A stretch of 64,000 nucleotides of DNA from Ascoidea asiatica JCM 7603. Lineage: Eukaryota; Fungi; Ascomycota. The DNA lies in NCBI GenBank assembly GCA_001600695.1, contig BCKQ01000007.1, positions 466,624-530,623 on the forward strand, given 5' to 3'. The translations under genes and the position numbers were made by a program. Of the stretch, positions 1-64,000 are shown piece after piece. Numbering within the stretch: the first letter of the stretch is position 1; every line of letters begins with the position of its first letter. The notes beneath the pieces are model-generated. The model did not search any database. It had not been told where the DNA came from and worked only from the letters and a program-made list of their open reading frames with translations.

Positions 1-958
1 ATTATTTTCATTATTCAATTCTGACTCAAAATCAATTTTTTCTTTATTTGACTGTAAATTTTCTGTCATTTTTGATTCACTTCTTTAGGGTATTGTATAT
101 TTATAAGTTAAACCAAATCGAAACAAGAAAAATAGAAAAAAGAAATGATAACTTCATATTGAAAAATCATAAAGAGCTTATATACATCTATTTATATCCC
201 TTCAAAGAAAAAAAAGAAAGAGAATGAACATTTTCAAATTATTGGTTTCAGTTTATATGTTTGTTACCTATTGTAAAAAAAAAAAAAAAAATAAAAGTCG
301 TCGCGATGAAAATAACTGTGGTGTTTCTTTTTATTTTCAGTCTCTATTTTCCAGTTTGGCTACAATAGTGGAATAGTCAAAAAATATCAAAAATTATCAA
401 AAATAATGAAAAATATCAAAAATGAAGTTATTTTTTTACTATTATTTTTCTTCCCGCTAAAACTTTCGGGGCGCCCGCATAAATCGGCCGATTTCCGGGG
501 CTTTTTTCACTCTTTTCTCGTCCATAAGCTCTTTAATAGCCCGAAAACGCTACAAATAATGCCTGAGTTTTATTCAATTAACAAATTTTCAGGGTCTGGT
601 GGAAACTGGTTATTGTGGCAGAAAGTTGAGCAAAGTCAGATGATTGTGGGTGATTTATAAAGTGAATTTGCAACAGGAAATTTATTGTCCTATTTTATTG
701 TATTTTATTTTATTCTATTCTATTATGTTATTTCGATGAGAATACTTCAATACGAATAATACGACTCCCCAAACTTTGTCCTGAGGTGAAGGGCATTTAT
801 TTCTAATAAAATGAAGGTTATAAGTGGAGCACTTGGCACTTACTGTTTTATTGTTCTTGAATTCTTTTCAGATCAGTGAATAAATAAAAATAACACACAT
901 ATTATTTTAGAGTTGAAAATTTTGTTAATTAATAACTAAATCTCAATCATTTACTAAA

Positions 959-1684
959 ATGTCTATAATAACTGAACGTCGTTCTGAGCTTGATAGATTT
1001 TTCATAGAATTAGAAGAAATCTATCCTAAAAATTCCACTGTGGAGAATCCATGGTATTTTATTACTGCCTTAGCATTCACAATTCAAAGAAAATTAGATA
1101 AATTAGTCTATTTAGTTAAATATGTGTTAGAAAAAGATGAAGGGAACTTAGAAAAACAAAGAAGAAGATATACTATCATTAGGGAATCAATTTTTAAAAC
1201 TGGTTGTTTATATGGAAATGCAGTAATGATAAATGCCTTAACTGCAGTTAATAAATCTATTGATAAAAAATATATCAATACTTCAAGATCAAGAGATGCA
1301 AATAGGTCAATTGAAAATTTAAAAAAAGATGGTGATAAATATTTTTATAATTTATATGGTGATACAGTTGAACAAACTTTTGCAATTTTAAGAAATGTTT
1401 ATCCAGATTATGAATATAGTGCAATTTCATTAATTTTTGGACCATTATTTGGTCATTTTAAAATTATAAATGAAATTGAAACTTCATATGCTATTTTTTC
1501 AACTTTTATAGCTTATAATTTACCTATACAAGCTGAATGGCATTTAAATGGTGCAATTAGAAATGGTGCAACCAAAGAAGAAGTTATGGCTGCGAGAAAA
1601 ATTGCAATAATTGCAAGTGATGCTAATGAAAATGATGTTCCAATACCAACTGTTACTGAAAGAAAATTGACTTCGAAATTATAA
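959..1684 (+). CDS. AhpD/carboxymuconolactone-decarboxylase-like protein (PXP2-like) with C-terminal PTS1
   Basis: 241-aa ORF; C-terminal region EIETS...PIQAEWHLNGAIRNGATKEEV fits the AhpD/CMD fold; ends in SKL. Confidence 0.7.
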   Translation: MSIITERRSELDRFFIELEEIYPKNSTVENPWYFITALAFTIQRKLDKLVYLVKYVLEKDEGNLEKQRRRYTIIRESIFKTGCLYGNAVMINALTAVNKSIDKKYINTSRSRDANRSIENLKKDGDKYFYNLYGDTVEQTFAILRNVYPDYEYSAISLIFGPLFGHFKIINEIETSYAIFSTFIAYNLPIQAEWHLNGAIRNGATKEEVMAARKIAIIASDANENDVPIPTVTERKLTSKL

Positions 1685-1732
1685 TTAATTTTCTTTTTAA
1701 ATTTTATATAACTATATATCTATTAATCTATT

Positions 1733-1844
1733 ATTAGTCAATTAGTCAATTAGTCAATTAGTCAATTAGTCAATTAGTCAATTAGTCAATTAGTCAATTA
1801 GTCAATTAGTCAATTAGTATATTAGTATATTAGTATATTAGTCT
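1733..1844. repeat. 8-bp tandem repeat: (ATTAGTCA)x10, (ATTAGTAT)x3, ATTAGTCT
   Basis: Read directly; lies between two convergent stop codons. Confidence 0.95.
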
Positions 1845-1916
1845 ATGTGTTTATGCGTCTATATTTGGGTATTTACTAATTATTTATATTAACTAATTCA
1901 ATTCAATCTTTTTTTA

Positions 1917-2846
1917 TTAAAATCTAGCTTTTGGTAATGGATAATAACCAAGTTTATTTAAAATTTCACCACCTTTTTTGAATTTATTTAATTGTTCTTG
2001 AGTTGCCCAAATCGGAGCCAATTTTTGAATACTCTGTTCAATTTCAGTTAATTCTCCATCATTTATTAACCATGTATTACCATTTAAATTTGAATCAGTA
2101 GTAATTTGTAAAATTGCACTTGCAACTTGCTCTGGAGTATTTTTTGGTCCACCATTTGAAATCCAATTATCACTTAATTCATTCATCATATAAGTTTTTG
2201 TAAAAGATGGAGCAATTGCATTTACTTTAAAATATTTGAATTTATTTGAATATGTTTGTAAAGTCCTTAAAACTCCAACAACTCCATGTTTTGCAGCTTT
2301 ATATGATAATTGTCCTAAACCACCAAAATATCCTGAGGTTGAAGCAATTAATGTAATTCTTTTATTACAAATACCTTCATTAAAATTTTTTGATTTTTTA
2401 AAATAATAAAGACTTAATTTAACTATATTCATAACACCTTTTAAATTTATATCTAATGGTTTATAATTTGGTTTTTCTAAATAATTTGTAGATTTATTTA
2501 TATTTTCATCTAAAAAATCTATAGATTCTAATATACCTGCAACTGGTATAACAACATCTAAAGAACCATAATTTTTAATTATATATTCAAATCCATTGAT
2601 TAATTGTTCCCAATTTAAAACGTCACAATATAAATATTTTATTTTCCTAGAAGAATATCTTTCAATTAACAATTTTTCATATTCTATTGAATCATTTTTT
2701 AATAAATCCATGAATATCACAATTGCACCATTCTTGAGTAATAATTCAACTAAAGCTTTTCCAATACCACTACCACCTCCAGTAACAAGAACAACTTGAT
2801 CTTTAATTCTGAAAAAATTTGAAGTATTTGATTGAATTGATGTCAT
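1917..2846 (-). CDS. Short-chain dehydrogenase/reductase with probable PTS1 variant (ARF)
   Basis: TGGGSGIG Rossmann motif, catalytic S...YKAAK, VNAIAP; ends PKARF. Confidence 0.9.
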   Translation of the reverse strand: MTSIQSNTSNFFRIKDQVVLVTGGGSGIGKALVELLLKNGAIVIFMDLLKNDSIEYEKLLIERYSSRKIKYLYCDVLNWEQLINGFEYIIKNYGSLDVVIPVAGILESIDFLDENINKSTNYLEKPNYKPLDINLKGVMNIVKLSLYYFKKSKNFNEGICNKRITLIASTSGYFGGLGQLSYKAAKHGVVGVLRTLQTYSNKFKYFKVNAIAPSFTKTYMMNELSDNWISNGGPKNTPEQVASAILQITTDSNLNGNTWLINDGELTEIEQSIQKLAPIWATQEQLNKFKKGGEILNKLGYYPLPKARF

Positions 2847-3868
2847 CTTGAATATTTTATAAAAATTATGACTTGAAAAAATATGTATTTCTTTTTTTTG
2901 GGTTTCCAGATTTATTTTTACCTTTGAGAATATAAAAAGAGAATATTTTCTGAAATAGCTATTTATTTATCAAAATATTGTCCTTCTTATTTTCGACTTA
3001 AATAATGAAGAAAATATGATTAGAGTCATTTCAAGATTCCATCTCATTGGCGATAAATTTGTTAATTCGAATTAATTTTACCGAGAAACAGCTGAAAAGA
3101 AAGGGTTTCTTCCCCTGACAATGAACTTTGAATTACTCTGAGGTTTATTCAAAGCTGTTTAAAATAAAGTGACTTGATATTACTTGTAATTATTCTAAAA
3201 TATTGTCATAAATCATGCTTTATTTCAAATTCCTCATTGGGAATTTTTTTTCTTTCTCAAATTCGTTTATTTTTTTAAAAAGTGTGGAGGTGAAAAATTC
3301 CCAAAACAAAGCAAAATCCCGCAAAGTTTCAAAGAAACCCGCAAAAAAAAAATCAAAAAATCAAAAAATCAGATCCAAAGTTCTGGTCTCAAAATAAAAC
3401 CCAATAATCTGGATTTTAAATATTTATCCAAGTGCATGGTCTCAAATATGCACGTGATTGTTTTTATTTTTTTATTTTTTTTTTCAAAAAAACTATTTGT
3501 ATTTTTAAAGGAAAGTGAGATTTTTATTGAAAAAATGATGATAAACAAATCTAAATCCTTTTGAGAAACTGAAATCATGAAATAAGTGAGATTCAGTTCT
3601 TTACAAGAGCTTCAATAATGATCTTTGAGATTTGCATTAAAAGGTGCTTTTTAAATTCCTTTTAACATGTTTTTTTTTCAAAAAAACCAAAGCCATTAAG
3701 CTATTCCGATAATTCTTTTACATTTCCGAAATGGGTTTTTATGTTCAATCAACTTCTTTTATTCAAGATTGAATAGTTGAATAAAAGTAATATTATTTGA
3801 GTATGTTCTGAAATAGTTATAAAATGCTAAATGACAATGAGTGGCTGGCAGAGTTTAAAGAGTGTGAA

Positions 3869-3875
3869 GGGTGCA
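3869..3875 (-). promoter_or_regulatory. Aft1/2-type iron-responsive element (TGCACCC) upstream of FET4
   Basis: GGGTGCA on + strand ~930 bp upstream of an iron permease; single 7-mer. Confidence 0.35.
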
Positions 3876-4805
3876 AAAAAAAAAAATTCTTTTATCCTCC
3901 ATTTTTTTCTTTGATTTCAAAAATATAACTATAATATTCTTAGTTATTCTTATTGAATTATTTCTACATGAATATTTTATTATTATAATAAGGCCATAAT
4001 CTGCTCAAAAGATGTCTATTTTTTTAATATTTAATAAAAATAAGAATAATTTATTGTTCTCAAGTTTGCTCGGGGTTTGAATTGATCCTTAATTTTTAAT
4101 ACTTCTCTAGAAGCATAAATAATATTATCTTCTTCAATTTATTATCTTTTTGATATTGATTTTTTCTGGAAATTTAAGCTCAAACCTAATTTAGTAAAAT
4201 AATCTCATTCAAACACTCTTTACTATATTTCAATGTTCTATACCCCCTATAAAAATTTCAATCTAATGGTAACAGTTACAAAATAATATTATATTTATAT
4301 ATTCACTGGTTAATTCCTTTTAGAAATATAAGGTTAAATTTCTCAAAGGATATTTTTAATAGTTTTCAGTAAATGCTACTTAAATTTTTTATCTAAATGA
4401 TCAATTCACTTAAAATATAAAAGTTATTCTCTCCAATTAAACGGCATTGCTGAATATAAAGAGAAAAGCGTTTATTTAAAAGAGTATAACTGTTTACTCA
4501 GAAGAATTTGTTTTTATCACTATGTTTAATATTCTTCAACTTGGGTTTGCATCTGGTTTTGAAAAGTATTTGCAAGAGCATCTGTAAAAACTTTAGATTG
4601 AATAGATAACAAGGGAAAATATTTATTTCAAAAAACTGAAAAAAAAGGTATAAATATGTATAGTATTTTCCCCCTTATTCAGTGTTTAAATTCTTAAATA
4701 TTTTTGATAAGAATCATTATTATTGAAGAAAGATAATTATCATTCAAATCTAGTTAACTTACAAATTTATTAACAATTTTTTCTTTAATACTTTTTAATA
4801 TCAAT

Positions 4806-6464
4806 ATGGACAAGGAAAATTTAAAATCAAAATCAAAATCTGCTGGTACGGTTCTTAATTCCTCTGCTTCTTCTTCAAATTCTTTTGAAGGTCAAGAAAT
4901 AGAAGCTGATAAAACAGGAAAAGATTACCATGGATGGGAAAAAGTTAGATATTATTTTAGATCTCCAGGAAGATCATATTCTACTGTTTCATCTTCTACT
5001 ATTATTACTGAAGACTATAAAAATTCTTTAGAAAAAGATTGTAATGGTGACCAAGCTTCCATTAATCATTCCTTAGTTAAAAACCTTTTAGTTCCAAAAT
5101 CAACAATATTTGGTAGAGCTTATGATCATATTACTAGTTGTGCTGGTAATTCACTTATATTTTTATTAACTGTGTTGGTTATTATTGTTTGGGCTATATT
5201 AGGTATTGTATACGAAGCTCCTGATAATTGGCAAATTGCCATGCAAGATGGTAGTTCAATTCAAGCATATTTATCCGATTCTTTGTTGATGAGACAACAA
5301 CAAAATCAAGTTAGAGATTTATTACAATTAATTGCAGAATTAAGATCAGGATCAATTACTTATTTAAAAATGTTCAAAGATAATTTATCTTTTTCAAAAT
5401 CAAAAGAATGCCAATTAACTAAGGATGAAATTGAAGAAATCAATAAAAAGGTCATATCTGAAGTTGGTGATGCAGAAAGTTTAAAAACTAATAATTGGTA
5501 TGATTCAATTTCAAATATTGCTTCGAAGATTTTTGGTTCAATTTATTGTGTTATTTTATATTGGATTGGAATTTTTATTTGGATTGGATTAGGTTCTTTA
5601 CCTTATTTGAAATTCAATGATACATGGCAACTATATATTAATACTGCAGTTGCAGTTGAAATTACTTTGGTTTCAATGTTTGTTCAAAATATTCGTCATA
5701 GACATAATATTTATGTTCAAAAATCAATTGCATTAGTAATAGCTACTGATTATGATGTTGAATATAAGCTTAGAAAATTAAGTGGATTTGAAATGCCTGG
5801 TGAAAGAGTTATTATAAATGGAATGAGTTTCACAAAAGGTGAAAGAGCTATTGAATATTATGCTGCAATTATTGGTACAGGTGTAGGTATTGTTATTAGT
5901 ATTGCTGTATTTGTAACATGGATTGCAATTGGTGAGAAAATGAACTTTTCAGATAATTGGTGGTTAATAATTGGTACATATACTGGATTAGTTGGTTTTA
6001 TTGATGGCTTTACATTAAGATCTTCCTATTATCGTTATTATAATTTTATTTATGAACAATTTAAAAAAGTTGAAAATGAAGATTGCAAATTATTAAACAC
6101 TTTAAATATCAAAGAAGAAGATAATAAGTATAAATTAATTACAGAACATATTCCAATGTCTAGTAGATCTTTCAATTATAGAGCAAGTGCTTTTGTTGGT
6201 AGAATTTTTTCTAGTACTTTAGCAGTAGGAATTTCAGTTTTAGTTGTTATTGCTTTAATTTGTATTGCAAGTGCAATGAAATGGGAAACAACTGCTCAAT
6301 TAATTTGTAATTCACCCACAATGATCATCGAAGGATTTTGTTTATTAGTTTTATTAGAAGGTCATAATCAAAACAATGCTCAATTAAGAGTTTATGTTCA
6401 TGATTGCTTACAAAGAAAATTATATTTGCAATATTACATCAATAAAATGACAAAACTGAATTAA
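4806..6464 (+). CDS. FET4: Low-affinity Fe(II)/metal permease
   Basis: Repeated iron-permease units: WQIAMQDGSSIQ, WQLYINTA, WWLIIGTYTGLVGFIDGF, QLICNSPTMIIEGF. Confidence 0.93.
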   Translation: MDKENLKSKSKSAGTVLNSSASSSNSFEGQEIEADKTGKDYHGWEKVRYYFRSPGRSYSTVSSSTIITEDYKNSLEKDCNGDQASINHSLVKNLLVPKSTIFGRAYDHITSCAGNSLIFLLTVLVIIVWAILGIVYEAPDNWQIAMQDGSSIQAYLSDSLLMRQQQNQVRDLLQLIAELRSGSITYLKMFKDNLSFSKSKECQLTKDEIEEINKKVISEVGDAESLKTNNWYDSISNIASKIFGSIYCVILYWIGIFIWIGLGSLPYLKFNDTWQLYINTAVAVEITLVSMFVQNIRHRHNIYVQKSIALVIATDYDVEYKLRKLSGFEMPGERVIINGMSFTKGERAIEYYAAIIGTGVGIVISIAVFVTWIAIGEKMNFSDNWWLIIGTYTGLVGFIDGFTLRSSYYRYYNFIYEQFKKVENEDCKLLNTLNIKEEDNKYKLITEHIPMSSRSFNYRASAFVGRIFSSTLAVGISVLVVIALICIASAMKWETTAQLICNSPTMIIEGFCLLVLLEGHNQNNAQLRVYVHDCLQRKLYLQYYINKMTKLN

Positions 6465-7024
6465 TTTCAACTTTTTTGCTCTATTAAATGAGCTTTTTAA
6501 TCAAATTTTCTTAATTTTTTTAATTTTTCATACTTTTCCTAGTTTTTAAATAAAAAATTTCAATAAGTTTGTTACTTATTTTTTGTTGCTGAATCTTTTT
6601 TTTACTTGACGTTCTTTTTAATGTTCTTTTTTCTTTAATTATTTTTATTTTTTTGTTTTCTAAAGCTTATTTAATAAATTAACTTTAATATCAGATCATT
6701 CATTTATAAGTAAAAACAAAAAAAAATATATTCATCTTTTTTGTTGTATTTTCATAAATAAATTCAAAATTACTTCAACGAAAATAACTTTAGCGAATTA
6801 TAATTAGTAGACATATTATTTACGAATTGCTTACTGTATTCACAAACAGTCTTCTTATCTATTGGCCTGGAGTCCTTGAAACTAAAAATCGGCCGTTTTT
6901 GCTTAAGTTGAGCTGTTTTCATGGGTTTATTTCTAGATTTTTACGATATAAACGATAAAATGTTAAAATAAAGTACTTTTATATAAAGTGAGAAATATAG
7001 AAACAATATTGAGTTTGTGTGAGT

Positions 7025-8187
7025 ATGAACAATAGTAGATATATTTTAAAAGAAACTAGAGATCCAGCAACAATACATTGGTGTCATTTACAATGTGGAG
7101 TTACATGGAAAGGTAAACTAAGTGAAGAAGCATTTGCTAATAGGGAGGATTATATTTCAAGCAAATGTGAAATTTATAAAATAAAAAGTAATGAAGATAA
7201 TAATTTAGCTGGATTATTTAGGTATATAATGGTGGATGTTAAGAAAAAAGATAAAATTGTTGGAGCATGTGAGTTATTGGTTAGAAATTATTATAAAATT
7301 GATTTAAATAATGAAGGAAAAGAAAATTTCAGAGAAATATTGTCACCATGTGTTGGGTTTGTTCATATTTTGCCAGAAGAAAGACAAAAGGGAGTTTGTG
7401 AAAATATGATTAGTCAATTGAATAAAATGATTGAGAATAAATATGGTAAGGAAAGTTTTTCGACTCTATATTCAGGAGTAGGCGACTATTATAAAAGAGT
7501 TGAATATGATTCAAAGAAAACTGGTTTAGTAATGATTAAACCATTTGAAGACTTCAAGGAAATCATTGATAATAAATATTTATCAAATGAAAAATATAAA
7601 ATAAGCTTGATTGATGATATAACTAGAGTTGAAAAACTAATCGAAATCGATATGGTAAGTCAAAAAAACTTGTTAAAAGAAGAGTTTGAAAGAGATTCAA
7701 TTACAAGAATTGCCTGCATTCCTGAAATAGAAACATATAAAGTACATTTTGAGAAAGAATTTTTCACAAATAAGTTTTTGAAAATCAACAGATCAAAAAT
7801 ATACGGATTGAAAATAGAAAATCTTTATACAAGAGAACTTTCAGGGTTTGTAATTTGGATATGTAATTTCATCCTGAATTACAAATTTTAAGATTATTTG
7901 TGAATGAAAAAAATTCGAATTTTAATAAAAAAGAGGAAATTTTCAGGAAATTAATAAATGAAACTAGAAAGTTTTCATATAAATTGGGAAATATAGATAT
8001 TATAAAACTATGGCAAAGTGAAATTCCTTCTGAAATATATGAATCAATACTAGACTGGTTCAAAATTGATTTGAAACTTGAAACAGATGCTGAAGGTGGT
8101 GAATTACCTGCTATAAGATTCAATGATAGATCATTGAAGAACCAGAAATTTAAATGGGAATATAATTAAAAATTCTGTTGGTTCTAA
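7025..8187 (+). pseudogene. GNAT/LYC1-like lysine acetyltransferase disrupted by a frameshift (~7868-7874) and a premature TAA (8167-8169)
   Basis: GNAT motif A VGFVHILPEERQKG and TLYSGVGDYY; frame shifts from WICNF to (H)PELQILRLF; C-terminus reads WEYN*KFCWF*, matching the family's W..NEK.CW ending. Confidence 0.65.
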
Positions 8188-8712
8188 GTTTGTAATTGTG
8201 TGATTGAAATATATCATAAACTAATCATCCAAGCCATTTGGTAATGATAATGAATACACTTCACAATACAAATAAATAACCGTAAAATAAAATCATTTTC
8301 CATACTCTCGGCAAATGACCTCGGTGACTGTACGCAGCCATGCGTTTTGGTGACTTGACTAGAGAGCAGGATATGTGTACCGCTTCTTAGTGCACCAACT
8401 AGGATTTTGCGGGGTCGAACTGAGTGATGGACTGGGCAGTTTCCAAAAAATGCCAATATTGCCTAATTTGGAAATTTAGACGGAAAACGGAAATCGAACA
8501 ATGGTTATCAATGCGGAAATCGACTGGGGGTGAGAAGAACTTCATCAAAGATAGAAGAAGAGATAAGTAAAAGTAAAAGATAAATGAGAGAGAGATAAAC
8601 AAGAGATTAAGAAGAAGAGAATTGAAGAACACAATTAGAGAATAACCAATTGCCAAATCAAATAAACTATCGCTTTCAAAAGAAAAGCAAAGAACTATTT
8701 TAAACAAACAGA

Positions 8713-10839
8713 ATGCAGAGTACATCTATTCCAATTCCCATTCAAGAAACGGTGGGTAATGAGATTCTTCTGAAAACAGATTTAGCTCCCTCAGATTCAT
8801 CAAATATTACATTTCCTTTAATTCAAACAAATAAAACAGATAAGTCTTTGGGAAACAACACAAATGGCTTTATGAATTTAAGGACTTCTATGCTTTCAGG
8901 ATTACCACCTCATATCTTGTCAAAAATTATAGAAAAGTTACCTTTAGATAAAGTTTACTTATTATCATTATCTCCATACACTGCAAAAATTTCAAATTCA
9001 AAATTATATAAAAATGTATTAATTTATAATAAAAATTATATCAATTTATTCACATTCTCAATAACTTATATAATTGAAAAGAAAATTGATAAGCTTTTAA
9101 TCATAGATTGCAATGATTTAAATCTTTTTAATTTCAATAATTTCATCTATATCAAAAATTTATTTTTTTTAATTCACTTAAAAATTAAATTAAATTTCGA
9201 AAGTTCAATGATGTCCAAGATTTTTAATAATTTACTCATTAATCAAAACTTAAATTTAACAATTGTTCAATATAATGAATATGATTTTATTTATAAAAGT
9301 TATAATGTTTATCAAAATTATGATAAATTCTTGGATTCTTTCAGTCAAATTTTAGATAACTTTAATTTAGCCAAAAATAATAATAATCATAATATTAATA
9401 ATAACAATCTTACTCCTCTTTCAATTCATTTTAAGAATATTGATTTATCTCCTATAAATAATTATGATAATTTATTTTCAAATAATTCAAATTTAACTGA
9501 AAATTTATTAAATTTAAATTTCAGTTATAGTAAATTAAATTGTTTATTAAATATAAATTTTAGACAAATTAATTCTTTGAATTTTTCAAATAATTATATC
9601 ACAAATTTGAATAATAATTTTTTACCAAATTTAAAAAATTTAAAATATCTTGATTTATCACATAATCAAATTGTTCATATGGAAGATTTAAATAACTTAA
9701 TTAATTTAGAACATCTTAATCTATCAAATAATTCAATTTCATTAATTAATAATATAAATAATTTAATTAATTTAAATCATTTAGATTTATCATTTAATAA
9801 AATTGATAATATTTTTGAAAATTCTTTAGGTTTCAATTTAGTTAATTTAAAATTTTTAGATTTATCCAATAATAGAATAAGAAAGTTTATTTTATATACA
9901 AATTTATTAAGAAAATTGAATTTTTTAAATTTATCAAATAATTTTTATATTTCAGATGAATCTTTAATTTATCTTAATGAACTATTCAACTTGAAGATAT
10001 TAAAACTATCAAATTTATCAATAAATGATTTGAATAATTTTAATATAGATAATCTAAAAAATTTAAACTTAATTGATCTATCAAATAATGACTTATCAGT
10101 TGGTAATTTATCTAGCAATTTAAATTTTTATGAAAAATTGTTTAAAATCAAGAATTTAAGTCATATTGATTTATCAAATAATTATAGATTGAAACTAAAT
10201 TTCAATGAACTAATTAAGTTAATTAAGTTCAATAAAAATTTAAAAATTTTAAAATTATCAAATGTCTGTTACTCAATTGAAGAATCAAATCAGAATAATT
10301 TAGATTTACATAATACTAAACCAATTTATACCAATTTACAATTACTATATTTAAATAATAATAAATTCAATAAAATTGAGAAAAATTTGTTTGATAATAA
10401 TATTTTTTTCACAAAATTAAATGAACTAGATTTATCATCAAACATTTATATTAAAAAACTAGAAAATTTAAATAAGTTAAGTAATCTCAAAAAACTAATA
10501 CTAAAAAATTTAACAATAAATAAAATTGAAAATTTGGACTTGGCTAATTTAATTTATTTAGATTTATCATCAAATAGAATTCATAAAATTGAAAATTTAA
10601 ATAATTTATCAAAATTATTAGTTTTAAATTTATCTGAAAATCATATTAATAAAATTGAAAATTTAAATAACCTAAAAAATTTGAAGATATTAAACTTGTC
10701 TTATAATCAAAATATAAAATTACTAGAAAACTTGAGTGGACTAACTCAATTGAAAAAGCTAATAATTAGAAATGGGTATAATAGTATTGAAAATATTAGA
10801 CAATGCTATGTTTCTTATAAATTTGAAATTAGTTGTTGA
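8713..10839 (+). CDS. Leucine-rich repeat protein (SDS22-type LRRs) with N-terminal F-box-like motif
   Basis: About 15-18 LxxLxLSxNxIxxIENL repeats; LSGLPPHILSKIIEKLP resembles an F-box. Confidence 0.8.
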   Translation: MQSTSIPIPIQETVGNEILLKTDLAPSDSSNITFPLIQTNKTDKSLGNNTNGFMNLRTSMLSGLPPHILSKIIEKLPLDKVYLLSLSPYTAKISNSKLYKNVLIYNKNYINLFTFSITYIIEKKIDKLLIIDCNDLNLFNFNNFIYIKNLFFLIHLKIKLNFESSMMSKIFNNLLINQNLNLTIVQYNEYDFIYKSYNVYQNYDKFLDSFSQILDNFNLAKNNNNHNINNNNLTPLSIHFKNIDLSPINNYDNLFSNNSNLTENLLNLNFSYSKLNCLLNINFRQINSLNFSNNYITNLNNNFLPNLKNLKYLDLSHNQIVHMEDLNNLINLEHLNLSNNSISLINNINNLINLNHLDLSFNKIDNIFENSLGFNLVNLKFLDLSNNRIRKFILYTNLLRKLNFLNLSNNFYISDESLIYLNELFNLKILKLSNLSINDLNNFNIDNLKNLNLIDLSNNDLSVGNLSSNLNFYEKLFKIKNLSHIDLSNNYRLKLNFNELIKLIKFNKNLKILKLSNVCYSIEESNQNNLDLHNTKPIYTNLQLLYLNNNKFNKIEKNLFDNNIFFTKLNELDLSSNIYIKKLENLNKLSNLKKLILKNLTINKIENLDLANLIYLDLSSNRIHKIENLNNLSKLLVLNLSENHINKIENLNNLKNLKILNLSYNQNIKLLENLSGLTQLKKLIIRNGYNSIENIRQCYVSYKFEISC

Positions 10840-12953
10840 GAATTAACAACAAAAAGCTAATTTCACTGCTGAATTTTTTACATTTTTATTATTTTATATC
10901 TCTATTTCTATAATATATATCTACAATTATTATATCTATTTTTTATATCTACGTTTCATACCTAAAAATTCACTAAATCCACTTTCTTACAGTAATAGAC
11001 TATTAAAATTTCTTAATATAGTAATCTCCAAGATCATGTGCTTCTTACGTAATGAGAATTTAACTGTTGGCCTGTAAATTTGGTACCGATCTAATATACG
11101 CACTTGGACGCATGTGCCAGCTTCTTAATTGAAAGGGATTTTGCATAAATTGATTTGGATTAATTAATCAACCTAAAAGCTGGTCAATAAATTAATTAAT
11201 CAAAATTTCTTTTTTCACAACAGTGATTGATTAAGACAGTGATTATTTAAAACGGTTTCTAATTAAACCATTGATTAATTTTTCTTAATTGGGATAACTG
11301 ATTGATTAAAGAGATGATTTAACCAGTCGGTAATATTGATTTACTGATGGGAGAATTGATTTGCAACTACATTTTGTAAGCAGAAATCCCCCCTTCAAAG
11401 TTTATCATTTTTGGTAAAGTGATTGATTGATATAAATATGAAAACAGACTTTTTGAAAGATTATTGATTTTTCCTTTGGTAGAGTTTTTGAATTGAGGCT
11501 TTTCTAAATTAACTGAAATAATTAGTAAAACTGTTTTGTACCTTATTTCAATATGGTTACTATTTCTACTTGGTTTTAAAGCAAAAAAAATGATTATGAA
11601 AGCTCTTCCAACTCTCCATAAAATTTCTTTCGTTTTGGAATAGAAATATATTTTATAGAGAAATATATATTGTTTATATTCTTATGAATAATTTTACCAC
11701 AGTTCAGCCATATTACATAAAAGCCTCTTTGAACTTTCCACTATGAATATGTCCAAAAGGCTTGGATGCTTCAACATTGGATTTAATTAACCTAGGAAAA
11801 TAAAATTTATTACATTTTTGCCTATTAAAAAAAAGTACTCTCAATAAAATGGGCAAAGTAAGGTTTTCATTTTATCAATTTCAAGTTAAATAAATGAATA
11901 AAGGAGTATACTGTATGAATAAAAGTTGAAACACAAGTTTTAATTAAAACTCCATTAATGGAATTAATTGCAAAAAAATGTTGTTTCAAATGGTTTATTT
12001 TTGAATCAAAAGTTTTACTCTGAAAAAATTATTATTTACTGTTTAATAATAAACTGGTGTATATTTACAATGAGTTAACAATAGCAACTATGAACTTTCC
12101 ATACGGTTATGTACACTCGTAAAATCTTACTATGACAACATATAAATGTAACATACATAATATGTTATAAACAATTGTGGTGAATGTCAACAGTTATCGA
12201 TAAAGATAAAATTAAAGAAATTAGTAAAAACATTCAATACATACTGTATGTTAAGTAAATTGGTGCCCTTCTTAATTAAGCCCAAATGTTGGAATTTATA
12301 ATCCTTCTGTCAATTGATAACTTTATCAATTATTTTCTTAAGATTCAATTGTTAAAATTTGAAATAGATTTAACATGCCTCTTTTCTCAAACCTGAGAAC
12401 CACATGATTAGTCAAATTTTATTTTTTTTTTCTTCAAGACTAAACTTTCATTTTGATTCGGCAATGAAAAGCAAGTCCAAAAATTCACTACTTACTTATT
12501 TTAATAAGTTAACCGAGCTAAAAAAATTGAATCTGATAAGAACCAATTTTTCATTAGATTCAGTTATTCAAATGAAAGAGATCTAATCAACAAAAGAAAA
12601 AAAAAATTGCTGATTTGAATGATTGTTTTTATCAAAATTTTTAAAAATATTTTCTACTGGCTAATACTTACTACCGCAATAGACTATTACTGCCAATAAC
12701 ACTACCATAAAAGTTTCTCATATATAAATGAAAGGTTGCAGGAAAATCCATTCTAAAAGTAGTCAGATCTTGCATAGAGTTAGGTAATTTTTAAAATATG
12801 TTGCAAATTTTAGAAAATAAAACTGAAAACTAAAGAATTCTGGTAAATCATTGTTTATTAATTTTATGAACATTTCATGGGCAGGCAAAATGTAGAAATC
12901 TTTCATTGGCTGAAATATTATTTAACATTGAAAAATTTGAACCCATACCTTTC

Positions 12954-12964
12954 ACCTTAAAGGT
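12954..12964. promoter_or_regulatory. Perfect Zap1-type zinc-responsive element ACCTTAAAGGT
   Basis: Matches consensus ACCTTNAAGGT; ~780 bp upstream of the amino acid permease. Confidence 0.4.
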
Positions 12965-13746
12965 TTTGATCTAAATAGATATCATATTATATTTGATAAG
13001 TTATTTGGCTTTCCAAAGTTTTTTTTTTGCCTTTAAGCTCAAGCTCTTTATTGCCATAATTAAGATTGCTGTGCAATGTTATTGGTAGCCGTAACTCCAA
13101 ATCATCTGAACCGAAAGCTTATTTCAACTTTTTTTTAATATTTGCTTCTATAAAATTGGGTAGCGTACCGACAAGTTTCTAAAATAGCAAGAATAAAAAT
13201 TAATATTATTGAAGCAATAATAATAAAAAATAAATTTGTCAATATACCTTTGAAACGAGAACAGGTTTATTACTTGGGCTTTAATACTCAAATCTCAACT
13301 ATGAATTACATCAATTGCTTGTAAATGATAAATTCTGAATAAACTTATTTTTATATTGCATAAAGAAGCTTAGCAAAATTCCATATTGTTGATGAGATAA
13401 GAACATAGCAAAAATTTAAACACTTCCTATTTTTTCTAATAAAGGTATAAAAAACAAATTTTTGCAAATGTACCTTCATAACATAGAACTAAATTAAAGG
13501 AAAACTGAGTACTTTAGATCTATTTTTGATAATCATTTTGAACTATTTAAGTGCAAAGATTTTTCTTTCCTTTCTTCCAAAAAAGATAGCTTTAGTAAAT
13601 TTACATACAAGAGGTAAAATTCTTATTACAATAAATTTTTTTTTGATTTTTTGTGTTTTTATTTATCTGGTAAACTATTTTAAAATTTAATATAGCAATC
13701 TAAATTGAGCAATTCTGGTAAAAAAATTTAAAAAAATATAAAAAAA

Positions 13747-15462
13747 ATGAGTCACAGTTTAAGTGAGAAAAAAAGTCCTGAGTATTCTATCAATGAAGCA
13801 TCAATATCAACAGCAAATGCTAGAGAAGAAATAAATATAGAGTCGAAACTTGCAGACAATGCTTTAGATAGAAGTTTAAAAGCAAGACATCTTTCACTTA
13901 TTGCTATTTGTGGAGCTTTAGGTGTAGGTCTTTTAATTGGTACAGGTAAAGTATTAAAAAAGGCTGGACCTGGATCACTTTTTATAAGTTATAGTGTTGT
14001 TGGTTTCTTGGTCACAATTGTTATGACAGCCATTGGAGAAATGGCTACATACCTTCCAATGCGCCAGAGTTATACTGGTTATGCATCGAGATATGTTGAT
14101 CCATGTTTAGGATTTGCTTTTGGTTGGACAGTTGCCTGTGGAAATTTATTATCTCCTGCCGATGAATTTGTAGCAGGTGCAATGGTTATGAATTACTGGG
14201 TACCAACAGATAAAGTAAATGCTGGTGTTTGGGTGGCAATCATGATTGTTATGGCAAGTATTATAAATTATTTTGGGATTAAATGGTATGGTGAAGTTGA
14301 ATTTTGGATGTGTGCAGTTAAAATCATTGTCATTTTACTTTTAATGTTCTTAATGTTTATTTTGATGTTAGGTGGTGGCCCAGATCATGATAGAAAAGGA
14401 TTCAGATATTGGAAAAATCCAGGTGCTTTTGCAGAATATAAAAGTGGAGATGTTCATATCACAGGCAGCACAGGAAAATTTGTTGCTTTTACTTCATCAC
14501 TTGTTAATGCTGTTTTTGCCTATTTAGGTATAGAAGCAGTTGGTACTTTAGTTGGAGAAGCAGAAAATCCAAGAAGAAATATTCCAAGAGCAGTTAAGTT
14601 AAGTTTTTATCGTATTATTTTCTTTTATGTTGTTTGTACATTATTATTAGGTATGAATGTTGCTTATAATGATCCTTTATTAGCCACCGCTACTAGTTCA
14701 ACAACTTCTGCAGCAGCTTCTCCTTTTGTTGTTGCTGTTAAAAATAGTAAGATTAATGGATTAGATCATTTCATTAATGCATCTCTTTTGCTTTTTTGTT
14801 TTTCTTCTGGTAATACTGGATATTATAATTGTTCAAGAACATTATATTCATTAGCTAATAGAGGTCAAGCTCCAAAAATATTTATGTATACTAATAAAAG
14901 AGGTGTTCCAGTTTATGCTTTAGCACTTGCAATAGCATTTAGTTTATTAGGATTTATGTGTGTTAAAGAAAATGCGGATACTATATTTGGATATTTTGTT
15001 TCATGTATTTCATCATTAGGTGTTATGAAATGGATTAGTGTATTATTAAGTCATATTGGATTTATGAATGCATTAAAAGCTCAAGGTATTGATAGAAATT
15101 CATTAATTTATAAAGCACCTTGTCAACCATATGCATCATATATTGGTTTATTTTTATGTATACTTATTGCTCTTATTAAAAATTTTACTGTTTTCCTTGG
15201 TGATGATTTTGATTATAAGTCTTTTATTACGGGATATATTGGTATACCACTTTATTTAGCTTTTACTTTGGGGTATAAATTTATAATGAAATCTAAAAGA
15301 GTGAAATCAAGTGAAGCAGATTTATTCACAGGAAAAGATATTATTGATAGAGAAGAAGAAGAATTTCTTCAAGTTAAAGAAGCTAAAAAAGCAGAAAGAA
15401 AAGAATCGGGAAAGAAAGATTTAACCTGGTTATATGAACACTCAATTGGATATATTATCTAA
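13747..15462 (+). CDS. DIP5: YAT/APC-family amino acid permease, DIP5-like
   Basis: LKARHLSLIAICGALGVGLLIG, GEVEFW, GGGPDHDRKGFRYWKNPGAF, GEAENPRRNIP; family certain, orthology probable. Confidence 0.8.
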   Translation: MSHSLSEKKSPEYSINEASISTANAREEINIESKLADNALDRSLKARHLSLIAICGALGVGLLIGTGKVLKKAGPGSLFISYSVVGFLVTIVMTAIGEMATYLPMRQSYTGYASRYVDPCLGFAFGWTVACGNLLSPADEFVAGAMVMNYWVPTDKVNAGVWVAIMIVMASIINYFGIKWYGEVEFWMCAVKIIVILLLMFLMFILMLGGGPDHDRKGFRYWKNPGAFAEYKSGDVHITGSTGKFVAFTSSLVNAVFAYLGIEAVGTLVGEAENPRRNIPRAVKLSFYRIIFFYVVCTLLLGMNVAYNDPLLATATSSTTSAAASPFVVAVKNSKINGLDHFINASLLLFCFSSGNTGYYNCSRTLYSLANRGQAPKIFMYTNKRGVPVYALALAIAFSLLGFMCVKENADTIFGYFVSCISSLGVMKWISVLLSHIGFMNALKAQGIDRNSLIYKAPCQPYASYIGLFLCILIALIKNFTVFLGDDFDYKSFITGYIGIPLYLAFTLGYKFIMKSKRVKSSEADLFTGKDIIDREEEEFLQVKEAKKAERKESGKKDLTWLYEHSIGYII

Positions 15463-16710
15463 GAGTAATTTTCTAATAATTTTTGACTAATATTACGTTA
15501 TTATTATACCAAACTTTGTCTAAGTTTTTACTTTACGTCGGTATACATTCACTCCTTTATGCTATTCAGTTCTGTTTTTTTTTCTCCATTTTTCAATTAT
15601 ATCCTCCAAGTTACTGTCAACACATTTTTTTATTAAACTTTTTATTATTATTAATATTATCATCAACCTATTATTGAGTATCCAAGTAAAAATTGTTTTA
15701 TCAATCAATTTTGATTATATTGTTCAATTACATCCTTATCATAAAATTATCTATCAATCCATCCGAAAAATTATTATCAAATTCATCTAGATCATTTTAC
15801 TATCTTTTTCAAAAAAATGCAATACTTAAGTAAATGATAAAACAAAGATATTTAAAACTCAAAACAACTTTATTTTTGGATTCAAATCTCAATCAAATCA
15901 CTAGTCGCTCGCTTAATCAACCAATTTCAATTCTCTTTTGAATTTTGCTTATATTTGCTAAATTTTCTTTAGCAATACTTATTTATTTTTAATTTTTGCA
16001 ATTACTTTATGATATTGCTTTTATATGGTCTCTTCTTTTTTTGCCCAGGAAAAGAAAAAGACTCATTATTTATTAAAAATCATATATGTAATACAGTATA
16101 ATAACTGAACATTATTTTTATTGTATTATGGTTTATTATGATTTATTACGGTATATTATTCCTTCTTTTAGCTTTTATGCCAAGTCACTCGCTTAGATTG
16201 TTTTTATTTTCTTACTAGCCATTGAAGTGTTTATTGAATCTATTCTTTGAATGCTTTTGGTTTAAACCTTTTTATAAAATTTTTATAATACTTTTTTATA
16301 GTACTTTTTTATAAATCTTTTTGCAATTCTCTTGCAAATCTTTTAAAATTATATTTTTCATACTGTATGTATAAACTTCGATTAAATCGATCGAATTCGG
16401 CCAAGTTCCGACAAAATTATCTATTGCAAAATTATGGCAGGTGACTTCAAATAAAACCGACTTTTAGACCCCTTTTTAGTATAAACCCGCAGTGCTGGGT
16501 TTCGAATGCTGGTTTCTGTCACTGTGAGAAGTATCAAACTGACAGAACAGGCGTAACATTAAGTGCTGGGTGATAGCACAGAGGAATTGATAATGGATAT
16601 CCAGAATTCGATTCAGCAAAATCTTTAGAATCAACAAAAGATTTTCAAAAAAAATAGTACAGTAGTATAAAAGTAATAATAGTAAGGATAATAAGAAATA
16701 TAATAAGGAA

Positions 16711-17592
16711 ATGTCTTTATTTTTCAAGGCCCCTTTGGATATTGAAGTAAGATTAGATGGAGAAGATACTCGTCAACATGTAGAAGTTAAGAATCGAAAG
16801 GGAAGAAAAGAAAAATTACCATTATATGAGGATGGTGAATCTGTTAAGGGGCAAGTTACAGTCAGAGTAAGGGATGGACGTAGAGTTGAACATCATGGTG
16901 TTAAAATTCAATTAATTGGTACAATTGAAACTCATACAGATGGTTTAAATAATGATAATTTTTTATATTTAGTTCAAGAATTATCATCACCTGCAGAATT
17001 AAAACATCCAGAAAATTATCATTTTGAATTTAAAAATGTTGAAAAACAATATGAAAGTTATAGAGGTACAAATGTTAGATTACGTTATTATTTAAAATGT
17101 ATTGTTCAAAGAAAATCTGCAGATGTTGTAAGAGAAAAAGAATTATGGGTTTATGGTCATCAAATTCCACCAGACACTCCAACAAGTGTAAAAATGGATG
17201 TTGGTATAGAAGATTGTTTACATATTGAATTTGAATATTCTAAATCAAGATATTCTTTGAAAGATGTAATAGTTGGTAGAATTTATTTTCTTCTTGTAAG
17301 ATTGAAAATTAAACATATGGAATTATCATTAATTAGAAGAGAAACTATAGGTACACCTCCAAATCAAGTTTCTGAATCTGAAACTTTAGTTAGATTTGAA
17401 ATTATGGATGGTGCTCCAGTCAGAGGTGAAGCTATACCAATAAGATTATTCCTTGGAGGTTTTGATTTAACTCCAACTTTTAGAGATGTAAATAAAAAAT
17501 TTTCAACAAGAACTTTTTTGAGTTTGGTATTAATCGATGAAGATGCAAGACGTTATTTCAAACAAAGTGAGATAATTCTTTATAGAGAATAA
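16711..17592 (+). CDS. VPS26: Retromer subunit Vps26
   Basis: FKNVEKQYESY, KMDVGIEDCLHIEFEY, EIMDGAPVRGE, DEDARRYFKQSEI. Confidence 0.97.
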   Translation: MSLFFKAPLDIEVRLDGEDTRQHVEVKNRKGRKEKLPLYEDGESVKGQVTVRVRDGRRVEHHGVKIQLIGTIETHTDGLNNDNFLYLVQELSSPAELKHPENYHFEFKNVEKQYESYRGTNVRLRYYLKCIVQRKSADVVREKELWVYGHQIPPDTPTSVKMDVGIEDCLHIEFEYSKSRYSLKDVIVGRIYFLLVRLKIKHMELSLIRRETIGTPPNQVSESETLVRFEIMDGAPVRGEAIPIRLFLGGFDLTPTFRDVNKKFSTRTFLSLVLIDEDARRYFKQSEIILYRE

Positions 17593-17691
17593 TTGAATTG
17601 AATTGAATTGAATCGAATCGAATTGAATTGAATTGAATTGAATTGAATTGTATTGTATTGTATTGAATTGAATTGAATTGAATTGAATTGA
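17591..17691. repeat. (AATTG)n pentamer microsatellite with AATCG/TATTG variants
   Basis: About 20 units directly after the VPS26 stop. Confidence 0.95.
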
Positions 17692-17941
17692 AGTAATAAA
17701 TCTTAGCTTTAACTAGTAATCTGAAATATACTTGTGTAGGTATGTAATAATTTCATGATGTAATGAAAAAAGAGACCCGAGTTTCTGGACTCGATTGCGA
17801 TCCTTGATTTGGATAACTGTCAGGGTATTTTTGACTTAGTTGCTTGGTTTGTTATTAAATAATTTATTATTTCTTTATTTCTTTAGTTATTTCTTTAGCT
17901 ATTTTAATATATAATCATGAAAAACAGTAGATTATTTCAAA

Positions 17942-18688
17942 ATGAGTTCAAATGCAAATAAGGAAATTATAATTGATGAAAAAGATCCTGGTTATCCAAA
18001 ATTAAAAGCTCCATATGTTAAATTATATACAATGGATACACCAAATGGTGTAAAAGTTTCAATTTTATTACAATTATTGAAAATTAAATATTATATAAGA
18101 TATATTGGAATTTGGACTAATGTTCAAAAAGAAGATTGGTTTATCAATTTAAATCCAAATGGTAGAATTCCAACATTATCTCATGTTAATTCAAAAGGGG
18201 AAAGAATTTCAATTATGGAAAGTGGTGCAATAATGTTTTATATATGTGATAAATTTGATTTAAATTTCAAATATCATTTTAAATTTGGTAGTAAAGAATA
18301 TTATGAATGTTTACAATGGTGTTTTTTTCAAACTGGTGGTATTGGACCAATGCAAGGTCAAGCTAATCATTTTTTAATATATTCAAAAGAAAAAATTCCA
18401 TATGCAATTGAAAGATATTTAAAAGAAACTAAGAGATTATATAATGTTTTACAAATTCAATTAATTAAAAATAAAACTGGATATTTAGTTTCTAATCATT
18501 TATCAATTGCAGATATTATAAATTATGGTTGGGTTCAAGAATGTGGAGTTCTAAATATTGATTTAAAAAATGAATTTCCTATACTTTATAAATGGTTTAA
18601 TTCAATTGATTTATTACCTGAAACTCAAATTGGGTTGAATGCAACTGCCAATTATAAACCAAATCAAATTAATATGAATTCTATCTAA
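17942..18688 (+). CDS. Glutathione S-transferase, Ure2/YfcG-like
   Basis: TPNG, NPNGRIP, ESGAI, GPMQGQANHF, SIADI. Confidence 0.92.
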   Translation: MSSNANKEIIIDEKDPGYPKLKAPYVKLYTMDTPNGVKVSILLQLLKIKYYIRYIGIWTNVQKEDWFINLNPNGRIPTLSHVNSKGERISIMESGAIMFYICDKFDLNFKYHFKFGSKEYYECLQWCFFQTGGIGPMQGQANHFLIYSKEKIPYAIERYLKETKRLYNVLQIQLIKNKTGYLVSNHLSIADIINYGWVQECGVLNIDLKNEFPILYKWFNSIDLLPETQIGLNATANYKPNQINMNSI

Positions 18689-18808
18689 ATATTTTTTCCT
18701 TTCTCTAAATATAAGCTAAATATATATATATTATCTTATCTCTATCCATATACTTAAAAAAAATGAATAAAATATTAAAAAATATAAAAAATTAAAACTA
18801 AAAAATAA

Positions 18809-18881
18809 TGGACGAGTCCGGAGTCGAACCGGAGACCTTCTGCATGCAAAGCAGACGCGCTACCAACTGCGCTACACGCCC
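18809..18881 (-). tRNA. tRNA-Ala(UGC)
   Basis: Reverse complement GGGCGTGTAGCGCAGTTGGTAGCGCG TCTGC TT TGC AT GCAGA AGGTC TCCGG TTCGACT CCGGA CTCGTCCA; G3:U70 present. Confidence 0.96.
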
Positions 18882-19347
18882 ATATATTATAAATAATATA
18901 AATGTCTTCCAAATAACAAAGTCACAAATTGACAAAAAAGAGGAACTTTTTGAATTTTTCTTGGCAGGCTAAAAACAAAGCCGACCCGGCTCCGAAGTGC
19001 CGCCAATCGATTTGAATCAAACGAAGTGAATAAATGATTGAATAATTGAATGAAATGGCAGTTAACGAATATAAATGATACCCTTTTTCTTTTTCAAGAA
19101 ATTTGAAGTCTAACTCGAATAACTTATATTACTTTGGAAAGGATAACATGAACACTCTTTAGGAAAAGAGTATAACTAAAGAAAATACTGAATGGAAAGT
19201 TAAATGCTTTATTTTTTCCTTTTAAGTTTAGAGTGATATAATAATATCTTCATAGAATTAGTCAAAAAAATTGATTATGATTTCAAATAGTTTTCAAATT
19301 TATTAAAGAGAAAACATTTAACTAACCAATCTACTTCATTTCGAAAA

Positions 19348-20163
19348 ATGTTTGATGATTTTATAGGAATTTTAGAAAAGAAAAACCTTCAAATAAATAA
19401 TAATAATAATAGTAAGATTATTAACAATAAAGATGATAAAATAAATAAAGATGATAAAATAAATAATGATGATGAACATTTAAAATTAAATATAAATTTA
19501 GATGAGATTATAAATATTGATGAATTAAAAGATAAATTTTTAAATAAAGAAAATGAATCAACTAAATTATATTCAAAATATTTAATTCCAACAAAAGATA
19601 AAAATTTCTTCAATGAATTTCCAAGAAAATCTTCTGATTGGGATAATAATCATCATAATTTTAATAGTGATTTTGAACCATTTTTAAAATGGTTTCCAAT
19701 TTTCAGTCAAAATTTTTTTATAATTAATTGGTTATATCCTAATTTTAAAAAAGATTTAAATTTATTCAATAAAATCGATAATAATAATATTATTATTAAT
19801 GATAATGATGATAAATTAAAAATCTTATTTAATGCAAAACCAATTCCAACTAAATTTGAAAAAAAATTATGTTTCAATTTAAATGGTAATGGTTTATTTG
19901 ATAAAAATGGTATTTGGTCTTGTTATTTTATAAATTATAAAAAATTATCAAAAAAATATAATTTAAATATTAATCAAAAAGATAAAATTTTATCTAATTT
20001 TATTAATGATAATAATAATAATAATAAAAATAATAATTACAATGAAGAGGTTCTTAATGGAAATAAAAATCTATACTTCACAACTTTTAATGATTTCTTA
20101 AAATGGTCTCATGATAATCATACTCATAATCTAAATCATAACCTCAATCATAATCATTCATAA
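19348..20163 (+). CDS. Mpm1-like (mitochondrial peculiar membrane protein) / hypothetical protein
   Basis: PIPT...C....G.GLFDKNGIWSCYF and YFTTFNDFLKW resemble the conserved Mpm1 blocks as I recall them. Confidence 0.45.
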   Translation: MFDDFIGILEKKNLQINNNNNSKIINNKDDKINKDDKINNDDEHLKLNINLDEIINIDELKDKFLNKENESTKLYSKYLIPTKDKNFFNEFPRKSSDWDNNHHNFNSDFEPFLKWFPIFSQNFFIINWLYPNFKKDLNLFNKIDNNNIIINDNDDKLKILFNAKPIPTKFEKKLCFNLNGNGLFDKNGIWSCYFINYKKLSKKYNLNINQKDKILSNFINDNNNNNKNNNYNEEVLNGNKNLYFTTFNDFLKWSHDNHTHNLNHNLNHNHS

Positions 20164-20479
20164 TTAATTCATATTCTACATCAAATAATCTATATTCCAT
20201 ACTTAGTTATATATTTCATATTCAAATTCTATTAATTATTCACAATAAACTCGTCGACGATTCAAATTTGATTGTTCATAACATTTATGCTTTTCGTTTT
20301 CAATCTATTTATTTTTTATTCATTATTTTCTATTTCAAGTATAAAACTATCTTTCACAACCTTTACATCTTTTATTAAATTTGTTCTTCTAGTACAATGA
20401 TCAACCTTTATATTTCAATCGTGATAGCACTAGCACTTGATCAATGCCAAAAGTGAAATTTAGCTTATTTATTTATTAC

Positions 20480-21320
20480 AGATATTCTTTATATAAAAAA
20501 GGTTTTCTTTCATCATAATTATCATCATCAGCAATCAATCAACTATTAAAAATTCAAACCTATTTCAAACTATCACAGGTAATAATAATAATAATAATAC
20601 TAGTACTAATAATAATTTTTTCTTCCATATCTAATAATACAACTACTAATGATAAGAATCACCTAGATAATTATACAAATATCATTATTCCCAATAACAA
20701 AACAAGAAGATATGATTTTTTCTTTAAATTTTCATTTCTCAAATGATAAATCTAATGATTTAAAGAAAAATACCAACAATAGTGATAACAAAAATGAAAA
20801 TTAAAACTTAAAGGTCCTGTATGTACAATCAAATTCTGTATTTTAATTCAATTAAAAAGGTAATACATCTACTAAAAAAATAGAAAAAAATGAAAATGAA
20901 AAAGTTGATGAAAAACCAAAAGAAAGTAAAGTTGAAGCAAAAAAATTAGTTTTTTTTTCTACACTTTATACTCCAATACAAATACAACCATTACTATTTT
21001 GAATAATACTGAAAACAACAATGATATATGTACTGGAAGAAATTGAATTTATAAAAAAATGTAGTTTATTAAAGCTCAATAAAGGAAATAAACAATCAAG
21101 ATTTTTATTGAGAGCAGAAGAGTCTGACAGAACTTTGTATAATAGTTTCTCAAATAAAACAATTAATTATGACATTGTTGAAGAATATACTAAAGTTTCA
21201 ACACTAATTGTTGATAAAGGTGGTAAACAGTCTTTTTATGTTCAAATGTTTTTATGTTAAGAGCTAAAGATTATAGTGAATTAATTAAAATGATGAGTAT
21301 TGATCAAAGATTTTATTGAA
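20480..21320 (+). pseudogene. Decayed fragment of a Nup2/Nup50-like Ran-binding-domain gene
   Basis: KQSRFLLRAEESDRTLYN...Y...V and, after a frameshift, MLRAKDYSELIK resemble the C-terminal half of a RanBD; upstream broken Asn/Ser/Lys/Glu-rich coding-like sequence; boundaries approximate. Confidence 0.45.
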
Positions 21321-22119
21321 CACATTATTTATATTTTTCACTCTTTCTTTATGATTTACAATTTTTAATTTAGTCTTTCATTTTTTTTATCAATAATTGG
21401 ATTATTATGTTAAACACGTATTTCCAAAAAAAATTTATTAATTCATTTCAATGAAATTCCATTTAATAAACAAACAAACAAGCTCTTTATATGAATTGAA
21501 GGAAACGTAGTTGATTGTATTTTCTCTTCATTGAATTAAAACAATAGGTTCATGACTATAGAAAAATCAATAAGTAAAAGTTAAAAGCACTTTAAGGGCC
21601 AATGTTGCTATATAGACTGAATATCGAAATGGAACACAAATTCTAAAATGTACCATTGGCCGCTTAACATTTTTATAAAAGCAACCAAAGTAAATAAGGT
21701 TGCAGTGAGATACAGTAAGGATAACCTTAATTAACCTTAAATTTTTCATTATATTAAATGAGAAATTGAGGTATTTTTTGTACTCAAATTGCTAAATTTC
21801 ATTATTTCTTGTTCTTTTCAATTTTTAAAAATCATTTATGTTTACTTTATTTTTCATAGAGAATTTAGGTATTTTCCATGGTTTCTCAACTCAAGTATTT
21901 AATATTCAATATCTGAGAATCGACATAAAAAGAGTATTTTCCTTTAACAGGGTTCTTATTTTTTTATTTTAATTTATACATCATTAATAATTGATTTGAT
22001 CAAGTCTAGTCAAAAACTTATGATTCTTAAAATTAACCTTTCAAATTTAATTTAGTTTTAAATACAAATATCAAAAAAAAAAAGATGAAAATGAATATGA
22101 ATATGATAACGAATGAAAA

Positions 22120-23160
22120 CAATTAATGAAAAATCTCAATATGCATATAAATTGATAAATAATGCTTTACTTCCAAATTTTAATGTTGAGGACTCAAAAT
22201 TATTGATTAATGCACTATATTCCCCAAATAATTCTTACATCAGTCTTTTGCAGGAATCAAAAACTCAAATTTAAAGATATTTTTTTAATGATAAAATACA
22301 AATATAAAAAAGATCATTGACTCATGTTATTGGGATGTTTAATTTGTTTATTGATATGGATGAACACTTTTTAATGTCATATATATCCAAAATTTATGTA
22401 CATTCCCTTATTGAAACTTTTTTTAGTAATGGATCAAAGTTTTTCAGAAATTTATCAAAATACATTTCTTCAATAATGGAAGATAAAGTTCAAATTGAAA
22501 ATATCAATAATGATTTAAAACCAATTTTGTTAAAGTTTTTTTTTTGTGATTCTTTTAAAGTAAATTTTGATTTTTTTTATAAGTTTTCTTCTTCTAACTC
22601 ACACTCCGGTAAAGATAAATTTATTGATAATTCTCGAGATAATACAACAAAAGACTTAATGAATTCACTTGGTCTATTATTGACTCTTGGGGATGATAAT
22701 ATAACTCTGGTGTGAAATTTTTATTTTTGAGCTCTTTCTTGGTTCCTTGAAAGTTTGCTTGAAAACTTTGGTTAAGACTTTAATTGTCATCATCATAAAT
22801 TTTCCATTCTGATCAAATCAATAAAAAAGGCAGAAAATAGAATCAAAGAAGAGAGGGAAAATAAAAATGGTGTAAGATATCATTATTACTATTATTATGA
22901 ACCAATGTATCTTGGTATGATTGCTATTTCAAAAAATCACTATAAATCAATTGTTCAATTAGCTTGATCAGCAAGAATTAATTATAAAAAAATTAGAACA
23001 AAAGCTTTTTTTCCACATTCCAAAGGAAATACCTCAAAGGGTTTGGATATCATGTTCCAGCTCCTGAAGAAGATGAACCAAACGATTTATGCCTTTTTGG
23101 TAAACAATATATCCCAATCGACATTTTTTCATAATCGAAAAATCAAAACCTTGATATGGT
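22120..23160 (+). pseudogene. Decayed gene of unidentified family
   Basis: Coding-like frames linked by stops and shifts: ...DKFIDNSRDNTT..SLGLLLTLGDDNITLV*NFYF*AL..., GVRYHYYYYYEPMYLGMIAISKNHY, GYHVPAPEEDEPNDL. Confidence 0.5.
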
Positions 23161-23391
23161 TAAAAACTGTCTTAAATTCATTTTACTTACTTTGTTTTAT
23201 ATACCAATTCACTTTATTTTATATAATTTAAAAGAGCATCGCTTTTATCATCATTTCACATATTCCAAGCTATATAATTTGACTCTTCAAGATCCTTAGA
23301 GACCCTTTTTTGCATTTTTATTCAAATCGTCATTTAAACTGCTAATAATATTGTCCATTTCATAATTTTAACCAATTTAATAAGTTTAAAG

Positions 23392-23756
23392 ACAACTGTA
23401 AATGAAATTGCAATGTTATATTTTACATATTGTCCATTGACTGCTACTAATACCGTTGATTCATATATTACTTCTAGTACTGTATCTAAATTGGAAGTTT
23501 CTAAGTCAGTTATAAAATAAAGTTCTTGTCAAATAATGATTGCAAATCATTAATTGTTACAACTAAAGTAACTTCTTTATGTACTATAATTTCGAATGAA
23601 AAATTGATTCATATAACTTATTCTTCTTTTTACTGAAGCTTCAAATTTAAACATTGCAAGTTCTTCAGAGCATAAAATTACCTGCTCAAGCTTTACAGTT
23701 GATTCAAATTTAGGACCTTCAGGGACTTCAACAACATCAGATGCATTTAGTATTTA
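23392..23756 (+). pseudogene. Fragment of a flocculin/cell-wall adhesin (flocculin type-3 repeats)
   Basis: TTVNEIAMLYFTYCPLT and SC/NNDCKSLIVTTKVTSLCTII match the TITSC..N.C...TT.NG..T.YTTYCPL repeat; contains a stop and frameshifts. Confidence 0.65.
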
Positions 23757-24654
23757 GTCAACTTTTAGTGATAAATAAGGATTTCATTTGATTGATTATT
23801 ATTTGAAGTTATTTCAAATTTATACAGTTTTGCCCTGTCATTGTCGTATGATAGACTGGAAATGGGAAACCTCCTTACCTGCAATCCCTTTCAAAATCTG
23901 TACGTGGTTCATTGAAATACTCCAAAATTACTTCATAAATTTGACTTCTTGTATCCTCTTTTTTATTTTCTTTTCAAAGAATGAAAATTAAAAAAATTGA
24001 TCAACAATGGATAAAATTGAGAAGACTTTCAATGTAAGATAGCTGGAAATAGAAAACAACACTTGTATCAAAGATTAATAATAACCTTTTTTTGAAAATT
24101 TTCTTTACCAGTTTTGTAAAATCTTGTAAGCTTTTCTGTTAGATGTTTTATTGCAAAGAGTAACTTGGAAGAGAAAATGAATATTCCTTTGGTTGAAAGT
24201 CAAAAAGATGTATTCGATACGTTTGAAAATAATAACGTTGATAAAGAAGTCAGTGAGGATTGTTACAATGAAATGGAAGAAATAACAAATTATATGTTTG
24301 TTTCTTCCGTGGAAAAATTTGTACAGAATAGTATTCATACTGTAATTTAAATTTTTTTTTTTACTTTGGTTATATTGACCAAGTTCATCTCCCTAATATC
24401 TTTTTTTTATTTAGATGACTTTTCTTGATGGAAATCTTCATTACATAATTTAAGCTCGTATTTTCTTGAATTAAAACCTTGTTTGCAAAACAATATTAAT
24501 AATTTTTAGCATAAAGTTTGTTTATTGTGATTTGATATCATACTTTTATACTGAATATGCAATTTTTAAGCGATAACTAGCCTTTGTTTCATAATTTATT
24601 TTCAATTTAAATAAAAATTGATGATTAAGTTTAGATATCCATTGACACGAGGTT

Positions 24655-25009
24655 AGCTTAGGTATTGGAATTGCAAGTGAGGTAATGATTAAATTAATTC
24701 CAAGAAATTCTACAATTACAGGTAAATGAAATACCCGAAACTTTTTCAACCTCAACTTATGCTGATAATCAACATGACGTTTTAATTGAAGTATTTAAAG
24801 GTCAAATTTCTAGAATAAAGGATTATTATATATTAGGTAAATTTGAATTATCTAGTATTCATCCGACTTCAAGAGGTGTTCCTCGAATTGAAGTTACTTT
24901 TGATATTTATGATAATGATATATTAAATGTTTTTGCTTTAAAAAGCAGTACTGGTAAAACTCGAGAAATTATTATTACTATGGTTCCCCCATTTGTTGAA
25001 GAAGGATAA
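24655..25009 (+). pseudogene. Cytosolic Hsp70 (SSA-type) fragment with internal deletion
   Basis: SLGIGIASEVMIKLIPRNSTI* / STYADNQHDVLIEVF...LGKFELSSIHPTSRGVPRIEVTFDI...TGKTREIIIT fused to PFVEEG* (cf. PTVEEVD*). Confidence 0.9.
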
Positions 25010-25334
25010 TAATAATATAATTTGAGGTTTTAATTTTATTTTTGTTTTTTCATACATATTCTGTAAAGTAATAACGTTTTTCAATATTGTATTTTTTTGT
25101 TTGAAAAAAGTTAAAGAAAGGTTTATGCAAAGTAAAGTTTAAACAAATTCATAAGCAATTTATATTATATTATGAATCAATATATTTTTAATATTCAATT
25201 TTATAATCAAAAAACAATCAATTAAATATTTAATTCAATTCTTTTATTACATATGATATAAATATATACAATATATACAATAGTTTACATTCTACTTATA
25301 TAAATATAAGTAAAATATAAAATGTACTGTAGAT

Positions 25335-26576
25335 TTAAGTTCTTCTATTATCTGGATCTTGTTCAACTTCAGTAAAATCTAATAAAACTGTTGGTTTAAA
25401 AGGCCAATAACCAAAATATTCAACAACTTTATTCATTTGTAGTGGAGTTAAATCCTTGATTCTTATATCTAATAATGGTTTAATTTCATCTTCATTTTCA
25501 AACCATTCTAAAGCTCCAGGCCCTAATAAATTTAAATTTTCTTTTAATTTTCCAATAACTAATATACATAATTTTTTTGTAACAAATTCCCAATGATCTA
25601 AATCTATATTATGTGGTTTGGGGTTAATTTCAATTAAACATATATTTTTATTTCTTAATTGAGGTTTAACATAATCTTTATAATCTTCTGAGATTATATA
25701 TGGATCAAATCTATATTTAAGATTTTCATCGATTCTTAATTTTTTTTCAGCAGATTCAGAAAGTGTTGAATTAATTAAGATTGAACTAGATTTTTTTCTT
25801 GAAATTTTTCCACTACTTTTTGTTGTACTTTTAGATGCTAATTTCATTTCAAAATCTGTAGTTGCAATTAAATTCATATCACTAAAAGTTTCTGCAAGTA
25901 TTCCAGTTCTTGCTCTACCAATTTCTCCAGAACGTGCTAAAAGTTTTGAAGCTGTAGAAACAGTTACCCAAACTAACATTTTTACAGAACCATATTTTTG
26001 AAGCCAACTTTTATTTGCTATACAATTTAAATATTGAACAATTAATGCATTTCCAACATTTGAAGTTAAATTTGCAGTAATTAAAAACGAATTATGAATT
26101 TTATCAAATGGTTTTGAATCTGGAATGAAAAGTTTTTCTTTTTCAACTAAATCTGTATATGATTTCCAATTATAAGGATCTGCATCATATAATTTAAAAC
26201 TTGCAAGATTTTCTTTTTCTCTTGAATTTTGGATAATTTTAATTTGATCAATTTGTGTTCGACTTTTATTCATTAAATAAAATTCTTTTGGTTTTAAAAA
26301 ATTATATAAAGAACATTGAAAAGCTGGAAATGTTGAAAATAAATCTAAGATCTTAAGAGTAGGATCATGATCCAATTCACCATTTGATTTAACATTAGGA
26401 ACATTATAAAGATCTTTTAAATGAGATAACTTAGTCTTAAATATATCATCGATCAATTCTTGATGTACAATACCATTTGTTCCAGATCTTCCACTTTGTT
26501 TAAATTGAGCAAGATAATCATTGTATAACAAAGGTTTAAATGCACGACCTAATATATCAAGAGCTTTCTTTGACAT
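25335..26576 (-). CDS. MTF1: Mitochondrial RNA polymerase specificity factor (rRNA dimethylase fold)
   Basis: DPYNWKSY, WLQKYGSVKMLVW, LGPGA, YWPFKP. Confidence 0.88.
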   Translation of the reverse strand: MSKKALDILGRAFKPLLYNDYLAQFKQSGRSGTNGIVHQELIDDIFKTKLSHLKDLYNVPNVKSNGELDHDPTLKILDLFSTFPAFQCSLYNFLKPKEFYLMNKSRTQIDQIKIIQNSREKENLASFKLYDADPYNWKSYTDLVEKEKLFIPDSKPFDKIHNSFLITANLTSNVGNALIVQYLNCIANKSWLQKYGSVKMLVWVTVSTASKLLARSGEIGRARTGILAETFSDMNLIATTDFEMKLASKSTTKSSGKISRKKSSSILINSTLSESAEKKLRIDENLKYRFDPYIISEDYKDYVKPQLRNKNICLIEINPKPHNIDLDHWEFVTKKLCILVIGKLKENLNLLGPGALEWFENEDEIKPLLDIRIKDLTPLQMNKVVEYFGYWPFKPTVLLDFTEVEQDPDNRRT

Positions 26577-27895
26577 CTTTCATTGAAAGTCTTTATTTGA
26601 TTTAATTCCTGGTTCGAGAATAATCAAATATTGAAAAAGTTCGAATAGAAATTGAATACAAAGTTAGCTTCAGTCAAATATCACTGTAGCTGGCTCGTAT
26701 TAAAAAATTCGTTCAGCAAAAACTTTTTTTCCAGACCCACAAAACTGGCGTCAATAATTTACAGATTTTTACTTCCGACCGCGGATGGCTGTCATGGCGT
26801 CTTCCGTGGTTGCATGAAGCTGATCCGCCGGGAATCCGCCGCCAGCCTCTCGTTTTTTAGATTTGGTTTCTGGTTTTAAATTTGCCGAATTCGCTCGTTT
26901 CACACACCTTTTTTTTATTTGTTTGCGATTGAGCAACGATAAGCTTTGAAATGAATGAATGAAGAGAAGAGAAGAAATATATTGCAAGCTGAATGAGAAT
27001 CAGAATTATCAATCATTAATCATTAATCATTAATCATCATAAATCTTAAAAGTTTCGGTTGCAATTGTTGAACCGAGTGAAGAAGAAAAGCCACTACTAT
27101 TTAATCATTTGCTCATTTCAATTTCTAGCTCTTTTCTGGTTTTAATAACTTATCCAGATTTGGAAGAACAGTTCTCGAGGTACCATATTAACAGCAAATA
27201 CACTTTCTTTAGGTTATTGATTTTACATCAGTCTGCTCCTTAGAAGCTGCCTCTTTTTCTTTCTTTTGCCTTGACTAACAAGTCATTAATTTTCATTAAA
27301 GGAAATCATATTAATAAATTTTGTAAATTAAATCTTAATTTAGGTGCTTTGCTGGTTAATATTCTGATTTTTGAAACAAATAAAAGAAAAATTTTGAAAT
27401 TTGAACTGTTTGAGTAAATTATTCAAAAATCAAGGCTTTCAGAATCATTAATTGGTTAATTGGTTAATTGGTTAATTAAAAGCTGTTGAAATAATCATCA
27501 TCTTACATATTTTGTTATTCTGGTTTAATTAACCATTCAAAAAGAAATCAATCTCACATATTTTCAATTTTTTTGACAACATAAATTAAATAATTCTGTC
27601 AAATATCATTTACTATTATCCAAATTATTATTGAAACAAATTCATTATAAAATATTTATTTTCAGATTCAAATTCAAATTCAGATTCATCTCATATATAT
27701 TATGAATTTTTTCCTATAACATATTTAATCAAGTTTGCGAAAATAAATAAATTGGTCTTATCACTTATTTTAAAACCACAGTCTTTTTTTCTATATTTTT
27801 TTTTAAAAATATTCAATTTCAAATAACTTATATTCCATCTTTCTTTTTTTTTCCACCTTTTTTTCTTTTTCTTTTTCTTTCTCAATCATTATTCA

Positions 27896-29914
27896 ATGAT
27901 TTCCTCTAATTCAATTGATTCAAAAAAAAAATCTCATAAAAGAAGTTTATCATTACCTTCTTTCATAACTTCGAATAATAAAAATAATAATAAAAATAAT
28001 ATAAATGATATAAGAAAACAGCAAATTTCAAATTATAATAATATTAATGGTTTAAATAAAAAAATTAAATTATCTAAGGATAACTTTATTAATATCAATC
28101 ATCATAGACATTCATCTTCAATTCAAAATAGTATAAGATCTGCAATTAAAAAAGATTCAATTAATTTTAAAAATCAATTTTATAAAATAAATAGAAAATC
28201 TTCTGTTTTTTGGAAAAATCTAAAAAAAAACGTTTATAATAAAAAAATTTCAATTAGTCAAAGTAACAGTATATCTAATGCCAATAATAAAACTAATATC
28301 AACAATGATATAAATCTAAAATTCAAGTTTCCTTGTGATAATAACAATTTTAATAATAATGGAAACAAAAGTCATAATATCCAAACAACTTTAAATCAAG
28401 ATAATCTCAATTATTTCAATTATCTCAATTATTTCAATCAAAATGTAGAATCTTTTAGTAATATAAATTTAAATTCAAATATAGGTAATTTATCTGAAAA
28501 ATTATCTCAGACAAGTTTAAACTCTTCATTTCAATTATATAATGCAAAAGATTCAAGCTTAAATACTCAAATTTCAAACTCTTTAAGTACTTTACCTTCA
28601 AGTCTGAATACTCAGAATTATAGTTTTGAAATAGAAGATAAATCAATGATCTCAACTCTCAAAAATAAAAATGCAAGTTCTTATGATATTATTAATCCCT
28701 TATATGATTCAAAGCTAGATCTTACTTCTAATAATAAATTAGAAAATAAGAATAAAAATAAATTTAAGCCCGTCAATATATTATTAGTGCCTGAATTATT
28801 GGTAGTAATTTTGTCCTATTTACCTTCCATCTTGAAATCTTCGAATAATATTCTTGAATGTCTTCTTGTTAATAGTTTATGGTATAAAATTTCAAAAAAA
28901 CTATTATTCAAAGAATTAATCCTAAAATCTGATTATAGCTTTTATAAATTTTATAAATTACTAAATTTAAATACTGATACAAATGTTGATTTGAATACTG
29001 ACTCAAAAACTATTCAATATTATAAAAATATGGTGAAAGATACCAAAAGTTTATCATTCAAAAAATTGAATAAAACAAAACAAAAAGAAGTCAATTTTTT
29101 ACTAAATACATTAAAATTTAACAATATAACTTCATTGGAATTTTTTATTTGTTCAAGTGTATATGCTCCTTTAAATTTTTTTGACTTAAATAGATTTCTG
29201 AACTTAAGAACTTTAATTCTTTCTGGTTCTCAATCAAATCAATTAAATGATCAATTTTTTATCAGCATATCAAAAAAATTACCTTTTTTAGAGAAATTGG
29301 ACATAAGAGCTTGTAATTATTTTACAGATAAGTCACTAATTGAAATATCTATCAATTGTCCAAATTTAAATTATCTTAATATCGGTAGATTTAATAATTG
29401 CAATAAACTAACTGATATTGGAATATCTGCAATTATTAAAAACTTAAAATGCCTAAAGGTTTTAGGATGTTCGGGTGCTTATATTAATGATAAAACAATT
29501 TGGAAAATAATTAAATATCAAAATAATAACCTAGAAAAATTATCAATCAATAATTGTGTTAAATTGACAAATTCCTCAATTCCTGAAATATTAGCATTTG
29601 ACTATAGCTATAATTATTTACCTAAGTTGACGGTGTTAGAAATCAAATGCATTTTGAATTTCACAAATTTGAAATCCTTGATTAGGTTTAAAAACTATAG
29701 AGCATTAATTGGCAAACCAATACTTATAGAATTCTGTGAAGTCCTTAGAAAAAGAATAATAATGCAGGAAATTGAGCTAAACTTGAACACTTCCATTCAA
29801 TTCCTTAATGACATTTCAGATTGGTGCAATGAAGTTGATGAAAACGATGTGAACAAAGATATGGATTATAGAAGATTGATAACAAAAAAAAATAATTTAA
29901 CTCTCAACAATTAA
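27896..29914 (+). CDS. AMN1: Amn1-like F-box/LRR (RNI-like) protein
   Basis: VPELLVVILSYL...CLLVNSLWY (F-box); LEKLDIRAC, NLNYLNIGR, LEKLSINNC; C-terminal ILIEFCE...DW. Confidence 0.8.
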   Translation: MISSNSIDSKKKSHKRSLSLPSFITSNNKNNNKNNINDIRKQQISNYNNINGLNKKIKLSKDNFININHHRHSSSIQNSIRSAIKKDSINFKNQFYKINRKSSVFWKNLKKNVYNKKISISQSNSISNANNKTNINNDINLKFKFPCDNNNFNNNGNKSHNIQTTLNQDNLNYFNYLNYFNQNVESFSNINLNSNIGNLSEKLSQTSLNSSFQLYNAKDSSLNTQISNSLSTLPSSLNTQNYSFEIEDKSMISTLKNKNASSYDIINPLYDSKLDLTSNNKLENKNKNKFKPVNILLVPELLVVILSYLPSILKSSNNILECLLVNSLWYKISKKLLFKELILKSDYSFYKFYKLLNLNTDTNVDLNTDSKTIQYYKNMVKDTKSLSFKKLNKTKQKEVNFLLNTLKFNNITSLEFFICSSVYAPLNFFDLNRFLNLRTLILSGSQSNQLNDQFFISISKKLPFLEKLDIRACNYFTDKSLIEISINCPNLNYLNIGRFNNCNKLTDIGISAIIKNLKCLKVLGCSGAYINDKTIWKIIKYQNNNLEKLSINNCVKLTNSSIPEILAFDYSYNYLPKLTVLEIKCILNFTNLKSLIRFKNYRALIGKPILIEFCEVLRKRIIMQEIELNLNTSIQFLNDISDWCNEVDENDVNKDMDYRRLITKKNNLTLNN

Positions 29915-30357
29915 AATTCAACACCCAGCTATTAGTACCTGCTCTCCTGCATATTCCAACTTTTCAACTTAATTATTAATATTTTTGCATATTTTTTTCA
30001 TTTTTTTTTCATTACTTTTCAATTTACTCATTCTTGCTGAAAAATTGCTACTACATTCATAATTGCATTTACATTTACTTATAAAATCTCCTTTTTTGCT
30101 ATCTTTAATTCTAGATATTTTGTATTTTAAAATACTATTTTCCTTTTTTTTTTGCTCTTCAAATAAAGATTTATATATAAATACATATCCATATTTCGAC
30201 CATACAATTATAAACCTTATATAATTCTATATATTGACCTGCAATACAACTAAAAGGTGTTCTATGAAAAAAAGTTTACCAATTTTTCTTACATTGTTTT
30301 CTAACAAAAGCAATATTATGAAAATATCAAAAATATTCATACAACTCAGAAGATCCC

Positions 30358-33300
30358 TCAAATTTCTAAAATAACTCTACTATGCCCACTCAGTTTTCTG
30401 TCTTTTTCAACTCTTGATCTTCTTCTATCCTTTCTCAATAATGTCTCTAAAGCCTTTGAGCTTGAAAAGAGTTCCACGATATACTTTCTAGTACTAGCTT
30501 TATATTTCGAAGTTTCCAATAAATACATTGCTCCCGAAAACGTATTCACCTGGTCAAACTTTTCCTTGTACTTGTTATTTAAAACTGCTAGCATTTTGAA
30601 TCCTTGATTCATTTGCATTGGCACAGACAAATATGTTATAGCCTGTAAAATTTTTTTGACTAGAGGGTCATTTGTTAGCATATTGCTCGAATTAGTATCA
30701 TAGTAAACAGGAACTTTTTCATCCATTTCGCAGTCTCTATTATTATTCATATTTTCTTCTAAATCATTAGTATTATCATTATAATAATCATTATTACTGT
30801 CATTATCATTATTTTCATTATCATCATTATCATCATTATTATCATTATTTTCAGTATTTTTTGTAAAATCACTATTAAAAACAATATTGAAACCAGTGTC
30901 TGTATTTTCGTCGAAATGTTCCTTTTCATTTAAAGCACTATAATCTTTATGGGTATTTTCATCATCAGAAAATTCAATTGCAAAATCGTGATTTGAACTT
31001 TCCAAGGGCGAACAAATGTTGTTATCGTCATAAAGTTTTTTGGATTTATCAAGAAGTTCTGGTTCTGATGAATGAATATTGGTACCAATCTCTGGAAGTA
31101 TACCAGGCTGTAACGCAGAATCATTAATATTTATGACGTCTTCATCGCTTATAAAGTCATCAACATCTGTTATAGCACCAGCAGATCCCTCTTCATCTGT
31201 TATATTTACTTGAGAAATTTTGTCAGATTCATTCAACTCATCCAAATCGCCATATTTATTTTCATCATCGGTTATTTCACTGTCAAGCTCATTTTCATAA
31301 GATTTAAAAGAGGAATTTCGATTAAATTGACTTTTCCTTTTTTCACTTTGCTTCTTTTTATTTGCCTCTGATTCATGGTCAGATATATCATCAAAGTCTT
31401 CCATTTTCATACTTTGCAATACCTTTTGCTTTTTATTGTTATTCGAATATCTAGCCTCAATAATATCAACATCGAAATATTCAGATAAATTTTTTGGTAG
31501 GCATATACCTATAGGCCTATTTAAAATATCAAAGGTCACTTCCCAATTGCATTCATCTAAACATTCAAATCCCTCTACAGTTGAAGAAATTAGTCCTAAA
31601 ACAAAATAGGCAACACCCTTTAAACTCCACACTTCTGAGCACCGACAAATATTGACAATTATAGGTATTACCCCGGATTCATCAACTAATTCAATAGCGA
31701 GAGGTGATGAAGCAATATGCCCGATCGCCCATAAAGATCCTTTTAGTCTCAATATTTTGTTTGAATCTCTTTTCTCAGTTGCAAACCTTTCTATGGTATC
31801 AATAAATGATTGAAAATATGATGTTTTCAATAATAAATCTATTCCCTCGTTTGTTTTCACCAATTCTCCAAAAAAATGATGGGGCAATTTTTTAGCTTGA
31901 AAAAATTCATTATAATCTTCAAACAATTGAGCATCATCTTCATCACCTTGTATATTTTTATTGATATACCTATTTGGTCCAAAATTAGTATGTGTTATTT
32001 TTCTGGACTTATAAACTTTATTGATTCTAAACAACTGAAAAGGGGAATAAATTTCGTATAGAAGATTTTCAATATCAAGAGCATATAGCTCGTTTCTTTT
32101 ATTAAGCCAATCATCCATTTCTCCTTCTATTAAATCGAACTCAGATAGATAACTGAATCCAATAGATGTAGATAAAAATCTTAATAGTAGGGGAGCTCCA
32201 ATCATTCCTAATTGGTCTAACGAAGGCTTGTATTTTACAACTTCGTACATGTTTTCTGGGGTTTCACAATATGAGTCTAATATTTGGACTGCCTCATTAC
32301 ATACTTCTAAATCTTTATCAAACAATTGCGAAATTAATAAGTCAACTGCCCATTTTGAGCAAGATGGAATTCTTAATAAATCTCTTAAAAAATTTGTGCA
32401 AAAAAGTCGAACAGCTGTATCACATGAACATAAGGCTTTTGAAAAAATGATTCTCAAATGCCCTTGTTTTGAATAATCAAATTCAGGTAGAAAAGCTAAG
32501 ATTAAATCTTCTCTGCCTCTTTGCTCTGTTATATGGTAAAGAATACTAAATATTTTCCATTTTGATAATAATTCTATTCCTTTATGATCAGAAGATAAAA
32601 CACCCAACATCCTAAAGTATCCCCCACTTAAACTTTTGGCTATATTTTTTTTCGAAAAAATTGGATCATTTGCAGTTATATTACTATAAGGATCCACTTG
32701 GGCTAAACATTCTGCGATTTGAGGTAAAACTTTATTATCCTCCAAATACTTTAAACCTACTGCTGTAGATAAAAACATCTTGAATAAAGCACATCCTGCA
32801 TCGATATATTTTTCTGTATCTTTTCCTTTTTTGATCGAAGAGAATCTTTTTTTGAAGGGCCGTAAAAAGGACATTAATCTTTTTATAAATTTTGTTGTCT
32901 TTATAGCTTCTTCGAGCTTCTTAGGATTTGTCAATGCCCCGTTAGCTAAATCTATTATAATATCAATCTTCCAAACCTCATAATTTTTGGTGCTTAACAC
33001 ATTAGAATCATATATAAGTTGTTTAAATTGCTGATCATCGATATTAGATGACATTTTCATTATTAAATCTTTATTGAATTTATTCAAAGAATTCAATAAT
33101 ATCGGGGGAATATTATAGGTTGTTCTATCTTTTCCATATTTTTTTGAGTAAGAGTCTATCTGAAAAGCAGTAGAAAATGGTGCTAATTGGTAATCTAAAA
33201 AATTTCTAGAGGTTTTCATTGCTTGATAATCATTATTTATGATTAAATTTGGTAATTCTTCGAAAACATCACTAAATTGTTTAGATAAAAGATTTGAAGA

Positions 33301-35958
33301 GAGCTGAAATAATTCAATTATTAAACATATTGATTTATTTTTATTTCTTTGATCAGTACTATTTACAGCAATATTCTCCAATCTTTTTGGTAACCCAGAT
33401 TTAATCAAAATTGAAGTTAGCAATGCTGTATAATGATTAACTAAAGTTATTTGAGTATTTAAAGAGCTTGAAAGAGTTCCTTTTGTTAAACTTATATTTT
33501 TTTTATTTGGCTTATTTTTTATCATTTGTGGATTTTGTATTAAATTACCATTGTCAACACTCATATCTATATCAATTGTTTTTATAAAAGGTAAAGGCTT
33601 TAAATTTAGTATATCTAATATTATATCCATTATTGAATCTCTTAAATGAACATTATTATAAATTAAACAACTTATTAATACTTTTATGGGTTCGAAATCA
33701 TTATATGAAAATGCAATTAAACCTGGAAAAGTTTTCAAAAAACTTGCAATTATGAAAACACTATTATTTAATTTATCAGTATTGAATTGAGTTTTATAAG
33801 TTAATAAATAAGTTAATAGATAATTTAAATCTCTACCATTTGATAGATATGCTCTATCTTTTGATAGATTTAAAACAGAAAGAATTGCAGAACCTGCGGT
33901 CGAAGTTAATTCAAAAGGTCCTTCAACTAAAATTTTCAATAAATATCTAAAACCCCTTGCTTCAAAAACCAAAGCAGGATTTAGAACAGATAATTCACAC
34001 AAAGTTTCAATAGCAATTGTTCTTAGATCATCTTCATTATGATCACAAATTGAAATTATTGAACTTACAATTCCAACAGATAATTCAAAAGCTCCATTTT
34101 GAATTGAAAAATATTTTCTAATTAATTTTAAAGCTTGAATTCTTTCAATATTATTAAATGAGGAATTTTCTTCATTATTACATTTTGATAATGAAATAAT
34201 TATAAAAAAATGAATTCTTAAAGAAATTATTAATCTTAGAGATTCTAAATCATTTATGAAATATCTTGAGATTCTAAAACCAGTTGCAATAACTTCTTTT
34301 GATTTACTTAATAAAAAAGATTGAATTTTATGACCTAATTGACTAAAAACTAATTCTTTTGTAACTTCAGGATATTTTTTAAATATTATAATTAATTCAT
34401 TTGATTTTTCAACAATAAGTTCTGGAGAAGAAGATTTTTCTGAAATTGAAGATAAAATATCAGAAATTAATACAGTTGGACTTGAGAAATCTCTTGAATT
34501 ATCTATTGAGTTTTCATTATCTGTTGGACTTATTGAACTGTGATTATCAATATCATTTAATGGATCTTGAGAATTTTGAAATTCATTTATACTAAAATGA
34601 TCATTACTTGTATTTAAATTAAAGTTTGAATTTGAATTAATATATGTATTTGTATTCATATTTGTATTCGAATTTGAATTTGTAATTGTCATGGTATTTG
34701 AATTTGAATTTGAATTTGAATTTATATTTACATTTGAATTTGAATTTGAATTTGAATTTGAATTTGAGTTTGAATTTAAAATTGAAATTGAATTAAGATT
34801 AGGAGTTGAAATATGATGAGAATTAAAATTTAATAAAGATTTAGAATAATTTGGATTAAAATCAATTGGACTTATTGGAAAATTTAATAAACTTTGAGTT
34901 GGAGGTTTTAAAGAAATTGGAGGATAAATAAATGAATTTTTATTATTATTATTAATATTATTATCTTGTTGAATTTTCATTCTTTTTACAGCTTCAATTT
35001 TTCTTTCAATATTTATAATATTTCTATTTATATCATCTAATTGATTATTTGCATTTATCCTTCTTTCTATTAGAATATTATCATTATTAGAAACTTTTTT
35101 ATTATCATGGTTGTCATGATAATCATGATATTCATGATCATCAAATTTTGTATTACTATAATCTATATCATTTGAACTTTCATTACTATCTGAATCAATA
35201 TGAGGTTGAATTTGAGATTGAGATTCTAATTGAGGTTTTGATTTTGATTTCGATTTTGACTTTGATCTTGTTTTTATTTTTGATTTTATTGAAGTTTTAA
35301 TTTCAGATTCAATTGCTTGTAAGAATTTTTCAGTACCATCTCTTAATTTTTTTTGTTTTTCTAATTTTTCAGATAATTCATTTAAATCATTATATGAAAA
35401 CGAAGTTTTATTTTGTTTTATATTATTGGAAGGAAATTGATTACTTGTAGAACTTAGAATAGATTGACTTAAATTTGGAGATTGAAATTGTATCGGTATA
35501 TTATTATTGTTAGATTTATTATTATTTGATGGATTATTATTGGATAAAGGTTGTAAAAGTTTTGAGGAAGCTAATGGAGGAGGTTGTTGAAATATTGGAG
35601 TTGATTGATGATCATTATTATTTTGATGAAAAGTTTTGAAAGATTTATTTGAATTTGAATTAGAATTTCTTTTTGAATAAGTTGAATTTATTGGAGGTAA
35701 TAAAGTTGGAGTTTCTTCTAAAGTGTAAATATCCGAATTTAACTGATTTGCAATTTGAGTATCAATTGTCAAACTTTGAGGTAGTTTAAAATCATTATCA
35801 GTGAATGTTTTACTATTGAAATTATTATTAATATTATTATTATTATTATTATCATAAATGCTTTTCATATCTTGATTATATCGCTGCTGAGATTTTTCAA
35901 TGTTATTATAATTTGATGCATTGTCGCTTATATTATCTTTATTATTATTATTCATCAT
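30358..35958 (-). CDS. TSC11: TORC2 subunit Rictor/Avo3
   Basis: 1866 aa; HR1-like coil, ERIQALKLIR, KFIKRLMSFLRPF, LPHHFFGELVKT.EG, LKGSLWAIGHIAS, WSLKGVAYFVLGLIS. Confidence 0.93.
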   Translation of the reverse strand: MMNNNNKDNISDNASNYNNIEKSQQRYNQDMKSIYDNNNNNNINNNFNSKTFTDNDFKLPQSLTIDTQIANQLNSDIYTLEETPTLLPPINSTYSKRNSNSNSNKSFKTFHQNNNDHQSTPIFQQPPPLASSKLLQPLSNNNPSNNNKSNNNNIPIQFQSPNLSQSILSSTSNQFPSNNIKQNKTSFSYNDLNELSEKLEKQKKLRDGTEKFLQAIESEIKTSIKSKIKTRSKSKSKSKSKPQLESQSQIQPHIDSDSNESSNDIDYSNTKFDDHEYHDYHDNHDNKKVSNNDNILIERRINANNQLDDINRNIINIERKIEAVKRMKIQQDNNINNNNKNSFIYPPISLKPPTQSLLNFPISPIDFNPNYSKSLLNFNSHHISTPNLNSISILNSNSNSNSNSNSNSNVNINSNSNSNSNTMTITNSNSNTNMNTNTYINSNSNFNLNTSNDHFSINEFQNSQDPLNDIDNHSSISPTDNENSIDNSRDFSSPTVLISDILSSISEKSSSPELIVEKSNELIIIFKKYPEVTKELVFSQLGHKIQSFLLSKSKEVIATGFRISRYFINDLESLRLIISLRIHFFIIISLSKCNNEENSSFNNIERIQALKLIRKYFSIQNGAFELSVGIVSSIISICDHNEDDLRTIAIETLCELSVLNPALVFEARGFRYLLKILVEGPFELTSTAGSAILSVLNLSKDRAYLSNGRDLNYLLTYLLTYKTQFNTDKLNNSVFIIASFLKTFPGLIAFSYNDFEPIKVLISCLIYNNVHLRDSIMDIILDILNLKPLPFIKTIDIDMSVDNGNLIQNPQMIKNKPNKKNISLTKGTLSSSLNTQITLVNHYTALLTSILIKSGLPKRLENIAVNSTDQRNKNKSICLIIELFQLSSNLLSKQFSDVFEELPNLIINNDYQAMKTSRNFLDYQLAPFSTAFQIDSYSKKYGKDRTTYNIPPILLNSLNKFNKDLIMKMSSNIDDQQFKQLIYDSNVLSTKNYEVWKIDIIIDLANGALTNPKKLEEAIKTTKFIKRLMSFLRPFKKRFSSIKKGKDTEKYIDAGCALFKMFLSTAVGLKYLEDNKVLPQIAECLAQVDPYSNITANDPIFSKKNIAKSLSGGYFRMLGVLSSDHKGIELLSKWKIFSILYHITEQRGREDLILAFLPEFDYSKQGHLRIIFSKALCSCDTAVRLFCTNFLRDLLRIPSCSKWAVDLLISQLFDKDLEVCNEAVQILDSYCETPENMYEVVKYKPSLDQLGMIGAPLLLRFLSTSIGFSYLSEFDLIEGEMDDWLNKRNELYALDIENLLYEIYSPFQLFRINKVYKSRKITHTNFGPNRYINKNIQGDEDDAQLFEDYNEFFQAKKLPHHFFGELVKTNEGIDLLLKTSYFQSFIDTIERFATEKRDSNKILRLKGSLWAIGHIASSPLAIELVDESGVIPIIVNICRCSEVWSLKGVAYFVLGLISSTVEGFECLDECNWEVTFDILNRPIGICLPKNLSEYFDVDIIEARYSNNNKKQKVLQSMKMEDFDDISDHESEANKKKQSEKRKSQFNRNSSFKSYENELDSEITDDENKYGDLDELNESDKISQVNITDEEGSAGAITDVDDFISDEDVININDSALQPGILPEIGTNIHSSEPELLDKSKKLYDDNNICSPLESSNHDFAIEFSDDENTHKDYSALNEKEHFDENTDTGFNIVFNSDFTKNTENNDNNDDNDDNENNDNDSNNDYYNDNTNDLEENMNNNRDCEMDEKVPVYYDTNSSNMLTNDPLVKKILQAITYLSVPMQMNQGFKMLAVLNNKYKEKFDQVNTFSGAMYLLETSKYKASTRKYIVELFSSSKALETLLRKDRRRSRVEKDRKLSGHSRVILEI
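34684..34776. repeat. (TTTGAA)n hexamer repeat encoding poly(Asn-Ser) within Rictor
   Basis: Read directly. Confidence 0.85.
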
Positions 35959-37040
35959 TGAAATTGTGATTATCCTATAGATTGAATAATGTTATAGCTA
36001 TTACAAGTTTAATTTTTCTTTTTTGATATCTATCTAAAATCGATTATTTTGATAATATTTGAACCAGTCTATATATTTATTTTCATTTCAAAGATTATTC
36101 TGTAATTCTTTTCTTGTTCTTTAAATGGTAAATGTTTAATTCTTATTTTAATTTCTGGAGTTATTTTAGGTCTTCAGAATCACAAGCTTCAAGTTTCGAT
36201 AATAATTCATAAAACTTCAATAATCATGGTTTTTAAATCAAAATCAATGTCAAAACCAAACCAAAGCCAAAGCCAAGCTTCAAGCATCTAAAATTTAGTT
36301 TCAGGCCTCCAAAACGTCAACGTTCCTGATTCAGTCAAGTACCATTGAACTGGTTCTTTAAAGATATCCATATTAGTCCGGAATTGTTTGAAGCGGATAA
36401 AAATATGGATTTTTTAAAAACCTACTAAAGTATATCCATGCTTAAGGAAAAAAGCGGAATTAGGATTATCCGTAATTATGTGCTATTAGACAGCTAAAAG
36501 TCTGTTTATGTTACTTTCTGTATTGTATGCATGTTTTACACGGGACTTTGTTTTTGTGCGCATTTTTGATAATTTTGCGCTGGGTCTAACACAGGCAAGT
36601 GTTCTTACGTAATACTCGCTGCTCTGCTTAGTCACTCATTTGCAAGCAAATAAACAACAAACAAAACAAACCTCCTTGAAATTTGATATCCAATATTATC
36701 CAATATAATCCATTATCTAATATATTATCTATCTTCAATATATATATCAATAAATAAAGCAAAACCAAAGCAAGAGGTAATATATTTTCTTAAATTAAGG
36801 TGATTGCAGTTACAATAGACATTTTAGTGATTCCAATTAGAAAAGTGAATGTTTAAAAGCAAAGAGTTCTCATTTTGCACGTTAATCTTCAACAATTTCA
36901 TCTCCATAATTTCAAATATTACGGTTTATTATATAATCAAAAACCAAAAAATTAAATAATTGCTGACTAACTAAATTTCAAATTCCATTTTATTATTTTA
37001 GTAAATCACTTCGCATAGATCATCTCAAAATAATTTAAAA

Positions 37041-38189
37041 ATGGATGATATAGATCCAAGATTTAACGTTGTTAATGATAATGATAATGATGGCAATGGT
37101 AATGGCAATAATAATAATCTTTCTGAAAATGTGAATGTTAATATCGATGGTCATAGTAATCAATCTAATATAAATAGTCCAAATAACCTTAGTAATGAAG
37201 GTAATAATTCCAACAATGATTCTAATAACAACAATGAACCTGGTTTGAATAATATACAAGTGGATGAAAGTACATTTGCTGATGTTGCTGCTGTTGCTGT
37301 TGCCGTTGCTGCAAATTCTGTTCAAAACGATCAAAATACTCAAAGTAATAATAACATCGACAACAATATTACTGATAATATTGATAATGAAAATGTTTTA
37401 ACTAATAATGAACTTGATGAGAATGACTTAAATAATGCAATTAATAGTATCAATAATAATAGAAATAATCAAATTAATGAAACTAATAATGATAATAATA
37501 ATCAAATTAATGATAATAAAATCATAAAATCTTCAAATTCAAAAATTGCTAAACCTCAAAAGAAGAAAATTGATAAAGTCAAAAATTATATTGAGCAAAA
37601 TTTAGTTAATCATATACAACATCAAATTGAAATTCAAAATCAAAACCAAAATCAAATTCAGAATGAAAATGAAAATGAGAATGAAAATGAAAATCAAGTT
37701 CATGACGAAAATCAAAATCGAGACTCCAATCAAGATTCCAATCAAGATTCAAATACCCAAAAAAACAATCCAGATAATCAACAACTAGTTTTATCAACAA
37801 TCAATGATGACAATGATAATAGTAATGATAATGATAAAACCACTTTAAAAGATAATGAATTGCAATTACAAATTTCAAATAGAAATAATAATTCCTCTTT
37901 AGAACAACATTTTAATCAAATTACTCAAATTAATGATATTAATCAAATTTTTAAACCTTTAAATCCAACAAAAAGAGCTGCTCAAAATAGAAATGCTCAA
38001 AGAGCTTTTAGAAAAAGAAAAGAACAATATATTAAAGATCTTGAAGCTCAAGTAAGTAAAGTAAAATCTTTAGAAGAAGAAATTGATTATTTAAAAAAGG
38101 AAAATCAACAATTGAGAGATTATACTTTAGCTTTGCAATCTAAATTAATTAATGATATTAATCCTCCTTCAATAAAATTAGATAAATAA
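37041..38189 (+). CDS. Yap-family (KapC-like) bZIP transcription factor
   Basis: KRAAQNRNAQRAFRKRKEQYIKDLE basic region plus leucine zipper; Asn/Gln-rich N-terminus; no cysteine-rich domain. Confidence 0.88.
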   Translation: MDDIDPRFNVVNDNDNDGNGNGNNNNLSENVNVNIDGHSNQSNINSPNNLSNEGNNSNNDSNNNNEPGLNNIQVDESTFADVAAVAVAVAANSVQNDQNTQSNNNIDNNITDNIDNENVLTNNELDENDLNNAINSINNNRNNQINETNNDNNNQINDNKIIKSSNSKIAKPQKKKIDKVKNYIEQNLVNHIQHQIEIQNQNQNQIQNENENENENENQVHDENQNRDSNQDSNQDSNTQKNNPDNQQLVLSTINDDNDNSNDNDKTTLKDNELQLQISNRNNNSSLEQHFNQITQINDINQIFKPLNPTKRAAQNRNAQRAFRKRKEQYIKDLEAQVSKVKSLEEEIDYLKKENQQLRDYTLALQSKLINDINPPSIKLDK

Positions 38190-38683
38190 TCAAAGTTTAT
38201 CCATACTCTTCTATATCTATCCATATATACAGTATATGTTGTGTATCTTATTTTTACTTATTTTCACTTATGTCATCTGAATTTTCTCTATTTTTTTCTT
38301 GATTTTTTTTTTCCTTATTTCTTTCTTTTCTTCTTTTCGTATTTGTTATTATTTTTTAATATTATGACAGTTTTAGATTATTGATATCTATTTTTATTTG
38401 TAATAAAAATATTATTTGTAAAAGAAAATAAAATGTATTATATAACTGCAATTTTCTCAATTCAGTCCAAAAAACCACAAAATATAAATAATTAAGTAAA
38501 TAAATAAATAAAGAAAAAGCTCAAAATGATTCAAATTTAAATGAAAGATAAAGTCTAAAAAAAAAAAGTGATTAGAGAACGTAATGAATGAAACTTATAT
38601 AATAACAAATGTATAATGAAAAACGGGTAAAAAAAATGTATATAAGAGAAGTTTGAAAAAAAAAAAACTTGTATAAAATACAA

Positions 38684-41600
38684 TTAGTGTAGATTTCTAC
38701 TTTCCCACGATAATACTCCTAAATGGTTTGATGATTCAGTTATATGCAATCTCTCTTGATCACCTTTATCGATACCTGCTCCACCTGTAATTGATCTAAC
38801 AATTCTTAACTTTTCTTCTTCATTTTGATCATCAAAATTAGTTTTTTCTCTTTTATATTCCGGCACATTTGGTGAATGGCCGACGGACATTCCAACTTTT
38901 ACTAATGTTTCAATTTGAAGTTTTGAGTTATCAAGTAAATCTTCATCAAATTTCATAACATTTTCATTGAATATTGTTAAAATCGTTGATCCTCCAAATT
39001 TAAAATATCCAATTTCATCTCCTCTTTTAATTTCATCATTTTCATTTACAGTTAAAACTGTTGAGCCGACCATCATTGCTCCAACACAAATAAAAATAAT
39101 AGTGCCAAACTCTTTAGTCTTTATAGGTATTATGACTCTAACATTTTCCCCATAAACATCTAACTCACTTCTAATTGCCATTGGATTAACAGTATAATAT
39201 TCACCTTCGATATGTTCAGGTTTTCCAATTATTCCACTTACAGGTGAATGAAATCTATGATAATCTTGTGGTGCTAATCTTAATATACATAGAGAACAAT
39301 TATTAAAATTATTATCGGATTTCTTATTTATTTTATTCCAGTTTTTTAGAACATCAGTATGTTTACCTGCCATTAATTTTTGAATTGAAAAATCTTTCCC
39401 TTTTATCCATAATTCTTGAGCAGAGTTTATCGATTCAAATGCTGATAATCTACAATCTGCACCAGAAACAACTATATTATCATTATCACCTTCAATCTTT
39501 CTTGCATTTGGTTTTAATTTTCTATAAAAGAATTCATTAAATGTTCTATAATTTTCAATACCTTCTAAAAGACATTCACTCAAATCTAAATGATGAAATT
39601 TAATAAAGCTGGGAATATCTTTAGCAGATTTTAAACTATCATTTTTCTTACCTTGTTTTAAAGACATTTTTTTTAGAGTTTTTTGTACAGCTTTTTTTTG
39701 AACATTACCTTTATATAATAACCTCATTCCCAATCTAACGTAAACTGACATTTTTTCTTCTAAAATTATACCCGAATTTCTATCTTGAACTAATATATTT
39801 GCATTATTACTTCCCAAAGCATATTTACCAAAACTTACTTTAATAAATGCTCTACTGTACCATCTTTTAGAAGCAAAACTTGGTGATACATAAGAAGCAG
39901 TTAATAATCTATCAACGGACCCAAAATCTTTTGATAAACAAATTGCAACATGAGTTACCGTATCAATATCAGATAAACTTGATAAATTATCCTGGCCACA
40001 AAATGGACAATTTTCTAATTTGATTAAAGTTTTTTTAGAAATTTGTCGAATTAATTCATCTAAAGTTCCATTGTAAATATTGTCAGAACTATTTCCTGAA
40101 TTATTTTCAGAATTATTTCTTGAATTATTTGAGTTCTCACTTGAATTACTCAAACTAACATTACTATTATTTTCATTTTTATTAAAAAGATTATTGATAT
40201 TATTACTATTATCACTATTATTCTTGAAGTCTGGGACAGGTAATGATATTTCATTAGTGATTAAAGTTTTATTAAATTTTTTATTTAGTTTATATTTGAA
40301 TATATCTTCTAAAAAAAATATAACTTGATCAATAGTTAAAGAATTTTCATCATTTGATACTTGACTATTAGAAATTTTTTTATTAAATTTTAAGGATGAA
40401 TAATTAATTAGATTGGAAATTGAAATTGAAGAGCCTAAAGAATCTAAAGCAGCTAATAATTCTAAAATTGAAAATTTTTGATCATCATTAAAATCAAATT
40501 GTTTTAAAATTTGATTCCAGAATAATAGTCTTAAATTTTCATAAGTGAAATATTTAATTTTGAAATTAATTTTTGATTTATATTTGTTTAAGTCTAATTT
40601 AGTTGAAGAGATAGTATGTAATAAATTTAAATTATAAGATTGAAATTGATTTTTTTTAGAATATATTGAGTTTTGATAATTTTTAATAATTTCATTTAAA
40701 GATATTGAAGAAGTACCCACAGTATCATGTAAAGAAATATTATCTTTATCGAATACATCAAATTGTAAAATAAAATTTTTTTCATTTTCATAGATTTCAA
40801 AAGATAAAGTTTCATTGAAAGTTGGATTCAAATTATGTTTTTTGTGTTTTGTTTTAAAAGTTTTTTTACCAAAAGATAAAATCACAAATGGATCCATATC
40901 AAAACCAGTTTTAAGGAAGTTTTTTAAAGGAGGTAAATCAGTACATGAATCAATTTGAATTATGATTGAACCTAAAATTTGTCTATTACTATTATTATTA
41001 ATATTACTTGAAGTTTTTGAATTTTTAGAGATTTTCGAAGCTCTAGAAGCTTTAGATGATTTTGAAGTCTTTGAATTTTTTGAAGATTTTGATGAACTAC
41101 TTAAATTACTTGTATTACTTACATTCGATAAATTAGATATATTAGATACATTTGAAATATTTGAAATATTGGATATATTACTTGAAGGGTTGATCATTAA
41201 TTGTATAGGGTGATTATTAATATTGTTATTATTATTATTAATATTATTATTATTCGTATTGTTATTTTGAATATCCAAAGAGTTTTTTTTCTTTCTTTTT
41301 AAAGAGTTTGATTTTCTTAATTTATTTAAAGATAGAAAAGATTTTTTTGATTTGAATTGATTGTTATTTAAGTAAGTATCATTAAGATCAGAGCCTATAT
41401 TAGCATTAGCATTAGTATTGATATTACTATCATTATCAATGTCAATATCAATATCTGTATCTGTATCATCCATTGATAAAACAGTTAATTGATTATTTAA
41501 TTCTTTCAAAGTTGTATTATTCACATTTATTGAATTGAAAGAAGATATTGGAGATATTGGAATATGATTATTTTTATTGTTATTGCTATTGTTATTGTTA

Positions 41601-42727
41601 TCGTTATTATTATTATTTTCTTCTTGAACAGTGTTGATAGTGATAGTTTTAGTTGATTCAGTGGTTAGAGAATTATTATTATTACTGAAATTACTTGTAG
41701 TGAAGTTAGTTATAAAATCAAAAGAATAAACGAAAAGATCATTAATTTTTAAAATTGAATTAATCTGATTATTTAGAATTAATTGATTATTTGATTCATT
41801 ATTTGCATAAAAAGATTTAAATTCAATAAAATTTTCTTTAATTTTATTTAAAGTGAAAATATAATCATTTAGAATAATTTTTTTTTTTAAACTTAAATTA
41901 AAATTAATTTTTAAAAAACCATTGATTTTTGAATTTAAATTAAATTTATTGTAAAATGCTAAAGAGGATATATATAATTTAAATAATTTTATATTTGAGA
42001 TTATTGAATAATTAATTTTATCAAATTGATGAGAATTATTTGATTTATTAAATTGTTCATCATTTTCATTAATATCATTAATATCATTTTCATTATTATC
42101 ATTAGATTCATTAATTTTTTCAATTGAGTTAAAAATATTTAAAATATTTAATCTATATTCACCTAAATAATTATCATTATTTAAATTATCATATAGAATG
42201 AAATATAATATTGGTAATTTTGGAGTACCATTATTATTCAAAAAGAATTCTAAGCTGATTTGAAAAGACTGTAATTTATTTTTTGAATTATTATTTAGAT
42301 TATAATATATAAATGGACTCACTGAATTATCATTAAAATCGGAATAATAAATATATAATACAGGGCCAATTGATTTTAATTTTGATATAGATTTTGGAAT
42401 TGGTTTTGAATCAGAATTTGAATTCGAATTTGAATTCGAACTTGTCCTTTTCGATAAATTTGCAATTGATTTAACTTTTTTAATTGACTTTAATTTTGAC
42501 TTCTTGGATACATTTGAAGTTGTAGAAGAGGTTGAAACTATTGAAGTTGGAGTTGTTGGAACATTTAAACTGTTCTGGGGAGAATTATAAGCGTTAATAT
42601 TGATACTATTAATGGTGTTGGTGGTAGTTGTTGTGGGTGTTGTCGTAGTTGTAGTTGATGAATGTGTGTTATTGACAATAACATCAACGATATCATGTAC
42701 ATTTATGGTAAGTACCAAATCTGACAT
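38684..42727 (-). CDS. PSD2: Phosphatidylserine decarboxylase 2 with C2 domain
   Basis: FDMDPFV (C2), FNEFFYRKLKP, RLAPQDYHRFH, GAMMVGS, FKFGGST cleavage motif. Confidence 0.95.
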   Translation of the reverse strand: MSDLVLTINVHDIVDVIVNNTHSSTTTTTTPTTTTTNTINSININAYNSPQNSLNVPTTPTSIVSTSSTTSNVSKKSKLKSIKKVKSIANLSKRTSSNSNSNSNSDSKPIPKSISKLKSIGPVLYIYYSDFNDNSVSPFIYYNLNNNSKNKLQSFQISLEFFLNNNGTPKLPILYFILYDNLNNDNYLGEYRLNILNIFNSIEKINESNDNNENDINDINENDEQFNKSNNSHQFDKINYSIISNIKLFKLYISSLAFYNKFNLNSKINGFLKINFNLSLKKKIILNDYIFTLNKIKENFIEFKSFYANNESNNQLILNNQINSILKINDLFVYSFDFITNFTTSNFSNNNNSLTTESTKTITINTVQEENNNNNDNNNNSNNNKNNHIPISPISSFNSINVNNTTLKELNNQLTVLSMDDTDTDIDIDIDNDSNINTNANANIGSDLNDTYLNNNQFKSKKSFLSLNKLRKSNSLKRKKKNSLDIQNNNTNNNNINNNNNNINNHPIQLMINPSSNISNISNISNVSNISNLSNVSNTSNLSSSSKSSKNSKTSKSSKASRASKISKNSKTSSNINNNSNRQILGSIIIQIDSCTDLPPLKNFLKTGFDMDPFVILSFGKKTFKTKHKKHNLNPTFNETLSFEIYENEKNFILQFDVFDKDNISLHDTVGTSSISLNEIIKNYQNSIYSKKNQFQSYNLNLLHTISSTKLDLNKYKSKINFKIKYFTYENLRLLFWNQILKQFDFNDDQKFSILELLAALDSLGSSISISNLINYSSLKFNKKISNSQVSNDENSLTIDQVIFFLEDIFKYKLNKKFNKTLITNEISLPVPDFKNNSDNSNNINNLFNKNENNSNVSLSNSSENSNNSRNNSENNSGNSSDNIYNGTLDELIRQISKKTLIKLENCPFCGQDNLSSLSDIDTVTHVAICLSKDFGSVDRLLTASYVSPSFASKRWYSRAFIKVSFGKYALGSNNANILVQDRNSGIILEEKMSVYVRLGMRLLYKGNVQKKAVQKTLKKMSLKQGKKNDSLKSAKDIPSFIKFHHLDLSECLLEGIENYRTFNEFFYRKLKPNARKIEGDNDNIVVSGADCRLSAFESINSAQELWIKGKDFSIQKLMAGKHTDVLKNWNKINKKSDNNFNNCSLCILRLAPQDYHRFHSPVSGIIGKPEHIEGEYYTVNPMAIRSELDVYGENVRVIIPIKTKEFGTIIFICVGAMMVGSTVLTVNENDEIKRGDEIGYFKFGGSTILTIFNENVMKFDEDLLDNSKLQIETLVKVGMSVGHSPNVPEYKREKTNFDDQNEEEKLRIVRSITGGAGIDKGDQERLHITESSNHLGVLSWESRNLH

Positions 42728-43711
42728 TTTGAGCCAGTTGAATAATTATAATGGAATATAATCTGAGATAAAGATACATTCAAGTTGAATTGAACACAGA
42801 ATAGACACCAATTGGGAAAAGAAATTGGAGGGAAAAAAGAAAGAATATAAATAATAAATCAGATCAATTCAAATCAAAGTAAATCAAAGCAAAAACTAGA
42901 TAAAATTAAACCAGATCAAATATAAAGAAAGGTTTAAAAAAATTTAAAAAGAGTAGCAGTAACAATAATAATAGCACAGCAATAATAATCTGGTAACTTT
43001 ACGTAGCAGCTGAAGTAAAAGTATAAGCCAACATGGCTGGCTGGGCTCGGCTGTCCCACTGGCAGTTTTTCCTTCTCGGTGGTCAAACAAATAATCATAA
43101 TCACATGATGCAATTTAAAACCACTGAAATGGGTGTTATGTATTTGAAAGTATACAAAAAACAGGAATACAGTAAAGTGCATACTACCATTTGTACGGTT
43201 GTAATGCATCCCGATGTATTTAATAAACCATTACACGTTTATATACCTTATTTCCATATTTGCGGATTTAATGTTGTTTGCAGTTTATTTTACAGTAACT
43301 GACAGCTATACACACTTACTAACATTAAAGTACACCAACTAGCATGTCCCCCAGTGCTGGTTTCTTAAAATTTTTTTTTCAGTTCTCAGAATTTGCAAAT
43401 TGAAAAAAAGAAGCTTTAAATTATTTTATTTTAGTTGTTTTTGTTGTTTTTGTTATTGTTCTTAGAGATTGTTGACTTCACCAGATTATTAATCAAAGCT
43501 ATTTATCTATCAAAGCTATTCATAGGATATATAATATTTAAATCAAAAGGTTTAACTATTCCTTAAGGTGATATTCCTTTCAGCGGTTTTCAACTAAAAA
43601 GATTCCATTCAACTGTTCTGCTCCTATTCCCAATTACCAATTTATCTTCAATATTTAATTTCAAATTCTTCACTCAATCAATTACTTTTATTATTTTCAA
43701 ATATAAAAAAT

Positions 43712-44794
43712 ATGTTACAAATAGGAAAAAGACAGATTTCTGATTTGGATAATTCAAACAATCACAAAAACTTTCCAAATAATATCAATAGTACTACTAA
43801 TAATAATAGCAAAGATAATAGTAATTCTAATTCTATAAATATTACTGAAAATATAATGAATAGTAATGATTTATGTTCAATTCCAAAAAAAAAAAGGTTA
43901 TCAACTAATATATTAACAAATCAAATAAGCCTTGATGATTCAATTGATAAAAATTCAAAAGAATTTATATTCAATAATAAATTATATTCAAATTATATTA
44001 ATCAAATTTTTACTCAATTTGACTTAAAAAATTATACTCCAATAAATGAATTAATAACAAAATTATCTTCAATTAATATTAATAAAATTTCAAATTTAAA
44101 TTTATACTTAATTTTAAAACATTTGTCATTAAATATCTCAAAATTTGATAACTCAAATATTTATATAAATAATTTAATTTTTAATATATTAAAATTATCT
44201 TCAATTTTAATTAAAAAAGATTTAGCTTTTATAAATAAAATTTTTATAAACTTTTTAATAATTTTATTAACTTCATTACCAAAATGGTTTAATGAAGTTT
44301 TAAATTTTCTTATTTTAGATTTTAAAAAATTTAATTATTCAAATTTACTAAATATTCATCATATTTTAATTAATTATATTTTAAAAATTATGCCATTACA
44401 AATCTTGAATTTGAATAAAATTATTATAAGAAACTTTCCAAATTTAAAATATTTATCACTTGATAAAAATTCTCTAAATCAAGTTTTAAATTATTTATCA
44501 AATTTATTTTATATATTGAATAATAATATAGATTTATCTCTACAAATTTACACAATCATTTTTCAACAATTAATTCATCTAGATTTAGAATTAACTAATT
44601 ATTTAGATTCAAATGAAGATTTTGATATGGATGATCAAGATATCGATCAAGATATTGACGAAAAAGACATTGAACAGGACATTGATCAAGAAAAGGATCA
44701 AGAACAAATGGATGATGCGGTTGATAATCTTAATAATGAAACCAAAACTGTCAGATTTGATCTAAATAAAGACAAAAACGATGCTAACGAGGAC

Positions 44795-44829
<35 letters not shown>

Positions 44830-45913
44830 GAATTTATCAGAAATTGAAGAATATATAGAAGATGATGAAGAAAATATAAATCAATTGATTTCTTCAAAAT
44901 TAAATAATTTAGACTCAATAATTTTATTAATTTTGAAAAATTTTAAAGATAATACAACTTTTAAAAAAAATTTAAATTATAATTGGTCATTAATTCTATC
45001 AATTTTTAAATCTTATATTTTAAATACAAATAATTCAAAATCTATCCAATTTATCTTATTTTTTTTAACTCAAAATAATCCAATTTTAATTGATTCATTT
45101 CTAGTTTTTTTAATTGATTTATCTTTTTCAAATATCAATCTAAATTTAAAAATTAAATCAATTCAATATCTTTCTAGTTTTATTTCAAGAGGTTCAAAAA
45201 TAAATAAAAATCAAATTATTTTTATATTATCTTATTTAATTCAATGGTTAAATAACTATTTAATTCAAAGAGAATTTGAAATTAATGATGGTAATGGTGG
45301 TATGGATAGATTTAAACTATTTTATTCCGTATTTCAAGCAATTTTATATATATTCTGTTTTAGATTTCCAATTTTAAAAAAAGATTTAAATAATCAAGAT
45401 AATGAGATAAATTCAAGTTCAAATTCCAATTCTAGCTCAGAATGGGAATTGGATTTAGATAAATTTTTTCAAAATTTGATAATGAGTAAGTTTAATCCAT
45501 TAAAATATTGTAATGAAACTGTAGTTTCAATGTTTGCAAAAATTGCTTATAAAGAAAATATATGTTACTGCTTTTCAATAATTGAGCAAAATAAAAGAGA
45601 CTCATTAAATTCAAATTTGAATTTAGATCAAGAGAATTCAAACTCAAACTTGAACTTCAATTCAAAGTCAGTTTTAGGTTCAAATTCAAATCCAAATTCG
45701 AAGAATATCTCATTTCCAAACTCAAAATTAAATTTAACTTCTAAAAATCATAATAATAATCTAGTTTTTTATTCAAAACAAGAATTTTTGGATTTACTTT
45801 CATACTTTCCATTTGATCCTTTAATCTTGAAGAAATCTAAAAAATTTATAAAGGATTATTATATTGAATGGAATGATATCTCAAAGCATTACAGTAATCA
45901 ATATGAAGACTGA
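43712..45913 (+). CDS. RRN3: RNA polymerase I initiation factor Rrn3
   Basis: Acidic loop, KSIQFILF, YLSSFISRG, FYSVFQAILYIFCFR, NPLKYC, YFPFDP. Confidence 0.93.
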
Positions 45914-46863
45914 TTTTATTAAAAACAATTTTTTTCCAAAATAAAACAAGCATACATTTTTATTCATTAACTTATTTAAGTCATTCAAGTCATTTTACTC
46001 ATATAATTTATTTTACTCATTTTGACTCCTTTTGTCGTATTCTTTATTATTTGATTCATTCATTTCGTATTAAATTAGTTAATCATCAAAGTTACTTTAT
46101 ATTTATTCATTAAAAATAATTGATTATCTTTGTTTATGTCTGTTTGTCTGTTGTCTTAATACTTTTATAAATTACCTTAAATATCGTCAATAATAATAAT
46201 TTAAAATCTGATATACACACTTTGGTTTCAGTATTTCAGTTTAATTTAGACTCTGGAACTAAAATATGTTTTAGGCTTAGCTACAGGTAAAAAATATTGG
46301 GTAATGTTAACTGGTTAATCAATAGCAACAAACAACAATAAAATTTAAAAAATATAGTGGTGTTCTTTTAAAATTACTTATTATCTTATTTTCAATTCAT
46401 AGACTTTTATACATGATAAATAAATAATAATTACTTTTAAAACATATTTATAAATTGAATGTCTGTGATATAAATACAGGATGTGAAATGACTAAAATAA
46501 ACGATAAAACAATAAAACATGAGAAAAGCTCTTAAATGAAAACAAAGTGATAATCTGAAATATTAATCAAAAGATAAAGTTAAACAAAATAAAAAAACAT
46601 TAAACTTTAATGAAATTTATCTATGCCATAAAAGATACTAAATAATATCGAATGATAAATGATTTGAACAAAGCAAAAAAAATAAAAAAAAAGTTGTTAT
46701 AAAAGTTATGAACGTCATAAGAATTATTAAGGTTGGAAAAAAATGATAATTTGTCCTAAAAAGAAGTCAAAAAGCAAACCACTAAACTTGAATTATTCTA
46801 GGCACATTACAAGGTTTTATGCACTCATTTTCTTCTTAAATTTATATAAAAACATCATTATTA

Positions 46864-47451
46864 TTAGTTTTCATAATTACATATATTGAAAGAAGAATGG
46901 TACACAAAAAAATAGTTTTTACAATTCAATATACCTATTTTTGAACCGTCACATTTTCTTATACTTATACCAGGGAAAAGTTTATAAGAATTAGTTGTTG
47001 GATTATATGTTGTAGCATGTTTAAAGCAAAAAAATTGGCCTTCGTTTGTATTTAAAAAGCATCTTCCTGAACAGATCAATTCTTCACAATTAGGATTTCT
47101 ACATTCTCTATAATGATAAAAAAAATCTTCACAGCCTAAATGCTGAAAGTATTTTGAACATGAACAGCAATATAAGTTTTCAAAAGGGAGTAATTCACTG
47201 AATTTTTCTTTAAGTTTCGTTTTTTCATCATTTCTATTATTGTTATTGTTATTGTTATTATTATTTCTATTGTTGTTATTATTGTTATTGTTGTTGGTTT
47301 GATTTATATTATTGATATTATCATAATCAATGATTCTGTTCATCATATAATGGTAATTATCAATTGAGCTATCAATGTTATTATTATTTTGGGGTAATGC
47401 TGAGTGAAACCCTTCTTTATTAATTTGAAGATTCACTGAATTCACATACAT
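46864..47451 (-). CDS. Hypothetical small protein: Asn-rich N-terminus and Cys/His-rich putative zinc-binding domain
   Basis: CCSC...C...CRNPNC...IC..RC...FC.KH; 195-aa ORF in AT-rich DNA. Confidence 0.6.
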   Translation of the reverse strand: MYVNSVNLQINKEGFHSALPQNNNNIDSSIDNYHYMMNRIIDYDNINNINQTNNNNNNNNNRNNNNNNNNNNRNDEKTKLKEKFSELLPFENLYCCSCSKYFQHLGCEDFFYHYRECRNPNCEELICSGRCFLNTNEGQFFCFKHATTYNPTTNSYKLFPGISIRKCDGSKIGILNCKNYFFVYHSSFNICNYEN

Positions 47452-49633
47452 GACTTTAGAATTTGAGTAAGTGAATTATTTATAATGATATAATTAAATA
47501 GATTGAATTATATAGGAAAATTGTTTAGTATTTATACTAATAGATAATTGAATAAAATAATGTTATAATCAGATAATTTAACAATTAGCAGTTGTTTGAG
47601 TAGTTGAATATTTGAATATTTGAATTTGAAAAATTGAAAAATGGAAGTCAAAATAATATTATTTTAGTTATTTTCAAAAATTAAATAAATTTTGATAAAA
47701 AAACAAGTAATAACCGATAAATTTATATTAAAAAATATTTTTTTTTTTGTTTGATTTGTTTTAGGTTAATTTATGAATATGATTTTTAGTATTCATAATT
47801 CCAAAGAACTAAATCGTATTAAAAACATAAATTATAGAGAAAATTTAAGAGGTGTAGAAAAAACTAAGTAAATTTTTGATGATTTTTTGAACATTTTTGA
47901 AAAAGAGATATTTTCATTTGACTTGAAATAAAAAATAAAAAAAAAGAGTTTTTGAACTATAATTGTTTGAAATTACTTTTTATTTTTTTCTTTATATGTT
48001 TAAACTTAACGTTGTCTGATTATACTGAACTTAAGAGAAATACTTTTAATGAGCAATGATTTGAGGTTATTGAAAATGTTGGTGATTATGAAGAAGAATA
48101 AGAAGATGAAGAAGATTTAAAAAGTGTTTGAAATGAATATCACGATGATGGAAATATGTGTACTTTTAAACGAAGACTTATACATTATTTGGATTATTGA
48201 ATAGTTTGTTTGAGTACAATTATATGAGTTTTCTGCAATATTCTGTCTTGTCATAATTGAATCATATTATTATTATGCAAAGAAGATTTTTTTTTTTTGT
48301 TTGTTTGAAATAATATTTTATTTAATGTGAAATGTAAAATAATTAAGATAATTTTGTAAGTTCATAATGACATAAATTGATGGATTCATAATTTCATAAT
48401 GTCATGAATTGCTAATTTCACCATCCTTGATTTGAGCAATCGTTTTGGAAAGTTGAAAGTTTTTATTTAAGTTGTTTTTAATTATAATTCAATTAAAGGT
48501 TATTGAATATATGAAGAGAAAGTATAATTCAATATAGAATTTCAGAGATAAAATATTATTTACTTTTATTTTGGAGTTGATTATTGGTAATAATCAAATA
48601 TAAATGGTGATAAAAGAAGATGATTAAAGATGATTCAACAACATTGGAAACTTACTTTTTCATCTTTTCAATAACAGAAGTTCAAATTTAAATAAAACTT
48701 TGCTGTATTTTAGGAAAAAGAAGATGGAATAACGTTAGTTAGATAACTGTCTTAAAAGAAGAGTTTCTTCCCAAAGTTTCCAAAAATCAAGAGAAAATTC
48801 AAAAAGAAAAAAAAAAATCCCCTCAGATAAAAAGAGAAATACAAAGAAAAGAAAAGAAACGACAAAAAAAAACGACAAAAAAAAAGGGCATATGCCAATA
48901 TTATATTAATATTAGTATTAGTGGCATATACGACATAGTTCTGGAATTAGAACTCCCAGACGCAGGAACAAAGCTCTTCCTGCAGTTGGATTACAATTTT
49001 GCGGAGTGTCCCGTGAGGACCCAAACTATGCACACTACACTGCAGTACTGTACTTTATTTGTGGTGGAGTTACAACAAAAATAGTGTTACTATGGCGATT
49101 AGACCTAAAACCTCGGAGATAACGAGATTCATGTTGTTGCCAGTAACAACTGATTAACAACTAGCGAAAAATCTAAACAACTTATCAGAAACACAAAGAA
49201 AAACAGAATTTATGGTATTTGAGTGGTATTTGAAAACAGGTTGTATTCGGCGGTATCATTTTAACTAGTGAAAGGTTTATGCTTCACGTGCAAACAAAAT
49301 CGCGTCCCTGAAAAAAAAGGAAATTATATTAACGTTACATCATTTTTAGAGGATCCGAACAGTTTAGAAAGCTGGAGCAAATATATCAGACTAAAAAACA
49401 AAAATATTAAGCTATCGTTAAAAATTTCCCTAGTTTTTTTAGATTAAGATTTGAAACTTTAAACCAAGTAGACCTTACAAAAGCGGAAAGAAAATTTTAC
49501 CGAATTATTTAAATATAGGTTCCATGAGATTGGCTTTTGATTGGCTAGAGCTCAAAAAATGTCCTAAATGAATGGATTTTTCAGAGATTGAATAGAAATA
49601 TATAGGTTAATAATTAAATAAAAACAATTGAAA

Positions 49634-49705
49634 TCCGTGATAGTTTAGTGGCTAGAATTACCGCTTGTCGCGTGGTAGACCGGGGTTCAATTCCCCGTCG
49701 CGGAG
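49634..49705 (+). tRNA. tRNA-Asp(GUC)
   Basis: TCCGTGATAGTTTAGTGG...TT GTC GC...CGGGGTTCAATTCCCCGTCGCGGAG followed by an oligo-T Pol III terminator. Confidence 0.96.
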
Positions 49706-50289
49706 TTTATTTTTTTTTTTAGTTTTTTAGAATTTTAGTTTATTAGTTTCTTTCTTTTATTGTTGTTTTGAGAGATAGAAGATATCTAAGGTTTTTAAAT
49801 AGCTTCAATAAGCTCGATTTATTATCGAGTTAAAATAAAGAAAAGCAATTTTAGTTTCTAAATATAAAATGTAAAACATAAAATATTAATATACAAACTA
49901 GATAGTAATAATTGTAGTTTAGTAAATATTGAGTATTTTAAAAAAAAAAGTACAAAATACAATAATAATTGCAGCAAGAACAATAAGCTTTCAAATTCTC
50001 AAAAGTGTAATAACAAATTGAGAAATGATTTATTTCTTCTTGAATCAATCGAAAAATTCCAAACAAATAAAATTTTAATTATTAAATTCTAAACATTAAA
50101 TAGATTAAAGAATTACTTCTAGAATGTGGATATAAAGGGATGAAAAGTATTTGCTATATGGTTATAGAACTCAATATTGGCTGCTAAATTAGAATATTCG
50201 AATATATTTATATAAAGATAAACTATTCAAGTGGTTATCTATTTACTTATTATCAATCCAAGAAATGAATTCTTAACTATGTAAAATAA

Positions 50290-50860
50290 GTGCGCTACTT
50301 AAATTCTAGAATGTCGGGCTATGGTTCCGTAAATAAATTACGAGCCATGCTTCTTGGTGCCTTTCTTTCCGCAGCAAAGCTTAATTCCCTTGTATTGCCC
50401 CAACTTCACCAGAGTATACCGCTATTGCGTTGGCGAAGTTTTCATAATTGCGCCGACATTACGCCGCTATTCCTCGTTGAACAACTTCAGATATTGCGTT
50501 TCGGATTATGCGCTTCACAAAATGAGTTTCAGGAAATGCGCGGTGCGTGAATCGCCCCAGGGCTGTGGTTTTGCATTGGTGAAAATAGCAGACTGCAGCT
50601 ACCTGTGGCTGTAGATTTGGTGCTGTGCCCAGTGCTGCGTAGAATCTGCAGCTTGGCCTGGCTCTCTGTACACGATTGTCTATTTGGTCTCGAGGCCTGT
50701 CCATTTGGTTCAGTTTGTGAAAGTTGTTCAGGGTGTATTCCCATAGTTAAAGGCTGTTACTTCCACAGAGCGAGTACAAATCCGTGGACAGCCCCTCTTT
50801 GTTGGCTCTCCTTTGCCCAATTCGTAATTTGAAGAAGCGTTTTAAGCCAGACGAACTTAA
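50290..50860. ncRNA. Candidate large structured ncRNA (GC-rich island, identity unknown)
   Basis: Nested inverted repeats at 50310-17/50453-60, 50321-48, 50402-11/50431-40, 50478-87/50721-30 and 50752-93; overlapping ORFs do not look like real proteins. Confidence 0.45.
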
Positions 50861-51581
50861 GATCTCTTACAATCTTATTCAGTCTCTTGTTCCTCACTCT
50901 TTTCCCATTTCTTCATTTATCCAGTGTCTATTCAAACAATGCTTTATTTCAATTGACCATTGAATAAATAAATAAAGAATAAAGAATAAAGAATAATAAC
51001 AAATTGGAGAAATTAGAAAAAGACAGGAAGAATAATATTCTAATTGAAAAAGAAACCCATTATGATTAAATATACATTATTCCTATTAACTTATTATTTT
51101 CTCCTTTTTCAAAAAATTCGTAGTCTAGTTTTTTACAGTCTGCAATTTTGAAGTAAATTACGAGCATGAAATTTGCAAAATTTATGAAATAACCAATACT
51201 TTTACTATGAAAAAAAGAATGCTATGAAAATAATACAAAGTTATCGTGTCGCAGCTGGCATGCAAATATATTACAAAATAATTCACTCTGAACTAAATTT
51301 AACTTTTATAATAATTATTTCCCAGTATTTTGTAAAGAATACTACTGTACTAACTGATACTTGATTTGAAATAAGACCTCCTACGGATAATTAATCCATA
51401 ATATTTTATAGCAATAATTATTCTAATCTAATGAATCTTTTCAGATTTTTTGTATAAATTCATTGAATTCTTCCTTTTTTTTAAAAAAAGATTTATTTTC
51501 CTTTATTATTCTCAAATTTGAATCAAATCATTCATTACATATCATTATTTAATAAACTTATTAATACAAACAATATCAATA

Positions 51582-52751
51582 ATGTCTTTCAATAATAATT
51601 CAGATAATTGTAAGTATTACATTCAATTTCAAATTCCAATTTCAATCCCAATTTTTACTTCAATAACTAACAGTCGTTTAATAGTCGAATATGATTTAGA
51701 AATCATTCAACAACCTGAAAAGGGTAGAATGAGTGGGTTGGGTGATAAAGATAGAAGATATATATCTCCACCTCCATGTATTAAATTAAATGTTAAAGAT
51801 AAATTTTCAAAAAAAAATATTCCAATAAATCAATTTTCGAACAAATATTTTTTTATTTGTATTGTTACTTTATATGATCCTGAATCAATGAAAGATTTAA
51901 CAATTATTAATTCAATTCCTCAAAATAAAAGAAAAAGAAAAAATTTAAATAAAAATTTAAAATCTAATTTAAAAAAAAATTCAGTTTCAAGATCAAGTAT
52001 ATCTTCTTCAAATAGTATATTTAGTATAAATGATAATGATAATAATAATATTACTCCAAGAAGTAGTATTTCTTCAAATGATGATGATATTGATAACTTT
52101 AACTGTAATAATAACAATAGTAATGGCCTAAATACATTAATATATGATAATAATAATGAAGAAATGGATTCTAAAAATGGTCCAATAAGGAATCTTAATG
52201 GTGAAATTATAAAAAATGGTGTAATTTTAGAGGATATAAAAAAACAACAAGGAATTTGGTTTATTTTTCCTGAATTAACAATTAGAATCCAAGGTACTTT
52301 TAAATTAAAATTTACTTTATTTAAAATTGAAAATATTGAAAAATTTTTAAGTCAATCATTAAATAATAATCTTAATATTAATACAATTCAATCAATTTGT
52401 GAAACATATTCAAATAATTTTAAAATTTTTATACCAAAAGAATTTCCTGGAGTTTCTAAAAGTACTGAATTAAGTAAATGTTTTGCAAATCAAGGAATTA
52501 AAATTCCAATAAGAAATTCAGAAAGAAAAAATTCAATATCTTCAAAAAAAAGAAAACTAAACCCTATTAAAAGAAATCAAAAAAGTCAATTGAATCAAAT
52601 AAATAATGTAAATCATATAAGTCAAATAAATTCTATCAGCAAAATGAATGAACTCAATCATTTGAAACGTTTTGAAGGCAAAATAATTAATAATAATAGT
52701 TTTAATATTAATAATAATGATGATTGTTTAGATTTTTTAAATTTTGATTAA
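51582..52751 (+). CDS. Velvet-domain regulator (VelB/VosA-like)
   Basis: YDLEIIQQPEKGRMSGLGDKDRRYISPPPCIKL; RNLNG; GIWFIFPELTIRIQGTFKLKFTLF; SNNFKIF.PKEFPGVSKSTELSKCFANQGIKIPIR. Confidence 0.93.
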   Translation: MSFNNNSDNCKYYIQFQIPISIPIFTSITNSRLIVEYDLEIIQQPEKGRMSGLGDKDRRYISPPPCIKLNVKDKFSKKNIPINQFSNKYFFICIVTLYDPESMKDLTIINSIPQNKRKRKNLNKNLKSNLKKNSVSRSSISSSNSIFSINDNDNNNITPRSSISSNDDDIDNFNCNNNNSNGLNTLIYDNNNEEMDSKNGPIRNLNGEIIKNGVILEDIKKQQGIWFIFPELTIRIQGTFKLKFTLFKIENIEKFLSQSLNNNLNINTIQSICETYSNNFKIFIPKEFPGVSKSTELSKCFANQGIKIPIRNSERKNSISSKKRKLNPIKRNQKSQLNQINNVNHISQINSISKMNELNHLKRFEGKIINNNSFNINNNDDCLDFLNFD

Positions 52752-53498
52752 ATTTCTGTTAAATTTCCATAAAACAATAATTTTAAAGACTATTTTATTT
52801 CCAACTGTGTACAATTTAATTTTTTCTTTTTTTTTTTGTTTCATTTAATTTATGCTTTACTTACAATACTTTTAATTTCCTTTTATTTTATTTTATTCCA
52901 TTGTATATCAGTTTCTTCTATTTGCTTTCGCTTTTAATTTGGTTATTTTCTTTGGGCTACTTTTTTATCATTTTATATATATGGTTTTATAATTATTCAT
53001 TTTTTTTTCAAATATATTGAAGAATTTGAGCTTTTCTCAAAATAAATAATTTTGATTACGAATAATCGATAAGTTGTAGTAAGTTAAGTTAAGTGAAAGC
53101 AGTTTTTTCAATTTGAGTTTATGTGGGAAAAAAAGTATGAAGGAGATAAGAAAATAACAAAAATGAAGAAAGCTGGAAGAAATGTGAAAGAAAGATTTAG
53201 GAAAGGCTAAATTCCTTTACAACAACTTTACATTTCTCTTCAGAAGCAATAAGTCGATTAAATCAAACTTGGTTAGTAAGTATTCTTTTATAAAAAAAAG
53301 TTGCTTTCACAAATTACAAAGTGCACTTTTTCTGATAATGATTTAAACTGATTAGGTGTTTTAAGGCTTTACGTTAACTCCGACGATGGATTTCTAAAAA
53401 CTAAAAATTATTGAGGGTAAACACTTCAGATTCTATTCAATACTATTTAATCTGGGCCGAATACTCTGAAAAGGCAGTTGATTACCTCCCTTCATTTT

Positions 53499-53985
53499 AC
53501 GCGTTACTGGAGTCTTTCAAATACGAGGAGCCTCGAAAACAGCAAAAAAAAAAATGTGCACATTATATATGTTTTGTGTGCGTCGTGTTATTTTTGTGTG
53601 CATTTTGTTAAAGATGCGTGCGCAAATTAAACAACGCAGAACGCTGTAATACAGCAGTACACTGCGCAAAAGTTGTACATTTTAGTTTTGTACGCCAAAA
53701 TAAACAAGTGCAGCACGCGTTTCTCGGTTTTAATTCAAAAAGCGCTATTGAAAACTGTATAGCGCAAAAAGTGAGCCAACCAGTTTTTGATGAAGACGCT
53801 TAGTTAAGTACTACTGAAACTTTAAAACTTCTAAAAAATAAGCTTTTTATGCATTTAAAAGCAGATAGTCATTCAGGATCTGTGTACACAAAATCACACT
53901 CCACTTAAAGAGTAGGATCACTCGAGTGATCCGCTCCGCTGTTCCATTTTAAAAAAATGAAATACCTGTAATTGTCAAGACGCGT
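53499..53985. promoter_or_regulatory. Cluster of MSE-like (CRCAAAW x6) and MCB (ACGCGT x3) motifs plus an 18-bp palindrome
   Basis: CRCAAAW at 53572, 53592, 53621, 53665, 53763, 53887; ACGCGT at 53499, 53715, 53980; GGATCACTCGAGTGATCC at 53915-53932. Confidence 0.5.
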
Positions 53986-54561
53986 GCGGATGTTGTCTGA
54001 CGCTGAAAGTTGATGGAATTTGGGAATGTAGTTCCAGTACCAGCCTGATGGTCTCGACCACTGCTCTGGCAGCACTCTTGCTTTGTCGCTAACTTCCTAT
54101 TCCAGACACTTCATTACCCCAAAAATAGAAGCTTGCCGGGGGATGAAAATATTTATCGCTGCTGTTTCAAAAGAAAGCAAAAATCGAAAAAAAAAAACAT
54201 TTTTCAATAAGTTCTTTCTGATATTCAAATTGCCAAAAATTATCAAATGTTGTCCAAATATGAATGTTAATGTCGGGTGTAAAATGATCCAATTGAAATT
54301 AAACGTAGTCAATGTGTTTGAAACTCAAATTTGATTATTTCAATAAAATGAAACAAAAAATCGAATCAGGAAAGTAGTCACATCACATGACTCCGAGGGT
54401 GTTTTTATGTCTTTAAGTTTTCAAAGGGAAATTTGCTGTTAATCAATAAATTATTAACTATGACGATGTTTATTGAAATTTGTAACAATGCCAATCAATG
54501 TCTTAAAAATAAATTGTAATACAATTCATTGATAATAATTATTTGAGTAATTTTATATTTT

Positions 54562-56034
54562 ATGACTGTTGTTTCTGGGAAATTCTCTTCAACTATTGTT
54601 GGAGCTTTAGCTTGTCAAAAAGATTCTTATCTTAAAACATTTAAAACTATTGTTGTTGATTGTCAAGAAAGAAAAAAAATTGAAACTCCATCAAATGGTA
54701 AAAAAAATAAGTCAAAAAACAAATCAAAAAATCAATCAAAGAATCCATCAAATGAATCAGAAACTGAAATTATAAAACCTATATATGAAATTGAATTAAA
54801 AGATACTATTTTATTTCCTGAAGGTGGTGGTCAACCTTCAGATGAAGGAACTATAATAAATCTTGAAAATTGTAATGAAATACCTGTTTTTAAAATTGAA
54901 AGAGTTGGTTTAATTGCAAAACATTTAACAAATCAATTCATTAATCCAAATACAAAAGTTGAATTGAAATTAAATTGGGAAAAACGTTTTGATTTCATGC
55001 AACAACATACTGGTCAACATTTATTATCTGCAATTTTAGATAAATCAAATTTAAATACTTTAAGTTGGAAAATGGGTTTAAATAATTCAAAAAATTTCAA
55101 TGATTATAATGATGATATTTTAAATTATATTGAAATTCCAAGAAAATTATCTGAATTAGAAATTTTAAATTTAAATAATCAAATTAATAATATTATTAAT
55201 CAAAATTTACCAATTACTGTTGAAATTCCAAATAAAATTGATGTTAATACTAATAAATTACCTGATGATTATGATTCTGAAAAGGGTATTTTAAGAGTTA
55301 TTCATATTGGTGATATAGATTCAAATACATGTTGTGGAACTCATTTGAATCAAACTTCTCATTTAAACAATTTATTAGTTTTAAATCATCAAATTTCTGG
55401 TCATGGTACAAATTCAAAAATTTTCTTTATTGTTGGTAATAGAATTAATAAATTTTCTTATAATTCTTTCAATATTTTAAAAAAAAATTCAAATTTATTA
55501 TCTGTTCCAATTAATGAAATTAACTCAAAACTTGATTTTTTCTTAAATTTATATAAAAAATCAAATTCATTATCAAATAATTTAATTAAAGAAATTGCAA
55601 TAATTAAATCAAATGAAATTATTAAAAATTTAAATAATAATGAAAAAAGCTTTTTTTATGTGTATAGATCTGATCTTGGTTTAGAATTTATTTCTCTAAT
55701 TGAAAAAGAATTAAATAATTATTTTAAAAATGAATTAAAATCAAAAATTTCTTCAAGTAAAAAATTATTTATATTATTTACAGGAGATTCAATTAATAAA
55801 GAAAATGGTGGAAGTTGTATAATTTTAGGTAATTCTGAAATGGTTAAAATTATGTCAAATAATTTGAAAAAATTAGTCAAAAATTTAAAAGGTGGAGGAA
55901 AAGATAAATTTCAAGGTAAAATTACTGAATTTGAAAAAGGTGAAATCGAAAAAGTTTTAAAATATTTTGAATCAATTGAATTATCTGAAAACGGTGATCA
56001 AATAGAAAATCTTATAAAGAATATTTCAATTTAA
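54562..56034 (+). CDS. Free-standing alanyl-tRNA editing protein (AlaX/AARSD1, YNL040W-like)
   Basis: DTILFPEGGGQPSD, MQQHTGQHLLSA (HxxxH), CCGTH, GGGK. Confidence 0.92.
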   Translation: MTVVSGKFSSTIVGALACQKDSYLKTFKTIVVDCQERKKIETPSNGKKNKSKNKSKNQSKNPSNESETEIIKPIYEIELKDTILFPEGGGQPSDEGTIINLENCNEIPVFKIERVGLIAKHLTNQFINPNTKVELKLNWEKRFDFMQQHTGQHLLSAILDKSNLNTLSWKMGLNNSKNFNDYNDDILNYIEIPRKLSELEILNLNNQINNIINQNLPITVEIPNKIDVNTNKLPDDYDSEKGILRVIHIGDIDSNTCCGTHLNQTSHLNNLLVLNHQISGHGTNSKIFFIVGNRINKFSYNSFNILKKNSNLLSVPINEINSKLDFFLNLYKKSNSLSNNLIKEIAIIKSNEIIKNLNNNEKSFFYVYRSDLGLEFISLIEKELNNYFKNELKSKISSSKKLFILFTGDSINKENGGSCIILGNSEMVKIMSNNLKKLVKNLKGGGKDKFQGKITEFEKGEIEKVLKYFESIELSENGDQIENLIKNISI

Positions 56035-56318
56035 TTTAATTATTTCACCCTAAATTTTTTAGTTTAAGAAAAAAGTAATCATAATATAAATTACTTCATG
56101 CTTACATTAAAAGGGCATCAATGAAAAAATATATATTTGAATTAAACTATTTAGGAAAAAAAAATTCAACTCTACATAGTAATTTTGCATTATTTTTTTG
56201 TTTTGAGTTTTCAAAATATGAAAATATAAAAATATAAAAATATAAAAATATAAAAATGTAAAAATATAAGTGCTTTGGTTATTTGAATGTATTGAATATA
56301 GTGAGTATAACTGATAGC

Positions 56319-57143
56319 TCAATTCACTGAAAATATTTTTACAAGAATATATCTTAAAACTATTCCAATCTTTTCAATAAGTTGACTTCTTAAAATAGCA
56401 TATTTAAGTAAATAATTTTGTTTTTGATTCGTTTTTGAACGTCTAAAAACATAAAAAAGTTTTTTCAATGGAAGGGTAGAATTTATTTCTTGACCACCAA
56501 AGTAAAATGAGGCAGAACTATAATAATTAATCATTTCATTTTTATACAAGTCTAAAATTGATTGATTATCATTATTGAAATTTTTGTTTTTTGATTTTTT
56601 TAATACTTGAGATAAACAGTTATAATTTAAATTTTCAATAACTGGAAATTGTAATATATTTCTTTCAATTTGATCAGTACTTGTAATACATTTTCTGTTT
56701 TCATTTTTTGGGTTTAATAATGAAGGACCACTAAATCTTAAAGTTTGTCCAGTAATTATTGCTTTTGATTTTGAGTTTTTGTTGTCTTTAATATTTTGTA
56801 AATTGAATTCCATAAATTTATAACCTGGGATTTTTTTACAACCTTTATCATTATAATAACGATGATTCTTTAAATAGGTTAAATCAGATAATAATTTGAA
56901 ACATTCCAGAAACAATTTTATAAACTCTTTATGATCAATTTGAAGAATTCTATTGATCATCTTCTTGAAATCATTGTTCATTTTTTCTTTTTCTTTTTCT
57001 TTTTCTAATTTTTCTGCTAATTTTCTTTTCTCAGTTTCATGAATAAATACTATATTTGTATAATCTGATAAATCCCCAAAAAAACCACGTTCAAAATTTT
57101 TGAGATGACGATTCATTAATATTTCAAAAGATACCAATCGCAT
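56319..57143 (-). CDS. Orphan protein, paralog of 58218..59258 (start uncertain)
   Basis: Long ORF (first ATG 57143); shares LNP.N.R, L..LKK.K, LYK.E...SS and NYLLK.AIL with its neighbour. Confidence 0.65.
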   Translation of the reverse strand: MRLVSFEILMNRHLKNFERGFFGDLSDYTNIVFIHETEKRKLAEKLEKEKEKEKMNNDFKKMINRILQIDHKEFIKLFLECFKLLSDLTYLKNHRYYNDKGCKKIPGYKFMEFNLQNIKDNKNSKSKAIITGQTLRFSGPSLLNPKNENRKCITSTDQIERNILQFPVIENLNYNCLSQVLKKSKNKNFNNDNQSILDLYKNEMINYYSSASFYFGGQEINSTLPLKKLFYVFRRSKTNQKQNYLLKYAILRSQLIEKIGIVLRYILVKIFSVN

Positions 57144-57564
57144 TATTCTTGAAAACAAACAGAGCTTATTTTTAGGTATTTTCTTTGATATGTAAAGAGA
57201 GAGAAATAAAAAGAAAATTATAGAAACTACTTTAGTGATACTTTTCCATTATTTATAAGTTTTGGTTTAGTATGGAAAATAAATTACCATTCTATTTTAT
57301 TTTTTTATAAAAATAGTTCTGTAGATATTGGCCATTTGTGCAAATAAAATAAAAATTTTTTCTTTTTTTTTTTATTCTATTCTATTTTATTATTTTATTT
57401 TATTTTATCTTTACACAATAAAACATGTCCCAAATAGAGTTTGGGTTCTGTTATCATAAAATAGAATCTCCACGCATGTAGCCGCATAAAAAAGAACACG
57501 CTGATTTAGGACATTAAACACTAAAATCCAGGAACAAAAAGTAAAAACAAATTGTTAAAAGAAA

Positions 57565-57653
57565 CGACCCCGGACAGGATCGAACTGTCGATCTTGAGAT
57601 TATCTGCTAGTTAGTTAACAGTCTCACGCCTTAGCCAGCTTGGCCACGGAGTC
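57565..57653 (-). tRNA. tRNA-Asn(GUU) with 15-nt intron (57601-57615)
   Basis: GACTCCGTGGCCAAGCTGGCTAAGGCG TGAGA CT GTT A [ACTAACTAGCAGATA] A TCTCA AGATC GACAG TTCGATC CTGTC CGGGGTCG. Confidence 0.93.
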
Positions 57654-58217
57654 ACATCAATGAAGACGTAATAGGTATATAGTACCTTGAACATTGTTGT
57701 TTTACAATTAAACCCATTAATTTACTTGTTATTTTAGAGCTCTAATCCTGTCCGGGTAACGATGCTAATTAAATAGGGGCACGTGATAGTGCCTGTGAAT
57801 ATGCACTGAATTGAATCATGATGCACCGAAGGTTTCTTTATTTATTATTGCTGCTATTTAACTGATTTTATTTTGAATTGGTTTGTTTATTTACTTCTAT
57901 TTTATTTCTATTTTATTTCGATATTATTTTATTATATTTCATTTTATAGTTAATTTCAATATACAATTCATTATAATTAAATCAAAATATGATCTTCGAG
58001 AGATGTTTTCTTCAATCATATCAATATATATACAACATGATTACCTCTTTGTTTCAAAAATGGTAAAAATTCATTTATTTTAATTATCAAGTATGATCTT
58101 TAGAACTTAATAAAGAAATTACTTTAGAAATAAATTAAACTTTTTTTATTAGATTGATTATATTATTATCATAAAAGTAATTAGCTTCATCTGAAATTTA
58201 TATATAAAGAATTATCA

Positions 58218-59258
58218 ATGACTGATATATGTGAACCTTTTAAAGATCTTTATTTGGCAGAAATAAAAAAAACTCGTCAAATAAAATTTTTTCCTAAATT
58301 ATTCTTAAAAACTTCAATTTCAACTTCGATTTCAACTGCAAATACTTCGTCTGTAAATAGTTTAACTTCAATCTCAAAAACATCAAATGATAAAACCAAT
58401 AACAACAATAATAAAACTCTCAACGTTAAAAACTTTTATATTAATGATCATTTTGTTCCAAAAATTTCAAATCACCATCAAGCCATTATTACTTTCACCA
58501 ATCTTATTATGAAAAGCTTTAATGAAATAAATAAAACTAATTATACATATCAACCTCAAAACTTAAATATTTCTAATCCTAGTTCTAGTTCTAATTCTAA
58601 TAATAACAAAAAGAAAAAGAAAAAGGATGTATTCAATTTACCTTATTCTTCAATAGAATTAGAAATTGATCTAGAAGATTTGAAAGATAAACCATATAGA
58701 AAATTAAAATCATTTAATAGTAAAAGATATCTTGGAATTAAAATGAATAACATCAAATTCAATCAAAATAAAAATAAAAATAAAAATAAAAATAAAAAAA
58801 AAAATCAAATTCTCTCAAAAGCAACTTTATTAAATAATAATGGTTCCCCATTAAATCCTGATAATAAAAGATCTTATATTCCTAGTTGGGAACATCAAAT
58901 TGAAATGCTAAGTTTATCACATCCATTAATAACAGAAGAAAGTATGAATTTCAATTTATTAAAACATATCTTAAAGAAAGAAAAAGACACTTATCCCAAA
59001 AACTATAATCAATCATCTTTAGATCAAGAATCATTTTTTGAATTGTATAAAAAAGAATTGGCTGAGCATTTTTCTTCTTTTTATAGCTGGGATGTTTCAA
59101 ATTTACAAAGAAATTTATTCGATGCAAAAGTTCCAGTCTATTTCAATAAAAAAAAAACAAGAAAATTTTCTAGAAAAAATTATTTGCTTAAGAAAGCAAT
59201 TTTATCTAACTTTCTATATAAAGAAAATGAAAGCTTTTTACTAAATCATCCTTTATGA
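58218..59258 (+). CDS. Orphan protein, paralog of 56319..57143
   Basis: 346-aa ORF with the same shared blocks as its neighbour. Confidence 0.75.
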   Translation: MTDICEPFKDLYLAEIKKTRQIKFFPKLFLKTSISTSISTANTSSVNSLTSISKTSNDKTNNNNNKTLNVKNFYINDHFVPKISNHHQAIITFTNLIMKSFNEINKTNYTYQPQNLNISNPSSSSNSNNNKKKKKKDVFNLPYSSIELEIDLEDLKDKPYRKLKSFNSKRYLGIKMNNIKFNQNKNKNKNKNKKKNQILSKATLLNNNGSPLNPDNKRSYIPSWEHQIEMLSLSHPLITEESMNFNLLKHILKKEKDTYPKNYNQSSLDQESFFELYKKELAEHFSSFYSWDVSNLQRNLFDAKVPVYFNKKKTRKFSRKNYLLKKAILSNFLYKENESFLLNHPL

Positions 59259-59610
59259 AAATTCACATTCAAATCAGGTATAATACAGTTCAATTTTATC
59301 CAAAGAATAAAAACTGAAAAAGGAAAGAGTTTACAGACAGACTTCTTTCATAAATAGAATTAAAATTCAATATCTTAGTTGTTTTGGTTTGTTTTGTTTT
59401 AGTTTGTTTTAGCTACTTGTAGCATTAATCTATAATTTATATACAGGAAGGGATAGGCAGAAACTATAAAAAATTAAATAAAAATCTTGTATTTAACAAA
59501 AGTCATAAGGTGAAATTATAATTAAATTTATAGATATATAAGTACTTTGAAAAAAAACATTATGAAGGGAAAAATAGAAAATATTAAAAAAATCTTTAAA
59601 CAATATTAAC

Positions 59611-59907
59611 TTAAATGTATTTGCTTAAGACTCTTTGCCAAAAACTTTTTCTTTTTGGAGGAATTGTAGTTTGAGCGTCTTCTTTGGATTCTTCTGGTTT
59701 GCTCTCAATCGATGGAGGTGTGATCTTTGAAAGATGTTCTTTTGTTTTTGGTTGTTCATCTTTAGGTTTTAAAGTATTTAGAATTTCTTTTTTTGTTTCT
59801 TTTATATTTGATATATCTTTACTCTTTTTTTCTATAATATCATTCTTTAATTCTTTCTTTTCTAATTCAATTTTAGCACTGCTTCCATTCAACTGAGGCT
59901 TAACTAG
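59611..59907 (-). other. In-frame 98-codon open extension immediately after the KGD1 stop (candidate readthrough segment)
   Basis: ...CAA AAA TAA CTA GTT AAG CCT CAG TTG AAT...; no in-frame ATG; ends KRKSFWQRVLSKYI*. Confidence 0.65.
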
Positions 59908-62900
59908 TTATTTTTGATGATTAAATGCATCATTTAAAAATGTATCTTCCTCTAAGAGATGTGTCTTTTTATTACCAGCTGCAATTGAAGCTGATGGATT
60001 TCTACCAGCATATCTTATTTTGAAATCACCGTATTTTTCTGTAGCACCTAAAGTTGTATCTAATCTTGGAGAAACAAAACTCCATGGACCCATATTAAAT
60101 GGCTCTTCTTGACACCAAACAATTTCATCTAAAGCAGGGTATGAATCAAATGCATCACGTAATTGAGAAAATGGGAATGGATTTAATTGTTCTACTTTTA
60201 TAAAAGTTGTATCTGAAGCTTCTAATGCTTCTCTTTTAGCAAATAATTGAGCATAAACTTGACCAGTACAAAGAATAATTCTTTTAATTGATTTTTTATC
60301 TGGAACTTCTTCTTCAATGATCCATTTGAAATTAGTACCTTCTTCAAATTCTTCAAGTTTTGATCTTGCTAATTTATGTCTTAAAAGAGATTTAGAGAAA
60401 AATAAAATTAATGGTTTACGGAATTGTCTATGCATATTTCTTCTTAAAAGATGGAATAAATTAGCTGGAGTTGTTGGGTAAGCAACTTGCATATTACAAT
60501 CTTGATGTTGTCTATGTAATTTATGTTCAGATGGAAAAACTCTTGGATCTTCACAACACATTTGTAAATATCTTTCAAGACGACCAGAAGAATGTTCTGG
60601 ACCTTGACCATCATAACCATGAGGTAAAGATAAAACAATACCAGATCTTTGTTTCCATTTAGATTCTGCAGAAGAAATAAATTGATCTACAATAACTTGA
60701 GCAGTATTTGCAAAATCACCAAATTGAGCTTCCCACATAACTAAAGCATCAGGAGATGTTAATGAATAACCATATTCAAAACCCATAACACCATATTCAC
60801 TTAAAGAAGAATTTGAAATTGCAAAATCAGCTTGTTTATCATCAAGATGTTGTAAAGGAGTATAAGTTTTTTCTGTTTTTTGATCATGTAAAACAGCATG
60901 ACGTTGAGAAAAGGTACCTCTTTCAACATCTTGACCAGAAACTCTAACATGATAACCTTCTAATAATAAAGAACCAAAAGCTAAAGCTTCACCAGTTGAC
61001 CAATCAATACCTTCACCAGTTTCTATAGATTTTTTTTTATTTTTTAAAATTCTTTTTAAATTTGAATGAACATCAAAATCACTTGGCCAACTTGAAATTT
61101 TTTCACCAATTTCTTTTAAAGTTGTTTTTGGTAAACCTGTTGGTAAATGTGGTAAAATTTCTTCAGCTAATTCTTTTGGAGATTTAAAACCTTCCCATGG
61201 AGTTGTTAACCATTCTCTTGAAGTTGGTTTATATTCTTTTGATTTTGAAAAACTTTCTTCTAAAAGACCCCAAACCCATTGTTGATGTTCTTTAATATCT
61301 TCTTTTGTAAAAGTACCATCATTTAATAATTTTTTAATATAAATATCAATTACAGATTCTTTTTTAGCAATTGCTTGATACATTTTTGGTTGAGTGAAAA
61401 ATGGTTGATCAGTTTCATTATGACCATGTTTTCTATAACCAACAACATCAATAATAACATCAGAATGAAAAGTTGATCTATATTCAGTTGCTAAATTACA
61501 AATAAATACAACAGCTTCAACATCATCAGCATTAACATGAAAAATTGGAGCATCAATAGATTTTGCAATATCAGAAGGATATGGAGTTGATCTTGCAAAT
61601 CTTGGATCAGTTGTAAAACCAATTTGATTATTAATAATTATATGAATTGTACCACCAGTTGTATAAGCAGGTAAATGAGTTAAACCCATTGATTCATAAA
61701 CAACACCTTGACCTGCAAAAGCAGAATCACCATGACATAAAACAGATAAAGCTTTATTAAAATTACCTAAATCATTTTTATAATATTGAATAGCTCTTGT
61801 TCTACCTAAAACAACAGGATCTTCAGCTTCTAAATGAGAAGGATTTGCAACAACAGATAAATTAATATGAGAACCATGAACAGTTGGTCTTTGATAATTC
61901 ATACCTAAATGATATTTTACATCACCAGAGCCTTCATCATTTTTTTTTGAACCAGTAAATTCACTAAAAATTGATTCATTTGGTTTTCTAACAACATTTG
62001 AAAGTACATTTAATCTACCTCTATGAGCCATACCAATTACACAATCTTCAGCACCAAATTCAACAGCTTTATCAATTAAAGATTTCATTCCTACAACAAC
62101 AGATTCTTCACCTTCAAGACCAAATCTTTTATCATTTGGAAATTTAGTTGATAAAAAAGTTTCAAAACTTGTTGCCCAAATTAAACGATCTAAAATTTGA
62201 CGTTTTTCATCATTAGTATATTTAAATGGTTTTGGAACTTGAATTCTTTCTCTTAACCAATTACATTTTTCTCTTTCAGAAATATGAATATATTCAATAC
62301 CATAAGTATTACAATATAAATTTTCACAAATATTTATAATTTCTTTTAATTTTAATTTTCCATTATTTTTATCATTTGAAAATCTTGGTAAAATTCCAGG
62401 GCCTAAAGTAATTTCTTTTTCTAAATCATCTTTTGTAAAATTATAATAATCTAAATTTAATTCTTTTGGTTTTGAATTTTGTCCAAAAGATATATTTAAA
62501 GGATCTAAACTTGCAGCTTGATGACCTCTAACTTCATAAGCTCTAACTAATAATTGAATTTTTAAATGAAATATTATATTTGAATTTGATGAATTTAAAT
62601 CATTTGAAGAATTTTGTGTTAAATTTTGTAAATTATCACCAGCAATTGGTACTAAATTTGGAGGAGCTTGAAAAGCTTGTTTTGGATTAATACCATTTTT
62701 TAAATTTTTAAAATATATATTCCAAGAAATATGAACAGAATTTGGATCATTTAACCAAGATTTATACATTTCATCTATATAAGTTGCATTATTTGTTGAT
62801 AAAAATACATCTTGAGATTGAGAAGCATTTGAAGAATTTGAATTTGATAAATATTTCTTTGAATTGATTAAATTAATAGAATTTAATTTTGAGAAACTAT

Positions 62901-62964
62901 TTAAATTACTTAAATTTGAACAAAATTTAAGAGATTTTAAATTTTTTATATTATTTCTTAACAT
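59908..62964 (-). CDS. KGD1: 2-oxoglutarate dehydrogenase E1, mitochondrial
   Basis: GMAHRGRLN, GDVKYHLG, ANPSHLEA, HGDSAFAGQG, WEAQFGDF, PHGYDGQGPEHSS; N-terminal presequence. Confidence 0.98.
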   Translation of the reverse strand: MLRNNIKNLKSLKFCSNLSNLNSFSKLNSINLINSKKYLSNSNSSNASQSQDVFLSTNNATYIDEMYKSWLNDPNSVHISWNIYFKNLKNGINPKQAFQAPPNLVPIAGDNLQNLTQNSSNDLNSSNSNIIFHLKIQLLVRAYEVRGHQAASLDPLNISFGQNSKPKELNLDYYNFTKDDLEKEITLGPGILPRFSNDKNNGKLKLKEIINICENLYCNTYGIEYIHISEREKCNWLRERIQVPKPFKYTNDEKRQILDRLIWATSFETFLSTKFPNDKRFGLEGEESVVVGMKSLIDKAVEFGAEDCVIGMAHRGRLNVLSNVVRKPNESIFSEFTGSKKNDEGSGDVKYHLGMNYQRPTVHGSHINLSVVANPSHLEAEDPVVLGRTRAIQYYKNDLGNFNKALSVLCHGDSAFAGQGVVYESMGLTHLPAYTTGGTIHIIINNQIGFTTDPRFARSTPYPSDIAKSIDAPIFHVNADDVEAVVFICNLATEYRSTFHSDVIIDVVGYRKHGHNETDQPFFTQPKMYQAIAKKESVIDIYIKKLLNDGTFTKEDIKEHQQWVWGLLEESFSKSKEYKPTSREWLTTPWEGFKSPKELAEEILPHLPTGLPKTTLKEIGEKISSWPSDFDVHSNLKRILKNKKKSIETGEGIDWSTGEALAFGSLLLEGYHVRVSGQDVERGTFSQRHAVLHDQKTEKTYTPLQHLDDKQADFAISNSSLSEYGVMGFEYGYSLTSPDALVMWEAQFGDFANTAQVIVDQFISSAESKWKQRSGIVLSLPHGYDGQGPEHSSGRLERYLQMCCEDPRVFPSEHKLHRQHQDCNMQVAYPTTPANLFHLLRRNMHRQFRKPLILFFSKSLLRHKLARSKLEEFEEGTNFKWIIEEEVPDKKSIKRIILCTGQVYAQLFAKREALEASDTTFIKVEQLNPFPFSQLRDAFDSYPALDEIVWCQEEPFNMGPWSFVSPRLDTTLGATEKYGDFKIRYAGRNPSASIAAGNKKTHLLEEDTFLNDAFNHQK

Positions 62965-63479
62965 TTTGAATATTGGTATATGATTTAATAAAATTTGAAT
63001 AATATATTTATATTAATAAATATAATAATAAAAACTAATTAAAAATCAATTAATAGATAATTAATGAATAAATTAAATAAATAAGATATATAAAATATAA
63101 TACAAAAGAAAAAACAGGAATTGTATAAAACTTATTACTTATTACTTATTTGTTAATTGATTGAAAATAAAGATAATAATATAATAATGATAATGATAGT
63201 GATAGTGATATAGTGATTATTATTATTATTATTATTATTATGATTATGATTATGATTTAATTCTATTAACCATTGAGATGTTGGATAATAAAAGCAGAAT
63301 TAAATAGAATAAATGCAATTGAGTAATAATTGATAATGAATATTCTGTATTTAATATTTAATATTTAATATTTATATTTATTTGATATTTATTCAATATC
63401 TATTGATTCATTGATATTTCAATTCACAGCAGTACTTTTTTTAGACAGTGAGTACATTAAAGATAATAGCAGTAGTGCT

Positions 63480-63870
63480 AGCAGTAGAAGTAATAATGCT
63501 CACAGTCAGTGATTGCGCTGGGAGTGAATGGTGAAATAATCAAAGCAGGAAGAAAAGAAAAAAGTGCAGGGAAATAAAGCGCAGAACGCACAACGCAGAG
63601 CGCACAACACTGACTGCTGAGCGACTATCCCCAGACACTCAGCGCCATTGAAGCATGGCTCGCAAATTGCCTCTTTGGGCCATTTCCGGAGCAGGGCCGC
63701 GAGGCAGGCTAGGTGTATCTGGCCAATCACAGCAGGCACAGAGAAGCCAGGCAGGCAGTTTCGGTCACTGAGTGAGCGCTGCGCAAGTCGCAATTGCGAT
63801 CCGGGGCTGGCTCCACCGACAAAGTCGTTCTGTTCCGGGCTCGGTTCCGGTCTTGATTGTTAATCATTTT
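63480..63870. promoter_or_regulatory. GC-rich upstream region of KGD1 with CCAATCA (HAP complex) box
   Basis: CCAATCA at 63723-63729 and several CGG/CCG triplets; KGD1 is a known HAP2/3/4/5 target in S. cerevisiae. Confidence 0.45.
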
Positions 63871-64000
63871 ATTGTTTTATTAGCATTGTCTTCGAGTATT
63901 CTAGGCTATTCTTAGACTTTCTAAGATTGCATAGATTGTTCTACGACTACATTCTATTGCGTTCTCAGAACTTCCGTGTGCATGTTAAATGTACTAGAAC

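Follow-up and report, generated by a model that had tools for sequence, protein, structure and literature searches.

The window analyzed here, a 64,000-nt stretch of contig BCKQ01000007.1 of Ascoidea asiatica JCM 7603, carries on its minus strand KGD1, the gene for the E1 subunit of 2-oxoglutarate dehydrogenase, a core respiratory enzyme. The stop codon of KGD1 is followed in the same frame by a further 98 sense codons, and the locus comprises the following features:

59911 to 62964, minus strand: KGD1 coding sequence (2-oxoglutarate dehydrogenase E1, 1018 aa)
59908 to 59910, minus strand: ancestral TAA stop of KGD1, the proposed leaky stop
59904 to 59913, minus strand: stop context, with AAA before the stop and CTAG after it (the span also includes the stop)
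59656 to 59907, minus strand: tail linker of 84 codons, Lys/Glu/Pro/Ser-rich, without aromatic residues
59614 to 59655, minus strand: terminal 14 codons, a predicted basic, aromatic amphipathic helix
59611 to 59613, minus strand: TAA that ends the tail
59511 to 59610, minus strand: T-rich, 3'UTR-like stretch that begins right after the tail's stop, with TATATA at 59535 to 59540

The KGD1 ORF (59908 to 62964 with its stop) encodes the four OGDH E1 Pfam domains (2-oxogl_dehyd_N, E1_dh, Transket_pyr, and OxoGdeHyase_C) and is 81 to 82% identical to KGD1 of Ascoidea rubescens. OxoGdeHyase_C covers residues 867 to 1014 and the full profile (1 to 151), ending four residues before the TAA, and all of the 120 best homologs end within a few residues of this point, so the TAA is the ancestral stop. 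It is followed by CTAG (59904 to 59907), and the 98 codons (59614 to 59907) contain no in-frame Met. Contigs of three DNA runs from two studies (2016 and 2023) cover 59413 to 60300 at a depth of 37 to 51 with no differing letter; although these runs may be the source data of this strain, the possibility raised beforehand that the TAA is an assembly error was thus excluded.

An open frame of this length is unlikely by chance. Given its own base composition the probability is 2.4e-4, only 6 of 20,000 and 0 of 5,000 mononucleotide shuffles stayed open, and the other two frames hold 9 and 8 stops. Among 21 ORFs of at least 150 aa in the window this is the longest post-stop frame, the others having a median of about 6 codons, with the next longest (64 codons) being a T-rich hydrophobic run. 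KGD1 was also the only one of these ORFs with C at +4. The observation made in the sequence-only reading, of a long stop-free frame behind TAA-CTAG, was therefore confirmed.

That reading had proposed programmed read-through and had specified in advance what relatives should show: a conserved stop-CTAG, a conserved frame, and coding-type evolution. This test was passed, with the limits given below. In-frame tails directly behind the KGD1 stop were found in five lineages of Ascoidea and Saccharomycopsis, with 98 codons in the window, 93 in A. rubescens, 65 in Saccharomycopsis crataegensis, 71 to 76 in a third Saccharomycopsis-clade species, and 54 in a fifth lineage (SRR10989974). The probabilities of an open frame given composition are 2e-4, 3e-3, 3e-2, 1e-2, and 9e-2, respectively, with a product of about 2e-11. 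By contrast, Saccharomyces cerevisiae, Babjeviella, Pachysolen, and a lineage designated L008 have 1 to 6 codons, and Cyberlindnera has a 50-codon chance frame; the chance frames seen here are hydrophobic and T-rich, unlike these tails. One lineage nested within the Saccharomycopsis clade has no tail, indicating that the tail is dispensable there.

The stop context was also conserved at the nucleotide level. CTA follows a TAA stop in four of the five tail-bearing lineages and AA precedes the stop in four of five, the exception to TAA-CTA being TAG-GTT in SRR10989974, so that the CUA context is not obligatory. Only CTA is conserved and not the G of CTAG, because position +7 is G, T, T, and G in the four lineages. 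CTA is used for none of the 87 to 93 Leu codons within KGD1 in three of these four (the window, S. crataegensis, and GCA_000960405.1), which points to selection on the stop context. C at +4 and two upstream adenines are published read-through enhancers (PMC4132726, PMC4615788).

Several lines of evidence gave the extension a protein-coding signature. Frame-0 protein similarity exceeded that of the other frames in 9 of 10 pairs and was significant within each genus, with 0 of 500 shuffles reaching the score; the linker of the window, although diverged, was alike to that of A. rubescens in frame 0 only (score 72 against 27 and 27). Between the two genera the tails are not significantly alike in sequence, and common descent thus rests on position, context, and design; dN/dS was not computed because the sequences are too diverged and the sample is small. 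Eleven contigs of one species carry tail alleles of 71, 72, 75, and 76 codons, in which both indels (3 and 12 nt) keep the frame although tail SNP density is five times that of the coding sequence. In S. crataegensis the 3' flank beyond the tail has indels of 1, 2, and 4 nt and more, while the tail has none. A Ser near the C-terminus is kept between the two Ascoidea species through an AGC/TCA codon-family switch, whereas the nucleotide sequence of the linker is not conserved.

All five tails share one design, namely a fast-evolving, disorder-like linker, then a basic, aromatic amphipathic helix (predicted) at the extreme C-terminus, then an abrupt switch to T-rich DNA. In the window the linker has 79% disorder-promoting residues, no F, W, or Y, and an AlphaFold pLDDT of about 56. 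The highest 11-residue hydrophobic moment of the tail (0.60) lies at residues 88 to 98, and the terminal 14 residues have a net charge of +5 and three aromatic residues. AlphaFold predicted a helix at residues 89 to 97 with the highest pLDDT of the chain (73 to 78); KGD1 and the tail were never joined into one protein in these analyses, and no complex was modeled because no binding claim is made. The hydrophobic-moment maximum lies at the C-terminus in five of five tails, with 3 to 5 aromatic residues in the last 14 against 0 to 3 in the linker. As the sequence-only reading had stated, the tail is not a PTS1: the five termini differ and only A. rubescens ends in a PTS1-like tripeptide.

The T content rises from 0.21 in the tail to 0.55 in the following 100 nt, and the same jump was seen in all five lineages. 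This suggests, but does not prove, that 3'-end signals lie beyond the tail. The A-rich tail of the window contains AT-rich motifs that could act as early poly(A) signals, and Logan contigs end at homopolymer runs and so do not show transcript ends; the evidence that the mRNA extends past the tail is thus only indirect and does not decide the matter either way. A read-through-stimulating hairpin was likewise examined, and four of five species fold a stem starting 0 to 10 nt after the stop, but z-scores were weak (from +1.1 to −2.1) and the window has none, which does not settle whether such an element contributes. The tail had no Pfam hit and no hit among 5.8 billion proteins of similar length, and among 1.84 billion representatives there was one low-complexity hit with eight repeated stretches, taken as compositional. 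The genome holds no paralog of the tail, and a look-up of the window's own protein in assemblies returned nothing on record. The idea that the tail substitutes for the adaptor Kgd4 was rejected because a Kgd4 gene is present.

Together, these results support the interpretation of the sequence-only reading, and we consider it fairly likely that KGD1 of this yeast makes two proteins from one mRNA. In this view most ribosomes stop at the ancestral UAA, while a minority insert a near-cognate amino acid there, helped by two adenines before the stop and CUA after it, and translate 98 more codons, giving a minor Kgd1 isoform with a long flexible linker and a short, positively charged, aromatic amphipathic helix. 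The arrangement would be old, being shared by Ascoidea and Saccharomycopsis, the two genera of the order Ascoideales, and lost in at least one Saccharomycopsis-clade lineage. The open frame, its conservation, the conserved stop context, and the conserved helix design are demonstrated by our analysis, whereas read-through as the route of translation, its rate, and the docking of a fraction of E1, and through it the 2-oxoglutarate dehydrogenase complex, onto a membrane surface (most simply the matrix face of the inner mitochondrial membrane) or a partner protein are inferences. There is no direct evidence of translation, since no RNA run was found for this organism, no ribosome profiling, reporter, or peptide data were examined, and the proteome data set PXD009494 that exists for these species (PMC6041473) was not searched. 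UAA is the tightest stop; however, published data show that C at +4 weakens any stop and that UAA in place of UGA before CUAG cut read-through only about 6-fold from about 31% (PMC4132726), while two upstream adenines stimulate read-through in yeast and UAA is read as Gln (PMC4615788).

A more far-reaching possibility, which we regard as doubtful, is that an order-wide programmed UAA read-through anchors part of the 2-oxoglutarate dehydrogenase complex at the inner mitochondrial membrane or to a partner there. This would be the first case of read-through delivering a membrane anchor to a TCA-cycle enzyme, and UAA-CUA would then be a true recoding signal in CUG-Ser2 yeasts, possibly shared with a retroelement gag-pol junction in the same genome, although a gag-pol junction at CAA-TAA-CTA was not found in ten integrase-bearing loci examined.

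Of the alternatives, each of which we consider unlikely, the best surviving is that the tail is translated by read-through but is not a working isoform, acting instead as a safeguard that marks or inactivates read-through products, for instance as a C-terminal hydrophobic or aromatic degron, or being a neutral by-product. The fast evolution of the linker and the loss of the tail in one Saccharomycopsis-clade lineage are consistent with this, and aromatic C-termini are plausible degrons. However, a degron does not need 54 to 98 open codons kept across an order, and conservation of the leaky CTA against codon preference is the opposite of error avoidance, for which a tandem stop would be the cheap fix (2 of 21 genes in the window have TAA-TAA).

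Slightly less likely, the frame may be open but not translated, the A-rich, T-poor stretch being kept for an RNA-level reason, such as a 3'UTR element of a mitochondrial mRNA, or by chance. The Cyberlindnera frame shows that 50 codons can stay open by chance, and the 54-codon GC-rich tail alone is not significant (P 0.09). Yet the probabilities above are already conditioned on composition, and it is the frame, the frame-0 amino acid similarity, and the terminal helix, rather than the nucleotide sequence of the linker, that are conserved.

About equally unlikely is translation by another route, i.e., a rare splice that removes the stop, RNA editing of the stop, or separate initiation on the tail as a small protein, each of which would also keep the frame open. 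Splicing and A-to-I editing, which the sequence-only reading had named as alternatives, found no support. No GTATGT/GTAAGT-type 5' splice site was found in the last 900 nt of KGD1 in the window or A. rubescens, and no shared branch-point motif; editing a single A of TAA still leaves a stop, two edits being needed for a sense codon, although in the TAG lineage a single A-to-I change would give Trp. There is no in-frame ATG in the tails of the window, A. rubescens, or SRR10989974, and a separate gene would not need to share the KGD1 frame and open exactly at its stop in all five lineages. Least likely is that UAA is generally leaky or partly reassigned in this clade, which already has an unusual tRNA history with CUG read as Ser (PMC11342251), with KGD1 only one of many extended proteins, since the other 20 long ORFs in the window have short or junk post-stop frames, and a pattern for an intron-less tRNA with anticodon UUA, which misses intron-bearing tRNAs, hit at control level (49 against 40), with no tRNA called by ARAGORN in the 36 hits examined.

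Conserved, functional stop codon read-through is well documented in animals, viruses, and some filamentous or basidiomycete fungi, almost always at UGA, whereas well-supported conserved cases in budding yeasts are few, and we found no paper on the KGD1 tail. The comparative evidence here points to a UAA read-through kept across a whole yeast order on a central TCA-cycle enzyme, adding a module that looks like a tether rather than a peroxisomal signal. If confirmed, it would show that UAA-CUA can serve as a recoding signal, would reveal a second, spatially distinct pool of the 2-oxoglutarate dehydrogenase complex, and would give a simple natural system (five divergent contexts, one natural loss, and one TAG variant) for dissecting read-through determinants in yeasts.

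Read-through at UGA-CUA(G) gives extended metabolic enzymes in fungi and animals, such as peroxisomal isoforms of glycolytic enzymes, LDHB, and MDH1 (PMC4207609, PMC4359377, PMC5133446). As in KGD1, these involve a housekeeping metabolic enzyme, an ancestral stop followed by CUA, and a conserved in-frame extension with its functional element at the very C-terminus of a minor isoform; KGD1 differs in that the stop is UAA, the extension is 54 to 98 residues instead of about 7 to 20, the end is a predicted amphipathic aromatic helix rather than a PTS1 tripeptide, the enzyme is mitochondrial, and the case, in budding yeasts of the order Ascoideales, has not been tested experimentally. In the vertebrate UGA-CUAG read-through genes OPRL1, OPRK1, AQP4, and MAPK10 (PMC4132726), CUA is likewise conserved at the nucleotide level, conservation of the extension is concentrated near its C-terminus, and 5' context also contributes, but UGA is invariant and the G at +7 is conserved there and not here. 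Known yeast read-through contexts, of the stop-CAA-UUA type and with two adenines 5' of the stop (reviewed in PMC4615788), share C at +4 and AA at −2, −1 with four of the five lineages; the 3' hexamer of KGD1, however, does not fit the CAR-NBA consensus, and the known S. cerevisiae cases are not conserved order-wide tails on a TCA-cycle enzyme. Finally, bacterial MinD and FtsA carry C-terminal membrane-targeting amphipathic helices behind a flexible linker. There is no sequence homology to these, the enzyme here is eukaryotic and mitochondrial, the helix would be delivered only by read-through, and neither the likeness nor lipid bilayer binding was assayed here, but the tails similarly have a short, basic amphipathic helix (predicted) at the extreme C-terminus behind a flexible linker, with a hydrophobic moment of 0.52 to 0.73.

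The observation in the sequence-only reading, a long open frame running on directly behind the KGD1 stop, was confirmed. The features of this region are as follows.

59908-62964, minus strand: uninterrupted ORF of 1018 aa (KGD1)
59908-59910, minus strand: TAA, the ancestral KGD1 stop, followed by CTAG
59614-59907, minus strand: 98 sense codons in the same frame (the tail), without Met
59773-59874, minus strand: tail residues 12-45, a Lys/Glu-rich part of the linker
59614-59655, minus strand: last 14 codons of the tail
59611-59613, minus strand: second TAA, which ends the tail

The ORF carries the four Pfam domains of 2-oxoglutarate dehydrogenase E1, of which the C-terminal domain, OxoGdeHyase_C, matches over its whole profile and ends at residue 1014. 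The 120 best homologues from budding yeasts all end within a few residues of the same point, and the first TAA is therefore the ancestral stop. The nearest named KGD1 is that of Ascoidea rubescens, at 81-82% identity. Coding GC of KGD1 is only 0.27 in the window, against 0.43 in A. rubescens. Given the base composition of the tail itself (A 0.50, T 0.21), the chance of 98 open codons is 2.4e-4. Only 6 of 20000 and 0 of 5000 shuffles stayed open, and the other two frames hold 9 and 8 stops. Among the 21 ORFs of at least 150 aa in the window, this is the longest post-stop frame (the rest have a median of about 6 codons), and KGD1 is also the only one with C at +4. The runner-up, 64 codons behind the TAA of ORF 37041-38189 (window 38187-38384, plus strand), is T-rich and rich in Phe, Leu and Tyr, looks like a chance frame in a 3'UTR, and serves as a useful negative example. 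Contigs of three DNA runs from two studies cover 59413-60300 without a single difference at a depth of 37-51.

The sequence-only reading had proposed programmed read-through of this stop and had named the KGD1 3' regions of related species as the place to look for a conserved stop context and frame. We therefore retrieved the DNA behind KGD1 in relatives, and the interpretation was supported by this comparison.

Table. Stop context and length of the in-frame tail behind KGD1 (lineage; locus; stop and next codon; tail in codons).
Window (Ascoidea); window; TAA-CTA; 98
A. rubescens; L001; TAA-CTA; 93
Saccharomycopsis crataegensis (two strains); L003, L004; TAA-CTA; 65
GCA_000960405.1-type species (assembly plus many Logan contigs); L013-L016, L066-L074; TAA-CTA; 71-76
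SRR10989974 lineage (Logan SRR10989974, SRR10989976); L011, L012 (3001-6150); TAG-GTT; 54

The GCA_000960405.1-type species is 82% identical to S. crataegensis KGD1 and sits inside the Saccharomycopsis clade; a further locus of this species, L002, breaks off 11 codons into the tail. The SRR10989974 lineage is a GC-richer relative whose 21 CTG codons in KGD1 sit mostly at Ser positions of other yeasts (82 Ser against 10 Leu), so that CUG is read as Ser there, which fits the CUG-Ser2 clade. Other yeasts look different. S. cerevisiae, Babjeviella and the L008 lineage (Logan SRR31925805) have 1-3 post-stop codons and Pachysolen has 6. Cyberlindnera has 50 (L017, a Cyberlindnera jadinii contig, 4513-4665), but as a hydrophobic T-rich chance frame behind TAA-GTA, which shows that frames of this length can arise by chance in T-rich 3' regions.

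A quick KGD1 tree placed the window with A. rubescens (support 100), and the three Saccharomycopsis-type tail bearers together with the tail-less L008 lineage (support 100; L008 nested at 90). In L008 (3268-3408) the TAA is followed by 3 codons and TGA, and the contig ends in an A-run 138 nt after the stop, which looks like a natural loss of the extension. The gene tree alone does not join the two genera, but Ascoidea and Saccharomycopsis are stated to make up the order Ascoideales (PMC11342251). The simplest history is one gain in the ancestor of the order, one loss and one change of stop context.

Several lines of evidence bear on whether the tail is coding. The composition-conditioned probabilities of the five open frames are 2e-4, 3e-3, 3e-2, 1e-2 and 9e-2, with a product of about 2e-11; the middles of the tails cannot be aligned between lineages, so the frames are close to independent. 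Local protein similarity was highest in frame 0 in 9 of 10 species pairs. It was significant within each genus, where the window against A. rubescens scored 72 (against 27 and 27 in the other frames) and S. crataegensis against GCA_000960405.1 scored 54 (against 34 and 17), with 0/500 shuffles reaching the score in both cases, but it was not significant between genera. The two Ascoidea tails share their first residues and their last dozen, with one Ser near the end kept through an AGC/TCA codon-family switch and Lys kept through AAA/AAG changes.

Polymorphism within species pointed the same way. Eleven contigs of the GCA_000960405.1-type species carry seven tail alleles of 71, 72, 75 and 76 codons, which differ in length through a Ser-codon triplet and a GAAGCA-repeat indel (3 and 12 nt, both of which keep the frame). 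They have 8 variable columns (34.6 per kb, five times the density of the CDS at 6.9, and against 12-13 in the flanks), while the C-terminal third does not change. In S. crataegensis, the 400 nt beyond the tail hold indels of 2, 1, 4, 15, 1 and 13 nt between two strains, whereas the tail holds none. Base composition changes exactly at the tail's stop in all five lineages, with T at 0.17-0.28 in the tail and 0.37-0.62 in the next 100 nt, and with TATATA-type elements following. Together these results say that selection keeps this frame open and reads it in frame 0, and that the linker sequence itself is only loosely constrained.

Four lineages keep TAA-CTA while the next codon varies (GTT, TCC, TCC, GCC). 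Inside the KGD1 CDS, CTA is used for none of the 87-93 Leu codons in the window, S. crataegensis and GCA_000960405.1. A plain requirement for Leu would therefore not give CTA, and the nucleotides themselves appear selected. AA stands at -2,-1 in four of the five tail lineages, against one of five other yeasts. In published work, any stop followed by C is weak, UGA-CUA alone gives about 1.5% read-through in human cells, and replacing UGA by UAA before CUAG lowers read-through about 6-fold from about 31%; in those genes the extension is most conserved near its C-terminus (PMC4132726). In yeast, C is the leakiest +4 base for UAA, two upstream adenines stimulate read-through, and UAA is read as Gln (PMC4615788). 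The TAG-GTT lineage does not fit this context. UAG-G with a downstream structure is a known third type (PMC4615788), and the GC-rich start of this tail folds well as a predicted hairpin, but its z-score is weak (-1.1) and does not settle the matter either way. Full-text searches found no paper linking KGD1, oxoglutarate dehydrogenase, Ascoidea or Saccharomycopsis with read-through.

Other routes to translation were also examined. No 5' splice-site hexamer was found in the last 900 nt of KGD1 in the window or A. rubescens, nor was there a shared branch-point motif. Three tails have no in-frame ATG from which separate initiation could start. A pattern for an intron-less tRNA with anticodon UUA gave 49 hits against 40 for the control, and ARAGORN found no tRNA in the 36 hits examined, although intron-bearing tRNAs would be missed by this approach. 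Editing one A of TAA leaves a stop.

The tail has no Pfam family, no homologue in two very large protein sets and no paralogue in its own genome (71 contigs, 20.3 Mb; the Ascoidea asiatica NRRL Y-17576 assembly is listed as BCKQ01000001-BCKQ01000071 in PMC6041473). All five tails have the same design. A linker of 40-84 residues, made 68-89% of disorder-promoting residues and carrying 0-3 aromatic residues, is followed by 14 final residues that carry 3-5 aromatic residues and, in all but the S. crataegensis tail, a net positive charge. These last residues (codons at window 59614-59655, minus strand; A. rubescens L001 8292-8333; S. crataegensis L003 6181-6222; GCA_000960405.1-type L014 5092-5133; SRR10989974 lineage L011 6109-6150) follow a two-hydrophobic, two-polar, two-hydrophobic rhythm, and the highest 11-residue hydrophobic moment (0.52-0.73) lies within the last 13 residues in every tail. 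AlphaFold on the five-row alignment predicted a helix at residues 89-97 with the best confidence of the chain (pLDDT 73-78), a low-confidence Lys/Glu helix at 12-45 (pLDDT about 56), and otherwise coil. The predicted helix at 12-45 is possibly a single alpha-helix spacer and is not conserved in the other tails.

The termini are not a conserved PTS1, as the sequence-only reading had said for the window's tail. A Kgd4/YMR31 adaptor homologue of the 2-oxoglutarate dehydrogenase complex is present in the genome (contig C3, 1545074-1545217; 31 bits, above the Pfam cut-off), so the tail does not replace it. A flexible linker ending in a short basic amphipathic helix recalls the membrane-targeting ends of MinD or FtsA, with which no comparison was run.

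With the open frame and its retention among relatives taken as observed, and its translation and role as inferred, the most likely reading, which we hold with fair rather than high confidence, is functional UAA read-through conserved across Ascoideales. No RNA run was found to hold this stretch and the Logan contigs end at homopolymer runs, which say nothing about transcript ends, so that the mRNA 3' end, ribosome occupancy and peptides were not examined here (proteome data exist as PXD009494). Such read-through would give a minor Kgd1 isoform with a linker and a terminal amphipathic helix; the proposed role, docking some E1 to the inner mitochondrial membrane or to a partner, is inference. 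The stop codon, the length and nature of the appended module, the enzyme and the clade all differ from the known UGA-CUA(G) cases.

Elsewhere in the assembly, CAATAACTA occurs 556 times, against about 1000 for the reversed control pattern, a difference whose reason was not examined. No gag-pol junction at CAA-TAA-CTA was found in the ten retroelement loci that were examined. At least 41 integrase (rve) matches, among them contig C12 450472-450741, show many retroelement copies, one inside an open frame of 2355 aa.
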